Shown: positions 1-64,000, numbered from the stretch's first letter. The stretch is 64,000 nucleotides of DNA from an uncultured archaeon (GCA_964525635.1 CAZGJX010000002.1:12024-76023); one strand, 5' to 3'. Made by a program: numbers and translations. Notes: generated by a model not told the origin, from the sequence alone.

Positions 1-2
1 AG

Positions 3-836
3 ATAAGAGCAATAAATGAATGTCTTGATTATATTAAAGATGGTTTAATATATTTTATAGATGCAGATGCAATTGTACAAGATGAAACCCTGTTAAGAAT
101 TATTTATCCAATAGTTAATCAAGAAAAATATGTAGTAGTTTCAGGGAGAAGTTTAACAGATTCACTAAAAGAAAAAGCTCTTTCTAAATATCTAAGATTA
201 AATCGAAACAGAACATTTCATGGTGATTTTTCAAGAAATGATCATAATATAATCTCTGGTTCGAATACATGTATTAAGTATGAAGTTATTGAGAGAATCA
301 GTAAGTTCAATGAAGAAAGAGGGATTGCTACAGATAAATCTATGGCACTTGATATTAATAATGTTGGATACAAAATTTATAAATTAACACATCCAAATTC
401 AAGAATGCTAAACCAGAACATGCCAAGTAATTTTAAAGCATGGAGACGTCAGAGATCTATATGGCAAACAAATGATTTTAAATACATTATTAAATTTAAA
501 AAAAGAGGAAAATTCCTAAAGTTTTTATTTTTAACTTTTTTGTCTCTTTATTTATTGATTTTTCCTATATTTTTATTTTTTAATATTACCTTATTTCTGT
601 TTGGATTTTATTTATTAATTTGGATATATTTTCAGAAAATTAGAAAGATTATTTTTTCTCTTAACACAGATGAAAAAGAATCTGGTTTTGATATTAATCT
701 AATCTTTTATTTTAAAGTATTTTGTTTTATTTTATTAGAACTATATATCAATATAATATTGATATATGATCTTATAGTATATTTTAAAAAAAATAAAAAA
801 AAAACTGAAAAAGTGATATTTTTTTTCCAATTATAG
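3..836 (+). CDS. Glycosyltransferase family 2 with C-terminal TM helices (5'-truncated by window edge)
   Basis: The frame is open from base 3, upstream of the ORF-track ATG at 342. It encodes IYFIDADA (DXD), ISGSN, WRRQRSIW (QxxRW-like) and a hydrophobic C-terminus. Confidence 0.85.
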   Translation: MRAINECLDYIKDGLIYFIDADAIVQDETLLRIIYPIVNQEKYVVVSGRSLTDSLKEKALSKYLRLNRNRTFHGDFSRNDHNIISGSNTCIKYEVIERISKFNEERGIATDKSMALDINNVGYKIYKLTHPNSRMLNQNMPSNFKAWRRQRSIWQTNDFKYIIKFKKRGKFLKFLFLTFLSLYLLIFPIFLFFNITLFLFGFYLLIWIYFQKIRKIIFSLNTDEKESGFDINLIFYFKVFCFILLELYINIILIYDLIVYFKKNKKKTEKVIFFFQL

Positions 837-1024
837 ATTCTTCCTTTTCGGATTTCTATTTCGAGATAGAAGCTTTTTATAATAGACTATTATATATTAT
901 ATTTATCTGTTTTTTTGATAAAGATAAATTTATAAAAAAAAAACAATTTACGAACTCAAGAATTTTTATCATCTAAAAAGATAAGATAGTAAAATGATTT
1001 AATTAAAAATCATTGAGAATTAAT

Positions 1025-1792
1025 ATGATAATTTCTCATAAAAATAAGTTTATTTACATAAAAACGAGGAAAACTGCAAGTACTTCTATACAAATTCTTT
1101 TCGCTAGGTTTTGTGGGGATCAAGATATTTTAACTCCAATTATTCATCCGACTACTAAAAAAGGCATCATATATAATAAAATGGCAAGAAATTATAAGAT
1201 ATTAATAAGTAACTTAAAACTTATAAAATATAGTTTTTATTATAGTATTAGGAAGGGTAGAGGACTAAGTTTTATCAAGGATTTTTTAAAAACTATCTTT
1301 AAAAATCCAAAGAAAAATATATATAGATTATTTTTTCAAGGATTTCACACTCATGATTCTGCTGAGAAAATTAAGACCAAAGTAGGGTCCATAATATGGA
1401 ATGATTATTTTAAATTTACTTTTGAAAGAAATCCTTGGGATAAATTAGTATCATATTATTATCATGTGTACTCAAATTCAGATCCTTCTTTTAAGAATTT
1501 TGATACATGGATAAAATCCTTGAAAATGAACCAATATAGACAACCTTATAATTTTCTTTTATATACTTTTAAAAATAGAGTAATTTTAGATTTTATTGGA
1601 AAATATGAGAATTTACATAAGGATTTAAATTTTATTTTAAATAAATTAAACTTACCAATGAAAGAATTACCTAAAGAAAAAACAAATTATAGAAAAGAAA
1701 AGAAATATAAGAAATACTATAGTGATGAATTAAGAGATTTAGTCAATAAAAAATACGCAAAAGAAATAAACCTTTTCAATTTTAAATTTTAA
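1025..1792 (+). CDS. Sulfotransferase family 2 (HNK-1/chondroitin sulfotransferase-like)
   Basis: 5'-PSB-like FIYIKTRKTASTS, 3'-PB-like FTFERNPWDKLVSYY, and DFIGKYENL. ATG at 1025. Confidence 0.85.
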   Translation: MIISHKNKFIYIKTRKTASTSIQILFARFCGDQDILTPIIHPTTKKGIIYNKMARNYKILISNLKLIKYSFYYSIRKGRGLSFIKDFLKTIFKNPKKNIYRLFFQGFHTHDSAEKIKTKVGSIIWNDYFKFTFERNPWDKLVSYYYHVYSNSDPSFKNFDTWIKSLKMNQYRQPYNFLLYTFKNRVILDFIGKYENLHKDLNFILNKLNLPMKELPKEKTNYRKEKKYKKYYSDELRDLVNKKYAKEINLFNFKF

Positions 1793-1842
1793 AAATTTTA
1801 TACAAATTATTTTTTCAAATCTAAATTCTAATTAAAGGAAAA

Positions 1843-3375
1843 TCATTGATTTTGATTTTTAAAGCAATTAAGAATATTGCCTTTTAAATCTTGATTTATA
1901 GGTAATCCAAAGTAATTTAATATAGTTGGGACAATATCTTTTAGATTTGCGTGGGTTTTCATATTTTCTTTTACATTTTTTCCATGAATCACTAATATAC
2001 CTTCTTCACTATGTTTTCCAATTGCAAAATCAGTATATTTACTAATATCTTGAAGAAATTCTTCTGTATTTTGGTAAAGGCTAGTGAAAGAATATCCTTT
2101 CGTTGGTTTTATTATTAAATCGGGGATTAATTCTGGTTGGTTACCACTATAATAATCATCTTTTTCATATATTTTATCAACAATTCTATTATTATTTTTT
2201 GGATCCTTTATTTGATAGAATTTATTTTTAAGATAATTTATGATTTTTAGTTTTTTTTCTCCTTCAGTTAAGATAAAAATTAATCCATAAAGACTGATTC
2301 CCATAGGATAAACTCTTGATTTTTTCCAATCTATAAAATTATTAAATACTTCTGTTCCTTTTAATTCGTTTCTGTATATTTTTAATTCTAACTTTTTAAA
2401 AACATTGAACAATGATATTTTATCTAATTTAAGTTTTATAATTATTTTTTTTGAAAGTTTTCTTAGAAGAGATTTCCAGAAATTGGTTTTAAATTTTAAT
2501 AAACCCTCTTTATAAAGCCAATCTCCCAATAGAAACTGTTTTTTATGAGATTCACATCCATGATCAGATAGAATTACAGTAAGTAAATCCCCTTTATTAT
2601 TTCTTAAAAATTCCTCTCTTAATGTTTCAATACAAAAATCTAACCATTTATGAAATGTTTTAAAAGCATATGATCTTATTTCAGGATTATATAATATGTT
2701 CTCTTTATCAAAGTATCCCCATAAAACATGTTGAAGTATATCATTAGCCTGAAAATTAACCATTAAGATATCAATTTTATAATTATTTAACAGCCATACG
2801 CATACTTTTGTTCTATCTTTTATATTTTTAATTCTATTTTCAATAAAATCTTTTATGTTGTAATGAGGATTTTTAAATCTCACATCTTCAGAATATTGAA
2901 ATTGATAATCAGGTATTTTATTTAAAATATTCTGCTTCAAGCTTGATGGATATGTAAAATTAGAATTTAAAGAAGGGGTTAATATACCACTAACAATAAA
3001 ACCATTTACTTTTTTTGGAGGATAGGTCATTGGGACATTAACTACCGCAATTTTCTTACCTACTTTGCTCAGAATCTCCCATATAGTATTTTTTAAGAAA
3101 TCAGAGTTAACCATATCTATATTTTTTGTCTTCTTATTAAAACAGTAAAATTCATAGATATGGTCTTCTAAGCAATCTCTCCCTGTTTGTATAGTACCCC
3201 ACGCTGCAGGAGATATTGGTGGTATGGTGGATGCTATCGGACCAAATGTACCATTAGATTTTAGTTTTTTTAAATATGGCATATATCCACTATCAATTAT
3301 ATCATTAAATAGGTCCCACGAGCCACCATCAAGACCTATAACAAGAATTTTTCTATTAAAAATATTCATTTCCAT
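1843..3375 (-). CDS. Alkaline phosphatase superfamily / type I nucleotide pyrophosphatase-phosphodiesterase (COG3379-like)
   Basis: ILVIGLDGG, STIPPISPAAW, VNVPMTYPP, LSDHG, GKHSEEG, DIVPTIL. Confidence 0.85.
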   Translation of the reverse strand: MEMNIFNRKILVIGLDGGSWDLFNDIIDSGYMPYLKKLKSNGTFGPIASTIPPISPAAWGTIQTGRDCLEDHIYEFYCFNKKTKNIDMVNSDFLKNTIWEILSKVGKKIAVVNVPMTYPPKKVNGFIVSGILTPSLNSNFTYPSSLKQNILNKIPDYQFQYSEDVRFKNPHYNIKDFIENRIKNIKDRTKVCVWLLNNYKIDILMVNFQANDILQHVLWGYFDKENILYNPEIRSYAFKTFHKWLDFCIETLREEFLRNNKGDLLTVILSDHGCESHKKQFLLGDWLYKEGLLKFKTNFWKSLLRKLSKKIIIKLKLDKISLFNVFKKLELKIYRNELKGTEVFNNFIDWKKSRVYPMGISLYGLIFILTEGEKKLKIINYLKNKFYQIKDPKNNNRIVDKIYEKDDYYSGNQPELIPDLIIKPTKGYSFTSLYQNTEEFLQDISKYTDFAIGKHSEEGILVIHGKNVKENMKTHANLKDIVPTILNYFGLPINQDLKGNILNCFKNQNQ

Positions 3376-3401
3376 TCTCTAAATTCAACAATATTTTAAA
3401 A

Positions 3402-4706
3402 TTATTTTATAATCTCAAGACACTTACCAGTCATATAAGCAGGTTTTTGAATATTAAACAAATTTAATAAAGTTGGTGCAATATCTTCATAATTAATGCT
3501 ATTAAATTGTTTAGATTTTATATTTTTACCATATGCCATGAATAATCCTTCTTGTGTATGAAGAATTGCATTTCTTCCTTTTGTAATAAACATAGAAGGA
3601 TTATGATTAAACATATATTTTTCATTTAGAACTATGAATAGACTGGGGAAATCTTTTAAATTAGTAGAGATAATCTTTTTTATTTTTTTTTCCTTAAGAA
3701 GTGATTCAATAATTATTTTTTCTTTTTTTTTATCCTCTCCTTTCAAAAATAAACCACCAACATTTGAATTATAACTAAAAGCTTTTGATATCTCTATTTT
3801 ATTTTTATCAGTTTTTTTTTTTTTAGTATTACTTTTCTTTTTTTTTGATATTTTTTGAAATCTTTTTTTAAATAAATATAATTTTTCATAATCTATTTTT
3901 AATATTGGTCTAAAAAAATCATAGATTTTGGAAATAAGACTATATATTTTATGTTGACTTGATTTATTAATGAATATAAGACCTTTTTTTTCCAACCAAC
4001 GAGTCATATTAAAATCATGTTTATAAAATCTTAAACCATGATCACTAAATATAATTAGATTGTCAATTTCACCACTATTAAGAATCTGACCTATAAAATC
4101 ATCTATCTTTTTATATCCTAAATATATATAATTTTGAATTAATGGTTGAGATAGCCTAGTATGATGAGAAATAGAATCCGGCATCCTTACAACATAAGTT
4201 AATAGATTGTAATCTTCATATATTTTTTCTAAAAACAAATCTTTCTTTATTTTAAATGCCTTAAAGATGTCTTTTATTGTTTTTCCATTAATTATCCAAT
4301 TCTCTTTTAATTTGAATTCTAATTCCTTTGGAAAACAACTTATTTTAGGAGATAATAATCCTGTAATCATCTCACCATTAATATTCCACGCAGGATAGGT
4401 TCCTGGAACATTTAATACTAATTGTCTTAAATCCTTGTGTGAGAAAATAGATCTTTCTCTCCAAATAAATGAATTAAAAAGACCTTTTTCTGGATGAGTA
4501 AACCAATAATATCCAAGTTGTTGAGGATTTTGTCCAGAAAACATACAAGGCCAAGATGGAATTGTTATTGGTGGCATTGTAACGCAAAGTTTTGAAGATA
4601 CTCCCTCATTGATTATTTTTTTGAAATTAGGTAATATTTTTTTTTTTAATAGAGGTTTTATGGATTCAAAGCAACCACCATCAATACCTATTATTACATT
4701 TTTAAT
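3402..4706 (-). CDS. Second AlkP/nucleotide pyrophosphatase-family protein (probable ATT start)
   Basis: The frame extends 43 codons upstream of the ATG at 4577 and encodes IKNVIIGIDGG...LPNF. Also PPITIPSW, NVPGTYP, FSDHG, DIAPTLL. Confidence 0.8.
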   Translation of the reverse strand: MKNVIIGIDGGCFESIKPLLKKKILPNFKKIINEGVSSKLCVTMPPITIPSWPCMFSGQNPQQLGYYWFTHPEKGLFNSFIWRERSIFSHKDLRQLVLNVPGTYPAWNINGEMITGLLSPKISCFPKELEFKLKENWIINGKTIKDIFKAFKIKKDLFLEKIYEDYNLLTYVVRMPDSISHHTRLSQPLIQNYIYLGYKKIDDFIGQILNSGEIDNLIIFSDHGLRFYKHDFNMTRWLEKKGLIFINKSSQHKIYSLISKIYDFFRPILKIDYEKLYLFKKRFQKISKKKKSNTKKKKTDKNKIEISKAFSYNSNVGGLFLKGEDKKKEKIIIESLLKEKKIKKIISTNLKDFPSLFIVLNEKYMFNHNPSMFITKGRNAILHTQEGLFMAYGKNIKSKQFNSINYEDIAPTLLNLFNIQKPAYMTGKCLEIIK

Positions 4707-4926
4707 TTAAATCCCCTAATCTTTCTTATTATTCTTGATCTATCTTATATTATGGAAATATATCATTTAAATAAAAGTTTTTGTTCTTTTTATTCAAGAT
4801 CATTAATTAAATGTTTATAAAATATTTTATATAAGATTTAGTTAATTTAAAAAGATAAAATCATATAATTGGATCTTTTTCTCTGGAAAATAGATTAAAA
4901 ATCATTATTTTGTATATAATATTATT

Positions 4927-5985
4927 CTACATTAATAGACCACTGATGAATTTAAAATATTCTTCAGCAGCTTTTTCCCATGAATATATCTTAACAATTT
5001 CAAGACCTCTTTCCCTCATACTTATTCTTAAATCTTGATCCTTATAAATATCGATGATTAATTCTGCTAATTTTTTATAATTAAAAGGAGGAAAATAAAT
5101 CGGAAAGTCTTTATATATTTCCCTAAATACAGGAATATCTGAACATAAAACTGGGAGTCCAGAGGAGGCAGACTCTAGCCCAGGTGCCCCCCATCCTTCG
5201 TATATAGAGGGAAAGACTAGAATATTGCATAAATTATAGATTTCTCTCAATCTATCATTAGTTATTCCATTTAAATAAATAATATTTTTTTCCAATCCCA
5301 TTTTTTTTATTAAATCTTGGAAAATTGGTTTACCAATCCGGATTAATAAAATCTTTTTTATTCTTTTTTTAACAATATAATAGGATTTTAATAATGATAG
5401 AAAATTTTTTCTCGTTTCTTCTGTTCCTACATGTAATATTTTAAAATATTCAGGATAAAATGAATTAATTTTTAATAATTTTTCATCAGATATTGGATAA
5501 AACATCTTTTTATTTATACCATTTTTAATAACTTTTATTTTTTCTTTTGGAAAACCTAATCTTTTAATCAATTCATTTTTAGTAAATTCTGATATTGCGA
5601 TAATATATCTACATTTCTTTAATCCTGAAAGTATATATTTTTGCAATAAAGAATTATTTCGAATATTTTTTTTTTCCAAAAAAGTATAAATATCATGACA
5701 AGTGACAATTGTTTTTGATTTATCAAGAAAATGTACTAAATCACTATGAAATTGAGCAGGTATATGATTAATAACTTCATTTTTATTGCTACTTAATTTA
5801 CACTGTATTGGATAATTAAAAAATCTCTTATATAAGAAATCGATTTGGTTTTTGGGTGGTTTATAGTATAAATAAGAGATTCCAATATTTCTTTGGTTTA
5901 TTAATCGTTTATCTAATTCAATTTGTCTTCTTAAGATTCCATTTATATTATCTAACTTTCTACCAATATAATTTAATATTTCCAT
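4927..5985 (-). CDS. Glycosyltransferase family 4 (GT-B, RfaB-like)
   Basis: VTCHD, IIAISEFT, NGI, VFPSIYEGWGAPGLE (E-x7-E), SDIPVFRE. Confidence 0.9.
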   Translation of the reverse strand: MEILNYIGRKLDNINGILRRQIELDKRLINQRNIGISYLYYKPPKNQIDFLYKRFFNYPIQCKLSSNKNEVINHIPAQFHSDLVHFLDKSKTIVTCHDIYTFLEKKNIRNNSLLQKYILSGLKKCRYIIAISEFTKNELIKRLGFPKEKIKVIKNGINKKMFYPISDEKLLKINSFYPEYFKILHVGTEETRKNFLSLLKSYYIVKKRIKKILLIRIGKPIFQDLIKKMGLEKNIIYLNGITNDRLREIYNLCNILVFPSIYEGWGAPGLESASSGLPVLCSDIPVFREIYKDFPIYFPPFNYKKLAELIIDIYKDQDLRISMRERGLEIVKIYSWEKAAEEYFKFISGLLM

Positions 5986-6080
5986 ATTACAATATTAAAG
6001 AAATAACATTTTTTTTATGAAATAGCAATGATATTAACCATTTAAAGAGGAGATCTTAGAAAAAATTTATTATCCTAAAA

Positions 6081-6809
6081 TTAGAGATTTAATTCTTTTT
6101 TTTGAATTTGAATTAATTCCCCTATCCCCTTTTCTCCAATATCTAAAATTCTGTTTAATTGTTTTCTGGTAAAACTATTTCCCTCAGCTGTTCCCTGAAT
6201 TTCTAAAAATTCTAAATTTTCATTCATTATAAGATTTAAATCAACATCAACTTGAGAATCTTCAATATAATTTAAGTCTAATAGGATATCATCATCTTTA
6301 ATTCCTAATGAAATCGCAGCTGTTACTTTATAATTAGGAAAGTTATGAATAAGGTGTTCATCATAAAGAAAACTAATAGCATCAAAAACAGCCATAAATG
6401 CTCCTGTTATTGAAGCACATCTTGTTCCACCATCAGCTTGAATAACATCACAATCGATTTTTATTGTTCTTTCTCCTATTTTTGTAATATCAAAAGCTGC
6501 TCGAATACTCCTTCCTATTAATCTCTGAATTTCATGTGTTCGACCTTTAACTCTTAATCTTTCTCGTTCTCTACTATTTCTATTTTGTGTAGCACGAGGG
6601 ATCATATTATATTCTGCAGTTATCCACCCGGTACCTGTATCAGATAAAAATCGTGGGACAAACTCTAATACCGAAGCAGTAACTATAACCTTAGTAAAAC
6701 CTTGTGTTATAAGTACAGATCCTTCAGGATATTTAAGATAATTACGCTCAATTGTAATTTTTCTGAGCTCATCAAATTCCCTACCATCCTTTCTTTTAAT
6801 ATTGGACAT
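6081..6809 (-). CDS. rph: Ribonuclease PH, bacterial type
   Basis: RKDGR, EGSVL, GWITAEYNMIPRAT..R..RE, GRTHEIQRLIGRS, IDCDVIQADGGTRCASITGA, EIQGTAEG. Confidence 0.92.
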   Translation of the reverse strand: MSNIKRKDGREFDELRKITIERNYLKYPEGSVLITQGFTKVIVTASVLEFVPRFLSDTGTGWITAEYNMIPRATQNRNSRERERLRVKGRTHEIQRLIGRSIRAAFDITKIGERTIKIDCDVIQADGGTRCASITGAFMAVFDAISFLYDEHLIHNFPNYKVTAAISLGIKDDDILLDLNYIEDSQVDVDLNLIMNENLEFLEIQGTAEGNSFTRKQLNRILDIGEKGIGELIQIQKKELNL

Positions 6810-7085
6810 AATAATTTACATATTTATTATTCTTTATTGTATCAATAAAAAAAAAGAAAATAAAATCTTAAATATATAAAACAGAAAATATTAATATATT
6901 TTTACAAAGCAAATAGTATATGATAATAACTTTTTTTTTTTATTCCAAATTTATGTCTTCCAAATTCTAGATTTTAATAATTATTTTAATAGACTAACTA
7001 GAAAAATATGAAGATTATTTAAAAAGCTATAAAATCTAAAAATAAATTCAGATAATTTTCTTGTAAAATTTCTCATAATATGAAT

Positions 7086-8198
7086 TTATTGAGAATCTTT
7101 ATACATAGGATAAGATCCTAATACTTTGTACCAAATCACATTTTCTTCTATTTTTTCAATTACTTTTTTAATTTCAATATCATTTTTATGGCCTTCAAAA
7201 TCCATAAGGAAAATATATTCCCATCTTCCTCTTCTCCTAGGTCGAGATTCAATTTTCATTAGATTGATATTAGCTTCTGCAAATAATTTTAAAACCGAAT
7301 ATAATGCTCCTGGTTTATGTTTTGTTACATATAATATTGAAGTTTTAATTTTACCATCTTTTATTCGATTTTCTTTTTTTGAAATAATAATAAAGCGAGT
7401 AAAATTAGATGGACTATCTTCGATTTTTGAACTAAGAATCTTTAATCCATATACTGAAGCAGCAAATTCGGTTCCAATAGCTGCATTGGAGGTATCTCCC
7501 AGCTTTTTTATTTTATGTATTGCTTCAGCAGTTGATTCTGTATTGACTGTTTTAGCCAATGGTAAATTGTTTTTTATCCATGATCTAGTTTGGGCAAATG
7601 CTTGAGGATGTGAATATATTTTTTTTATTTTTGTTAAATCAGAATTCTTATCTGCGATCAAATTTTGACTTATTCTTAACTCAGTTTCGCCAAAAATGGA
7701 AATCTCCTTCTCTATTAATTGATCTAAAGTTTCTCTAACAGTTCCTTGGAGACTATTCTCAATGGGAACTACAGCAAATTCCAATATACCTTTTTCAATA
7801 TCTTCAAAAATAGTAGATATACTTTTATATGCAATAAGATCTGAACTTGTTTTAGGAAAAAATTCTAAAGCGGCCTGATGAGTAAAAGTACCTTTGGGCC
7901 CAAGATATCCAATTTTAATAATTGAACCTTGAATTAATTTGCATGCACCAATAATTTCTTTCCAAATTGCTTCAATACTAGCTGGTTTTATTACTTTTGA
8001 TAATTTTTTTACGTTATTTATAACTTTTATTTCTCGTTCTGGTTGATATGTGTCTAAATTTAACTTGTTTTTAATTTCCCCTATTTTTAATACAATATCT
8101 GCTCTATTATTTAATAATTTCACTAATTCATTATCAATTTCATTTATTTCTTCTCTAAGTTTATCAAGATTATGTTTAAGTTCTTCTTTATCTACCAT
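7086..8198 (-). CDS. pheA: Chorismate mutase / prephenate dehydratase (P-protein)
   Basis: N-terminal AroQ domain (LREEINEID..LLNNR), YLGPKGTFT, VPIENS, SHPQA, NFTRF, and ACT domain with IESRP. Confidence 0.95.
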   Translation of the reverse strand: MVDKEELKHNLDKLREEINEIDNELVKLLNNRADIVLKIGEIKNKLNLDTYQPEREIKVINNVKKLSKVIKPASIEAIWKEIIGACKLIQGSIIKIGYLGPKGTFTHQAALEFFPKTSSDLIAYKSISTIFEDIEKGILEFAVVPIENSLQGTVRETLDQLIEKEISIFGETELRISQNLIADKNSDLTKIKKIYSHPQAFAQTRSWIKNNLPLAKTVNTESTAEAIHKIKKLGDTSNAAIGTEFAASVYGLKILSSKIEDSPSNFTRFIIISKKENRIKDGKIKTSILYVTKHKPGALYSVLKLFAEANINLMKIESRPRRRGRWEYIFLMDFEGHKNDIEIKKVIEKIEENVIWYKVLGSYPMYKDSQ

Positions 8199-8229
8199 TA
8201 TTGTTTTCCCTTTTTTTGAATATTAATTA

Positions 8230-9906
8230 TTAAATCAACATTTGTAGATTTAATTCTAATGCTGAAACAGGAAATTCTAATTTAAAGTTTATTAATACTT
8301 CTGGATGAATTTCTCCAATTTCTCCAATTTTTATACCTTTAAGATAAATATCTCCACATCGCCCAATAAGATATGATGAATTTTCGTTTGGTTTAATCTC
8401 AGAATCATTATGATAACCTAATGTATTCATGATAAAATCCAAAGTTGATTTTATTTCTGTGTAATCTGCATTTTCATGATAAGAACTTACAGCTAAATGT
8501 AATTCTCTTTTAGCCCCAGTTTCTTCGTTAGAGGATAAAGATATAACATCTCCAACTTCAAAAATTCTGATAGGTTTTTCTTCTGATCTATTGAAAAGCA
8601 GCGTCTCCATCAATTTTGGCAGTAGTGTTGTTCTTGTAGTATTATATTCCTCAGATACAGGATTTGCAATCTTTAAGATTTTAATTTCATCTTCCTCTTG
8701 GTTCATATATCCATATTGTCTTGTTTTATTAGTTAAAATAAAATTCAATACTTCAATATATCCTGCTCCAATCATTATAGTTCTAATTTTATTAGCAAAT
8801 TTTTGAATAGGATGATATTCTCCAATACATCCTTCTCTAATTCTTTTTGGTAAATTAAAATATCCATATCCTATAGCACATTCTTCTGTAAAATCAACAG
8901 GATGCATAATATCCCCTCGAAATGCAGGAACCCATATATCTAGATTGTCTTTCTTATTCGACTTTTTAGCATTCATTCTGACCTTTTCAAAACATTTAAT
9001 CATCTCAGTAGGAGATAAATTTAATCCAATATAATCATTAACATAATTTATTGAGACTTCCCATTTTTTAGCTTCTAAATTAGGTGTTATTATCTCCTTT
9101 TCATTTTCATAATTAACTTTAACACTCTCTATTTTAGCACCCATATCTGATAATGTTGTTGAAAGAATATTCAATGCTAAATTAACTGCTTTGAAATCGG
9201 TTCCTGTTAATTCTAAAAATAAGTTTTTTGTATCATCTGTAACTGTTGTAAGAATTCCATTAATGATTGGAGGAAATGAAATTACTTCATCTTTATTATC
9301 TAAGAGAATGGGATAAAGATCATTCCCTTCTAATATGTGTGCATATTTAATTCCTTTTTCATGATACTTTAAAATCTCATTTAAATCCATCGGTTGGCCA
9401 TCTCCTTGTAATGGTATAAAATTTATTGAATCTGGTTTTACTGCTAAATATCTATATGGTGGAGTAATCTTATCAAGATCATGTACACCAATTGCTACTT
9501 TTTTCCGATCTCTTCCAACTGCCCAGTGCAAGTGTTCTTGTATATTCATAAGAGTCGCAACCTCATCTTCATCCAGATCAATATTTCTTATAACGCCACA
9601 TACAATATATGGTCTAACCTCTTTTACAGTTGATTCTACACTCATCTTTATTTTTCCAGCTAATATCTCAAAATTTGGGATACCTAATTTAAGGTCATAA
9701 TATCCCTGAAGTGCTCTTGCAATTCCTTCAGGACTAGAAAAATCTGGTCTATTAGGATTGTATTCAACCTTAATCTTTTGTTCTTCTTCATTAATATCTT
9801 CTAAATCTAAACTAATCCACTGTAAATCGTATTCCAAGTCGTTTAAAGATAATTTTTTTCCTACTAATTTTTCCAATCTTTCAATTTTTAATTCTAATGT
9901 TGGCAT
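8230..9906 (-). CDS. pheT: Phenylalanine-tRNA ligase beta subunit (archaeal/eukaryal type)
   Basis: NRPDFSS.EG, QEHLH...GRDRKKVAIGVHD, SFPPIING, RGDIMHPVD, GEIHPEVL. Confidence 0.96.
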   Translation of the reverse strand: MPTLELKIERLEKLVGKKLSLNDLEYDLQWISLDLEDINEEEQKIKVEYNPNRPDFSSPEGIARALQGYYDLKLGIPNFEILAGKIKMSVESTVKEVRPYIVCGVIRNIDLDEDEVATLMNIQEHLHWAVGRDRKKVAIGVHDLDKITPPYRYLAVKPDSINFIPLQGDGQPMDLNEILKYHEKGIKYAHILEGNDLYPILLDNKDEVISFPPIINGILTTVTDDTKNLFLELTGTDFKAVNLALNILSTTLSDMGAKIESVKVNYENEKEIITPNLEAKKWEVSINYVNDYIGLNLSPTEMIKCFEKVRMNAKKSNKKDNLDIWVPAFRGDIMHPVDFTEECAIGYGYFNLPKRIREGCIGEYHPIQKFANKIRTIMIGAGYIEVLNFILTNKTRQYGYMNQEEDEIKILKIANPVSEEYNTTRTTLLPKLMETLLFNRSEEKPIRIFEVGDVISLSSNEETGAKRELHLAVSSYHENADYTEIKSTLDFIMNTLGYHNDSEIKPNENSSYLIGRCGDIYLKGIKIGEIGEIHPEVLINFKLEFPVSALELNLQMLI

Positions 9907-9924
9907 TATTTAAACCTCTAATTT

Positions 9925-11463
9925 TTAATATGATTCCTCTCTTAACCATTTTATTGGATTAATATATAAATCTCTGATATCTGCTCGTTGGAACCTAAGC
10001 ATAGCTAACCTTTCAAGACCTAAACCCCAAGCAAGTACTCTAGTTGGATTCTTTATACCCCATGGATAAGTAACCTCTGGTCTGAAAATCCCTGAGCCTC
10101 CCATTTCCAACCATTCTCCTAATTTATCATAATATACTGATATCTCCATACTGGGCTCTGTATATGGAAAGAATCCTGGACGTGTGATAATCTTTTCAAA
10201 ACCCATTTTTTTATAAAATTCAGAAATAATTCCAATTAAATCACATAAAGTTACGTTCTCATCAATAACAATTCCCTCAATTTGCGTAAATTCAGCTAAA
10301 TGAGATTTATCTACTTTTTCATTCCTAAAGACACGATCAATAGAGAATACTTTTATAGGAGGTTTTTCATTATTTTTATAATACTCCGAAAGTCTACGGA
10401 TTGTTGTTGCTGTTGTATGGGTTCTCAATAGAGTTTTCTTTGCAATATCCTCGTCCCAATTATAACCCCAACCAATAGATCCTGAATTCCCTCCATTTTC
10501 ATGAGTATCTCTTATAGCCTGAATAGAACTTTTTTGTGGTAATTTTGATTCTTTTGGATTATTTAAATAAAATGTGTCATGTAATTCTCTTGCAGGATGA
10601 TCTTGGGGTTGAAATAAAGCATCAAAATTGAAGAAAGCACTTTCAACAATTGGACCTCTAATTTCTGTAAAGCCCATTGATAAGAAAATCTCTCTAATTT
10701 CATTAATAAAGTTTATCATTGGATGGATTTTTCCACTTTGTAATAATGGACCTGGTTTTGAAATATCAAATGGTTTTAAGTCACAATCTTTCCAGCTACC
10801 AGATAATATCATTTCTGAAGTTAATTTACTTACTTGTTTTAATTCTTGAATTTTAGATAATGATATTTTTTTTCCTTTCTCAGTTAGATATATTTTTCTT
10901 TGGATTTTTTTTTCCTTTTTTATTAATTGCCTTTTATTGAGTAAATCAAAAAATTCCTTCTCTTTTTCTAAAATCTTATCATAATCGACTTTTGTATCAG
11001 TTTTAAATCTCATTAAGAAACCTTCTAATTCAGTCTCGGGATATTTTTCTTCAATAGGGAAAATTTTAGACCCCGCAGATGCGTTACTTTGAGCTATCCA
11101 TTTGTTTTTCTTCATATATGAGATTCCAATATAAAATAATTTCTTATTAAAATTAGAGAGTTTTAGAAAATCTTGTAATGTTATTTCTTTAATATCTTCT
11201 TTTAATAATATATTAAGTAATTGTCTTTCTGGAAGACCATTTTTTAAATAAAATTTCCCTTCTTTATTTAGTAATATTTGATTTATTATCTCTTCTTTGA
11301 AATCTCCAAGAGTATTCTTCTTTAATTCATTAATAGCAGACATTAATACAATATAATCGATATTTAATTCATTTGCAAATTCAGATGCTACAATTAAATC
11401 GGTCTTTTTATTCTTAAGTTCTTTTAAGATGTTTATTGTCTGCTTTTCTAGTTTTATTGTCAT
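9925..11463 (-). CDS. pheS: Phenylalanine-tRNA ligase alpha subunit (archaeal/eukaryal type)
   Basis: NFDALFQPQDHPARELHDTF, LRTHTT, RVFRNE, FPYTEPS, GSGIFRPE, AWGLGLERL. Confidence 0.97.
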   Translation of the reverse strand: MTIKLEKQTINILKELKNKKTDLIVASEFANELNIDYIVLMSAINELKKNTLGDFKEEIINQILLNKEGKFYLKNGLPERQLLNILLKEDIKEITLQDFLKLSNFNKKLFYIGISYMKKNKWIAQSNASAGSKIFPIEEKYPETELEGFLMRFKTDTKVDYDKILEKEKEFFDLLNKRQLIKKEKKIQRKIYLTEKGKKISLSKIQELKQVSKLTSEMILSGSWKDCDLKPFDISKPGPLLQSGKIHPMINFINEIREIFLSMGFTEIRGPIVESAFFNFDALFQPQDHPARELHDTFYLNNPKESKLPQKSSIQAIRDTHENGGNSGSIGWGYNWDEDIAKKTLLRTHTTATTIRRLSEYYKNNEKPPIKVFSIDRVFRNEKVDKSHLAEFTQIEGIVIDENVTLCDLIGIISEFYKKMGFEKIITRPGFFPYTEPSMEISVYYDKLGEWLEMGGSGIFRPEVTYPWGIKNPTRVLAWGLGLERLAMLRFQRADIRDLYINPIKWLREESY

Positions 11464-11655
11464 TTTATAAGATTATATTTATTCTAAATCTAGGTATATT
11501 CTTTCTAAATTATCAATTTATTTAAATTTTTTGCTATAAATGCGTCTATCTTTAATTAGATTGGATATAAATTGAATTATCTTTGACTAGGATTATTTTA
11601 AATTTGAAATATTGAAATTATTAAGTTTTAATTACGATATTACTATAATTTGCAA

Positions 11656-11687
11656 CCAAGAGAATGATCTTAAATTCAATCTCTTGG
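11656..11687 (-). promoter_or_regulatory. Stem-loop in the pheS 5' region
   Basis: ccaagaga (11656-11663) and tctcttgg (11680-11687) form a perfect 8-bp inverted repeat, extendable by tga/tca past one mismatch. Confidence 0.45.
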
Positions 11688-11732
11688 CGGAATAAAGAAT
11701 TTAAAGAAAGTTATATCTTGAACTGAATTAAT

Positions 11733-11783
11733 TTAGAAATTAACACCTTTCGAAAAAAAAACTATATTCAATTCGAAATACAT
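11733..11783 (-). CDS. Candidate Phe-rich leader peptide MYFELNIVFFSKGVNF upstream of pheS
   Basis: 16-codon ATG..TAA ORF with 4 Phe codons. A TATA-like TTTATTAA lies at about -26..-19 from the ATG. Function is inferred. Confidence 0.3.
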   Translation of the reverse strand: MYFELNIVFFSKGVNF

Positions 11784-11840
11784 TTATACTTATCAAGGAA
11801 ATTAATAAATTCTCTTGAAAAATTTTTTCAATAAATCAGA

Positions 11841-12293
11841 TTATTTAATTAGATTTATTCTAATACTAGTAGAACTTATTTTTTCATTCCTTTCATTTTT
11901 TATATCAGGAATTACGATAATTATTAACAGTTTAAATCCTTTTTTTTTCCTTATTTCATTTATTTCCAAAGCATTCTTATAAGTTTCTCCACTAACAACT
12001 ATTCCTTCAAAATCTTCATCATTTATAGGAGGACCATAAGGAGTATCTAATTCTATTATCTCTACCTTATTTAAATTTGTTATAGTTTTAATGTATCCTT
12101 CTATTTTTTCTTTTCGAGTCTTATAACTTTCGATTTTTGATACATATCTTTTATTTATCAATAATTCATCGGTTGCTAGACCTATAACAACTTTTTTTGA
12201 GAAATCTAAAGCTGTTTTAATTAAAAATTTATGTCCTTCATGAAGATGATCAAAAGTTCCCCCTATACCTACCAAATCTAAAATTTTAATCAC
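11841..12293 (-). CDS. coaD: Phosphopantetheine adenylyltransferase (archaeal/eukaryal type)
   Basis: GGTFDHLHEGH (HxGH), PYGP, IVVSGET, KISSTSIR. Confidence 0.9.
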   Translation of the reverse strand: MIKILDLVGIGGTFDHLHEGHKFLIKTALDFSKKVVIGLATDELLINKRYVSKIESYKTRKEKIEGYIKTITNLNKVEIIELDTPYGPPINDEDFEGIVVSGETYKNALEINEIRKKKGFKLLIIIVIPDIKNERNEKISSTSIRINLIK

Positions 12294-12345
12294 CTTTTTT
12301 AAAAATGAAGGAATCTAAAAAGAATTAAAGAAATATATTTTCAAA

Positions 12346-12768
12346 TCAAGAATTTTTTATGGATATATTTTCTTTTTCATTGGAAATTGTTGAACCTTTT
12401 AATTTTATACAGTAAATTTGAGTTATTTCCATGGAATTATAACATTTATCACAATTTTCAATTTTTTTATAAACATAATCTCCTTCTTCATAATGCCTTA
12501 CTTTTGTAATATTACATTTTTTGCATTTTGTAATTGTTAAGGTTTGTCTCTTTGGTTCAGAAGGTTCACTTTGTATTTGCAATAAACTACTTCCAAAACA
12601 AATAAATGTGAAGCCTATGATATATTTATAAGCGTCATTCTCAATGATTGGACTGATAATAAATACTCCTCCTAAAATTATGAAAATTATAATAACAACA
12701 TGTTTTAATACTTTCTTCCAAGATATCTTATTATTTAAGATATCATCTTCATTTTCTTCTTCAATCAT
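12346..12768 (-). CDS. Two-TM membrane protein with C-terminal zinc ribbon
   Basis: Two hydrophobic helices, then CKKC...EGDYVYK..CDKC. Divergent from the DUF1512 gene. Confidence 0.7.
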   Translation of the reverse strand: MIEEENEDDILNNKISWKKVLKHVVIIIFIILGGVFIISPIIENDAYKYIIGFTFICFGSSLLQIQSEPSEPKRQTLTITKCKKCNITKVRHYEEGDYVYKKIENCDKCYNSMEITQIYCIKLKGSTISNEKENISIKNS

Positions 12769-12893
12769 ACAATATATACGCTATAGTTTCTCTTTATCTT
12801 ATAATAGAAAAGATTATATGATTAAATAAATTTTGTTATTATAAAAAGATACAATTCATATTTGAATTTTAAAAAAGGTTAAGGATAATAAAT

Positions 12894-14048
12894 ATGATTA
12901 TTCAATTGATGGGGCTATTTGGTGGTGGTGATAGTACAGATCCAGTGGGATTAACAATTAATCTATTGTTCTTTGGATTTTTCATCATAATGATGTTTTA
13001 TGCACAAAAATTACAAGCGTGGCAAGCAAGTAAGCAAATTCAAGCAGCTTTAGAAAAATTAGAAACTTGGGATGAAGAAAGTAAACAAATTCTACTAATT
13101 CAATATAGCAAATTTTCAGATGAAAAAGAAACAGATAAAGATATTATGATGAAACTTGAGGATCTTATGACATTTGTAACAATCGGTCCCGTAGATCTTG
13201 ATCCTTATGGTATAATTCCTAAATTTGATCATATTGTCGATGTTAGAAATAATCGTTTTGAGAATGAAGTTATGAAAATAGCTACCAAAGCAAATGATGT
13301 TCAATGTCAAAATCTTGAAAATTTGTTGGAAGCTGCTATGGCTGTTAATTTGATTTATCGTTTAATAAAGCATTATTTAATTTTAGGAAAGAAGTCTAAA
13401 TCTATGATTTTATTAATGTCAATCTCTATGCAACTTAATATTATTATGGGTTTGGCTAAGTCTTATTATAATGCAGCAAAAGCTTTCTCGGAGGGAAGTC
13501 CAATAGGTGATGGACTAGGTCCAATGGTTGTAGGAAGTTTGATAAGAGAAATAGTAAAAGATGTCGATATACCCCCTATTGATATAGCTAAACAGACTAT
13601 CTATCAAGAACTTGATTTTGAAGGAAGAACATTATTTGTTCTTAGAGCCAAAGGTCCCGGTGGAACTGTTGGAAAACCAGGAACTGCCATGAAAAAATTA
13701 GTTGAAAAATATAGTGATTCAATATCACTTATAATTACTATTGATGCAGGTCTTAAGTTTGAAGGAGAAAAAACAGGTTCTGTTGTAATAGGAGTTGGTG
13801 CTGCTATTGGAGGGATTGGTATAGAAAAATATTATATGGAAGAATCATCAACAGGAAAGTCAATACCTATTGAAGCATTGATCTGCAAACAATCTTTAGA
13901 AGATGCGATTACTACTATGAATCGTTCAATAACTCAATCTGTTCCAAAAATAGTAGAAAAAATAAAAACAGCTATAAGAGAACGTACTAAGGAAGGAACA
14001 AAAGTAATTATAGCAGGTATTGGAAATACTATTGGTATTGGAGTATAA
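12894..14048 (+). CDS. DUF1512-family archaeal membrane-anchored protein
   Basis: N-terminal TM, PVDLDPYGI, PIGDGLGP, KGPGGTVG.PG, IDAGLKFEGE.TG, GIGNTIGI. Confidence 0.75.
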   Translation: MIIQLMGLFGGGDSTDPVGLTINLLFFGFFIIMMFYAQKLQAWQASKQIQAALEKLETWDEESKQILLIQYSKFSDEKETDKDIMMKLEDLMTFVTIGPVDLDPYGIIPKFDHIVDVRNNRFENEVMKIATKANDVQCQNLENLLEAAMAVNLIYRLIKHYLILGKKSKSMILLMSISMQLNIIMGLAKSYYNAAKAFSEGSPIGDGLGPMVVGSLIREIVKDVDIPPIDIAKQTIYQELDFEGRTLFVLRAKGPGGTVGKPGTAMKKLVEKYSDSISLIITIDAGLKFEGEKTGSVVIGVGAAIGGIGIEKYYMEESSTGKSIPIEALICKQSLEDAITTMNRSITQSVPKIVEKIKTAIRERTKEGTKVIIAGIGNTIGIGV

Positions 14049-14190
14049 TCTTATCTCTTCAAAATCTCTTTTCTCTAATATTATTTTATAAAAAACAGCT
14101 CAATTTTTAGATTTTAATTGATTAAATTATTAATTTTCCTTTAATAATATTCATTTGGAATATGTTTAATTGGATTATAGATTGTTGATT

Positions 14191-14991
14191 ATGATTTCAA
14201 GCAAAAAAGAATTAGAAATAATAAAAGATAAAGAAGTCTTTTTTTTTGATTTGGATGGAACAATATATTTGGGAAATAAACTATTTGATAAAGTCCTTGA
14301 TTTAGTTAATATATTAAAAAGTAGAAAAGATACAAAATTTTTTTTCTTATCAAATAATTCGAGTAAATCAACTTATGATTATTTAACAAAATTAAATAAT
14401 TACAATTTAGATATAACTATCGATAACATCATTCTATCACAACATCCTGTTATATATTACTTAAAAAATGAAGGTTATAAGAAAATCTTTTTAATGGGAA
14501 CTACTTCATTAAAGGAAGAATTCAAAAAAGAAGGTTTTCAATTGACTGAAGAAATCCCTGAAATTTTAATATTAGCTTTTGATCAAGAATTAACTTATGA
14601 AAGACTTGTAAAAGCATCAAGATTTCTGGAAAATGATATTCCGTATATTGCAACTCATCTAGATGATAGATGTCCAACTGAAAATGGATATATTCCAGAT
14701 GCAGGGGGATTTGCATCTCTTTTATACAAAACTACAGAAAGAATGCCAAGAGTTTTTGGAAAACCCAATAAAGAAATGTTATTATTTAAACTTCAAAAAT
14801 TAGGAATTTCTCCCAAAAAAGCTATTATGTTTGGAGATAGACTTTATACTGATATAAAGATGGGTATAAATTCCGGTATTACGACCTGTTGTGTTCTCTC
14901 AGGTGAAACTAACCTCGATATGATTCAAGTAAGTGAAAATAAACCAGATCTAGTAATTGAAGGTGTCTGGAACTTATTAGATATATTATAA
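14191..14991 (+). CDS. HAD-IIA family hydrolase (NagD-like)
   Basis: FDLDGTIY, SNNS, GKP, MFGDRLYTDI, VLSGET. Confidence 0.92.
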   Translation: MISSKKELEIIKDKEVFFFDLDGTIYLGNKLFDKVLDLVNILKSRKDTKFFFLSNNSSKSTYDYLTKLNNYNLDITIDNIILSQHPVIYYLKNEGYKKIFLMGTTSLKEEFKKEGFQLTEEIPEILILAFDQELTYERLVKASRFLENDIPYIATHLDDRCPTENGYIPDAGGFASLLYKTTERMPRVFGKPNKEMLLFKLQKLGISPKKAIMFGDRLYTDIKMGINSGITTCCVLSGETNLDMIQVSENKPDLVIEGVWNLLDIL

Positions 14992-15082
14992 TAAAATTAT
15001 GTTTTTAATCCTCTTTTTAGGCAGAAAATAAATCATTTTTTACAATATCTATTTATATTTTTTACTAAATGTTAAATTTAAT

Positions 15083-15120
15083 AAGCTTTGCACTATCATG
15101 CACTCTGTGATACAAAGCTT
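15083..15120. promoter_or_regulatory. Putative operator (inverted repeat) upstream of the membrane-protein/wHTH operon
   Basis: aagctttg-N22-caaagctt, directly abutting a TATA-like tttaaata at 15119-15126. Confidence 0.55.
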
Positions 15121-15200
15121 TAAATATTAATTTTTATTATTACATCTTAAGAAATATTATTAGAAAATATTAGAAACTTTAATTTTAATTAGAGAAATAT

Positions 15201-15881
15201 ATGATAGAGCAAAAAGATTTAAAGAAAATTGAAGAAATCGCATGGAAATCCAATTTTGAACATGGTTTATGGGATATGTTATATGGGATTTTTTTAATTA
15301 TGACTATATTAATTAATTATTTAATGTTTTTTATGTATGATATAATTGATATAGCTAGTGAATATGTTCCCTTAATTTCTATAATTCTTGTTTTGAGTAT
15401 TATCTTTGCAATAGGTTTTCTTTTTAGATATTTATACGGATTGGTAGGTGTACCAAGAGTGGGATATGTAAAATATAGCCTAAAACGTAAGAGATTCTTA
15501 TATATAACTATAATTGGATTATTATTATACTTTATTTTTGTTTATATCTATGTAATCTACATATTTAACCTAATAGAGGAGAATCTAAATATAAAATATC
15601 TTATTTATATTTTACCTTTAATAAATGGTTTAATTATTTATATTATTCCTACTTGCATTGTTGCTTATTTTCTTGCATTCAAAAGATTATACGTATATGG
15701 ATTATTTGCAGGATTAGTGGAACTAATTAATGAACTTCTATTCGATATATTTGATACATTCTATTATTTTAGGGATTTATTAATGTCAATAGTTGGTTTA
15801 TTTATTATTAGTATTGGATTCATATTTTTTATTGTATTCCTCAAGAAGTACCCAAAAACAAACAAAAAGGGAGAGAAATGA
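15201..15881 (+). CDS. Multi-pass membrane protein (paralog 1)
   Basis: About 6 TM segments. WKSNFEHGLWD, PRVGYVKY, FLKKYPK. Confidence 0.75.
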   Translation: MIEQKDLKKIEEIAWKSNFEHGLWDMLYGIFLIMTILINYLMFFMYDIIDIASEYVPLISIILVLSIIFAIGFLFRYLYGLVGVPRVGYVKYSLKRKRFLYITIIGLLLYFIFVYIYVIYIFNLIEENLNIKYLIYILPLINGLIIYIIPTCIVAYFLAFKRLYVYGLFAGLVELINELLFDIFDTFYYFRDLLMSIVGLFIISIGFIFFIVFLKKYPKTNKKGEK

Positions 15882-16534
15882 TAGAGGTAAAATTTTTAAA
15901 AAAAATGGAAAAAAAAATCTGGAAATCAAATTTTAAACATGGATTATGGGATATATTATTTGGTACAATATTAATTATCCTTATCCCAACTCACTATTTT
16001 ATTGGTAATATTGCTTTAAGAATAACTATGGGTCATCATTCATTTATTTTTTGGTACGTTTTTCTTGGTTTTTCTTGTTTAACTGGATTATGTATTTTGT
16101 TTAAATATTTAAGTGATACCTTGATTTCTGAAAGGGTTGGATTTGTGAAATATAGAGCAAATCGTAAAATAATATTGAAAAAGATGATAATTTTATGCAT
16201 AATTTATCTAGGAGTTATTCTTTTGTTCTTTGGATATATTTATACAAAACTTATATATCCCATAATGGGAAATGATCGATTTTTTAATGCTATTTGTGCA
16301 GGTTTAATGATATTTCTTATTCCCTGTAGTATTACCGCTTATTTAATTGAATTTAAAAAGCTGTATATATATGGATTATTAACAGCAATAGGTACCTTAG
16401 TTAATGAAATCTTTGGATATTTTATAGGTAAATCCTATCCATTTTTAATATTATTAATAATTGGTTCAATAATTGTCTGTATAGGAATTTTAATATTTAT
16501 AAGATTCCTTAAGAAATATCCAAAATCAGTATGA
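15878..16534 (+). CDS. Multi-pass membrane protein (paralog 2)
   Basis: ATGA overlap with paralog 1. WKSNFKHGLWD, RVGFVKY, FLKKYPK. Confidence 0.75.
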   Translation: MIEVKFLKKMEKKIWKSNFKHGLWDILFGTILIILIPTHYFIGNIALRITMGHHSFIFWYVFLGFSCLTGLCILFKYLSDTLISERVGFVKYRANRKIILKKMIILCIIYLGVILLFFGYIYTKLIYPIMGNDRFFNAICAGLMIFLIPCSITAYLIEFKKLYIYGLLTAIGTLVNEIFGYFIGKSYPFLILLIIGSIIVCIGILIFIRFLKKYPKSV

Positions 16535-16543
16535 GTGATATTA

Positions 16544-16879
16544 ATGAAAAATAATAAAGATGAAATTAAGAATAGCTTACCAACAATGGATGATTTTGAT
16601 AAGATTATTCATGAACCTGCTCGCTTATTAATTTTATCAATTCTATATGTGTTGGAAAGCGCAGATTTCGTCTTTATTAAAAATCAGACAAAATTAACAG
16701 ATGGAAATTTATCTTCTCATTTAAGCAAACTTGAGGTGGTTGAGTTCATAGATGCTCAAAAAAAATTTATAGGAAAAAAACCAATAACAATTCTCAAGCT
16801 TTCTCAAAAAGGTAGAAGTGCATTTGAGAAATATAAAAAAAAAATGGTGTATTTTTTAAATAGCTTGAATAGGAGATAA
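16544..16879 (+). CDS. Winged-helix transcriptional regulator (HTH_34, ArsR/MarR-like)
   Basis: DKIIHEPARLLILS, LTDGNLSSHLSKLE, K.F.GKKP.T, GR.AF. Confidence 0.88.
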   Translation: MKNNKDEIKNSLPTMDDFDKIIHEPARLLILSILYVLESADFVFIKNQTKLTDGNLSSHLSKLEVVEFIDAQKKFIGKKPITILKLSQKGRSAFEKYKKKMVYFLNSLNRR

Positions 16880-16977
16880 TATTTTTATTTGTAAATAATT
16901 GGTTAGATTTTTAATCTTCTCTTTACTTTTTAAAAATTATCTTATTAATACAAATAAAATTCTTTAAATGTGGAAAA

Positions 16978-17770
16978 ATGAAATTAAAAAATAAAGTTGC
17001 TTTAGTTACTGGTGGTACTTTAGGTTATAAAGATAGTGGCCCTTCAATTGGAAGTGCTATAGCAATAAAGTTTGCAATAGAGGGTGCTAAAGTGGTTGTT
17101 ATAGATATTCTGGAAGAAATGGGTCAAAAAACAATAGCTCTTATTAAAAAAATAGTGGAAAAGGATTCTTCATTAGAGCAGATGTTTTAAATGAAACTGA
17201 AGTAAAAAATACAAATATTAAAGTTAAAGAAAAATATGGGCAATTACATATATTGGTAAATTGTGCTAACTCATATGAAGGAAATATTTCTAAAAATATT
17301 GTTGATATATCAATAGAAGATTGGAAAAGAACTATAGAAGTTAATTTAAATGGATATTTTTTATTTTCAAAATTCGCCATTCCCCTAATTTCAAAAGGCA
17401 ATGGTGGATCTATAAATAATATATCATCCTGCGCCGATTTTAAAGTATTAAAGGATTACTGTGTATATCCTGTTACTATAGCAGCTATGAATGCTTTAAC
17501 CCGATCATTAGCGATTTATTTTGCTCCTCAAATTCGATCTGCCCAGGATTTGTAAGAATTGCTAATTCAGAAGGAGATCGAAGTCCTGAAGAAATTCAGG
17601 AATGGTTAAATAAAATATCAAATACTTATCCCCCCCAAAGACGTGTCTGTATTATTGAAGAAATTGCTAATATTGCCTAATTTTTAGCAAGTAGTGATTC
17701 ATCTTTCATAAATGGCGAATGTATTATTGTTGATGGTGGAAGAATCATATCTGATACACATACTTTTTGA
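16978..17770 (+). pseudogene. SDR-family oxidoreductase pseudogene
   Basis: KVALVTGG at the start. Frameshift near the poly-A at about 17150, second frameshift at about 17539, in-frame TAA at 17678-17680. YxxxK is degraded to YPVTI. C-terminal SSFINGECIIVDGG is retained. Confidence 0.85.
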
Positions 17771-17960
17771 TATTATATTATAAATCCATTTAATTTGGAG
17801 TCAAAAATCTTAAGGAACAATAATATTATTCTTTTTCTTTTTTTCTATGTATATTCTTAAAATTTTTCAATTAAATATTCAATTTTGGACTATATCACTT
17901 TATATAATATCAAATATTTTTATTATATATTGAAATCTTAAATGAAGATTGAAATCATCA

Positions 17961-18842
17961 ATGAGTCTATTTAAACTTTGTATAAATGAAAAGGATAATG
18001 AAATTTTAAATAAGCTTAAACAACATTTAAATGTTAAAAATATACGCTATTATAACATTAGAGATGATATCCTTGGTAAAATTACACAATCAGGATTTGC
18101 TTTAGAAAATGGTTCAATAATTAAATTATGGATTATATCTACCAATATCACATCACTACCAGATGAAATTTATCAATTAGATAATCTAGAGAAATTAGTG
18201 TTTAAGAATTTAGATATTCATAATATAAGTAATTCTGTTGAGCATCTTTCACAGTTAAGTTCTCTCTCTATAAATAATTGTAGAATAAATAAACTCCCTC
18301 TTAGTTTTGAAAATTTAACTAATTTACGTATATTGGATTTAAGTAATAATTTACTAGAAGAATTACCTCAGAACATAGGAAAATTAAACAATTTAGAATT
18401 TTTATGGTGTAATGAAAATAAGATATCTTCACTTCCAGAAGGTATTGGAAATTTATCAAATCTTAAACTTTTATCAATAAATAATAATCTTCTCTCCGCC
18501 ATTCCTCCTTCAATTGAAAAATTATCCAATTTAGAAGCTATACAGGGTTCAAATAATCAATTAATTTCACTTCCAGAAGGTATTGGAAATTTATCAAAAT
18601 TAAGGACAATTAACATAGAAAATAATCAGATTTCTTCTCTCCCCGATTCAATAGGTAATTTAGAGAATCTAGGAGAATTAAAGTTATATAACAATCAACT
18701 TCATGATCTCCCAATTTCAATAAAAAATTGCAATAATATTTATAATATTACTCTTGGTAAAAATCCCTTAACAGATTCAAAAGAAATAAAAAAAAAGGTA
18801 GTCAAACTAATTCCCAAAAAAACTAGTATACTATGGGAATAG
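17961..18842 (+). CDS. Leucine-rich repeat protein (about 9 x 23-aa LRR)
   Basis: Repeated LxxLxLxxNxLxxLPxxIGxL after an N-terminal cap. Confidence 0.92.
   Translation: MSLFKLCINEKDNEILNKLKQHLNVKNIRYYNIRDDILGKITQSGFALENGSIIKLWIISTNITSLPDEIYQLDNLEKLVFKNLDIHNISNSVEHLSQLSSLSINNCRINKLPLSFENLTNLRILDLSNNLLEELPQNIGKLNNLEFLWCNENKISSLPEGIGNLSNLKLLSINNNLLSAIPPSIEKLSNLEAIQGSNNQLISLPEGIGNLSKLRTINIENNQISSLPDSIGNLENLGELKLYNNQLHDLPISIKNCNNIYNITLGKNPLTDSKEIKKKVVKLIPKKTSILWE
18428..18598 (+). repeat. Identical 33-nt direct repeat inside the LRR gene
   Basis: ttcacttccagaaggtattggaaatttatcaaa at 18428-18460 and 18566-18598, an offset of 138 nt (2 LRR units). Confidence 0.9.
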
Positions 18843-19032
18843 TGTTTATTTTTTTTTTGAATGAAAGCTCCTTTAAAATGAGTTATAATAAAAATATATT
18901 ATATTCATAATTATCCCAAATGGTTTTATATTGAACATAATATAATTTCTAATTAAACACTTCCAAATCTATAACTTTCTTTTAAAAATGTATTAAAGAA
19001 CAAATATAAAGTGTAAAAAACTGAAGAAGAAC

Positions 19033-20374
19033 ATGAAAAAAAAAGATATATTATTAATTATAATTCTTTCACTCAACTTTTTCATAATAAGTATTCCTAA
19101 ATTGAAAAATACTGGCAATCTATCTACTTTAAATTCAAGTTCTAATGGATCTGTTTATACTTACTATTCTAATATAACTATAATCTCTGATTGGATTTAG
19201 TGAATCATTTTGGAATGATGGAATTAGTTTTTCTCCTTCCATAGCCGTTGATAATTCTGGAAATATACATGTAGTTTGGTCTGATACTACTAGTGGTGCT
19301 TGGGGTATATATACGGAAATTTTTTATGCATCATATTCAGGTTCCACTTGGTCAAATGCCACAGTTATTTCAGATGGATATAATGGCACCTATTGGAATA
19401 ATGGAGCTAATATTCAAACTTCTATTGCTATTGATAATTTAAATGGAGTTCATGTTATTTGGTCTAATTCTTCATTAGGTATTTGGGAAGGTGATGCTTC
19501 TGATTATGAAATTATGTATGTGTGTATTTATATTGAAACAGAGATTTCTCCCAATATTTCATTTGATAATAATCTTATCCTAAGTATTTCTCTTTTGGGA
19601 ATTATAGGAATATTAATATTTCTTAAAGATTATTTTAAGAGAAGAAAAGTATTTTCAATTAAGAGAAATATTTTAATAGATATATCGACAATCTCGTTAG
19701 CCCTCTCTGAATCTATTGTCTAAATATATCAAATAAATTATAATTCTCAATTATATCAATATGGAATATCGGATGAACCTTTATTATACCTCTTTCCCTT
19801 TATAATTTTAATTATATCACTAATTATTGCAATATTACTCCTATTCTCTGTTATTACCACCTTACAGGAATATAAATCATATTTAAATTCTAAAAGAAAT
19901 AATATTGTTAGCAATCGTCGACTGGACTTTGAGAAGGTATTTGAGAACGAAAATCGAAAAAAGATAATTGAAAGTATTATTTATAGTTCTGGAATTCATT
20001 TTAAAGAACTGCTAAGAGAATGTCATTTACAACCTGGTCAACTACAATGGCATTTAAAGATATTATTAGAATATGGAATAATTAAAGAAAAGAAAGTAGG
20101 ACGATATAACACATATTTTCCATGTTATTATGATTTAGAATCTAAAACATATAATCATAAGATCATGAAATCAGAAACTAGTTTAGAAATATTAAGCATA
20201 ATTGCAAGGTTTCCTGGAATAACCCCCTCTGCTATTACTGATAAAATTTGATTAAAAAAAAATACTATGAATTATCACATTAATAAGTTAAGAAAAAATA
20301 ATCTAATTTTATCTCAAAAAAAAGGTCGTAATTTATTGATTTATCCAGTTAAAGAAATAAAAATAGAAATTTGA
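19033..20374 (+). pseudogene. Disrupted transmembrane sensor-regulator: signal peptide, extracellular repeats, TM, tandem winged HTH
   Basis: MKKKD plus hydrophobic signal. Two repeats (SIAVDNSGNIHVVW / SIAIDNLNGVHVIW), TM helices, and COG3398-like wHTH (NENRKKI..GIHFKEL..QLQWHL; PGI..YHINKL). Frameshift at about 19194, TAA at 19721, TGA at 20249. Confidence 0.75.
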
Positions 20375-20434
20375 TACTATTTTATTATAGAAATAAATTC
20401 TTTAATATATTATAATTTATATTCTATGATAAAT

Positions 20435-21046
20435 TTATTCAATTCGGTTATTATTTTCTGAAATATTATTTGTATCGTAAAAAATAGCCCCTTTAAATCC
20501 AAATAAAATGTTTGTAATGCCTTCCATTCCTAAATAAATTAATAATGATAGGGGAATATGGTTTAGATTGAATATAAGCTCGAAAAATATTAAAATAACC
20601 AAAAATAATGCAGTATATCCCTCAATAATAAGCCATGAATGAAAAAGATTGGTTATAGATTGTTTTAATTTGGTACTTTTTAGTTTCAAAATATTATAGA
20701 CGATAATTTGAAATATAGTTATAATATATGTTAAAATAAAAAGATAAAACGTTATTAATTTAAAATATAACCAATAAATAGAAATAAATATCCAAAATAT
20801 ACCCAAAATCCCGATTATTTTTAAAGAAAGTAAATCTTTTTTTTTTACTTGTTCAGAGTGATATTTAAAATCAAATATTTTTTTTATCCCTGGTAGTTCC
20901 ATTTGACTTAAAATTGCGGTGTATAAGATGAGTAGTGTAAAATTACCAATATCAATCATCAATATTAAAAGAATAAATTCAATTGAAACAAATCCCATAG
21001 TCATGGAAATAAGACGCATTCTTTGAAAATTCTTTTTCTCATTCAT
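20435..21046 (-). CDS. Hypothetical multi-pass membrane protein
   Basis: 203-aa ORF with about 6 hydrophobic segments. Confidence 0.6.
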   Translation of the reverse strand: MNEKKNFQRMRLISMTMGFVSIEFILLILMIDIGNFTLLILYTAILSQMELPGIKKIFDFKYHSEQVKKKDLLSLKIIGILGIFWIFISIYWLYFKLITFYLFILTYIITIFQIIVYNILKLKSTKLKQSITNLFHSWLIIEGYTALFLVILIFFELIFNLNHIPLSLLIYLGMEGITNILFGFKGAIFYDTNNISENNNRIE

Positions 21047-21209
21047 ATAAGTGCATTTTATCTTATATTTTATATTAATTTAATTCTATTTTTAATAGAC
21101 TCTAATTTGTAGAGATCTTCTATATTGAAAAATTTTATTTTCGAAAATACATTTTCTTGATTATTATACTATTTAATCACAAAAAATTGGATAGATAAAG
21201 GTTAAAAAT

Positions 21210-23867
21210 ATGACAACAGAAAATGAAAAATATGTCTATGATTTTTCTGAAGGTAAAAAAGAATTAAAGAATCTACTAGGCGGAAAAGGTGCTAATCTTG
21301 CTGAAATGACCAATATTGGTTTAAACATCCCTCAAGGATTCACTATAACTACATCTGCTTGTTTAAAATATTATGAAAATCAAGATCAAGTAATGGAGAC
21401 TTTAAAACCAGCTGTATTAGATGCTATTAAAAGATTGGAAGATAAATACAATAAAAAATTTGGTGACATAAAAGATCCATTATTAGTTTCTGTTCGCTCG
21501 GGGGCACCAATGTCAATGCCTGGAATGATGGATACGGTGCTTAATTTAGGATTAAACGATGAAAGCGTTAAAGGTCTTGCTGAACAAACAGGGAATGAGA
21601 GATTTGCTTATGACTCTTATCGTCGATTTTTACAGATGTTCTCAGATGTAGTAATGGGAATTGAATTAGATCACTTTGAAGAGATATTAAACGCATATAA
21701 AGCAAAAAAAGGAGAAAATGCTAAAGATACGGATTTAGAAATTAGTGACTTAAAGAACATTATTAGAGAATATAAAGCTCTATATGAAAAAGAAATTGGT
21801 TCTCCTTTTCCTCAAAGTCCTCAAGAACAATTATTCAATTCAATTGACGCAGTGTTCAAATCTTGGAATAATAAAAGAGCAATAACATATCGTAAAATGA
21901 ATAAAATCCCAAATTTTGGGACTGCTGTTAATGTACAAGTAATGGTCTTTGGTAATAAGGGATGGAGTTCAGGAACAGGTGTAGCTTTTACAAGAGATCC
22001 TTCAACAGGAGAAAAAAGAAGATTTGGAGAATATTTAGCAAATGCTCAAGGAGAAGATGTTGTAGCTGGAATTAGAACACCAAAAACAATGACAGAAATG
22101 AAAGAAGAATTTCCTAAAGTTTACGATGAATTAATGAGTTTAATGGAGAAATTAGAAAATCACTATAAAGATATGCAAGATATTGAATTTACAATTGAAG
22201 ACGGAGAACTTTTTATATTACAAACTAGAAATGGTAAGAGAACACCTACATCTGCAGTTAAAATTGCTGTTGATATGGTTAAAGAAGGTTTAATCACTAA
22301 AGAGCAAGCAATAATGAGTATTGATGCAAAATCAATATCTGATTTATTATTTAAAAGCATAGATGATAAAGCAGATTTTGAAGTCATCGCAAAGGGTATT
22401 AATGCTTCTCCTGGAGCAGTTACAGGAATTGCTATTTTTGATTCAGATAGAACTGAAGAATTAAAAAACAAAGAAAATATGGATGTTATCCTTGTTAGAC
22501 CTCAAACAAAACCTGATGATGTTCATGGATTATATGCTTCAGTTGGAGTATTAACTCAATTTGGTGGAAAAACTTCTCATGCTGCTGTTGTAGCTAGAGG
22601 AATAGGAAAACCTGCAGTAGTTGGTGCTCAAGATGTTAAAATAGATATTAAAAATAAGCAATTTACTGTTGGAAATACTATTGTAAAGGAAGGAGATTAT
22701 ATAACGATAGATGGAACTACTGGAAGGATTATTAAAGGTAAAGTTCCATTAGTAGATCCAGAATTAACCGGAGAATTTATAGAATTATTAGACATAGCTG
22801 ATGAAATAAAGAAACTAGGTGTACGTGCAAATGCTGACACACCAACTGATGCTACAAAGGCCCTTGAATTTGGTGCTCAAGGAATAGGTCTCTGTAGAAC
22901 AGAACATATGTTTATGGCACAAGAAAGATTGCCAGTTGTACAGCAAATGATAATGGCAAAAACAACAGAAGAAAGACAAGTTGCATTAGACAAGATACTA
23001 CCAATGCAAAAGGGCGATTTTTATGATATATTTAAAATAATGAAGGGTAAACCAGTGACTATTCGATTATTAGATCCCCCATTACATGAGTTCTTACCAG
23101 AATTTACAGAACTTTTGTTAGAAACTCAAAAACTTAAAATGACCAATGCAGCAACCGATGAGGAATTGAAGGAAAAAGAAGAACTTATTCATATAATTAG
23201 AACATTGCATGAAGAAAATCCTATGATGGGTCTTAGAGGATGCCGTTTAGGAATTACATGGCCAGAAATAAATGAAATGCAGGTAAGAGCAATTTTTCAA
23301 GCAGCTTGTGAAATAAAGAAAGAAGGGATAAATGTTAAACCTGAAGTTATGATTCCCTTAGTTGGTATGCTTTCAGAGTTAAAAATAGTAAAAGATCAAC
23401 TTGTAAAAATAGCTAAAGAAACAATAGATCATTATAATGTAGATTTAGACTATAAATTTGGGACAATGATTGAAATACCCAGAGCGGCTTTAGTTGCTGA
23501 TAAAATTGCTACTGAAGCAGAATTCTTTTCATTTGGAACTAATGATTTAACACAAATGACTTTTGGATTCTCAAGAGATGATGCTGAAGGTAAATTTCTC
23601 CCAATCTATTTTGAAAGAGGAGTTATGACAGATAATCCATTTGAAATCTTAGATCAGGAAGGAGTAGGACAATTAATGAAGATGGCTATTCAAAAGGGAA
23701 GAGATACACGTAAAGATTTAAAATGTGGGATTTGTGGAGAACATGGCGGAGAGCCTAGCTCCATAGATTTTGCTCATAGAATAGGATTAAATTATGTTTC
23801 TTGTTCACCTTATAGAATTCCTATAGCAAGAATTGCTGCTGCTCAAGCAAATATTAAAAACAAATAA
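21210..23867 (+). CDS. ppdK: Pyruvate, phosphate dikinase
   Basis: LLGGKGANLAEM, SVRSGAPMSMPGMMDT, NAQGEDVVAG, GGKTSHAAVVARG, GLCRTEHMF, GTNDLTQ, GICGEHGG. Confidence 0.98.
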   Translation: MTTENEKYVYDFSEGKKELKNLLGGKGANLAEMTNIGLNIPQGFTITTSACLKYYENQDQVMETLKPAVLDAIKRLEDKYNKKFGDIKDPLLVSVRSGAPMSMPGMMDTVLNLGLNDESVKGLAEQTGNERFAYDSYRRFLQMFSDVVMGIELDHFEEILNAYKAKKGENAKDTDLEISDLKNIIREYKALYEKEIGSPFPQSPQEQLFNSIDAVFKSWNNKRAITYRKMNKIPNFGTAVNVQVMVFGNKGWSSGTGVAFTRDPSTGEKRRFGEYLANAQGEDVVAGIRTPKTMTEMKEEFPKVYDELMSLMEKLENHYKDMQDIEFTIEDGELFILQTRNGKRTPTSAVKIAVDMVKEGLITKEQAIMSIDAKSISDLLFKSIDDKADFEVIAKGINASPGAVTGIAIFDSDRTEELKNKENMDVILVRPQTKPDDVHGLYASVGVLTQFGGKTSHAAVVARGIGKPAVVGAQDVKIDIKNKQFTVGNTIVKEGDYITIDGTTGRIIKGKVPLVDPELTGEFIELLDIADEIKKLGVRANADTPTDATKALEFGAQGIGLCRTEHMFMAQERLPVVQQMIMAKTTEERQVALDKILPMQKGDFYDIFKIMKGKPVTIRLLDPPLHEFLPEFTELLLETQKLKMTNAATDEELKEKEELIHIIRTLHEENPMMGLRGCRLGITWPEINEMQVRAIFQAACEIKKEGINVKPEVMIPLVGMLSELKIVKDQLVKIAKETIDHYNVDLDYKFGTMIEIPRAALVADKIATEAEFFSFGTNDLTQMTFGFSRDDAEGKFLPIYFERGVMTDNPFEILDQEGVGQLMKMAIQKGRDTRKDLKCGICGEHGGEPSSIDFAHRIGLNYVSCSPYRIPIARIAAAQANIKNK

Positions 23868-24071
23868 TTATTTTCTTATTTATTATATTTGTCTATTTAT
23901 TTTTTTTATATTTTTTATAATATCTAATAATTATTACTCCAAAATACTTCGTGAGTAAATCATCTTTATCTAGATTATTATTAAATTTGTTCTCAAGAAA
24001 TCAGGAGAAAGTAAAAGATTTTATCGATTGATATATTTATTTAAACATATTAAAATTGGAGAGGTAAAATA

Positions 24072-25181
24072 TTGAGTTTGTCTTTAGAGGAAAAATTAGG
24101 ATTACTAACGGAAGTTGGGGAAGAAATAATTGAAGAAAATGAATTAAAGGAAATGCTGAAATGGAAAATAGAAAATAAAAAAGATATCATAGCGTATGAT
24201 GGATTTGAACCTTCTGGAAACATTCATATAGCTCAAGGCCTTCTAAGAGCAATAAATGTTAATAAATTAACTAAAGCGGGTATAAAATTTAAATTTCTAA
24301 TTGCAGATTGGCATGCAGCAGCAAATCAAAAATTTGGAGGAGATCTTGAAGTAATAAAAAAAGTAGGCGATTTCTTTATAGAAGTCTGGAAAGTATGTGA
24401 AATGGATTTATCTCAGATTGAATTTATATATGCTTCAGATATAGTTAAAGATCCTAAATACTGGGAATTAGTATTAAAAATAGCTATCAATAGTACTCTA
24501 AATAGGATTATTCGATGCACTCAAATTATGGGAAGAAGCGAGAGTGATGTTTTAACCGCATCTCAAATTCTCTATCCTATTATGCAAGCCGCAGATATAT
24601 TCCACCTCAATGTTGATATATGTCAATTAGGATTAGATCAAAGAAAAGTAAATATGCTTGCCAGAGAAGTGTCCAAAATTTTTGATCTTCCTAAGCCAAT
24701 CTCAATTCATCATCACATGTTAATGGGATTAACACCTCCTCCTAAAACGGATCTCTTAGGAATCGATAGAACTATACATTTTAAAATGTCAAAATCAAAT
24801 CCAGATTCTGCTATATTTATGTTAGATAATCTTGAGGATATTAAACGTAAAATAAATAAAGCTTATTGTCCTGAAAAAGAAGCAAGAGAAAATCCCATTC
24901 TTGAATATTGTAAATATATCATATTTGAACGCTTTGATAGCGTTAAAATTGAAAGACCAGATAAATTTGGAGGAAATATTGAATATAATAAATATATTGA
25001 TATAGAAGAAGACTATATTAAAGGGAATTTACATCCTATGGATCTTAAAAAGGCAGTTATCAAATATTTAAATCAATTAATTGAACCTATAAGAGAACAC
25101 TTTCAAAAAGATCAGAAAGCCAAAGAATTATACACATTTGTTAAGAAAGAATATAAAAAGTTTAGCTCTAAAAAATTATAA
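24072..25181 (+). CDS. tyrS: Tyrosine-tRNA ligase (archaeal/eukaryal type)
   Basis: AYDGFEPSGNIHIAQG (HIGH-like), YPIMQAAD, GLDQRK, KMSKS. Confidence 0.96.
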   Translation: MSLSLEEKLGLLTEVGEEIIEENELKEMLKWKIENKKDIIAYDGFEPSGNIHIAQGLLRAINVNKLTKAGIKFKFLIADWHAAANQKFGGDLEVIKKVGDFFIEVWKVCEMDLSQIEFIYASDIVKDPKYWELVLKIAINSTLNRIIRCTQIMGRSESDVLTASQILYPIMQAADIFHLNVDICQLGLDQRKVNMLAREVSKIFDLPKPISIHHHMLMGLTPPPKTDLLGIDRTIHFKMSKSNPDSAIFMLDNLEDIKRKINKAYCPEKEARENPILEYCKYIIFERFDSVKIERPDKFGGNIEYNKYIDIEEDYIKGNLHPMDLKKAVIKYLNQLIEPIREHFQKDQKAKELYTFVKKEYKKFSSKKL

Positions 25182-25343
25182 TTCTTTATTATTTCATTCA
25201 ATATTTCCGATAAATGCGATTTATATTAATAAGCATTATTATACATCAATAATTTTAGATTAAGTTTAACAACAATTTTATTGTTATTAAGCAAGTTTCA
25301 AAAAATATTTATACATAGCTATATTCTAAAGCTTGATTTAATT

Positions 25344-26456
25344 ATGAGTGATGTACATTTTAATAAAGCTGAAGGCTCAAAATTAAAATTATTTACTCCT
25401 GGTCCTGTCCAAGTTCCCGATAGAGTACTCAATGCTATGGCATTAGCTAATGATACACATAGATCTGGGCCTTACTCAGAAATGCATAAATTAGCAATAG
25501 AAGGGCTTCAAAAAGTATTATATACTAAAAATGAATGCCTTATATTCACTTCAAGTGCTACAGGAATTATGGAAGCTTGTGTTAGAAATTTAATTAGTGA
25601 TAATGAAAAAGCACTATTCCTCTCTATAGGAGCATTTGGAGATCGATGGTATCAGATTGGAGTTAATAATGGAAAAAATTCTACAAAGGCAGAGATAGAA
25701 TGGGGTAAAGCAGCTACACCTGACATTGTAAAAGAGGAATTATCAAAAGATAACTATGCTGTAGTTTGTCTCCAAGCAAATGAAACGTCAACTGGTGTAT
25801 ATAATCCTGTGAATGAGATCATACCCATTATTAAAGATTCAGGTGCTCTCGTTTGTATTGATGCAACATCTTCTATGGCAGGTGTAAAGATAGAAGTGGA
25901 TACTCTTGGAATAGATGTTTGCTTAGCTTCGGTTCAAAAATGCTTTGCATTACCTCCTGGATTAGCAGTGTGTTCAGTCTCATCTGCAGCATTTGATAAA
26001 GCGAAGGAAGTAAAGAATAGGGGATTATATTTAGATTTTCTTGATTTACAGAAAAAAAACAAGGTAAATCAAACACCAAATACACCCCCAATCCCTCAAA
26101 TTAGAGGATTAGTAGTTCAATTAGATTATTTCTTAAATGAAGAGGGAATAGAAAATAGATTTGAAAGACATCAACGTTTAGGAGAAAGAACCCGAATCTG
26201 GGCAAAAAAAATGGATTTAGAAATGTTTCCCGAAAAGGGTTATGAATCAAATACCGTATCTACCATGACCAATACAATTAATATTGATTTTAGTAAGATG
26301 ATATCTACAATGTTAGATAAAAGATACAGAATTGTGAACGGTTATGGTTCTCTAGCAAATAAAACCTTTAGGATTGGCCATATGGGAGAAATAACTGTTA
26401 GCGAATTAGAAGAAATGTTAGAAATATTAACAGAAGTGATATCAGAATTAAAATAA
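25344..26456 (+). CDS. Class V PLP aminotransferase (serine-pyruvate/alanine-glyoxylate type)
   Basis: LFTPGPV, NETSTG, DATSS, SVQKCFALPPGL, FRIGHMG. Confidence 0.9.
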   Translation: MSDVHFNKAEGSKLKLFTPGPVQVPDRVLNAMALANDTHRSGPYSEMHKLAIEGLQKVLYTKNECLIFTSSATGIMEACVRNLISDNEKALFLSIGAFGDRWYQIGVNNGKNSTKAEIEWGKAATPDIVKEELSKDNYAVVCLQANETSTGVYNPVNEIIPIIKDSGALVCIDATSSMAGVKIEVDTLGIDVCLASVQKCFALPPGLAVCSVSSAAFDKAKEVKNRGLYLDFLDLQKKNKVNQTPNTPPIPQIRGLVVQLDYFLNEEGIENRFERHQRLGERTRIWAKKMDLEMFPEKGYESNTVSTMTNTINIDFSKMISTMLDKRYRIVNGYGSLANKTFRIGHMGEITVSELEEMLEILTEVISELK

Positions 26457-26723
26457 AATTTGATATCTCAATTTTCTTTTTTTTAATCATAGATTTTCGA
26501 ATGAGATGTTTCTAAAGAAATATTATATCTAAAACTTTTAATTTCTTGATTAATCTTGATATTACTCTAATAAGCTTTTTAATATTTTCCCTTTTTTTTT
26601 TGTTATTGACAACCTTTATAACATAACACTAAATTGTTAAACATATAAATATCAACTATTATTAATTCATTAAAGTTAAAATATAATTATTCAATAAGTA
26701 TTTCGATCTAATTTACTATTATT

Positions 26724-28460
26724 ATGAGTCCTTCAAATGAAGAACTATCGGTACTAAAAAGTCTGGAGACTGAAATTGGTGGAGAGATACCAGAAGCTAA
26801 TGAATTATCATCCCATTCTATTGGATATAAAGTCAAAGATAATAAAATAACAGGTTTGAGCTTATTTTCATGTGGTTTGGAAAATATGCCTAAGAAAATG
26901 GCTTTTTTAAGTCATTTAAAAAAGTTATACTTGAGAGGAAATAATATAAAATTATTTTCCGAAAAAATTTGTTCATTAGAATCTCTCAATCTATTAGATT
27001 TAAGTGAAAATAAATTAAAATTTATTCCCGATGAAATTCTGCTGTTAAAAAATTTAAAAGTATTAAATTTGGAAACAAATGAATTGAGAAACCTCCCAAG
27101 TAATATTGGAAGTCTTAATAATCTTGAATCTTTAGATTTAAGTAGTAATATTTTAAATCAGATTCCTCAATCTTTGGGAAATTTAATTAATTTAAAATTC
27201 CTCAATTTAAGCAATAATAATATAAATATTTTACCAGATTCAATTGGTTCTCTCTCATCCTTAAAATTTTTATATATAAGTAATAATAACTTAGAAATAC
27301 TTACAGAAAAAATAGGTAATCTATCAAAATTAGAGAGATTGAATATTAGAAATAATAAATTAACTAAACTACCTGAATCATTTGGATCCCTAGACGCCTT
27401 AACTTCTTGCTTTCTAAAAGGAAATAAATTAGAATCTCTTCCAAATTCTATAGGATTACTAGAAAATTTAAAATATTTAGGTTTAAATTCAAACCAATTA
27501 AAAAATCTTCCAGATTCAATCGGTAATTTATATAAACTTGAAAATTTAAGTTTAAATGATAATATTATAACACAATTACCAGATGAGATATGTAATCTCC
27601 GTTTATTAATAAGATTTGATATTCAAAATAACGAATTAACTTCTTTACCAGAAAACATTGGTACCTTAACAAATTTAAAATTTTTCTTATTAAATAAAAA
27701 TAAGATTACACAATTACCAGATTCTATAGGATTATTAAATTCTTTAGAATCTCTAGAATTAAATCAAAATAAATTAAAAACCTTACCCGGAACAATAGAG
27801 AATTTAACTTCTTTAATTGATTTAGATCTATATAGTAATAATTTAAAATTTTTACCTGATTCCTTTGAAGGAATATTAAGTCTAAATATCTTAGATTTAA
27901 GTAGTAATGATCTCGAACAATTACCAAATTCTATCTGTAAATTAAGATCTCTAAAAGAATTGGATTTATCAAATAATAAATTACAAACTATTCCCAATTG
28001 CATTGGAGGATTAACATCTTTAATGAATTTTATTTTAGGATTTAATAATCTAAGTGAAATATCTGAATCAATAGGAAATATGACTAATCTAGAAACTTTA
28101 GATTTGGGAAAAAATCATCTTAGGAAAATTCCAGATTCAATTGGTAGGTTAAATTCTTTAAAATACTTATATTTATATTACAATAATCTCGTAGAAGTTC
28201 CAGAAGAATTAAGTTCTCTTGAAAATCTAGAATATCTAAATTTAAGTAATAATGAATTAAGAATCATTCCAAAAAACATAGGGTTGCTAAAATCACTTGA
28301 ATATTTATTTTTAAATATGAATCTTTTACAAAATGTCCCAGAATCACTTATGGATCTTAATAATCTTAAACATCTAGATATAAAAAAAAATAGTATCCAA
28401 GAAATACCTGCATTTCTAAGGATTTTAGAAGAAAAAGGTGTAAAAATCATTACTGAATAA
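26724..28460 (+). CDS. Leucine-rich repeat protein (about 21-22 x 23-aa LRR)
   Basis: Long regular LRR array after an N-terminal cap. No signal peptide or catalytic domain is visible. Confidence 0.95.
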   Translation: MSPSNEELSVLKSLETEIGGEIPEANELSSHSIGYKVKDNKITGLSLFSCGLENMPKKMAFLSHLKKLYLRGNNIKLFSEKICSLESLNLLDLSENKLKFIPDEILLLKNLKVLNLETNELRNLPSNIGSLNNLESLDLSSNILNQIPQSLGNLINLKFLNLSNNNINILPDSIGSLSSLKFLYISNNNLEILTEKIGNLSKLERLNIRNNKLTKLPESFGSLDALTSCFLKGNKLESLPNSIGLLENLKYLGLNSNQLKNLPDSIGNLYKLENLSLNDNIITQLPDEICNLRLLIRFDIQNNELTSLPENIGTLTNLKFFLLNKNKITQLPDSIGLLNSLESLELNQNKLKTLPGTIENLTSLIDLDLYSNNLKFLPDSFEGILSLNILDLSSNDLEQLPNSICKLRSLKELDLSNNKLQTIPNCIGGLTSLMNFILGFNNLSEISESIGNMTNLETLDLGKNHLRKIPDSIGRLNSLKYLYLYYNNLVEVPEELSSLENLEYLNLSNNELRIIPKNIGLLKSLEYLFLNMNLLQNVPESLMDLNNLKHLDIKKNSIQEIPAFLRILEEKGVKIITE

Positions 28461-28479
28461 TGGGATTCAGATATATATT

Positions 28480-29742
28480 TCATAATGAATAACTTTGTTT
28501 TGAATATGTTTTATCAGTAAATATAAAAACATCTTCATTATTGATTTCTTCTGGTGTCTCATTTAATTTTATTTTAATTGATATCATTTTATCTTTTATA
28601 CCTCTTGGGCTTTTATTAACCTTTTTCCCTTTATATTCTATATAATCAACTTTTTGATGTATATAAGTGTCATTATGTTTCCCCATAATAATTAAATCAT
28701 TATTCTTTTCAAAATATCCATTATCTAATATAATTTCAACAAAATTTGTCTGAGGATTATAATTCTTTATTCTCCCCACTTTTATATATCTATAATGAGA
28801 TAAATTATATGGATAATTATGCTGATGATCCTCTTCAGTCGCTTTTTTAAAGTAAAAGCCTGTAGTAAATCCTCTATTATATACCTTTTTTAATTCAGTT
28901 ACCCATCTTTTAGCTTTAACTTTAGTAAATGTATTATTATAGAACTCATCAATTGCTTCTCTATAAATTTTGGTGACAGTTTCCACATAATGAGGATGAC
29001 GCATCCGACCTTCTATTTTAAAAGCATCCACTTTAGATCTTATTAAATCTGGGATATAGGCGATTGTGCATAGATCTCTCGAATTCATAAATCGAATTCC
29101 ATCATAAAGGTATTCATTATTTTTATCATCTCGTACCCACCATTTTCTCCGACAAGGTTGTATACAATTACCTCGATTTGCAGATTTTTCTGAAGTCCCA
29201 CAAATATCTTGAGAAAAATAGCATCTTCCACTAATGGAGGCACACATCGCTCCATGAATAAAAATTTCTATTTGTGTAGAACTTAAATTTCTTTTAACTT
29301 CCTTAATTTTCTGCAATGATAATTCCCGCGCTAAAACAATACGTTCAGCACCTAATTTTTCATAAAATCTAGCGGATAAAGAATTGGACACATTACATTG
29401 TGTTGAGATGTGAAATGGTATTTTAATTCTTTTTGCAATTTCTATAGCAGCAATATCATGAACAATTATGGCATCTACTCCAACTTCTTTTGCAGTCCTA
29501 ATTATTCTTTCTAATTCCTGAATCTCATTATCATATAATAATATATTAGTTGTAAGATATGATTTCATTTCATGTTTTTTACAATAATCTACAATTTTAT
29601 CTAAATCTTTTAAATCTATATTATCAGATCGCATTCTCATATTAAATGATCTGACGCCGAAATATACAGAATCCGCATATTTGGTTGCTGCTTTTATTGC
29701 TTTTAAATTTTTAGCGGGAGCTAGTAATTCAACTTTCTTCAT
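28480..29742 (-). CDS. Peptidase U32 family Fe-S protein (TrhP/RlhA-like RNA hydroxylation)
   Basis: ELLAPA, HISTQ, LAREL, HGAMC.SISGRC..S, ANRGNCIQPCRR, FKIEGRMR. Confidence 0.9.
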   Translation of the reverse strand: MKKVELLAPAKNLKAIKAATKYADSVYFGVRSFNMRMRSDNIDLKDLDKIVDYCKKHEMKSYLTTNILLYDNEIQELERIIRTAKEVGVDAIIVHDIAAIEIAKRIKIPFHISTQCNVSNSLSARFYEKLGAERIVLARELSLQKIKEVKRNLSSTQIEIFIHGAMCASISGRCYFSQDICGTSEKSANRGNCIQPCRRKWWVRDDKNNEYLYDGIRFMNSRDLCTIAYIPDLIRSKVDAFKIEGRMRHPHYVETVTKIYREAIDEFYNNTFTKVKAKRWVTELKKVYNRGFTTGFYFKKATEEDHQHNYPYNLSHYRYIKVGRIKNYNPQTNFVEIILDNGYFEKNNDLIIMGKHNDTYIHQKVDYIEYKGKKVNKSPRGIKDKMISIKIKLNETPEEINNEDVFIFTDKTYSKQSYSL

Positions 29743-29837
29743 TCTTTATAATATTATTTATATCGAAATTAATATCTTTTTGTACTAAATCTAATAATAA
29801 TTCTAATTTCTATCTAAAACTTAAATTGAATATAACT

Positions 29838-30271
29838 TCACATATCAAAATTATATTTCCAAAAAGTAAACATTCCCGCTCCAAATTCTTCATTTGGTCT
29901 CTTAATAAAACCAAGTTTTTCATAAAATGGTTCTATATTTTTCGATGCTAATAATCCAATAGTTGCTAATGGGGATACATTTTCTTCAATAAAATTCATT
30001 ATTTTTTTCATTATTATTGTATACCTGTACCTCTTTTTTGAAATTTAGGTAAAACAATTACATCTTGAATATAATAGGCTAATCCTTCATCTCCAATTAT
30101 TCGTCCCATACCAATGATTTGATCTGCTTTTTCAACGCATATAAAATATATCGGATTATTAAGTCGCTTTTGAGTTGGAATTTTATCCAAAATTCGCCAA
30201 TTGACAGCTTTACGGAGTGTATGATATTCTTGAACCGTTGGAATTCTTTCTATCAATGAAAAATCTACCAT
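29838..30271 (-). pseudogene. GNAT N-acetyltransferase, frameshifted
   Basis: IGMGRIIGD..YIQDVIVLPKFQKRG, then a frameshift near 30020. The C-terminal half (IMKKIM..PFYEKLGF..GAGM) is in another frame. Confidence 0.8.
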
Positions 30272-30454
30272 ATTTCTTAAAAATATTTTTAATTTATTAT
30301 AATTTTTTTGAATTTATAGTAGATAGAAATTATTTTATATGGATTTCAAGGAAGACTTTATAACTCATCTTTTTCATTTATTTTTTAAATAGTAATTTTT
30401 ATTAAACAGTTACTCTTGCTGATTCATTTATAAAAAAATAACCCTCTTATAAAC

Positions 30455-31618
30455 GTGATAGGCCTAATTTTATCCAGATTTGATCAAACAATAGGACCTT
30501 TAGTTATTCTTAAATCTCCAGAAGATTTGGAAGATCAAATCATGCAAAAGTTTTCATCCCTAATGGATCTTCATGATAGTGGATTTTTTATTCATACTTT
30601 TGATACTTATCAGGGAGTAAATCGTATCTTTGAAATACCTAGTGTATATGCGAGAGGTAATAGAGAAATCCTCCAGATTTCAATGATTTTTGATATTGAA
30701 AGCAAAATTGATAATGATTTCATTAGAGATATTTTAGAAAAATTTATGGTAGCAATTAAAAATATTGAAGATTTGTATATAGCGTTTTATAATGAATCAG
30801 ATCTATTTATTGAAAATAAAAAAAAAAAGGAAGAATTAAAAAATTTATTTCATACATTCTATGAGTCTGCAAAATCTGCATTAGGAGCAATTAGGAATGT
30901 TGAACTAAAATATCAAACTTTATTTGAACGAGCAAGAGATGCAATTGTTATTTTTGAATTAAAAACTGGTAATTTTATTGATATTAATCTAGAAGCTGAG
31001 AAAATCTTGGGAGATAATAGAGAAACTATTTTAAATTCAAATATCATAAAATTTTTTGCGATAAAGGATTATGAAAATTTTTATAACAATATTTTAAAAC
31101 TGATTTCTGATGGAAAAATAGAACTTATTGAAATGGATATTATTAATATTAAGAGGAAAAGGATATCTGTTGAAATTAGTGCTAGTAATATAAAAATAGG
31201 AGACCAAAAATTTATACAACTTATAATAAGAGATATTTCTAAAAGAAAATTATTAGAATCAAGATTAAAAGAACGGGTAAAAGAATTAAACGCTTTATAT
31301 GGAATTACTCGATTAATAGAAATTGATAAAATATCATTAGAGGTTGTTTTAGAGGAAGCAATAGAAATTATAAAATCTGCTATGGAATTTCCGGAATTAT
31401 CATGTGTAAGAATCCTGTTTAATGAAAAAAAATGGATTACTGATAATTTTAAAGAAACTCAATGGAAGATCTCAACTCATATTCAAATTGAAATGAATAT
31501 ATTGGATATAGAAGTTTTTTATTTAGAAGAGAGGAAAATCCTTGGGGAGAAACTAGAATTCATCTATGAAATTGCAGAAAGATTAAAAGTCTTACTCAAG
31601 AATAAATTACATGAGTAA
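30455..31618 (+). CDS. Longin/uDENN (NPR2-like) domain plus PAS domain protein
   Basis: N-terminal ILSRFDQTIGP..., GFFIH, ARGNRE. PAS-like KYQTLFERARDAI..N..AE.ILG..IIRDIS. C-terminal ERVKEL sensor-like segment. Confidence 0.7.
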   Translation: MIGLILSRFDQTIGPLVILKSPEDLEDQIMQKFSSLMDLHDSGFFIHTFDTYQGVNRIFEIPSVYARGNREILQISMIFDIESKIDNDFIRDILEKFMVAIKNIEDLYIAFYNESDLFIENKKKKEELKNLFHTFYESAKSALGAIRNVELKYQTLFERARDAIVIFELKTGNFIDINLEAEKILGDNRETILNSNIIKFFAIKDYENFYNNILKLISDGKIELIEMDIINIKRKRISVEISASNIKIGDQKFIQLIIRDISKRKLLESRLKERVKELNALYGITRLIEIDKISLEVVLEEAIEIIKSAMEFPELSCVRILFNEKKWITDNFKETQWKISTHIQIEMNILDIEVFYLEERKILGEKLEFIYEIAERLKVLLKNKLHE

Positions 31619-31821
31619 TTATTAATTTGTTTTTTTTTTTGGAGATTTGACCTTTATTAACATATTTTATTTTGCTATAAGTTTGAGTCTATATTAGGTT
31701 GCAACACCTTATATTAAATGTTTTCTAAGTATTTAAGCATATATATTTATAGAGTTATTTAAACAAATCAGTTATAGGATTTTACAAAATTTTTAACTAT
31801 GAAATATTTTTATTAAATCTC

Positions 31822-32627
31822 ATGATTAATTATTATGAAAAATCAAATAAAGAACTCTGGAATAAAATTACCGCAACCCATGTTAAAGCTTATGATATCC
31901 AACCTTTTAAACAAGGTAAAACTACGTTAGATGAGATTCAACGAGGTGAACTTGGAAATGATAAAGGAAAAACCTTACTCCATTTACAGTGTAGATTTGG
32001 TTTAGATAATCTATCATGGGCTAGAGAAGGAGCTATAGTTACAGGAATCGATTTTGCTGAAGGGGTTATATTCGAAGCAAATAAACTTAAAGAAGAATTA
32101 GATATATCTGCAGAACTTTTTCCTTTAATATCTATAATATTCGAAAATACATTAGTCATCAATTTGATATTGTTTATACATCAAAAGGAGAGTTAATTTG
32201 GTTAAAAAATTTAGAAGAATGGGGAAGAATTATTTATGATTATCTTAAACCTGGGGGTATTTTTTATATATTTGAAACACATCCAATAATCCATATATTT
32301 GATGATGAAATATCTGATTTTAAAATAAAATATTCTTATTTTCATTCCAACGATCCTCGTGAATATGAGGATTGAATTGATTATGCAGATAAGTCCATAA
32401 AATTAGATATAAAAACTTATGAATGGCAATGGTCATTAAGCGATATTATCAACTCACTAATTAAAGCAGGATTGAAAATTAAAATCATAAATGAATATGA
32501 TAAATCATTTTTTAGAAATTTTCCCGGTATGATTAAAATAAAAGGAGATACATGGTATGAATGGTGGTATCACCTTAATATTAAAGGAAAAATACCTTTT
32601 ACTTTTTCTTTATTGGCCCAAAAATAA
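31822..32627 (+). pseudogene. Class I SAM-dependent methyltransferase, disrupted
   Basis: LLHLQCRFGLD, VTGIDF. Frameshift at about 32125, then FDIVYTS..LKPGG..HP. In-frame TGA at 32373-32375. Confidence 0.82.
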
Positions 32628-32650
32628 AAATTATTCAATTATTTTTGTCA

Positions 32651-33250
32651 TTAATTTTTTCTTAATTTAGGAAATAATGCTCCAGTTCGCTTTTGATACT
32701 CTCTATATTTATCACCAAATCGTCTTATTAAATCTTTTTCTTCATAATGAATCATAATTGGAGTATAGAAAACAATAAAAATTAACGATATTATTGCCAA
32801 AAACCATGAATTTAAAAAAAAACCTAGAGCAATATAAATCGGAAATTCTCCAATAGTTTGAGGATGTCGGATATAATTATATATTCCCCCATACATTTCT
32901 GTCTCTTCTGAAGGAGAAATTGTTTCTGATCCTGCATCTAATACCCCCTTAATCATGATTATAAAACATGGAATAAAAATACAAATAGCTATGAGAACAC
33001 CTATCCAAATATTTTGACTTATAATCCATTCATCAACCATAGGTAGAGGATACCAAATCCATAGAATAAAATTGAGGATGGAGATAAATTCAAAAATACT
33101 TGATAAAGCCCGAAGATTCTTACAATATTTCCAAGCTTTATCTCCTAATTTTTCTGCTTTTTTCATAGGTTGAAGACTAAGGATATAAATATACCCTAAT
33201 AAGAAAAATGATATTAACAAAGAAATGAAATTCAATATTCTGATAATCAT
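32651..33250 (-). CDS. Isoprenylcysteine carboxyl methyltransferase / PEMT-family membrane methyltransferase
   Basis: GIYNYIRHPQ, EEKDL.RRFG..Y.EY..RTG..FP, and TM helices. Confidence 0.85.
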   Translation of the reverse strand: MIIRILNFISLLISFFLLGYIYILSLQPMKKAEKLGDKAWKYCKNLRALSSIFEFISILNFILWIWYPLPMVDEWIISQNIWIGVLIAICIFIPCFIIMIKGVLDAGSETISPSEETEMYGGIYNYIRHPQTIGEFPIYIALGFFLNSWFLAIISLIFIVFYTPIMIHYEEKDLIRRFGDKYREYQKRTGALFPKLRKN

Positions 33251-33561
33251 TTGAATCAATTTTATAATATTTTAAGATTATTTTTTTTAATCATTTAAAG
33301 TAATTTAATGCTATTATAAATAGTCTAAAAGAATGGAATTATATGGTGTAAGTTATACATTACTAAAAAAAAGTTACAAAAGGAATAATGACAAAACCGA
33401 TCTCTGTCATTCTTTCTTCAAATATTTTAACATTTTTCATAATTGTTTTAAAATATCATAATTTTCCATTATAGTTTGTTTCATAGAAATATAAAATATT
33501 TTCATAAAACCTTATAATTTTAATTCATTTTTTAAAAATGACTCTTTAATTAAAAAGATTA

Positions 33562-34992
33562 ATGATTAAAATGAATAGAGAAAAAGAAGACTTAGTAATA
33601 ATGAAATTTGGTGGTTCATGTTTACAAGATATTGAATCTTTTTCACAAACTACTGAAATAATAAGAGATTATCTTAAAAGTTCGAAATTAATTATAGTTA
33701 CATCAGCTTTTAAAGGTATAACAGATAAACTTATTAATTTTTATAATAAGTCTTGTGGGGATGGATCAGAATGTAATGAAATCATTGATGGAATTAATAC
33801 AATTCATAAAAGATTTATTAATGAAAATATAGAAAGTGATAAAAAAGAATATAAAAAAACTATTGACTTTCTAGAAGTAAACATAAAAGATCTAATCCAA
33901 TTGGGCAGAGTTGTACGCTTATTACGACCAAGTTTGGATATTCAAGATTTAATTATATCTTATGGTGAAAAATTAAGTACTTATATTGTAAATCAATATT
34001 TAAATTCAATCAATATTAGATCTCAATTTGTCTCTTCAGATGAAATAATTATTACAGATGATAATTATAGTAATGCTCTACCAATATTAGATGAAACAGA
34101 AAAACTTGTTCAAGAAAAGATCGTTCCACTCATTAATTCTGAAAAATATGATATTATTTCAATAACTGGATTTTATGGGTCAACAAAGGATCAAAAAATT
34201 ACAACTCTTGGTAGAGGAGGTACCGATTTAACAGCTGCAATTATGGCATACAGTTTAACTAACCATTACAAATGTAAAGTGATATATTGGAAGGACGTTC
34301 AAGGTTTTTTGGATGCAGATCCTAGAATTGCTAAACAAGCCTCTCTTTTAACTCAAATATCATATATAGAAGCAAAAGAACTTGCTTTTTTTGGATCTAA
34401 AGTACTTCATCCATTATGCTTAGACGTAAATGAAAAAGGAAATATTCCATCCGAAATACGTCCTTTTAATGAACCAAATTCGAAAGATTATACTACTATT
34501 ACAAAAGAAATTATAAAGGGAGAACAAATAGTAAAAGCTATTACTTCAATCCAAAGATTAACAATGGTAACAATTGAAAGTGGTACTATGATTTCTCTTC
34601 CTGGTACTGTAGCAAAACTTTTCAATTTGTTAGCTGAAAGCAATATTAATATAAAGTTTATTTCTCAGAGTTCCTCTGAAAATAATATTACTATTGGTAT
34701 AGACTTCGAAGATTCAATGAAAGTAAGTTATTTATTGAGGAATTCTGATTGGTTTGGAAAACAATGGTTTAGTATAAAAATAGATAATGATATATCATTA
34801 ATCGCTGTTATTGGAGCAGGTATGTTACATACGCCGGGAATTGCAGGTAAAATATTTACAATACTTGGTAATAATAGAGTAAACATAAGAGCAATTTCCC
34901 AAGGATCTTCTGAATTAAATATAACTATTGTTATTGAAAGAAATGATTGTATAAAGGCTGTAAATGTGTTATACGAAGCGTTTATTAGTTAA
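33562..34992 (+). CDS. lysC: Aspartate kinase with two ACT domains
   Basis: MKFGGSC, SAFKGITD, GEKLS, TTLGRGGTD, DADPR, GSKVLHP, ISQGSSE. Confidence 0.93.
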   Translation: MIKMNREKEDLVIMKFGGSCLQDIESFSQTTEIIRDYLKSSKLIIVTSAFKGITDKLINFYNKSCGDGSECNEIIDGINTIHKRFINENIESDKKEYKKTIDFLEVNIKDLIQLGRVVRLLRPSLDIQDLIISYGEKLSTYIVNQYLNSINIRSQFVSSDEIIITDDNYSNALPILDETEKLVQEKIVPLINSEKYDIISITGFYGSTKDQKITTLGRGGTDLTAAIMAYSLTNHYKCKVIYWKDVQGFLDADPRIAKQASLLTQISYIEAKELAFFGSKVLHPLCLDVNEKGNIPSEIRPFNEPNSKDYTTITKEIIKGEQIVKAITSIQRLTMVTIESGTMISLPGTVAKLFNLLAESNINIKFISQSSSENNITIGIDFEDSMKVSYLLRNSDWFGKQWFSIKIDNDISLIAVIGAGMLHTPGIAGKIFTILGNNRVNIRAISQGSSELNITIVIERNDCIKAVNVLYEAFIS

Positions 34993-35087
34993 GAAAAATC
35001 TATTATTCCTCAAATAATAGTTTATTTTTAGGAATTTAGAATAATTAAAAAATAAATAAAAAACAGATTTTTTTTCTGTTTATCTAA

Positions 35088-36326
35088 TTATTTGAAGAAA
35101 TTTTTGAATTTGTCGTTTCCTAAATTAACACGAATTTCTTTTCTTTTTTCTAAAGGTAAATTCTTTTTTAAAGCCTCATTACATATTTTTTTTCCGATAT
35201 TTACTTTTGGATTATTAGCCCAATTCACATCCAATAATAAACATAAATAATAAACACTAGATTGTATAAAAGCGATTAAATTTCCTATTCCTTTCGCATC
35301 AGGATTATCTATAGTAATTATACCTGAAGGTATTTCTTCTTCAATTAATGCTTGAAAAGTAGCATCTGCTTGATAATCTACTACGTTTTGTCCAGACTTT
35401 CCTTCAATATATTCAATAGAGGACTTAAGTTCTAGATCAGGATACTCATTATTAACTTTATAAAGTATTGGAATTATAGCTCCTTTAGTGCCTCCTAAAA
35501 TATATTCTAAAACAGAGTGTTGACATAATGGTGCTTCTTGATATGCTCCCATCAATCCTTTATCTTCTTTTCCAGAACTCTCTGAGATTTCTTGAACCAA
35601 CAATCCTACGCTTCCTTCTAGGTTTTTAGAATATGGCATAGAAAATACAACCTTATATTCTTTTTTGTATAAATTATACAAAAATGAAGCAAATTCTGTA
35701 CTTGCATTTCTATTCAAATCCATATATATATTATAACCTTCTTTTAATCCTTGTAGAAAGCTATTAATATTAATACCAGAAAGATATGCAGGAACAATTC
35801 CAACATTAGTAATTGAACCAGCAAATCTACCAGATAAATCAGGAACTTCTAAAATAGGGGCATTGATATTCTCTAATAATTCCTTCATAGTACCTCGTGA
35901 TGAAAGACCTAGAAATTGATATCCTTTTTCTAAAAAAATCCCAATTGTAGCATTAACATCAAGAGTTTCTCCACTTCGAGAAATTGGAATAACTATAGAA
36001 TCTTCTGAATTTGTTTCTTCTAAACATTTGAGCAATTCTATTGATCTTGAACTCGTTATAGGATAAAACTTCTTTTTAGATAAATGACATATGGATAACA
36101 TTGTCTGAATTGATCCACCAGTTCCAAGTACTATAATATTCTTTATTTCATCCTTTAAAAATGGATTTGACATTTTCTTAATTTTTTCAAAATCAAGATA
36201 CGAGTCAATATCGATGAAAAAAGGAGCATCCCATTTTTCTTTATTTTTCTTTATACCTTCAATATTATCATTAAATAATTCGTCATTTATTTTTGGATAA
36301 TATTCAAAGGTTAAACCTAAATTCAC
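35088..36326 (-). CDS. Glucose-6-phosphate isomerase-like (double SIS domain)
   Basis: LGTGGS, ISRSGETLD, SGRF, QEISESSGK, QHS, P.VNIGK. GTG start with GGTGA SD. Confidence 0.7.
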   Translation of the reverse strand: MNLGLTFEYYPKINDELFNDNIEGIKKNKEKWDAPFFIDIDSYLDFEKIKKMSNPFLKDEIKNIIVLGTGGSIQTMLSICHLSKKKFYPITSSRSIELLKCLEETNSEDSIVIPISRSGETLDVNATIGIFLEKGYQFLGLSSRGTMKELLENINAPILEVPDLSGRFAGSITNVGIVPAYLSGININSFLQGLKEGYNIYMDLNRNASTEFASFLYNLYKKEYKVVFSMPYSKNLEGSVGLLVQEISESSGKEDKGLMGAYQEAPLCQHSVLEYILGGTKGAIIPILYKVNNEYPDLELKSSIEYIEGKSGQNVVDYQADATFQALIEEEIPSGIITIDNPDAKGIGNLIAFIQSSVYYLCLLLDVNWANNPKVNIGKKICNEALKKNLPLEKRKEIRVNLGNDKFKNFFK

Positions 36327-36511
36327 ATTATCACCAAATTCCGTAAATGATTTTTTTATTATAATTATGAATCTTTCTTTAAAATTTTAAATTCTAAAAA
36401 GTATAATAAATTTCGGCTCTAATTTTTTAAATAATCTTGAATGAAAAATTAAATTTGATAAGAATCATTTATTAGTTTAAATATAAAGAATAATTAATTT
36501 TAACCTTTAAA

Positions 36512-36871
36512 ATGTCTGAAGATCAATTTCAACATTTATTGCATAATATTTTTGATAATATAGAAGGAGTCAGGTCCGCAGCAATAGTCTCACAAGAAGG
36601 TCTTGTTGTCCATTCCATTTTAGAAGAAGGTATTTCTGAAATAAAATTAGCCGCAATGACTGCTACAATTCTTTCTGTTGCTGAAAAAGTTCTTCATGAA
36701 CTTAAATCAGGAATTCTTGATGTTTGTATTGTACAAGGAGATGATGGGAATTTTTGTGTCATGGAAGCAGGACCAGAATTAATAATTGCTGTATGTTTAA
36801 ATATAGATGCTCGTATGGATACTTGCTTCATAGAAATGAGAAAAGTCTCAGAACAAATTAAAAATATATAA
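36512..36871 (+). CDS. Roadblock/LC7 (MglB/LAMTOR-like) domain protein
   Basis: EGVRSAAIVSQEGLVVHS, LAAMTATILS, IVQGDDG, in a 119-aa protein. Confidence 0.88.
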   Translation: MSEDQFQHLLHNIFDNIEGVRSAAIVSQEGLVVHSILEEGISEIKLAAMTATILSVAEKVLHELKSGILDVCIVQGDDGNFCVMEAGPELIIAVCLNIDARMDTCFIEMRKVSEQIKNI

Positions 36872-37042
36872 ATATTGTTTTTTTATACAAACCACCTTTT
36901 ACTTCACTTATTTATTAATGAGTTATTAACTTTAAATAATTAAAAATCTGAAAACTTGAACTCTATTCTATTTAAAATAACTTACAATCATAATATAATT
37001 AAATAAAACTATAAAAAATACACCAAATATATGTGATATCTT

Positions 37043-38278
37043 TTGGCAAAAACAATGGAAGTTAGTAATAATGGAAGTATTGAAATGGGTGAACCATATT
37101 ATTGTAAAGAGTGTGGTAGAACTCATCAGAAAGGAAAGATTTATCAAGATCATTTTAAATATGCTCAAAATCAAGAAAATATAGAAGAAAATAATGAAAT
37201 CGAAGATTATAATGAAGATATAGAGTCCGAAGATATTGATGATATTGATGATATCGATTATGATCAGGATGAAATCCTTGATGATGATATTGATGAGGAA
37301 TATGTTGAAAATGAAATAGATGAAAGGACTTTAGATGATTGTATAGATGAAGTCAAAGGACTTCCTGGAGTAGGGGATGCAACTTTAAAAAAATTAATTA
37401 AAGCAGGTTTTACAAGCCTTGAATCTATTGCATACACACCCCCTTCAATAATTCAAGAAGATAGTGGTTTAGGAGAAAAAACTACTGCTACTCTCATTAA
37501 AGCTTCTATGAAAAAATTAAACATAGGATTTAAATCAGCTCAAGATTTATGGGAACATAGAAAAAATATTACGAGAATTTCTACAGGGAGTCAGGAATTA
37601 GATAATATTTTTGCAGGAGGAATCGAAACTGGATGTGTTATTGAATTCTTTGGAGAATTTAGAACAGGAAAAACCCAAATTATGCATCAATTATGCGTAA
37701 ATGTTCAATTACCTCTAGAAAAAGGAGGTCTTGAAGGAAGAGCACTCTATATAGACACAGAAGGTACCTTTAGACCCGAAAGAATTATCCAAATGGCTGA
37801 AGCACTTGATTTAGACTATGATACAGTTTTGAAAAATATAATTTTTGGCAGAGCTTATAATTCAGATCATCAAATCCTTCTTGCTAAAGAAGCAGCAAAT
37901 ATTATAAAAGAAAAAAATATTAAGTTAATAGTTGTTGATTCTTTAATTGGTCATTTTCGAAGTGAATATATTGGAAGAGGAACACTCGCCACTCGTCAGC
38001 AAACAATAAACCAACATTTACATGATTTACTAAGATTATGTGATATTTATCCCCAATTAGCTGTTGTTGTAACAAATCAAGTTCAAGCAAAACCAGATGT
38101 ATTTTATGGTAATCCCATACAAGCTGCTGGTGGTAATGTTATTGCTCATGGTTCAACTATAAGAGTTTATTTAAGAAAAGGTAAAGGAGAGCAGAGAGTA
38201 GCAAAAATGATTGATGCTCCTCATTTACCGGAAGGAGAAGCTGTTTTCAGTATAACTGAAAATGGTATTTCAGATTAA
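37043..38278 (+). CDS. radA: RadA recombinase with N-terminal Zn-finger-like and acidic extension
   Basis: Hh[52 protein letters not shown]. Confidence 0.96.
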
Positions 38279-38405
38279 TAAATATCTTATTTTTAATTAT
38301 TATTTTTAAAATTCTAAATTAGTTAAAATATAGAATTTTTAATACAATTACTAGATGTTTTAGAATGGATATATAAAATTAAAAAAAATTAAAAATAAAA
38401 ATTAG

Positions 38406-41400
38406 TTATAAATTTTCAAATTTTTTAGATAAACCAATTAGTCTCTTAACTTCATCCTGCATTGAGTTGACACCTAATTTGAAGGCTTCAGATGCTTTAT
38501 TAGCAGCTTGTTTGAATTTTTCAGCAGCCATTTTATAATTCTTTTTCTTAAGTTCTTTCTGAGCCTGAGTTTCAAATTCTTTCTTACTTAGCATTGTATC
38601 ATCAATCTGGGTAAGACGTATAGCTTCTTGTAGTTCTCCAAGAGGTCTTTTTAAACCCCAATCATTAGCGATTATAGCAGCTTCCTCATAATATATAATT
38701 GCTTTTTTGTATGATAATACTTTTTTCTCTTTCCTTGCTTTAATAACGAGGATTTTAACCTGTTTTGAAGCCTCTTTGTTGGTTGTAACAACCTTCCCTG
38801 CAATTTTAGATTTTATTGGAGCCGATACAATCTCTTGCTTTTCTTGTAAACTTGCGAAATAAACTTCACGTTCTTGAGCACTCATTTGTGCCAATTGATC
38901 AATCATTGCCTGTGTTTCTTCACGAGGCAAAGTAACAAACTCACAGATCCTCTGTTCAATAAGCTGTTTTTCTTGTGGAGAAATAGCTTTACTTTCTAAA
39001 GCAGTAACGTCCCAAGGTATCAGTATTTTCTTTTCTCTTAGCTCTTTTATACCCATGAATATTTTTGAAATACCCTTCGTTGACTTTGTCATTGTCTTTT
39101 CAAGTAAGTTGGATATAAATATATAGTCTTTCCCTGTTTCTTTCGATATAGATTTAGCATTACCCAATATATCTTTTGAAGTAGTTATCCTTAAATCTTT
39201 GATAGCAGAGGAATCTAATTGAACTTGATGGGGAAGAATAATCGAGGTTTGGAAAATCTCATCTATCGAAGGGCCAGCATCTTTAAAAACATTCAACTGA
39301 CCTCTCCAGTTTGGTAAGGCAGCAGAATATCTTTGTTCAAAGAATTTAATGAATTCTCGAAGTTTACTTCTTAATAAAATAGATGCTTTTTTACTTAAGA
39401 CTAAAGAAACTCTGATATATTGACCATCAGCAAGTAGAAGCATCTTGTCTTCATAGCTTATTTCATTTAGTGCTTTTTGAGATTCTACTTCCTTTCCAAA
39501 TGATGAAACTGCTGATATAAATCCACTTATCAAATCGGGATCTATTTTTTCTGAACCATAAGATTTGAAGAATATGCAAGTACCGCTTCCCTTATATAAC
39601 ACTAAAATATGTTCTATATTTACAGCATCATCAAATACAGTCTTAACTTCGTCTAAAACACTATCTCTTCTTCTTTTCTGAGGAACTACTACTTTCTTAT
39701 AACCGACAATACCAATACTTGCCATTATTGCAGCCGCCAAGATTAATAATATATAAGGTATTAAATCTTCAAGATTTAATCCATCAGGTGGAGATTTTAC
39801 TCTTATATAAGGAACCTCATAACTTCCAGGTTCATGGTTATACGTCTCGGCGAAAGTAATTTGTATTGTCATATTTGCTGCTTGGTTGGGAATAATTATT
39901 TGAAACCAAACTACTCCATTACTATTGGTACTATTTTGAGGTATTGCTAAAGGTGTTGTTGTATTATCTTTATTTAGAAATAAGCCTGAAATACTTACTA
40001 GGGTACTTGTAAGAGGAAGCCATTGAGTACCATCATTATATTCACATAGTATTTTTAAATCAAATGAATTCCCTGCTGTCACTGAACTAGGAAATGATGT
40101 TGCATTGATTCTTACTTGATATTTTGCATAGATTGTGATATTAAAGGAAATCGAAAGTATATTATATGGCGCAAGACTAGCATTAATATCTATTCTGTAA
40201 AATCCAAGATCTAGTATAGAGGTTCCTATATTACCCGTATATTCATTTCCACTAGGATTTAATGATGAAGATAATGTATCTTCTTGTAATGATATCAAAT
40301 TAGTAGCATTAATAGTAAAAGTCACTGGTACCCCTTGAATAGCGATAAGATCGACATAATTATAACATGAAATATTTAAAGTTAATTGAAGATCACTCTC
40401 TTCAAAAAAAGTATAATTTCCAGAATCCCACAATCCTCCTTGAGTATTAACTGAAATAAAATTGATTTGGGTATCATCTCCTGCATAATAAAATTCAATA
40501 ACACTAGAGACACTCCAATTATAGTTTGGAGGATATGAGATATTTATATAGAAAGCATGCCAATCCAAGGTTAAACCAATAGTACTTATATTTAACTCGT
40601 AATCTCCATTTCCCAGTTCATAAAGCGACCAATTAAATATATCTCCGGTATACCATAAATCTTGGGTTGCATTATCAAATACTTGAATATTACTAGTTTT
40701 TAGACCTTCTATTCCTCTATCATTTAAAATATCATTGTAATAGAAAGTGACTGTTTGGTTCCATGTAGAACCTTCGGTAACTACATCATTAAATATTAAA
40801 TTTACAATTTGAGTTTGGGCGTGTATTACATTGATTGTAATGTTTATATATTGAGTTTCATTACCCTCAGAACTTATACTAAAATCGCATACATAGGGGG
40901 AACCTGAAACATCTACATCATTAGTATCTATTAAAATGGTATAATTTCCATTTCCATCATTTGACCAAGGATACACAGTAAATCCAGTGGGTATATCTTC
41001 AGATAGAATGCTAGCTGCTGTAATTGGATTACCATCTGTATCAGAATAATTGAAGGTATAGGTTGCATTTTGCCCTCTTATGATATCACCCAAGTTCGGA
41101 GTATTTGTTGGAGTTATTTGTGTAGTTATAATTTCATTAAACCAAAAGATAATAGTATCATTATTATAATTATCTTTCCATGCTTCAATTTCTATATAGT
41201 TATTTCCATAACTAAGAATTGTAGTATCAATTTCAATTTCATAAGTCCCATTATTATGATCCCACCAATTTAAAGGAGCTGGTGCATTTGATTCAATATT
41301 TCCGCCTAAAATAGGCTGATTTTGTCCAGTATCATTATAATATACAGATATATTAAAAATTTCTCCAAAAAAATATTCCAGACCTACCTGTGAATTAAGA

Positions 41401-43124
41401 ATTAAATTAGTTGTTGCGTTAATTGTTAAAACTCTTTCTTGAAATCCAATATCTGTTCCATTATTCCATAAAACTTGAGCTCGAAAATCACCATAATCTG
41501 TTGCATTTTCGCTGATATCCCAAGTAGTCATACTAAATGTTGTATCAGCACCTAAAATAGATACATCTTGTGTTTCATTATGATTCAAAATATTTCCTGC
41601 ATCATCAGGGCTATAAACTTCAAGTGTGATATTACCATTTGACATTGTTCTATCGAAGCTTACTTCAAAATCAACTGTCTCATTAAAATTAACTTCATAT
41701 GTCTCAATAGGCCCTAAAAAGATTTGAAAACTAGTCATAAGATTTTGAGATTGACTAGTTATGAACCAATTGGTACTATTCCCTGCATTAGTTATTTGAT
41801 ACTCTCTATACTCTCCTATCGCTGGACCTAATATTGTATCATCAGTAACATTAAGAATTGAATTAAAAGCTTGTTGATTACTCCAATGATGCGGTATTGT
41901 GAAATTAATCCAATAATTACCATAACCTGACTCTGAATCAAAACAATCAATATTTCCTAAGGTAATGATCCAATATACATTTGGATCTGTTTCACTACAA
42001 TTAAAATATGATGTTGCTTTTAGGTCTGAACGAGTATAATTTACTTGAATTTGGGTTACTTGACATGACACATCCCACCATTCAGCAGTTATTTCATAGG
42101 ATAATTGATTTGGTAAAATTGTATATTCTTGACTAAAAGTTACATTTCCTGATCCAGGACTAGAACCAAGTATTGGATTGTTATTAATTTCGAGCCCAAT
42201 TTGAGATGGTGTTGGTGTATTGCTCTCGGGAACCAAACCAACTCTCATTAGATAATCTATAGTATAAGAACTTCTAACAACTAAATCCCAATCTCCAGAA
42301 ATATATGTCAAACTAATTGTTTGATCTCCATCTCCAGTAATACCTCCATCTAATGTATTATACCATGCACAATCTCCTCCATAAGAGGCATCATCAAATA
42401 AACCTATAAACCATATCTTATCCATTGTCTTTGAGTTATCCAATTGAATATTTAATCCAGTAATTACATGCCATCCATCCCCAGTAGCATTTGATATATC
42501 TATAAGTTGTTGAAAATCATTGATACCCCCTCCAGGTTTATATGTTCCTAGTCCAGAATCATATGTAGCATTATATAAAACAACTCTAATTCTACCAGTC
42601 GCAAGTTGCTCTTCAATGAAAACAGATATATTATTGATATAACCATCCCCTTCTACCTCAAAAGAAGTTACTCTAGGAATTACTGTCGAAAAATCTCCAA
42701 CACTAAAATCTTGAGGATTATTCTCTTGTAGTATTAAATATTTATCAGGAGCATAAATATTATCAATATTTATCTGTGAAACTGTAGAATTAAAATTCTT
42801 TTCAAAAGGAGTATTTGTAGTAAATGTTCTTATTGCAGGATCAGATACATTTGTTATATCAAATAGAGGTGCACCAACTTCAATTTTTGATTGATGTAAG
42901 GTAGTATTTATATCTTGAGAATATCCATCATAATAACCAGAATATGCAGCTGATTTTAAAGTAAGGTCGTCCTCTATAGGTTCTATTTCATTATCATCAT
43001 CAACACTATTCATTCCACAAGGAAAGTTCAAAAAATTAGTAAATCCTACCGAAAACAAGAATGAAACAGTTAGAATCGCTAAAAGAATTATTCTATTTGT
43101 TTTTTTATTTTTAAATTGTAACAT
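38406..43124 (-). CDS. Large type I membrane protein: signal peptide, about 1,100-aa beta-rich ectodomain, TM, cytoplasmic longin-like plus helical (MIT/TPR-like) tail
   Basis: N-terminal basic and hydrophobic signal. N/T/S-rich repeats (GNGxYxIxIxT) with many NxS/T sequons. TM LIPYILLILAAAIMASIGIVGY. Cytoplasmic HILVLYKGSGTCIF..DPDLISGFISAVSSFGKE. Confidence 0.75.
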   Translation of the reverse strand: MLQFKNKKTNRIILLAILTVSFLFSVGFTNFLNFPCGMNSVDDDNEIEPIEDDLTLKSAAYSGYYDGYSQDINTTLHQSKIEVGAPLFDITNVSDPAIRTFTTNTPFEKNFNSTVSQINIDNIYAPDKYLILQENNPQDFSVGDFSTVIPRVTSFEVEGDGYINNISVFIEEQLATGRIRVVLYNATYDSGLGTYKPGGGINDFQQLIDISNATGDGWHVITGLNIQLDNSKTMDKIWFIGLFDDASYGGDCAWYNTLDGGITGDGDQTISLTYISGDWDLVVRSSYTIDYLMRVGLVPESNTPTPSQIGLEINNNPILGSSPGSGNVTFSQEYTILPNQLSYEITAEWWDVSCQVTQIQVNYTRSDLKATSYFNCSETDPNVYWIITLGNIDCFDSESGYGNYWINFTIPHHWSNQQAFNSILNVTDDTILGPAIGEYREYQITNAGNSTNWFITSQSQNLMTSFQIFLGPIETYEVNFNETVDFEVSFDRTMSNGNITLEVYSPDDAGNILNHNETQDVSILGADTTFSMTTWDISENATDYGDFRAQVLWNNGTDIGFQERVLTINATTNLILNSQVGLEYFFGEIFNISVYYNDTGQNQPILGGNIESNAPAPLNWWDHNNGTYEIEIDTTILSYGNNYIEIEAWKDNYNNDTIIFWFNEIITTQITPTNTPNLGDIIRGQNATYTFNYSDTDGNPITAASILSEDIPTGFTVYPWSNDGNGNYTILIDTNDVDVSGSPYVCDFSISSEGNETQYINITINVIHAQTQIVNLIFNDVVTEGSTWNQTVTFYYNDILNDRGIEGLKTSNIQVFDNATQDLWYTGDIFNWSLYELGNGDYELNISTIGLTLDWHAFYINISYPPNYNWSVSSVIEFYYAGDDTQINFISVNTQGGLWDSGNYTFFEESDLQLTLNISCYNYVDLIAIQGVPVTFTINATNLISLQEDTLSSSLNPSGNEYTGNIGTSILDLGFYRIDINASLAPYNILSISFNITIYAKYQVRINATSFPSSVTAGNSFDLKILCEYNDGTQWLPLTSTLVSISGLFLNKDNTTTPLAIPQNSTNSNGVVWFQIIIPNQAANMTIQITFAETYNHEPGSYEVPYIRVKSPPDGLNLEDLIPYILLILAAAIMASIGIVGYKKVVVPQKRRRDSVLDEVKTVFDDAVNIEHILVLYKGSGTCIFFKSYGSEKIDPDLISGFISAVSSFGKEVESQKALNEISYEDKMLLLADGQYIRVSLVLSKKASILLRSKLREFIKFFEQRYSAALPNWRGQLNVFKDAGPSIDEIFQTSIILPHQVQLDSSAIKDLRITTSKDILGNAKSISKETGKDYIFISNLLEKTMTKSTKGISKIFMGIKELREKKILIPWDVTALESKAISPQEKQLIEQRICEFVTLPREETQAMIDQLAQMSAQEREVYFASLQEKQEIVSAPIKSKIAGKVVTTNKEASKQVKILVIKARKEKKVLSYKKAIIYYEEAAIIANDWGLKRPLGELQEAIRLTQIDDTMLSKKEFETQAQKELKKKNYKMAAEKFKQAANKASEAFKLGVNSMQDEVKRLIGLSKKFENL

Positions 43125-43385
43125 ATTTATCAAAATATGTATAATTTGCTTAATATATTATAACTAAAAAGTAGTTATTTTCTAAAATATATTTATTCTT
43201 TTTGTTATTTATTATTTGAGATTTTCTTAGACTTTTGTTCTAGGGATACACTTTAAAAATACGAAAAATTTAGTAATTATCTTAAAATGATCTTGAATTA
43301 TTTCAATTTTACCTAATTAATTATATAAATTTAATATATAAATTTAATTTGAAAATAGTAAGAATTATAAATTCTAACACATGTT

Positions 43386-44069
43386 TCAAGATTTTAATAT
43401 AATTCTAGCATCTACACATATAAGCTCTTTTTGATACACAAAAATAGGATTCAAATCAATTTCCTGAATGGATTTATATTGTAAAACGAATTCTGAAATT
43501 TTCATTAAAATATTAATAATTGCATCAATGTTTACTTTAGGTCTTCCTCGAAATCCTGTTAATAATGGAAATCCTTTAATCTCCGTTATCATCTCACGAC
43601 AATCATATTCGGTTACTGGAATAATTCGAAAACTAACATCATCTAAAAGTTCAACCAAAAGCCCTCCAATACCAAACATAAGGGCGGGTCCAAATTCAGG
43701 ATCAGTTGTCATACCAATGATAATTTCGGTAATCGGAGGCTCAGCCATCTTTTGTATGGATATTATCTTTTCTTTTTCAGAAGTTATATTCATAAGTTCA
43801 TTGAATGCATTTATTGCTTCTTCTTTATTCTTAATATTTAATTTAACAGCTCCCATTTCTGATTTATGGGCGATATCCTCAGTAATTAATTTCATAACAA
43901 TTGGATAACCTATTTCATTAGCAACAACAATGAGTTCTTCTTTGGTTGATACTAGTTTTTGATTAGGTATTGGGATACCTATTTCTTTTAATATCTCTTT
44001 AGAATCAAATTCATTGATAATTTCCTTTCCCGCTTGGATTTTATTCTTGAGAAACAAATTAATATCCAT
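43386..44069 (-). CDS. acdB: ADP-forming acyl-CoA synthetase beta subunit (ATP-grasp)
   Basis: IGYPIVMK, AHKSEMGAV, DPEFGP..MFGIGG..VE, EIDLNP, VDARI. Confidence 0.9.
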   Translation of the reverse strand: MDINLFLKNKIQAGKEIINEFDSKEILKEIGIPIPNQKLVSTKEELIVVANEIGYPIVMKLITEDIAHKSEMGAVKLNIKNKEEAINAFNELMNITSEKEKIISIQKMAEPPITEIIIGMTTDPEFGPALMFGIGGLLVELLDDVSFRIIPVTEYDCREMITEIKGFPLLTGFRGRPKVNIDAIINILMKISEFVLQYKSIQEIDLNPIFVYQKELICVDARIILKS

Positions 44070-44219
44070 TTAAAATCATTTAATAATAAAGTAGAAGTGT
44101 TTACTAAACATTTCTGAATAGTTTATAGAATAATAACATGAATAAAAAATTAATCAAAACACTTTTAAAACCGAAATTAAATAACTCATATAAGAATTAA
44201 AATTTTCAAGATGATTTTT

Positions 44220-45302
44220 ATGGTAAGTGAAAAAGAGAAAAATATCACAATTTTAATGGAAAATTTGGTTAACTCTGGATATGATGTAGAATTTGTATTT
44301 CTCTATAATAGACAAGGGTTACTCATAGCTAAATATGAAAAAACTGAAACAGACGATAACCATAAAAATAAAGAAGATATGGAGGAAGTTTATGGAGCAA
44401 TATCTACTTTAGTAGATAATCTTTTTAATAAAATTTCAATGGAATATAAAAGTGATAATTTTGGAACAGGTTCTTTCGACACACCAGATCATCGTATAAT
44501 CTTTCTTGAAGCGGGTCCCGAAGCCGTTATGGTCTGTGTATGCAATTATCAAGCAGATCTAAATAGAGTATTTCCAATAGCATATTTAATTGTTGAAAAA
44601 ATTGCTCAATTGATTGAAGGAAGTTTTGATTTTAAAGTTAATTCCTTAGAGATTCCCCAATTAAGTATTCATAGAGACTTTGATTTATATTTAGATAAGC
44701 ATAAAACTGAAAATACTAAACCTTTACTTGATAATATATATTTAAAACACCGAATTGAAAGGGAAAAAAAAACAGATATTAATTTTAAATTAATTATATT
44801 AGGTTCAGCTTCGGTTGGGAAAACTACTTTAGTAAATAGTTTTTTAAAAAAAGAGCAGCTGTTGGATTATCGTCCAACAATAGGAATGAGTATTTCAATG
44901 CAAAAATATTATATACAAGGTTTTAAAGATGATATAATTACATTTTTAATATATGATTATGCTGGACAAGAGTTTTTCAAACGCGTTAGACATGAATATT
45001 ATAATGGAGCGAATTGTGTTTTTGTGGTGTATGATATTACCAGAAGAGAAACCTTTGATGAAAGTATCGATTTTTGGTTTAAGGATGCTAAGGAACAATT
45101 AGGTGATATACCCTTTGTAATTATTGGAAATAAGATGGATTTGTTGGATCAGCGTCAAATATCAATAGAAGAAGGAAAAAAAAAGGCAGAAGAATTAAGG
45201 AGTTTTTTTATAGAGACTTCAGCATTATATAATAAAAATGTAGTAGATACCTTCAAATTGATAGGAATAGGTCATTTCTTTAGAATTATTGATATTCTTT
45301 AA
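44220..45302 (+). CDS. Roadblock/longin-like domain fused to Rab-like small GTPase
   Basis: N-terminal FLYNRQGLLIA..YGAIS..FLEAGPEA. G1 GSASVGKTT, G2 PTIG, G3 DYAGQE, YYNGA..VYDIT, G4 GNKMD, G5 ETSA. Confidence 0.9.
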   Translation: MVSEKEKNITILMENLVNSGYDVEFVFLYNRQGLLIAKYEKTETDDNHKNKEDMEEVYGAISTLVDNLFNKISMEYKSDNFGTGSFDTPDHRIIFLEAGPEAVMVCVCNYQADLNRVFPIAYLIVEKIAQLIEGSFDFKVNSLEIPQLSIHRDFDLYLDKHKTENTKPLLDNIYLKHRIEREKKTDINFKLIILGSASVGKTTLVNSFLKKEQLLDYRPTIGMSISMQKYYIQGFKDDIITFLIYDYAGQEFFKRVRHEYYNGANCVFVVYDITRRETFDESIDFWFKDAKEQLGDIPFVIIGNKMDLLDQRQISIEEGKKKAEELRSFFIETSALYNKNVVDTFKLIGIGHFFRIIDIL

Positions 45303-45324
45303 AATAAAATAGAATAAAACCAAA

Positions 45325-46344
45325 TCAAATTTGAAAAAATACTATTTTTATTGTTGCATAAAATGCATAAAAACTTATTAAAAGGATAGATTCCCGTGTT
45401 TTAAGAGACTTCTTCGTCCATAGAAAGTAATATGCGATTGATATTCCTATAAAAAGCATTGGTATGTCATAAAATAATAAAATCTTTACGACCTCGAATT
45501 CAGCAATAATAGCACCTGCACCTGTTGCGAAAAGAATATCACAAATGTTGGAACCTAAAATATCCCCTATAGCAATACCATATGAACCTCTTCGCATTGC
45601 AGTTAAATCAACGACAAGTTCAGGTACACTTGTTCCCAAACCAACAATTAAAATACCAATAACATTTTCAGGTACATTTAATTCTTCAGCTAAATTGTGT
45701 CCTGAAAGTATAGATATTTCAGCACCAACTAATAAGAATAATAAACCAATTAGAAAATATAATATATCTTTCCTAATTGAAGGTATTCTTAAGGAACCTT
45801 TCTTAACCTCTAGCTGGAGTGGATCTAATCCCTCTCTCTCAACTTCCTCTATTTTTGGTTCTGCTTTTCTTAATTTTTTCTCACTTATAATTATTAAAAT
45901 TAAATATATGATATATATAATAATCATTGTTAAAGCTTCGATACGAGCTATTAATCCATCAATTGCGAATAGCAAAAAAATAAAAAGAGATAAGAATAAC
46001 ATAGGTCCTTCTCTTCGTAATTCCCATTTGCTAATAAATATTGTCTGTGTTAATCCTAAGAGTCCTAATATAAACGTAATCTGAGTAAAAAATGAACCAA
46101 TTTTATTTCCAATAACTATTCCATCTACAGAGGGATCAATTCCTAAGAGTTTATCAAATCCCCCCATAATTGAGACTGTTATTTCTGGTAAGCTAGTTCC
46201 AATAGCTAAAATCGTCAAACCTACCATTAGGTAACTTATACCAAACCGTTTCGCGATACCTTCTAATCCAATTATGATATATTTAGCCCCAAAATATAAT
46301 GCAACAAATCCTGAAAGCATAAATAAAATTGGATATAACATCAT
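45325..46344 (-). CDS. Ca2+/Na+ (cation) antiporter, CaCA family (YrbG-like)
   Basis: Alpha repeats GTSLPE and GTSVPE, plus GDILGSN. Confidence 0.92.
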   Translation of the reverse strand: MMLYPILFMLSGFVALYFGAKYIIIGLEGIAKRFGISYLMVGLTILAIGTSLPEITVSIMGGFDKLLGIDPSVDGIVIGNKIGSFFTQITFILGLLGLTQTIFISKWELRREGPMLFLSLFIFLLFAIDGLIARIEALTMIIIYIIYLILIIISEKKLRKAEPKIEEVEREGLDPLQLEVKKGSLRIPSIRKDILYFLIGLLFLLVGAEISILSGHNLAEELNVPENVIGILIVGLGTSVPELVVDLTAMRRGSYGIAIGDILGSNICDILFATGAGAIIAEFEVVKILLFYDIPMLFIGISIAYYFLWTKKSLKTRESILLISFYAFYATIKIVFFQI

Positions 46345-46789
46345 TTATTTTAAAACACCTTGAAAATAGTTTTTATAAATCGATTTTTATTAATTTTTAT
46401 ATAAAATCTAAGTATCTCTATATTAGAACCAACACTAAATTAATTACAACTGAATTTCAAATAATTGAGTAATCTTCAAAGAAATTACAAATTAGAAATG
46501 TATACTATTTTATTCTAATAAGACTTCTTCTATCATAAAACAATATTATCGAAATTAGGATATCGTATAAACTGTCCTAGATTATAAATATCAATGAAAT
46601 TTTTCTAACTATTTTATTGTACTTTTAACTCTTGAATGGAATTGAACAAATATATTAAAAACACTTATATATATAAGTCTATCTATGATAAAGAAAAATA
46701 AAGAGGAGTATATTGCAAATTAATTGATATTTTTAAAAAACCTATTATTAAATAATTAAAAAAAAAGAAATAAAAAAGAGAGTTAAGAT

Positions 46790-49684
46790 TTACCCTTTTC
46801 TATGGAATGTACTTAAACTATTTTGAAATTTCTCGCTTTTATGCATTTTTCGCCGAGCAAGGAACTTTCTTATTTCTTCAGCAGGTAGTATCCATATTGA
46901 AGAACCGAAAAATACAGGTGTCCAGTAAAACCATCTATCAAGAGGAAGGGCATGAAAAGCCGTATTTAAACCAGGTATGAATAATACCATCAAATGTAGT
47001 GAAAATGAAAGCCCAGTTGCCCAAAATAAATGTTTATTTCGAAACTCCCAGAATGGTCGATAACTCGATGTGCAAGCAAAGACAAAGAATAATTCAAAAA
47101 ATACTACACTAGTAAAAACAATTGTTTGAACTATACCAATTTGAAAATCCTCAGCACTTATACCCATACTTGGTATACCATAGACCATACGCGAATCATA
47201 GAAAGTTGAAGTTGGATCTGTCCACATTGGAACTAAGACGGACCAAGAGACCGTATATAACATAACATCAAGGATAGCTGCAATAGCGGCTGCATATATA
47301 ATCATTTTCTTTATATCATGAATCATATTGAAGCCTTTCCGCGGTTTGAACTTCATAACATCTGGATCAGTGGGAGTTAGGCCTAAAACCATCGCGGGAA
47401 TGCCGTCGGTAGCTATATTCAACCAAAGGATTTGAATAGGTTGAAGTGGTTGGGCTAGGAATATATTAGTAGCAACCTTCATTAAAATAAATGCTACTAA
47501 TACCATTACAATCTCATCGAAATTAGCACTGAGCATATATCTAAAAAAACATTTTGTTGTTTCGAAGATTCCTCTCCCTTCTTCAATAGCGTTAACAATA
47601 GTAGAATAATCATCGTCTAATAGAATCATATCAGAAGCTTCTTGTGTTACTTCTGTCCCCTTAATCCCCATAGCGACACCTACATTTGCACCCTTTACTG
47701 CAGGAGCATCATTTACACCATCCCCTGTCATAGATACAATATATTCAAGAGATTTCAATGCCTTGAGGATTCTAAGTTTATGTTCTGATGTGACTCTAGC
47801 AAAAACATCAACCTCTTCTACTCTTTTTATAAGCTCGTCTTCAGGCATTTCTTCCATTTCAGCACCAGTAACAGCATCTTCTCTGTCTGTTAAGCCAATT
47901 TCTTTTGCTATAGCGATAGCAGTAATCATATGATCTCCAGTAATCATTATTGTTCGAATACCTGCCATTCTTGCTTCTTCAATAGAATCTTTTACTTCAT
48001 CCCGGGCAGGATCAATTATCCCTGCTAATCCAAGGTATATATAATCTTTTTCAATATCTTCCTTCTGATAATTTTCATTTAAAGGTTTATATGCTAATCC
48101 TAAAACTCTCAATGCATTAGAAGCATATTCATTATTTTTTGATAAATAAGTATCTTCAACCTCTGAAAATGGTTTAATTTCACCATTATATAACCCTTTC
48201 CCTGCATTATGCATTAAAACATCTGGAGCTCCTTTAATTAAAGAATAAAATTCTCCATTCATTCTAATAACAACAGCCATCATTTTACGATCTGAACTAA
48301 AGGGAATTTCATCAATTTTTTCTGCTTTTACGTTAAGATGCATTTTTTTTGCTAAGACTTTTAAAGATATTTCTGTTGGATCACCGATTACATCCGTTTC
48401 TATAGGATTGTTATCTTTAGGACTAACAATTGAATTATTACATAATAAACATATTTCTAGATATTTTCTTAAATAAACATCATCATCTAGTTTAACAGGA
48501 TTACCTGAACTATTGATTATTTTTCCATTCAATGTATATCCCACTCCTTCAACATCAAATTCTTTTCCCCCAAGATATACCTTCTTAACTGTCATTTCAT
48601 TTTTTGTTAAAGTTCCCGTTTTATCAGAGCAAATAATATTAACCCTTCCCAACGTCTCTACAGCTGTTAGCGTTTTCACTAAAGCATGTCTTTCTGCCAT
48701 TTTACGCATACCAATACTCATAACTACAGTTATTACAACCACAAGACCTTCTGGTACAGCAGATACTGCAAGACTTATTGCTATAGCTAAAGCTTCAACA
48801 ATATTATTAATCTCTTCATCTCCAAATTTTATACCTTCAGTGGCTATAATTATAATTAATTCAAAAAGGAAGACAAATAAACAAATAATCATTATGATTA
48901 TACCAAGTTGTTTTCCAAAACGATCTACTTCTTGTTGGAAAGGACTTTTTTCTGGTTCTTCTTCTTGAATTTTTTCAGCAATTTTTCCTACTTCTGTTTT
49001 CATTCCAGTTCTTACAACTATAGCTTCACCATTTCCACGAGTGATAATTGTATTACTATATACCATATTTTTCCTATCAGCCAACATTGTCTTCTCTTTA
49101 TATAAATTTAAATCTTTCTCAACTGGTTGAGATTCTCCAGTAAGAATGGCTTCATCAATATATAAAGAATATGCTTTATTTAAACGAGCATCAGCAGGTA
49201 TTTTATCTCCCTCATCAAGTTTTATTATATCTCCTGGAACTACTTCTCTGACATCAATTTCTCTTACTTTTCCCCCACGCTTAACCTTTGCATTGTGCGG
49301 TGCCATTTTCTTTAGACTTTCTACCGCTTTTTCTGCTTTAAATTCTTGATAAAATCCTAAAATAGCATTTAATATTAGAATAATCAATATTACTAAAGCA
49401 TCCATGAATTCAGTAGGATCTCTTCCTCTAGATAATTCATAAATACCTACTACAACTGAAACACCAATTGCAAAAAATAGAAGATATACAAGAAAATCCT
49501 TGAATTGTCCAATAAAAATTTGTAATGCAGAAACCTTCCTTGTTTGGATTAATTCATTAAAACCATATTTTTCAATGCGTACTCCTACTTCTTCTTCTGA
49601 AAGTCCTGTATCAAGGCTTGTATCTATTTCTTTCGCTACATCATTTACTTCTAATACGTGAGCACTTAATTCTTTAGATTCCAT
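46790..49684 (-). CDS. P-type IIA Ca2+-ATPase (SERCA-like)
   Basis: TGES, PEGL, CSDKTGTLT, KGAP, MITGD, TGDGVNDAPA, LWLNIATDG. Confidence 0.93.
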   Translation of the reverse strand: MESKELSAHVLEVNDVAKEIDTSLDTGLSEEEVGVRIEKYGFNELIQTRKVSALQIFIGQFKDFLVYLLFFAIGVSVVVGIYELSRGRDPTEFMDALVILIILILNAILGFYQEFKAEKAVESLKKMAPHNAKVKRGGKVREIDVREVVPGDIIKLDEGDKIPADARLNKAYSLYIDEAILTGESQPVEKDLNLYKEKTMLADRKNMVYSNTIITRGNGEAIVVRTGMKTEVGKIAEKIQEEEPEKSPFQQEVDRFGKQLGIIIMIICLFVFLFELIIIIATEGIKFGDEEINNIVEALAIAISLAVSAVPEGLVVVITVVMSIGMRKMAERHALVKTLTAVETLGRVNIICSDKTGTLTKNEMTVKKVYLGGKEFDVEGVGYTLNGKIINSSGNPVKLDDDVYLRKYLEICLLCNNSIVSPKDNNPIETDVIGDPTEISLKVLAKKMHLNVKAEKIDEIPFSSDRKMMAVVIRMNGEFYSLIKGAPDVLMHNAGKGLYNGEIKPFSEVEDTYLSKNNEYASNALRVLGLAYKPLNENYQKEDIEKDYIYLGLAGIIDPARDEVKDSIEEARMAGIRTIMITGDHMITAIAIAKEIGLTDREDAVTGAEMEEMPEDELIKRVEEVDVFARVTSEHKLRILKALKSLEYIVSMTGDGVNDAPAVKGANVGVAMGIKGTEVTQEASDMILLDDDYSTIVNAIEEGRGIFETTKCFFRYMLSANFDEIVMVLVAFILMKVATNIFLAQPLQPIQILWLNIATDGIPAMVLGLTPTDPDVMKFKPRKGFNMIHDIKKMIIYAAAIAAILDVMLYTVSWSVLVPMWTDPTSTFYDSRMVYGIPSMGISAEDFQIGIVQTIVFTSVVFFELFFVFACTSSYRPFWEFRNKHLFWATGLSFSLHLMVLFIPGLNTAFHALPLDRWFYWTPVFFGSSIWILPAEEIRKFLARRKMHKSEKFQNSLSTFHRKG

Positions 49685-49846
49685 TTTTAATTCATTATTT
49701 AGATTTTATAATAAATTCTTTTTATTTTTTTAAATAAAAAATTTAAAATTAATTAGATAAATACAATAAATTTTATTTAAATATCTATTATAAGTTAAAA
49801 AAATGTTCTAATAAAGAATAGGTTCTAAAAATAATAATTTAAGACA

Positions 49847-51766
49847 TTAAAATTGTTTATTTTTTATATAGGGTAATTTTCCACCAGCTTTTAAAATATT
49901 AATTTGTCTTTGACTTAAATTATGAGCTAAAGGAATGAAAATATTTTTACTCGTATTTTTAAGGTTAAGATTTTTAAAAGTAAAATCATCTAATTCAATT
50001 TCGACGTAATCCTCTTGGTCGATTTGGTTATAGTCTTTTGGATCTTTAAAAATAAGAGGAACAATCCCAAAGTTTACTAGGTTATCTAAGTGAATTCGAG
50101 CAAAAGATTTGCTGATTATCGCTTTAACTCCCAAATATTTTGGGGCTATTGCAGCATGTTCTCTACTTGAACCTTCTCCATAATTATCTCCTCCTATAAT
50201 AAATCCTCCTCCCTTTTCTAATGCTCTTTCTGAGAAATTAGAATCAATTAAATGGAATACATATTTACTTATTGCTGGAATATTACTTCTTAAAGGAAGG
50301 ATCTCTGCTCCTGCAGGTATAATATGATCAGTTGTGATATTATCACCTACTTTAAGTAGAATATGACCATTTAATATATTATTAAGTGGTAAAAATGAGG
50401 GTAAAGGTTTAATATTTGGACCTCGTATGATCTCTATATCATTATTGGCCTCTGACGGAGGAATTATCATATTATCATTAATAATAAACTTTTCTGGCAT
50501 TTTGATTTCAAAATTTTCTTCAAATTTTCGTGGATCAGTTAATTTACCATAAATAGCAGATACTGCTGCTGTTTCTGGGCTAACAAGGTATACTTCTGCA
50601 TTTTTAGTACCAGATCGTCCTAAAAAATTCCTATTAAAAGTACGAAGAGAGATAGCATTTGTAGATGGTGCTTGTCCCATTCCAATACATGGTCCACATG
50701 CATTTTCAAGAATTCTTGCACCTGCTTTTATTAAAAACGACATTTCTTTTGTTTCTATTAAATGATCAATAACTTGCCTTGATCCTGGAGAAATTGTTAA
50801 ACTCACATTATTATCTATTTTTTTTCCTCTTAAAATATTAGCTACTATCTTAAGGTCTCTCAGGCTTGAGTTTGTACAACTTCCTATACATATTTGATCA
50901 ATAGAAAGACCTTTAATTTCCTTTACTTTTTTAATATTACCCGGACTATGAGGAATTGCAGCTAGAGGTTCTAGATTATTTAGATTTATCTCTATTTTTT
51001 CGTCATATATAGCATCTGAATCGGGTTCTAATTTTTTCCAATCATCCCCTCTTCTTTGAGCAATTAAAAATTGTTTTGTAATATTATCTGAAGGAAAGAT
51101 TGAACTGGTTGCTCCTGTCTCTGTTCCCATATTTGTAATCGTCCCTCTCTCGGGAACTGACAAACTCTTAATGCCTGGACCTGTATATTCCAATATTTTA
51201 TTATTAGCCCCCTTAACTCCAATTTGCCTTAAAACATCTAGTATGATGTCCTTTGCGGAAACAAATTTTGGAAGTGCTCCAATAAGATGTATATTCACAA
51301 TCTCGGGCATTTTTAAAAAAAAAGGTTCCCCCGCCATTGCACTAGCAACATCTAATCCCCCTGCTCCAATTGCTAACATTCCCATACCCCCTCCAGTTGG
51401 TGTATGACTATCACTACCCAGCAGTGTTTTCATAGGCGCTGCAAAACGTTCTAAATGTAACTGATGGCTTATTCCATTTCCCGGACGGGAAAAATATAAA
51501 CCATATTTTGCTGCAATACTTTGGAGATAGCAATGATCATCCATATTTCTAAAATCTGTTTGAAGAGTATTATGATCAACATAACTTATAGATAACTCCG
51601 TTTTGACTGAGGGTACTTCCATAGCTTCAAACTCTAAATATGCCAAAGTACCTGTAGCATCTTGAGTAAGTGTTTGGTCTATTTTAATTCCAATGTTTGA
51701 TCCTTTTATTAAATCTCCTTCTATAAGATGATCCTTCAATACTTTTTCTGATATAGTATAAACCAT
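49847..51766 (-). CDS. Aconitate hydratase (short, Aquifex/archaeal type)
   Basis: QDATG, DHN, GSDSHT, GSCTN, CGPCIG, RNF.GR, TTDHI.P, GSSREHAA. Confidence 0.92.
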   Translation of the reverse strand: MVYTISEKVLKDHLIEGDLIKGSNIGIKIDQTLTQDATGTLAYLEFEAMEVPSVKTELSISYVDHNTLQTDFRNMDDHCYLQSIAAKYGLYFSRPGNGISHQLHLERFAAPMKTLLGSDSHTPTGGGMGMLAIGAGGLDVASAMAGEPFFLKMPEIVNIHLIGALPKFVSAKDIILDVLRQIGVKGANNKILEYTGPGIKSLSVPERGTITNMGTETGATSSIFPSDNITKQFLIAQRRGDDWKKLEPDSDAIYDEKIEINLNNLEPLAAIPHSPGNIKKVKEIKGLSIDQICIGSCTNSSLRDLKIVANILRGKKIDNNVSLTISPGSRQVIDHLIETKEMSFLIKAGARILENACGPCIGMGQAPSTNAISLRTFNRNFLGRSGTKNAEVYLVSPETAAVSAIYGKLTDPRKFEENFEIKMPEKFIINDNMIIPPSEANNDIEIIRGPNIKPLPSFLPLNNILNGHILLKVGDNITTDHIIPAGAEILPLRSNIPAISKYVFHLIDSNFSERALEKGGGFIIGGDNYGEGSSREHAAIAPKYLGVKAIISKSFARIHLDNLVNFGIVPLIFKDPKDYNQIDQEDYVEIELDDFTFKNLNLKNTSKNIFIPLAHNLSQRQINILKAGGKLPYIKNKQF

Positions 51767-51920
51767 AGTTTGATGAATTCCTTTAATTATTTAAATAATA
51801 AGTTTTCCTAATTAGAAAAAGTATCAAAAATATAAAAAATTATAAGTAAAAATAGTCTTTTATTTGTTAATTGTAATTTATCTAATCTTTTTTAAAAAAA
51901 AACAAATAGTATTGAAGAAT

Positions 51921-52409
51921 ATGAGACCAGCACGAGTGTTTAGATGGATAGTAAGAATTTTTATACTTATCCTTACCGCCTCTATGTCGCTTGTATCTAT
52001 TTTAGGAGGAATGTCTGCTGTAAATATCTTGGGAGATTCTAATAATATACAAGTACCCTATGGTTCTGTTTCTTTTTATCATACTGGCCCTCTTGCGGGA
52101 TGGAATTTAACTGTTCCATTTCTTATTAATAATACTGGTTATTTTGATCTGACTAGCTTTGAAATTGGAATCAGTATAGAAATGAGTTATAATTTGTCTC
52201 TAAACGAGATAATATTTAATGGTAATCAAAATTTTGATGATATTCCAAACGGAGAAATTCTAGTAGATTTTTTTTTTATAACAGGTTTTACTAAATCTTA
52301 TCCTCTAACAGGCCCTCCTTCATTTAATTGTGATATAACAGCATCAGGTTCTTATTCACTAAATCTTATTTCATTTGAAATTCATATACTAAATTATAAT
52401 TTAATTTAA
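51921..52409 (+). CDS. Hypothetical membrane-anchored protein (LEA_2/Ig-like beta domain possible)
   Basis: N-terminal TM followed by a beta-rich segment (INNTGYFDL). Confidence 0.6.
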   Translation: MRPARVFRWIVRIFILILTASMSLVSILGGMSAVNILGDSNNIQVPYGSVSFYHTGPLAGWNLTVPFLINNTGYFDLTSFEIGISIEMSYNLSLNEIIFNGNQNFDDIPNGEILVDFFFITGFTKSYPLTGPPSFNCDITASGSYSLNLISFEIHILNYNLI

Positions 52410-52424
52410 AGAGGTATTTTCAAA

Positions 52425-52916
52425 ATGGGCGCTCCTAAAAACATGATTAAAGGCTTTATATTTATGGGAATTTATATTACAATTACAATTGTTATACCAT
52501 ATCTTACATTTACTTATATTAAAGGTTTAGAAATAGAAGGGATACCTATAATTCTTTCTCAGGAAGATTATGATACAATAATTTATTGGGTAACAGCTTT
52601 CGGTTTAGTAATTAGTGGTTGTGCGTTTTTCACTTTTTCATCTCCAAAACAATCCATCAGGAAAGGTTCTTTTGCATTAATACAAGTTATTTTAAATTGT
52701 TTATATCTCTGGAGTTATAAATTTTCAGGCGCAACTGATATACAAATAGATATTTCAGGGGGTGGTATTAATGGTTATGTGATCTTGGGAATACAACAAT
52801 TTATATTAGTCTTTATGGGTATTTACTTTTTAACAATAACTATCAAAATATATGATCTTGTTGATTTCACTGTAAATAGAGAGAAAATAAGAAAGAAGAG
52901 GTGGGGAATAGTATGA
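52425..52916 (+). CDS. Hypothetical 4-TM membrane protein
   Basis: Hydrophobic helices, with a GAGGT SD upstream. Confidence 0.65.
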   Translation: MGAPKNMIKGFIFMGIYITITIVIPYLTFTYIKGLEIEGIPIILSQEDYDTIIYWVTAFGLVISGCAFFTFSSPKQSIRKGSFALIQVILNCLYLWSYKFSGATDIQIDISGGGINGYVILGIQQFILVFMGIYFLTITIKIYDLVDFTVNREKIRKKRWGIV

Positions 52917-53197
52917 TATACGCAGATTTTTTTCAAGTTTTAGCTGATATAGTTGGGGCAATTTTAGGATTTTTACAAAATATTGTAAGTCCTATAGGTG
53001 AATTTATGGTTATGTGGATCAATTATGTATTAGTAATCTTTCCAGAAAATAATCTAATCCCCTATATTGTTCTGTGTATTATAATTGTTATCTCAGCGAT
53101 TATTGTAAATAGTTATTGGTCAGGGGATAAACAACCTAAACATTTAAAAGAAAAAGGAATAAGTTTTGCTTCTACAGGTGAAGATAATCCCTTATAA
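52913..53197 (+). CDS. Small hypothetical membrane protein
   Basis: ATGA overlap with the previous gene. Amphipathic helix followed by a TM helix. Confidence 0.55.
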   Translation: MIYADFFQVLADIVGAILGFLQNIVSPIGEFMVMWINYVLVIFPENNLIPYIVLCIIIVISAIIVNSYWSGDKQPKHLKEKGISFASTGEDNPL

Positions 53198-53294
53198 TTT
53201 AAAAACTATATAATATTTCATAGAAAATTTATTTTTTAATTTAATTTTTCTTTTTTCTTTAATATAAAGTTGATAATACATTAGTTTGAAATTA

Positions 53295-54428
53295 TTACCA
53301 AACTTTGATAAAAGGTAAAATAACAATCAAAGGATCAACAAATTCTATTAGGATTTTAAATAGAATAGAAATTAATATTGGATTACTTATATTATCACTG
53401 ATATTTAATTTAGCTAAAAAAATATCTGTAAAAATGAAAATGAGCGAACCCAATAATGCAAGGAATGGTCCAACGAATATCATTGCTACAAAAAAGCCTA
53501 TTATAAATCCTACAATTGAACCCTCGTATGATTTATCCTTAGCAAAAGACCAATTATGTTTGCCAAATTTTTTGCCAATTAATGCCGCAAACATATCACT
53601 TAGCACAGTTATAGATATTACTGCCATTTGAGCATATATTCCCTTAATTATATTATCTGAAGTATAAGTGAGGATTAAGGATGATAAAAGAAGTCCTAAA
53701 AGAAGTAATACTGAATGTGAGATATCATTCTCCTCTGAAATTCTTCGAGCGGACAAAATTTTTCTTTTTAGAGGATAATTGCTATTTGGGAATCTAAGAT
53801 GAATTAATTCTATATCTAAATTAAAAAAGAGAGTACATAAAATAATAAAAAAATGTGCAATTAATCCATTTCTAAGAATTAATGATACATTTCTATCTTC
53901 AAAAAGGTATAGTGCATTATGATACTCCTCAAAAGTAGCCCAATATGCTACATTTTCATATATATATTTCACTCCATAAAAAACTAGAGGTTCAATGATC
54001 CAAGAAGAAATATACAATATAGCACAAAAGTGAATAAATTTTCTTTTTATTTCTTGTCGTGATGAGAATTTTGAATTTGCTGAATTAGGTCTGTCTAAAT
54101 TAGGACTTTCATTGTTGATTTGGTCTCTAAATTTTTTTGATATTAATGCAAATATGTAGAAGAAACCAATAAGAGTTCCAATAACAACAATCAAATACCA
54201 ATTCAAAGGCATAAATAAATAAAAAATTGTATTAGAAAATGGAAGACTTATACATAAAGCTAAAATTATTAATGATACTAATACTAAAAAAGAATTCCAA
54301 CGATTATTACTTCCTAATTTAAAGCTTCTTTTTACTACGGGATAAAATAAAAACGCATATACTATTAAAATAATTGAAATCAATATACTGAAAAAGATTG
54401 ATTCCATTCCAATAATTGGTTTTTCCAT
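53295..54428 (-). CDS. CTP-dependent lipid kinase (dolichol/phytol/DGK1 family)
   Basis: EIKRKFIH, SDMFAALIGKKFG, KSYEGS, SDN, and multiple TM helices. Confidence 0.82.
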   Translation of the reverse strand: MEKPIIGMESIFFSILISIILIVYAFLFYPVVKRSFKLGSNNRWNSFLVLVSLIILALCISLPFSNTIFYLFMPLNWYLIVVIGTLIGFFYIFALISKKFRDQINNESPNLDRPNSANSKFSSRQEIKRKFIHFCAILYISSWIIEPLVFYGVKYIYENVAYWATFEEYHNALYLFEDRNVSLILRNGLIAHFFIILCTLFFNLDIELIHLRFPNSNYPLKRKILSARRISEENDISHSVLLLLGLLLSSLILTYTSDNIIKGIYAQMAVISITVLSDMFAALIGKKFGKHNWSFAKDKSYEGSIVGFIIGFFVAMIFVGPFLALLGSLIFIFTDIFLAKLNISDNISNPILISILFKILIEFVDPLIVILPFIKVW

Positions 54429-54485
54429 TTTTAATTATTGATAAGGTTGAATTTGATAATCTATTGAGGATATTGATAAGATTAT

Positions 54486-55406
54486 TTATAATCTACGATA
54501 GTAATCCGGTCTTAAAGATTCTTTATAAGTGAGACCGTAGTCTATTGTATTTAAAATTTTCTCTTTATCTTTTTCTAAAGTACCTTTAATTGGTAAATAA
54601 TTAGAAGCATGATTAGACCTAAACACGCAATTAGCATTTTTATTTTTAAAGTTAATATGTTGAATAAATGTTTTAAGTTCTTCTAAAATTTCATTTGGTG
54701 TCATTTCTTTAAAATTTCCCACCGATTTCTTCTCATATATTTTGGTTCCCGGAGGTATCATTAATGATAAAAACGCAATATACCATAATCTGCTATCATC
54801 TGGACAAATCTTGTTTACTAAATCAGCAGATTCAATTGCATGGTTTTTTGAGATTTCTTGATTATTTGAACCACTTAAACCATTTATAAATGTTGCTGAA
54901 AGAGTAATATTTACATTAAACAATTTTTTTGAAGCTTTAATATGATCTTCTTTTGTGACCTGTTTATTTATATCGTTAAGTAATTCATTGGATCCCGTTT
55001 CGAATCCAACATATAGAATTTTCAAACCTAATTTTGATAATTCTTCCAATTGGATATCTGTTTTTTTTAATATGTCTTTAGAATGAGCATATATACCACA
55101 TCTCTCTAAATAAGGAAATGATTTATTCGCATAATTTAAGACTTCTAAAAGATCTTGAAATGGAGTTACCATTCCATTTCCATCTAAAAAAAAAATTCTT
55201 TTAACATTTGGTCCATAAATCTTTCTTGCTATTTCAAAATCTTTTTTAATATCTTCTAATGCTCTAATTTTAAATTTTCTTCTTAGATTTGAGATGCAAA
55301 AGGTACATCTATAAGTACAACCTTCCGTTAGTTGGATTAAAAGGGAATTTGCTTCTGAGGGTGGTCTAAACACAGGGTGACAATAGTATATACTGTCTTG
55401 AGGCAT
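54486..55406 (-). CDS. Radical SAM protein
   Basis: FRPPSEA, GCTYRCTFC (CxxxCxxC), FLDGN, GFETG, FRSNHASNYL. Confidence 0.9.
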   Translation of the reverse strand: MPQDSIYYCHPVFRPPSEANSLLIQLTEGCTYRCTFCISNLRRKFKIRALEDIKKDFEIARKIYGPNVKRIFFLDGNGMVTPFQDLLEVLNYANKSFPYLERCGIYAHSKDILKKTDIQLEELSKLGLKILYVGFETGSNELLNDINKQVTKEDHIKASKKLFNVNITLSATFINGLSGSNNQEISKNHAIESADLVNKICPDDSRLWYIAFLSLMIPPGTKIYEKKSVGNFKEMTPNEILEELKTFIQHINFKNKNANCVFRSNHASNYLPIKGTLEKDKEKILNTIDYGLTYKESLRPDYYRRL

Positions 55407-55411
55407 ATTAT

Positions 55412-56128
55412 TCAATCTTCATTAAATTTATCTATATCTATCTTTCCTTCTGAATATAATTTTTCCTTTTCCATATCAGCGTCATCGGGTCTTTTCTCAC
55501 AGTGTGGTAAATGACGCCCCAATCTGGCGTATTCTTTTTTACAATATGGGCATAACTTTTTGTTTTGCTCTTTTTTCACTGATGGCGTTGTTGTTGTTGT
55601 TGGTTCCTTTTTCTTCTTCTTTTTTCTAGGTTTAGATGGCATATATTCTTCAATATCGACGTCCTCTGGAGCGAACTCACAGCTAGTAATGTGGCCTCCG
55701 AGATTTTCAAACAATTCTCCACAGAAAGGACATTCTGCTTCTGTAAACTCTTCCGCTTCTTCTATAGTTTTTCCAGGCTCTCTTTTTTCAAATCTTTCTG
55801 TGATTTCTTCTTCTTCTTCAAATTCTTCAACTGATAAATCTATATCCTCATCATCACCAATCTCTACAAGTTTAAGATCTGCTATTTCTTTATCTCTGAT
55901 TATCTTTTCTGCCTTTGCTTTACTTTCTTGAAAAACTTCTGCAGTCTTAGTTGTTGTTTGGTCATAAAGACTACAAACTTGACAAACATAAGCTCTTGTT
56001 CCAAGTACTAATTCTCTTTCTGGACAATAACATAAAGGTTGTAAACTACTAGAAATATTACCCAGTGGTTTAAGATGTTTACATGCAAATTTTCTTGAAA
56101 ATTTTAACTTTTGTTTTCTTCGAGGAAT
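55412..56128 (-). CDS. Multi-zinc-finger protein (N-terminal Cys cluster, acidic tract, two C2HC fingers), probable ATT/ATA start
   Basis: The frame is open 138 codons upstream of the ORF-track start at 55714. CPFC-x9-H-x3-C and CPYC-x9-H-x3-C. GGTGA SD at 56135-56139. Confidence 0.75.
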   Translation of the reverse strand: MPRRKQKLKFSRKFACKHLKPLGNISSSLQPLCYCPERELVLGTRAYVCQVCSLYDQTTTKTAEVFQESKAKAEKIIRDKEIADLKLVEIGDDEDIDLSVEEFEEEEEITERFEKREPGKTIEEAEEFTEAECPFCGELFENLGGHITSCEFAPEDVDIEEYMPSKPRKKKKKKEPTTTTTPSVKKEQNKKLCPYCKKEYARLGRHLPHCEKRPDDADMEKEKLYSEGKIDIDKFNED

Positions 56129-56220
56129 TATTTATCACCAAAAATAGTATGTAAGAAAATTAATTATAAAATATAATTTTTTTGATTAAAACATAGATTT
56201 AATTAGAAATAGCTATTTTT

Positions 56221-57816
56221 TTAAAAGTTATAGTTAATGGAGTCTAAATCATTTCTTATTTTTTCTTTTATACTTGTATTCTCTAATTTTGGTATTAATT
56301 CTTCAATAATATCTTTTAATTCAAGAATTTTTTGGGTTAGAACTTCTGGTTTTGACCATAATGATCTTCTATAAGGATGACTTTTTAAAATTGCTTTGTT
56401 ATAATTCTCTATTGCTTCTCTATAAAAAAGACAGCTATTTTCTAGTTTATTAAGTCTTGTTTGATAAGTTGTACCTATTTTATGAAAACATGTGGCAGCT
56501 CCCACGTAATCTTCTACTTTTACAAATAAAATTGCTGCATCTCTTATTTTATTCAAACTTTCTCTTAAAAATTCATTATCCCCTTTTTTTAATAAAATAT
56601 ACCCTAAGAGATAATTAGCTTCTCCTCTATAAAACTTATTATCTATATCATCTGATAAATTTCCTAACCTAATAGCAAATTCTTCAGCTAAAAATAAATG
56701 ATTACTTGTAATACAATTTTCAGATAGATTTTTTAATATTTCTAATACTTTTACTTTTCCTCCTATTTGGTCATATTTTTTTATAGCTTTCTCGAATTTT
56801 TCTACTCCTGCAACAACATCTTTATTTTTAAAGAATTGATTGCCTTCATAGATTAATTGTTCTGCAATTTGGGTGATTTCAGAAGTTTCATTAAACTCCT
56901 TCGATTTTTTATTGTAGAAGAGATCATCTCCATCAAAAGATATATTATCATCCATGGGTATCTTATCTAATACTTCTTCATCTATGCTCACATTGCTATT
57001 TTCTTTTATATTTTGATTCCCCGTAGAATTATTTCCTCTGTAATCTGATTCTAATTTAAAATTCTCTCCATAAGCCGATTGTAAAGGTTTTCCTGCACTA
57101 ACTAACGCAGATAACTCAGTTAATACATTTGCAAAGAAAAATTTATTCAAACCCTTGACAATATAATCAACCTTATGGTAATTAGTATCATAATTAGGAG
57201 CATTAATATCTAAATTTACGTCAGTTAATCGATAAATTTCAAATCCAGTATCGTATTTAGTTAAAACATTTTCTCCAATTTGTTCTTCTTTTTTTTGACC
57301 CAATAAAGTATGGTCAAATACTAATCCAATTGCATCATCATTTTTACCTTGAAATCCTAATTGATTAATTAAATCGACATATGAAAAAAAGAGTCCTAAA
57401 CCTGGATGAGAATGGAACCATCCGATTATATAATTTTTCGAATTCTCTTCATATAATTTATTTTCTATTTTTTCAATAAAACCATAATGTCGTTCATCTA
57501 ATTGTACATCTGTCGAATGACCAAATGTTAATGCCTCCGCTTGCTCAACATATACAAGTTCATCTTCAGTATATCCAATTAAAATACCATATATCTCTTT
57601 CCAATCCCTTGATTCGATAGCATTATTTGAATATCTACTTGCATAGAGTATAATTGTCTTATATGCCTCTGCCTTAATTATTACAGCTTTCCCAGGTTTT
57701 ACTTTTTCGAGTTCTTTTTTATTTTCTTCATTTAACTCTATATCTAATTCTTTATTGACTTTATCTTCAATGTTCGGTTCTTTTATGTTTTCTGATTTCT
57801 TTTTTTCTTCTGACAT
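56221..57816 (-). CDS. JAMM/MPN+ metallo-isopeptidase (Rpn11/CSN5-like) fused to TPR/SNAP-like repeats
   Basis: EIYGILIG, and IIGWFHSHPGLGLFFSYVD (H-x-H-x7-S-x2-D). Helical C-terminal repeats (AATCFHKIG..YREAIENY). Confidence 0.85.
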   Translation of the reverse strand: MSEEKKKSENIKEPNIEDKVNKELDIELNEENKKELEKVKPGKAVIIKAEAYKTIILYASRYSNNAIESRDWKEIYGILIGYTEDELVYVEQAEALTFGHSTDVQLDERHYGFIEKIENKLYEENSKNYIIGWFHSHPGLGLFFSYVDLINQLGFQGKNDDAIGLVFDHTLLGQKKEEQIGENVLTKYDTGFEIYRLTDVNLDINAPNYDTNYHKVDYIVKGLNKFFFANVLTELSALVSAGKPLQSAYGENFKLESDYRGNNSTGNQNIKENSNVSIDEEVLDKIPMDDNISFDGDDLFYNKKSKEFNETSEITQIAEQLIYEGNQFFKNKDVVAGVEKFEKAIKKYDQIGGKVKVLEILKNLSENCITSNHLFLAEEFAIRLGNLSDDIDNKFYRGEANYLLGYILLKKGDNEFLRESLNKIRDAAILFVKVEDYVGAATCFHKIGTTYQTRLNKLENSCLFYREAIENYNKAILKSHPYRRSLWSKPEVLTQKILELKDIIEELIPKLENTSIKEKIRNDLDSINYNF

Positions 57817-58075
57817 AATATCTATAGTTGATTAATAAGGATTCATATTATAATTCATTAAGATATTATAAAACAACTAATAAATATATTTATTTATTTT
57901 ATTTACTAATTACTTAATTATTTTTAATAAATAATGATGTTCTTTCTTATATGGTAAATCTTCATTAGAATAACCTTGGTTAAATATTACGGATAAGACA
58001 TATTATCATTAGATATTTATACAACTCAAATAAATTTAAATAAACTGATATTTTACTTTTTTTCCTTTTTATAAT

Positions 58076-59272
58076 CTAAATTATATTATTATTTCTGAAT
58101 TCTTCAATGGCTTTTTTTGAAAATCCTAAATCAAATAATATTTCTTCTGTATGTTCTCCTTTTTTAGGAGTTAGATTTCTTATTGTTAGAGGAGTTCGAG
58201 ATAATCTTATTGGGGAATTGATATTTTTTATATCTCCAATAATTGGATGCTTTTGATTTATAATCATCTCACGGGATTGAATCTGAGGATCTTTACATGC
58301 ATTTTTGAAATTATTAACTGGTGTAATACATGTATCTAAATTCTTGAAAATTTCAATCCATTCTTCTTGAGTTTTTGTTAAAAATTCTTTCTGGATTTCT
58401 TTGAATACACTTTCTTTTTCAATTCCTTGTATATTTTGTTTAGATTTTAAATCTTCACGTTTGAGACCTTCACATAATTGATACCAAAATTTTGGTTCAA
58501 ATGCTGCGACTGTTAAAAATTTTCTATCTTTTGTTTGGTATATTTGATAATATGGTGCAGAACCATGAAGTGGATCATTTTTACTTTTAGAGAAATGAAA
58601 AGCTGCAGTAATGGGGATCAAGGAGAATGCACTATCTAACATCGAAATATCAATATATTGACCTTGTTTCTTAGGATTTTTCTCTCTTTCAATAATAGAA
58701 CTAAGAATTCCAATTACTGCAAAAAGAGCACCTCCAGTAGCAGCTGTATGTGAGCCTGGGAGCACAGGTTTTCTTGCTTGATGATTTAATCCATTAATTT
58801 TTCTCTCTTTATTTAAATCTAAAATACCACATAGTCCAACATAATTTAAATTATGGCCAGCTAATTGATGGTATGGTCCTGTTTGCCCATAACCAGTTAA
58901 TGAACAATATACTAATCTCTTGTTTATCTTTGAGAGGTTATTATAATCTATCCTTAATTTATTTGTGATTTCAGGTCGGTATGATTCTAAAACAACATCT
59001 GATTTCTCAATTAATTTGTAGAATATTTCTTTTCCTTTTTCTTTCTTAAGATTTAGAGTTATTGACTTTTTATTTCGCATTATAATAGTATTAAATGCAT
59101 TAATCTTTCTTTTTCCTTTTTCATAGCAAAAGGGTATATCTCCGTGTTTATTTCTTGGATCGGAGACATGAATAACCTCTGCTCCTAAATCTGCTAAGAT
59201 CATACTACAATAAGGACCAGGAAGCATTCGACTTAAATCTATTACGCGAATATTATTCAAAGGAAGATTCAT
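58076..59272 (-). CDS. CoA-transferase family III (CaiB/BaiF, AMACR-like)
   Basis: RVIDLSRMLPGPY...LADLGAEVI, RNKKSITLNLK, YCSLTGYGQTGP, PYYQIYQTKD, GEHT. Confidence 0.9.
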   Translation of the reverse strand: MNLPLNNIRVIDLSRMLPGPYCSMILADLGAEVIHVSDPRNKHGDIPFCYEKGKRKINAFNTIIMRNKKSITLNLKKEKGKEIFYKLIEKSDVVLESYRPEITNKLRIDYNNLSKINKRLVYCSLTGYGQTGPYHQLAGHNLNYVGLCGILDLNKERKINGLNHQARKPVLPGSHTAATGGALFAVIGILSSIIEREKNPKKQGQYIDISMLDSAFSLIPITAAFHFSKSKNDPLHGSAPYYQIYQTKDRKFLTVAAFEPKFWYQLCEGLKREDLKSKQNIQGIEKESVFKEIQKEFLTKTQEEWIEIFKNLDTCITPVNNFKNACKDPQIQSREMIINQKHPIIGDIKNINSPIRLSRTPLTIRNLTPKKGEHTEEILFDLGFSKKAIEEFRNNNII

Positions 59273-59321
59273 AAGTTTCTAAATTGTTAAAATATATTTG
59301 ATATTCCATTTAAAAAGAAAT

Positions 59322-59828
59322 TTATATCTCAATTATTTTCGCTTCAAGTATATGTGTATCAATGATTGCTATAGTTGCTTTTCCACTTAAATATCCACAA
59401 CATTCACCAGGATTTACAACTAAAACACCATTATCATATTTTTTACTAAGAAATGAATGAGTGTGTCCAAATAATATGATTTCAAAATTACCTGATTTAG
59501 CTATTGAGTCCACTGTTTCTTTATTGGGCATATGATTTGCATATACTCTAATTCCGTCAAATTCACTTATTAATTCCATCCCTACGAGCTGGCAAATCTG
59601 ACCGAGTATTTTCTGTAAGAAAAGTCTATCACCATCATTATTACCATAAACACCATAAAAATTGTTCTTAATATTAGGATTTAATTCATCAAAAGCCCTA
59701 AATGTGAATGGTGAGACATAATCTCCGCAATGAATAAGTACATCTATATTTTTTTCATTAAACTTTTTCACTGCTTTAGCTATATTTTCCATATGATCAT
59801 GAGTATCTGATATAACTCCAATTTTCAT
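59322..59828 (-). CDS. Metallophosphoesterase (MJ0936/YfcE family)
   Basis: ISDTHD, HCGD, GNND, GHTH, NPGE. Confidence 0.92.
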   Translation of the reverse strand: MKIGVISDTHDHMENIAKAVKKFNEKNIDVLIHCGDYVSPFTFRAFDELNPNIKNNFYGVYGNNDGDRLFLQKILGQICQLVGMELISEFDGIRVYANHMPNKETVDSIAKSGNFEIILFGHTHSFLSKKYDNGVLVVNPGECCGYLSGKATIAIIDTHILEAKIIEI

Positions 59829-60154
59829 AACTTAAATCTCCCTATTATTTTTATACAAGTACATAAATCAAAGAAGTTATAATAAATAAAATTATGGTTG
59901 AATGATATTTAAATTTTCTAAAGAAAATAAAAAAAAAAAATCTGCTTTTAATTTACTAATAAAATTTTTAGCATTTCATTAAATTCTTACTAATTTCAAT
60001 ATAAATATACAGATCTACAACTTTTAGGATATAGTTGTTAAAAATTCAATTGATTTCAATATAAATTTGTATTTCATATTAGATTTATCAAAAAGATATT
60101 TAAATCACTTTTTTCTTAAAGATAATTAAGAATCGAAATTATTGTGTGATTTTT

Positions 60155-61219
60155 ATGATCAATAAAATACTAAGTTCAGAAAAAAAGGAAGTAGATAAGG
60201 AATTAGCAAAATTCTTTAAAAAGTTAAATAAAAAAAATAATGATATTTTATTTGGTGATTTTCTAAGTGAATATGAAGAATATATTTTAAATGAAAAGTC
60301 AAAACGTCTTCATTCAATTCTATTAATTAGTGCATTTAATGGTATTATTAATCCACTAAATTTGGAGGAACTAATTAAGGAAATTAGGAAAGTTTCATTA
60401 TCGGTAGAATTCTTACATAATGCTCATATTATACAGGATGATTTGATAGATAATCATGAATTAAGAAGAGGAAATCCTACATTTCACAGACAAATTAAAA
60501 AAGAGATGAAGAATTTATATAAAAATCAAAATATTTCAAATATATCAAAAAAGTCTGACCAATATGGGAAAGATATTGGGATATTAGGAGGAACTTATGG
60601 ATATCTTTTAGGTTTAGATATAATAAAGAGTTCTAATTTTCCAGAGAAGTTAAAATTAATGGCCATAAATGAATATGCTCAAGCAATTGATTTTTTACTT
60701 AAAGGACAAATAATAGAAGAATATATGGAATATAATAATATAACAATGTCTTTAGAACAATATTTAAATATTGCAGAAATGGAACGTGCTAGAGTCTTTG
60801 AAAAATCAGTAAAAATTGGGGCAATATTAGCCAATGGAAATTTACATTATCAAATAAAACCTTTATCTGAAGCAATGCTTAAAATTGGACAAGCTTATGC
60901 CATTAAAGATGACATTATTGATATAAAAGAAGATATTGAAGGAAAAAAAAAAAGAATAATTTATATCTTGGCAATTCAAAATACAAATGAAGAACAATCA
61001 AAAATATTAAATGAAATTTATCGAAGTGATGAGACGTCTCAACAAGATATAGAAACTGTTATAAAAATATTTAAAGATACAAATGTGATTAAAATTGCTG
61101 AACAACTTGCTATAAATCTAGTTTCTGAAGCTAAAAATTTTCTTCAAGAAATATATCCAGATCTGAATAAAGAACAAAAAGTATTTTTTAATGAATTCGC
61201 TGAATATACTTTTAATTAA
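60155..61219 (+). CDS. Polyprenyl synthetase family protein (divergent)
   Basis: EFLH...IQDDLID..LRRG (FARM), GQ, IKDDIID (SARM). Confidence 0.82.
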   Translation: MINKILSSEKKEVDKELAKFFKKLNKKNNDILFGDFLSEYEEYILNEKSKRLHSILLISAFNGIINPLNLEELIKEIRKVSLSVEFLHNAHIIQDDLIDNHELRRGNPTFHRQIKKEMKNLYKNQNISNISKKSDQYGKDIGILGGTYGYLLGLDIIKSSNFPEKLKLMAINEYAQAIDFLLKGQIIEEYMEYNNITMSLEQYLNIAEMERARVFEKSVKIGAILANGNLHYQIKPLSEAMLKIGQAYAIKDDIIDIKEDIEGKKKRIIYILAIQNTNEEQSKILNEIYRSDETSQQDIETVIKIFKDTNVIKIAEQLAINLVSEAKNFLQEIYPDLNKEQKVFFNEFAEYTFN

Positions 61220-61665
61220 TCAACTATACCTATCTGATAAAGAATTAATTTGATCGATTCCTATAAAAAATCTGGTCAATTTATCTAGATTAAAAAATTT
61301 ATTTATTAAAATAAATAAAATTTTTATAAAAATTAATATTTCGATTACTTTTTTTACATATTTTTTATAAAAAAATATAACAAATTTTGTTATTTTAGAA
61401 GAACGATCACTTCTCAAGCACTTACTTTAAGTTATCTATATATTGTTTAAAGCATCTTTCTTGGGTATTATAAAATTTTATTTATATCTAAGAATCCATT
61501 ACTGTAATTCATTTAAAATATTTCTTCTATTAATTTTTTTTGGGGTAATATTTTTGAAGATTTCTGAGTTTTTATAATGGATTTCACTTTATTACCAGTT
61601 AGCTTTATATTATATTTCATGTTTCGTTATGTAAAGATATCTCTATTTTTTTAAAGTGAAATTTA

Positions 61666-64000
61666 ATGATGAAATTAAAAAAAAATAAAGAGAAAGTTTT
61701 AATTTCTACCTTTCTAATTTTTGCATTGATTTTTACGACTACATCGTCAATAATTGGCAATCAATCATCGAACACTAAATCATATAATATAAAGAATTCA
61801 GCATCGCCAATTTCATTGATTGGTAATGAAGCTGTTGATGATTTTTTTATATCAAATCTTACCGATGGCTCGTTTTGGGATGAAGCATATGTAATAGAAA
61901 ATCTTGTTTTTAATGGTAGTGGAGGTCCAGATTCGGCTATACACATTGAGAATTCAAATCGTTTTATTGTTATATTTAATTGTAGTTTTTATAATTGGTA
62001 TAATGGAATTGATCTCATTAATGTAACCAATCTCTTGGTTCTGGAATGTGAATTTTCTGATAATTCTAATGCTGGTATTGGATCATATTATTGTCAAGAA
62101 AATATTTTTGTGGAAAATGATATCTATGGAAATTCACAAGGTATTTTTATATTTGAATCAATTTATATTGATGTAATAGGAAATACAATTCATAATCAAA
62201 ATGGTATTGCTATAAATCTTCAAAAGTCGAATGTAACTCAAATTATTGATAATGACATCTTTGAAAATCCTCTTGGTTTACTTATAGATACAAGCTCAAA
62301 TACCAATGATGTAATTGAGAATAACATTTATGATAATATTGCCATTGGAATTTTTTTATCAAACTCAGAGGCAAATCATTTCTTTAATAATGGTATTTCA
62401 TCAAATCCAACAGGAATGTCTGTAAGTAATTCATTTGATAATTATTTGATTTGTAATACATTTTTTACAAATGATATTGGAATAAATCTTGTAAATTCAG
62501 ATGATCTTACTATTATTGGAAATGAAATCTCTTACAGTTCAAATTATGGTATGAAAGTGGATGCAAATTCGAATGATAATAGGATGTATCTTAATAGTTT
62601 TATTGAAAATAGCAACATATATGCTGAATCATTAGGAGGTCCGAATTTATGGGATAATGATGGTGACGATGGTATATATATTGGAAACTATTGGGGGGAT
62701 TATGATATTCGTTATCCTGATGCAGAGGTTACTGGAGACGGATGGACTATGAATATTTCTTATGAACTTATAGGTGGTGTGGAAGTGGATAGATATCCAC
62801 TAGTTTCTCTTGACATTGACAACGATTCAATACAAAACCATGAGGAAATATTTTTTAACACAAATCCTTGTGACGCAGATTCAGATAATGATGGATTATC
62901 TGATCCAGAAGAAATTTATACCTATGGGACCGATCCAATGAGACTTGACACAGATGGTGATGGTCTCGGAGATGGATATGAGCTTTCAAACGGATATGAT
63001 CCTTTTAATTCAGATACAGATGATGATGGATTGAATGATGGAGAAGAAATTCAGATTGGTACAGATTGTCTTAATCCAGATACAGATGGAGATGGTCTTG
63101 ACGATGAAGAAGAATATTATCAATATCAAACTGATCCTCTTAATCCAGATTCAGATGATGATGGAATAAATGATTTAGCTGAATTAGGTCTTGGAACCGA
63201 TCCTCTTGATAGTGACTCAGATGATGATGCCCTCTTAGATGGTTATGAGGATGATCATGGATTAGATCCTCTTAATTCAGATACAGATTCTGATGGTATA
63301 CCTGATGGCTGGGAGGTCTGGGGTGATATAGATCCACTTGATCCTGATGCCGATAATGATCCAGATGGAGATGGGTTAACGAATATAGAAGAATATATGG
63401 GAGGAACTCATCCAAGTGAAAATGATACAGATGGAGATGGTATGCCTGACGGTTGGGAAGTTTGGGGTGATATAGATCCACTTGATCCTGATGCCGATAA
63501 TGATCCAGATGGAGATGAACTTTCAAACATAGAAGAATATATATATGGAACTCATCCGAGTGAAAGTGATACTGATTTTGATGGCATACCGGATGGATGG
63601 GAACTTGATTTTAATATAAATCCTAATATTGATGATGCTAATGATGATCCAGATGAAGATGATTTATTAAATCTAGATGAATATTTCAATAATTGCGATC
63701 CTTTAGATAATGATACAGATGGAGATGGTATGCCAGATGGTTGGGAAGTCTGGGGTGATATAGATCCAGTTGATTCTGATGCAGATAATGATCCAGATGG
63801 AGATGATCTAACGAATATAGAAGAATACGCTCATGGAACCCATCCAAGTGAAAATGATACAGATAGTGATGGTTTGGATGATGGTACTGAAGTAAATGCT
63901 TATGATACTGATCCTAATGATGAAGATTCTGATGATGATAGTTTAGATGATGGGCCTGAAGTAAATACTTATGATACTGATCCTAATGATGAAGATTCTG
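61666..64000 (+). CDS. Secreted NosD/parallel beta-helix protein with TSP3-like Ca-binding repeats (3'-truncated; absent from the ORF track)
   Basis: ATG at 61666 with signal peptide. Asn/Ile/Gly beta-helix repeats, GNYWGDY..DRYPL, then many D-[TS]-D-x-D-G repeats. No stop before the window end. Confidence 0.88.
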   Translation, partial: MMKLKKNKEKVLISTFLIFALIFTTTSSIIGNQSSNTKSYNIKNSASPISLIGNEAVDDFFISNLTDGSFWDEAYVIENLVFNGSGGPDSAIHIENSNRFIVIFNCSFYNWYNGIDLINVTNLLVLECEFSDNSNAGIGSYYCQENIFVENDIYGNSQGIFIFESIYIDVIGNTIHNQNGIAINLQKSNVTQIIDNDIFENPLGLLIDTSSNTNDVIENNIYDNIAIGIFLSNSEANHFFNNGISSNPTGMSVSNSFDNYLICNTFFTNDIGINLVNSDDLTIIGNEISYSSNYGMKVDANSNDNRMYLNSFIENSNIYAESLGGPNLWDNDGDDGIYIGNYWGDYDIRYPDAEVTGDGWTMNISYELIGGVEVDRYPLVSLDIDNDSIQNHEEIFFNTNPCDADSDNDGLSDPEEIYTYGTDPMRLDTDGDGLGDGYELSNGYDPFNSDTDDDGLNDGEEIQIGTDCLNPDTDGDGLDDEEEYYQYQTDPLNPDSDDDGINDLAELGLGTDPLDSDSDDDALLDGYEDDHGLDPLNSDTDSDGIPDGWEVWGDIDPLDPDADNDPDGDGLTNIEEYMGGTHPSENDTDGDGMPDGWEVWGDIDPLDPDADNDPDGDELSNIEEYIYGTHPSESDTDFDGIPDGWELDFNINPNIDDANDDPDEDDLLNLDEYFNNCDPLDNDTDGDGMPDGWEVWGDIDPVDSDADNDPDGDDLTNIEEYAHGTHPSENDTDSDGLDDGTEVNAYDTDPNDEDSDDDSLDDGPEVNTYDTDPNDEDS
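63280..64000 (+). repeat. Coding tandem repeats: four 144-nt units followed by 69-nt units
   Basis: The 144-nt units start at 63280, 63424, 63568 and 63712; the 69-nt units start at 63856, 63925 and 63994. 55 nt are identical between 63319 and 63463. Confidence 0.9.

Follow-up and report, generated by a model that had tools for sequence, protein, structure and literature searches.

The 64,000-nt window analysed here belongs to an uncultured archaeon with a Lokiarchaeial genome (GCA_964525635.1 CAZGJX010000002.1:12024-76023), and the stretch studied within it (36512-45302) holds a free roadblock protein, RadA, a large surface protein called the receptor below, an acdB-like protein and a roadblock-Rab-like GTPase fusion (Table 1). 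A preliminary description had placed the roadblock, receptor and fusion genes within about 9 kb of each other, with radA and acdB between them and on differing strands, and had read the receptor tail as longin-like and the fusion as a roadblock joined to a Rab-like GTPase; gene content confirms the layout, and profile and fold matches confirm the domain calls. The fusion is transcribed divergently from acdB and the receptor, with spacers of 141 bp and 252 bp. AcdB is presumably the beta subunit of an ADP-forming acyl-CoA synthetase, and candidates for the alpha subunit are present in the genome, unlinked to acdB.

Table 1. Genes and domains in and beside the stretch studied (window coordinates)
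Feature	Position	Strand	Basis
Free Roadblock/LC7 protein, 119 aa	36512..36871	+	PF03259, E 4.5e-12
RadA recombinase with N-terminal extension	37043..38278	+	NF003301 RadA, E 5e-136
Type I surface glycoprotein (receptor), predicted, 1575 aa	38406..43133	-	no Pfam/NCBIfam match
Receptor ectodomain, residues 37-1123	39765..43025	-	sequon-rich
Receptor transmembrane helix, residues 1124-1147	39693..39764	-	hydropathy 2.51; then KK..KRRR
Cytoplasmic longin-fold domain, tail residues 23-150	39240..39623	-	predicted structure, fold matches
Winged-helix-like region, tail residues ~160-232	38994..39212	-	element pattern in model
TPR/MIT-like helical C-terminus, tail residues ~300-427	38409..38792	-	profile and fold matches
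acdB-like ATP-grasp protein	43386..44069	-	ATP-grasp_5 PF13549, E 3e-69
Roadblock-Rab-like GTPase fusion, 363 aa	44211..45302	+	roadblock N-domain and Ras-family G domain
Fusion roadblock domain, residues ~8-136	44232..44618	+	profile-profile comparison
Fusion Rab-like G domain, residues 186-363	44766..45299	+	structure matches, G1-G5 motifs
Type IIA (PMR1/SERCA-like) Ca2+ P-type ATPase	46790..49684	-	TIGR01522, E 8e-181

From its sequence the receptor is predicted to be a type I cell-surface glycoprotein that is heavily N-glycosylated. It has a signal or anchor segment at residues 12-36, one transmembrane helix (1124-1147) and a cytoplasmic tail of 427 aa, and its ectodomain carries 42 NxS/T sequons against the 20.1 expected from shuffles, with none in the tail. 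No Pfam or NCBIfam family was matched by the whole protein, the ectodomain or the tail (for the whole protein and the tail also at E values up to 10). The ectodomain is probably built of Ig-like or lectin-like beta-sandwiches; there are weak Big_13/MG4 matches, and the Ig/lectin-like lead from the ESM Atlas scores 0.86, under the Atlas's own bar of 0.9. Of 41 related genomes, 30 carry the receptor as a single-copy orthologue; its ectodomain (27-40% identity) evolves faster than its tail (35-55%).

In the structure model the tail runs from a longin domain, beginning some 25 residues below the membrane, through a winged-helix-like region to a TPR/MIT-like end. Longin is a fold by which Rab, Arf and Rag GTPases are regulated in eukaryotes, with helices on both sides of an antiparallel sheet of five strands (beta-beta-alpha-beta-beta-beta-alpha(-alpha)); the modelled domain (pLDDT 84) has the elements E25-32, E37-43, H51-63, E74-79, E82-88, E92-98, H104-120 and H138-151. 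Its best structural match is Sec22b (Z 11.6, rmsd 3.1 over 123/128 residues), with further matches to AP sigma (Z 10.9) and the Lokiarchaeal longin 8yqg (Z 10.7), and about 40 longin chains lie at Z 9.5-11. As modelled, the domain belongs to the longin superfamily by fold only, without a curated Pfam match. Profile-profile comparison found no sequence similarity between the tail longin and the roadblock alignments of either the free protein or the fusion, and the label of a roadblock-tailed receptor was rejected on this ground and on that of the longin fold. The winged-helix-like region shows a helix-helix-helix-strand pattern in the model, and in a soluble paralogue (C4:68678) the same type of longin domain is followed by a TrmB/HTH_47 winged helix. 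MIT domains are asymmetric three-helix bundles that bind the MIM motifs of ESCRT-III. At the tail C-terminus there is a consensus TPR match (E 9e-7), while Pfam MIT (best E 0.0015) and TPR_2 each match in 6 of 26 receptor orthologues; the fold match to the MIT domain of VPS4A reaches Z 10.6 (rmsd 1.9 over 66 residues, 23% identity), in a range below Z 13 where helical bundles are not decisive, and the TPR matches are as good as or better than those to MIT. Soluble homologues consisting of the tail only also exist (P0065, P0067); a phylum-wide search with P0065 gave solely receptor loci already found, and a search for loci related to it found none.

The fusion is Rab-like and intact and is not a canonical Rab, as it has no C-terminal Cys motif. 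Its N-terminal domain, which has no match by Pfam alone, aligns with the roadblock orthologues (hhalign, 97.8%, E 1e-12, 116 columns), merges with the roadblock family in an iterated HMM search and has the roadblock topology alpha-beta-beta-alpha-beta-beta-beta-alpha; the paralogue C20 matches PF03259, the family in which the free roadblock scores 46 bits against a gathering cut-off of 23. The Ras-family match covers residues 193-350 (E 7.9e-41), with G1 at 198, G2 at 220, G3 (DYAGQ) at 249, G4 (NKMD) at 307 and G5 at 336, and GxxxxGKT, T223, DxxGQ with its catalytic Gln, NKxD and SA(L/K) are invariant in 18 orthologous sequences. In structure the G domain is closest to Rabs (Rab3C, Z 25.2 at 32% identity; Rab6, Z 24.8), with Arf6 at Z 18.8, RagD at Z 16.6, LokiRagO at about Z 16.5 and MglA at Z 16.1. 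It does not belong with Rag/Gtr: its roadblock lies at the N-terminus, PF04670 gives no match, and RagD and LokiRagO reach only Z ~16.5. The preliminary claim that the GTPase has no lipid anchor of its own is upheld, in that the C-terminal Cys of a geranylgeranylation motif is absent from every fusion orthologue examined and the fusion has no myristoylation site, so that a protein tether would be needed for it to act at a membrane.

Two units within the 9-kb stretch are conserved independently of each other: a roadblock-radA pair, and the fusion, acdB and receptor of a block that includes the Ca2+-ATPase. In family f2, represented by Promethearchaeum syntrophicum MK-D1 (G038), G032 and G025, only the Ca2+-ATPase, fusion, acdB and receptor, among 48 window genes, are still together within +/-40 kb. 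MK-D1 holds an orthologue of the window fusion gene, and all four of its block genes are co-directional with gaps of 86-230 bp; the genes are co-directional in G032 too, where fusion, acdB and receptor are about 70-90 bp apart. The MK-D1 block covers about 3.6677-3.6783 Mb of NZ_CP042905.2 (L010:6396-17038), with the receptor at L010:6396-11951 and the fusion at L010:12979-14010. Its arrangement is operon-like, and the genes may be co-transcribed. In family f1 the fusion lies at the receptor locus in seven genera (g1, g2, g4, g5, g8, g10 and g11), inverted relative to f2, and so the linkage survived an inversion. AcdB adjoins the receptor, upstream, in nearly all loci with contig coverage, and every member of the fusion orthogroup that was found sits at the receptor locus, the matches elsewhere forming a separate paralogue clade in a quick tree (SH-aLRT 98-99) that does not resolve the f2 and f1 fusions as a single clade. 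Linkage of receptor and fusion is thus kept across two Lokiarchaeial families, contrary to the lack of conserved linkage that the preliminary description had named as refuting its proposal. No member of the fusion orthogroup was found in g9, g6, g17, part of g5 and 7 of 10 g11 genomes, implying at least five losses; where such fusion-less genomes retain the full receptor tail, its invariant residues are kept (the g9 tail is shorter and divergent). With the GTPase repeatedly lost and the invariant residues of the tail retained, the idea that the receptor needs this particular GTPase is not borne out.

Longin-tailed proteins are also found next to GTPases elsewhere. In a second, independent lineage of longin-tailed receptors (C133 type), three, two and one small GTPase genes stand directly before the receptor in G000, G001 and G002 respectively, with gaps of 15-118 bp, and in G007 a GTPase gene comes immediately after it; the distribution of this type is too narrow for a deep synteny test. 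A paralogue (C153:1550-2452) has the same type of longin fused to an Arf/Ras-like GTPase, in the manner of a Rosetta stone. Among single-pass longin-tailed proteins 4 of 8 have a GTPase within 2.5 kb against 1.15 expected (P ~0.011), in a post hoc test whose counts include the window locus.

Small GTPases are bound and regulated by longin or roadblock platforms in SRX-SRbeta, Mon1-Ccz1, TRAPP, Ragulator-Rag and MglB-MglA, and structures of such systems are among the fold matches. On the likeliest reading, the membrane-tethered longin here would be a docking and regulatory platform for small GTPases without a lipid anchor. It would probably work as a dimer, or be paired with the roadblock domain that the GTPase itself carries; the roadblock-Rab-like GTPase next to it would be an ancestral yet dispensable client, and the TPR/MIT-like end of the tail would recruit downstream factors. 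A functional link between the tail longin and the roadblock-GTPase is plausible and unproven, and we put it a little short of an even chance; physical binding, a direction of signalling and a GEF or GAP activity of the platform are what we would infer from it. AcdB, which always lies between fusion and receptor, has no evident role, and this was counted against coupling, as was the divergent transcription of the fusion in the window.

Such a link has to be weighed against simple crowding. The genome (4.45 Mb) encodes 85-89 small GTPases, 18-31 roadblocks and 64 paralogues of the tail longin domain, counts in line with the high expansion of these families in Lokiarchaeia given in the preliminary description. 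A GTPase lies within 10 kb of 23 of the 64 longin-family genes against 17 expected, and a roadblock of 7 against 6.5, so that observed and expected co-localisation agree, longin genes as a family are not concentrated near GTPases or roadblocks here, and proximity within 9 kb alone is not above chance in this genome. What is above chance is the cross-family conservation of the fusion-acdB-receptor linkage: the same orthologues hold their positions across genera and families, and pure chance as the explanation of the whole neighbourhood is very improbable. The earlier caution that proximity could be fortuitous therefore divides, being refuted by synteny for the fusion-receptor pair and standing for the free roadblock. 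It had also been proposed that the free roadblock, the receptor longin and the roadblock-GTPase heterodimerise as a receptor-adaptor-GTPase system. All three genes do lie within 9 kb in g1, and roadblock, radA and receptor are adjacent also in g5, g8, g9 and family f3; the whole 33.5-61 kb region is however collinear in f1, so that adjacency there carries no information, the free roadblock is missing from the receptor locus in g2 and g11, and in f2 its orthologue remains near radA, at a distance of 90-160 kb from the receptor. It adjoins radA in G032 and G030 and lies 6 kb from radA in MK-D1. The free roadblock is part of a conserved roadblock-radA pair with nothing specific to the receptor, and the three-part system, its would-be adaptor having radA as its conserved neighbour and being absent from the locus in several genera, is highly unlikely.

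For the block itself, the fusion could have the Ca2+-ATPase or acdB as its real partner, for instance by regulating the pump or the acyl-CoA synthetase, with the receptor a downstream bystander. The fusion always lies between these two genes, it stays with both in G006, with the receptor inverted at a distance of 3.9 kb, and genus g1 has a Ca2+/Na+ antiporter gene inserted next to it. Against this, Ca2+-ATPase and acdB remain neighbours in every genome that lacks the fusion, and hence neither needs the fusion, and we know of no precedent for roadblock-Rab-like GTPases regulating Ca2+-ATPases or acdB-type enzymes; such a partnership seems distinctly improbable. More weight, while still on the unlikely side, is due to the reading that the block is kept by inherited order or shared regulation without physical coupling, the tail having as its partners itself, other GTPases or ESCRT/TPR-binding factors. 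The mixed functions within the block (Ca2+-ATPase, acdB, GTPase and surface protein), the repeated fusion losses without tail decay, the want of family-wide enrichment of longins near GTPases and the TPR/MIT-like tail end all fit with it. It accounts less readily for four genes having stayed together, co-directional and with short gaps, when all else within +/-40 kb was reshuffled between families, for a second receptor lineage that also abuts GTPases, or for the existence of a longin-GTPase fusion.

Coupling of the tail longin to the roadblock-GTPase would resemble several known systems in part. In the SRP receptor the SRX longin of SRalpha binds the small GTPase SRbeta at a membrane, and SRX chains match the tail in fold (7obq, Z 10.1; 5ck3, Z 9.6); there however the GTPase has the transmembrane anchor and the longin protein is soluble, whereas here the longin is anchored and the GTPase soluble, and the likeness is one of fold only. 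Ragulator-Rag and MglB-MglA likewise pair roadblocks with small GTPases, LAMTOR and MglB being weaker fold matches, but the Rag roadblock is C-terminal where that of the fusion is N-terminal and in cis, LAMTOR1 provides the lipid anchor of Ragulator, and MglB is a separate protein encoded beside MglA, whereas the free roadblock here is linked to radA. The longin SNAREs Sec22b, Ykt6 and VAMP7, the best structural matches of the tail, are also membrane-anchored longin proteins; their order is longin, SNARE motif and C-terminal transmembrane segment, tail-anchored and all cytosolic, in contrast to a large ectodomain, transmembrane helix and then longin, with no SNARE motif, in the receptor. The fusion is like other Asgard roadblock-GTPase fusions in its N-terminal roadblock and small G domain and in the large Lokiarchaeial GTPase expansion. 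In a structural survey of MK-D1, roadblock- and longin-fused GTPase architectures were placed with a Rag/Arf-like class, and GTPase genes did not as a rule share operons with genes for roadblocks or longins (Tran, Akil, Senju & Robinson 2024, PMC10933270), the latter finding weighing against the proposed coupling; unlike that class, the fusion here has a Rab-like G domain and a conserved linkage to a longin-bearing membrane protein. An Asgard operon of LAMTOR1-like protein, Rab-like GTPase and DENN protein has been put forward as a regulatory module (Liu et al. 2021 preprint, 10.1101/2020.10.19.343400), and is similar as a conserved Asgard neighbourhood of roadblock-superfamily protein and Rab-like GTPase; the proteins differ, no DENN domain is present here, and the platform sits in a surface glycoprotein that spans the membrane.

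Ever since the description of Lokiarchaeum it has been a puzzle how Asgard small GTPases work at membranes, as they have neither prenylation or myristoylation sites nor the matching enzymes (Dey, Thattai & Baum 2016, PMC4917890). The longin-tailed surface protein and the fusion are a candidate for the membrane access of such anchor-less GTPases, and the locus offers a concrete candidate answer, with a surface glycoprotein that bears a longin on its cytoplasmic side and whose gene is linked to that of a roadblock-Rab-like GTPase. That single-pass glycoproteins with a juxtamembrane longin are general tethers or receptors of anchor-less Asgard GTPases, in a pre-eukaryotic receptor-to-Rab-like-GTPase pathway of which this locus would be the ancestral and most conserved example, is an unlikely extension. 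If true, receptor-coupled small-GTPase signalling would predate eukaryotes; if false, a real conserved block is still separated from its chance neighbour, the free roadblock. The presence of the cluster in the cultured P. syntrophicum MK-D1 makes the idea directly testable.

Four genes, encoding a Ca2+ ATPase, a fusion of a roadblock domain to a Rab-like GTPase (the fusion), an acdB-like protein and a long single-pass surface glycoprotein (the receptor), keep company across two Lokiarchaeial families. Their layout in the window was taken from the ORF listing together with Pfam and NCBIfam family scans.

Features of the window (positions without prefix) and of excised loci (L) or contigs (C) of related genomes; G000 is the window's own genome
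Feature	Location	Strand	Remarks
Free Roadblock/LC7 protein, 119 aa	36512-36871	+	PF03259, E 4.5e-12
radA	37043-38278	+	ORF listing and family scan
Receptor, 1575-aa ORF	38406-43133	-	without Pfam or NCBIfam family
acdB-like ATP-grasp protein	43386-44069	-	ORF listing and family scan
Fusion, 363 aa	44211-45302	+	Ras-family G domain, residues 193-350
Ca2+/Na+ antiporter	45325-46344		beyond the fusion, before the Ca2+ P-type ATPase
PMR1/SERCA-like Ca2+ P-type ATPase			next after the antiporter
Ectodomain-like genes after the receptor	L010:1579-6265; L002:10564-12396; L011:10988-13276; L050:17835-18992		
Multi-pass longin proteins (examples)	L072, G000:C90:5492-6559; L073, C14:44145-45467		

Within the window's own family (f1) the entire ~33.5 to 61 kb region is collinear with the window, and so adjacency there is uninformative. 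In the family of Promethearchaeum syntrophicum MK-D1 (f2) the block was compared in two complete genomes, MK-D1 (G038) and G032, and one MAG, G025, whose block reaches the contig end. G038 was assigned to MK-D1 on 100% identity to NZ_CP042905.2. In both complete genomes 4 of 48 window genes are still together within ±40 kb, namely Ca-ATPase, fusion, acdB and receptor, and the MAG has them in the same order. All four are co-directional in f2, with gaps of 88, 86 and 230 bp in MK-D1 and, in G032, of about 70 and 90 bp from fusion through acdB to receptor. The fusion is inverted in f1 relative to f2 with its slot unchanged (genera g1, g2, g4, g5, g8, g10 and g11). In g5, g8 and g9 (L048, L049, L050, L063) a tandem duplicate of the Ca2+ P-type ATPase stands next to the block; in g1, the window's genus, the Ca2+/Na+ antiporter is inserted beside the fusion in place of that duplication.

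The preliminary description had tentatively joined receptor, fusion and free roadblock into one signalling module. Linkage of fusion and receptor is indeed kept from f1 to f2, but the f2 orthologues of the free roadblock (50-53% identity) lie 90-160 kb from the receptor; radA follows them directly in G032 and G030 and is 6 kb away in MK-D1. No free roadblock occurs at the receptor locus in g2 and g11. The free roadblock belongs with radA and not with the receptor, and the three-part module is not borne out and must be judged very improbable. The two genes run in one direction in the window (36512-38278), roadblock first and radA second, and the pairing is conserved in three Lokiarchaeial families, with direct adjacency in G032, G030, G026, G021 and others. 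RadA here carries an N-terminal extension of ~100 residues (37043-37342) that combines a zinc-ribbon-like CxxC...H motif with an acidic tract of Asp/Glu/Ile repeats; CxxC motif and acidic tract are present too in the G021 orthologue (L063:4210-5487).

By hydropathy the receptor has an N-terminal signal or anchor (residues 12-36) and a single TM segment (1124-1147) followed by a basic stretch. Its 1087-aa ectodomain holds 42 NxS/T sequons as against 20.1 in shuffles, and the 427-aa tail none; Lys and Arg make up 17% of the tail and 2.8% outside it. The TM position, the confinement of sequons to the ectodomain and the Lys+Arg-rich tail together indicate a type I protein with a cytoplasmic tail. 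No ligand-binding domain was identified in it, and “receptor” names an architecture only. Orthologues range from 1296 to 3031 aa, the ectodomain being highly variable in size; the longest, in G032 (L009:1841-10936), is twice the length of that in the window, with the tail domains at residues ~2410-2830. In several genomes, MK-D1 among them, the receptor is followed by co-directional genes that resemble its ectodomain, and a longin HMM found no longin domain in those scanned (L010, L011).

An AlphaFold2 model of the tail, built on an alignment of 26 orthologues and relatives, has a mean pLDDT of 84 and pTM of 0.71. In structure searches residues 23-150 match the Sec22b longin (Z 11.6, rmsd 3.1, 123 of 128 residues), the solved Lokiarchaeal longin domain 8yqg (Z 10.7), and further AP sigma subunits, synbindin, Ykt6, SRX and Fuzzy; roadblock chains match less well than longin domains do. 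Residues ~160-232 look winged-helix-like in the model, and among the paralogues a soluble one sharing this longin domain has a TrmB-type winged helix in the corresponding position. Helical repeats make up residues 300-427; their sequence matches a TPR consensus (E 9e-7) and their structure VPS4 MIT (Z 10.6, rmsd 1.9). Of 26 tail orthologues, 6 are matched by Pfam MIT and 6 by TPR_2, and the end is labelled TPR/MIT-like only. The full tail is a single-copy orthologue marker in 30 of 41 related genomes and is confined to one order, only the longin and winged-helix part recurring elsewhere in the phylum. On another contig of G000 a short ORF (C49:1460-1696) shares 77% identity with tail residues 68-146; it may represent the remnant of a gene or an incomplete copy of the longin domain.

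The fusion was modelled with pLDDT 81 and pTM 0.83. Its N-domain has a roadblock topology in the model, matches the free-roadblock orthologue profile (97.8% probability, E 1e-12), and its family merges with the roadblock family when the genome is searched with iterated HMMs. The G domain is structurally nearest Rab3C (Z 25.2) and Rab6 (Z 24.8), with Arf, Rag and MglA at Z 16-19; across 18 fusion sequences neither G1-G5 nor the catalytic Gln varies, and none of the orthologues ends in Cys. Fusions of this kind are already known from MK-D1 (PMC10933270). In a quick ML tree the f1 at-locus fusions form one clade (SH-aLRT 99), those of f2 sit at an unresolved base, and the best matches elsewhere in fusion-less genomes all group as paralogues in a clade of their own; the fusion orthogroup was never seen away from the receptor locus. 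It has been lost in g9, g6, g17, part of g5 and 7 of 10 g11 genomes, and despite this the acdB-receptor adjacency and the invariant residues of the tail are kept. In g9 the tail is shorter and divergent: the syntenic 1296-aa receptor of G021 (L063:5550-9440) has a short longin and winged-helix-like tail without the TPR/MIT-like end.

Nearness alone is at chance level; the caution of the preliminary description on this point is correct. The tail longin domain has 64 paralogues in the 4.45 Mb genome, which also encodes 85-89 Ras-type GTPases and 18-31 roadblock domains, and by randomisation these 64 paralogues show no excess of GTPases within 5 kb (11 against 11.0 expected) or 10 kb (23 against 17.1), nor of roadblocks (7 against 6.5). 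Beside the block kept from f1 to f2, pure chance is given very little weight as an account of the neighbourhood. Of the eight single-pass longin proteins, four have a GTPase no more than 2.5 kb away, where 1.15 would be expected (P about 0.011), in a post hoc test that counts the receptor locus itself. This test, the C133-type receptor and the longin-GTPase fusion on C153 (below) give a tie between longin tails and GTPases independent support.

The best reading, held tentatively and at slightly less than even confidence, is that the membrane-tethered longin domain of the receptor would be a platform for small GTPases without a lipid anchor, the adjacent fusion being its putative ancestral and dispensable client; the Cys-less fusion ends are consistent with this. 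A conserved neighbourhood whose genes are not physically coupled would also fit the repeated losses, and is possible if somewhat unlikely. That the fusion GTPase serves the Ca-ATPase or acdB, its fellow members of the block, seems improbable. Membrane attachment of Asgard GTPases has been stated as a problem (PMC4917890), and for Asgards both the expansion of these families and the fusion of GTPases to roadblock or longin domains are already known (PMC10933270; 10.1101/2020.10.19.343400). In the literature searched, incomplete in coverage, longin surface proteins with a TM anchor and a link to GTPases were not described, which is no proof of novelty.

The 64 longin paralogues comprise, besides the eight single-pass proteins, 13 multi-pass membrane proteins, 17 TPR-longin proteins and soluble forms. 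The C133-type single-pass receptor is directly preceded by GTPase genes (three in G000, two in G001, one in G002), and in G007 a GTPase gene lies directly 3' of it. In G000 (L057, C133:1-7100) this receptor has 1605 aa and the same longin tail, and the three small GTPase genes stand in tandem ahead of it with a 15-bp gap; two other genomes of that genus repeat the arrangement. In one 301-aa paralogue on C153 (L056:1550-2452) a tail-type longin occupies residues 8-137 and is fused to a G domain of Arf/Ras-like type at residues 135-275. The multi-pass proteins (5-7 TM, 326-542 aa) have a C-terminal tail-type longin, and their membrane part matches no Pfam family. No GTPase lies near any TPR-longin paralogue; these are ~730 aa, with TPR repeats and a C-terminal tail-type longin (such as L071, G000:C3:19795-22002), and stand mostly in tandem arrays on C3, C77 and C89, 11 of them on C3 between 19.8 and 54.1 kb.
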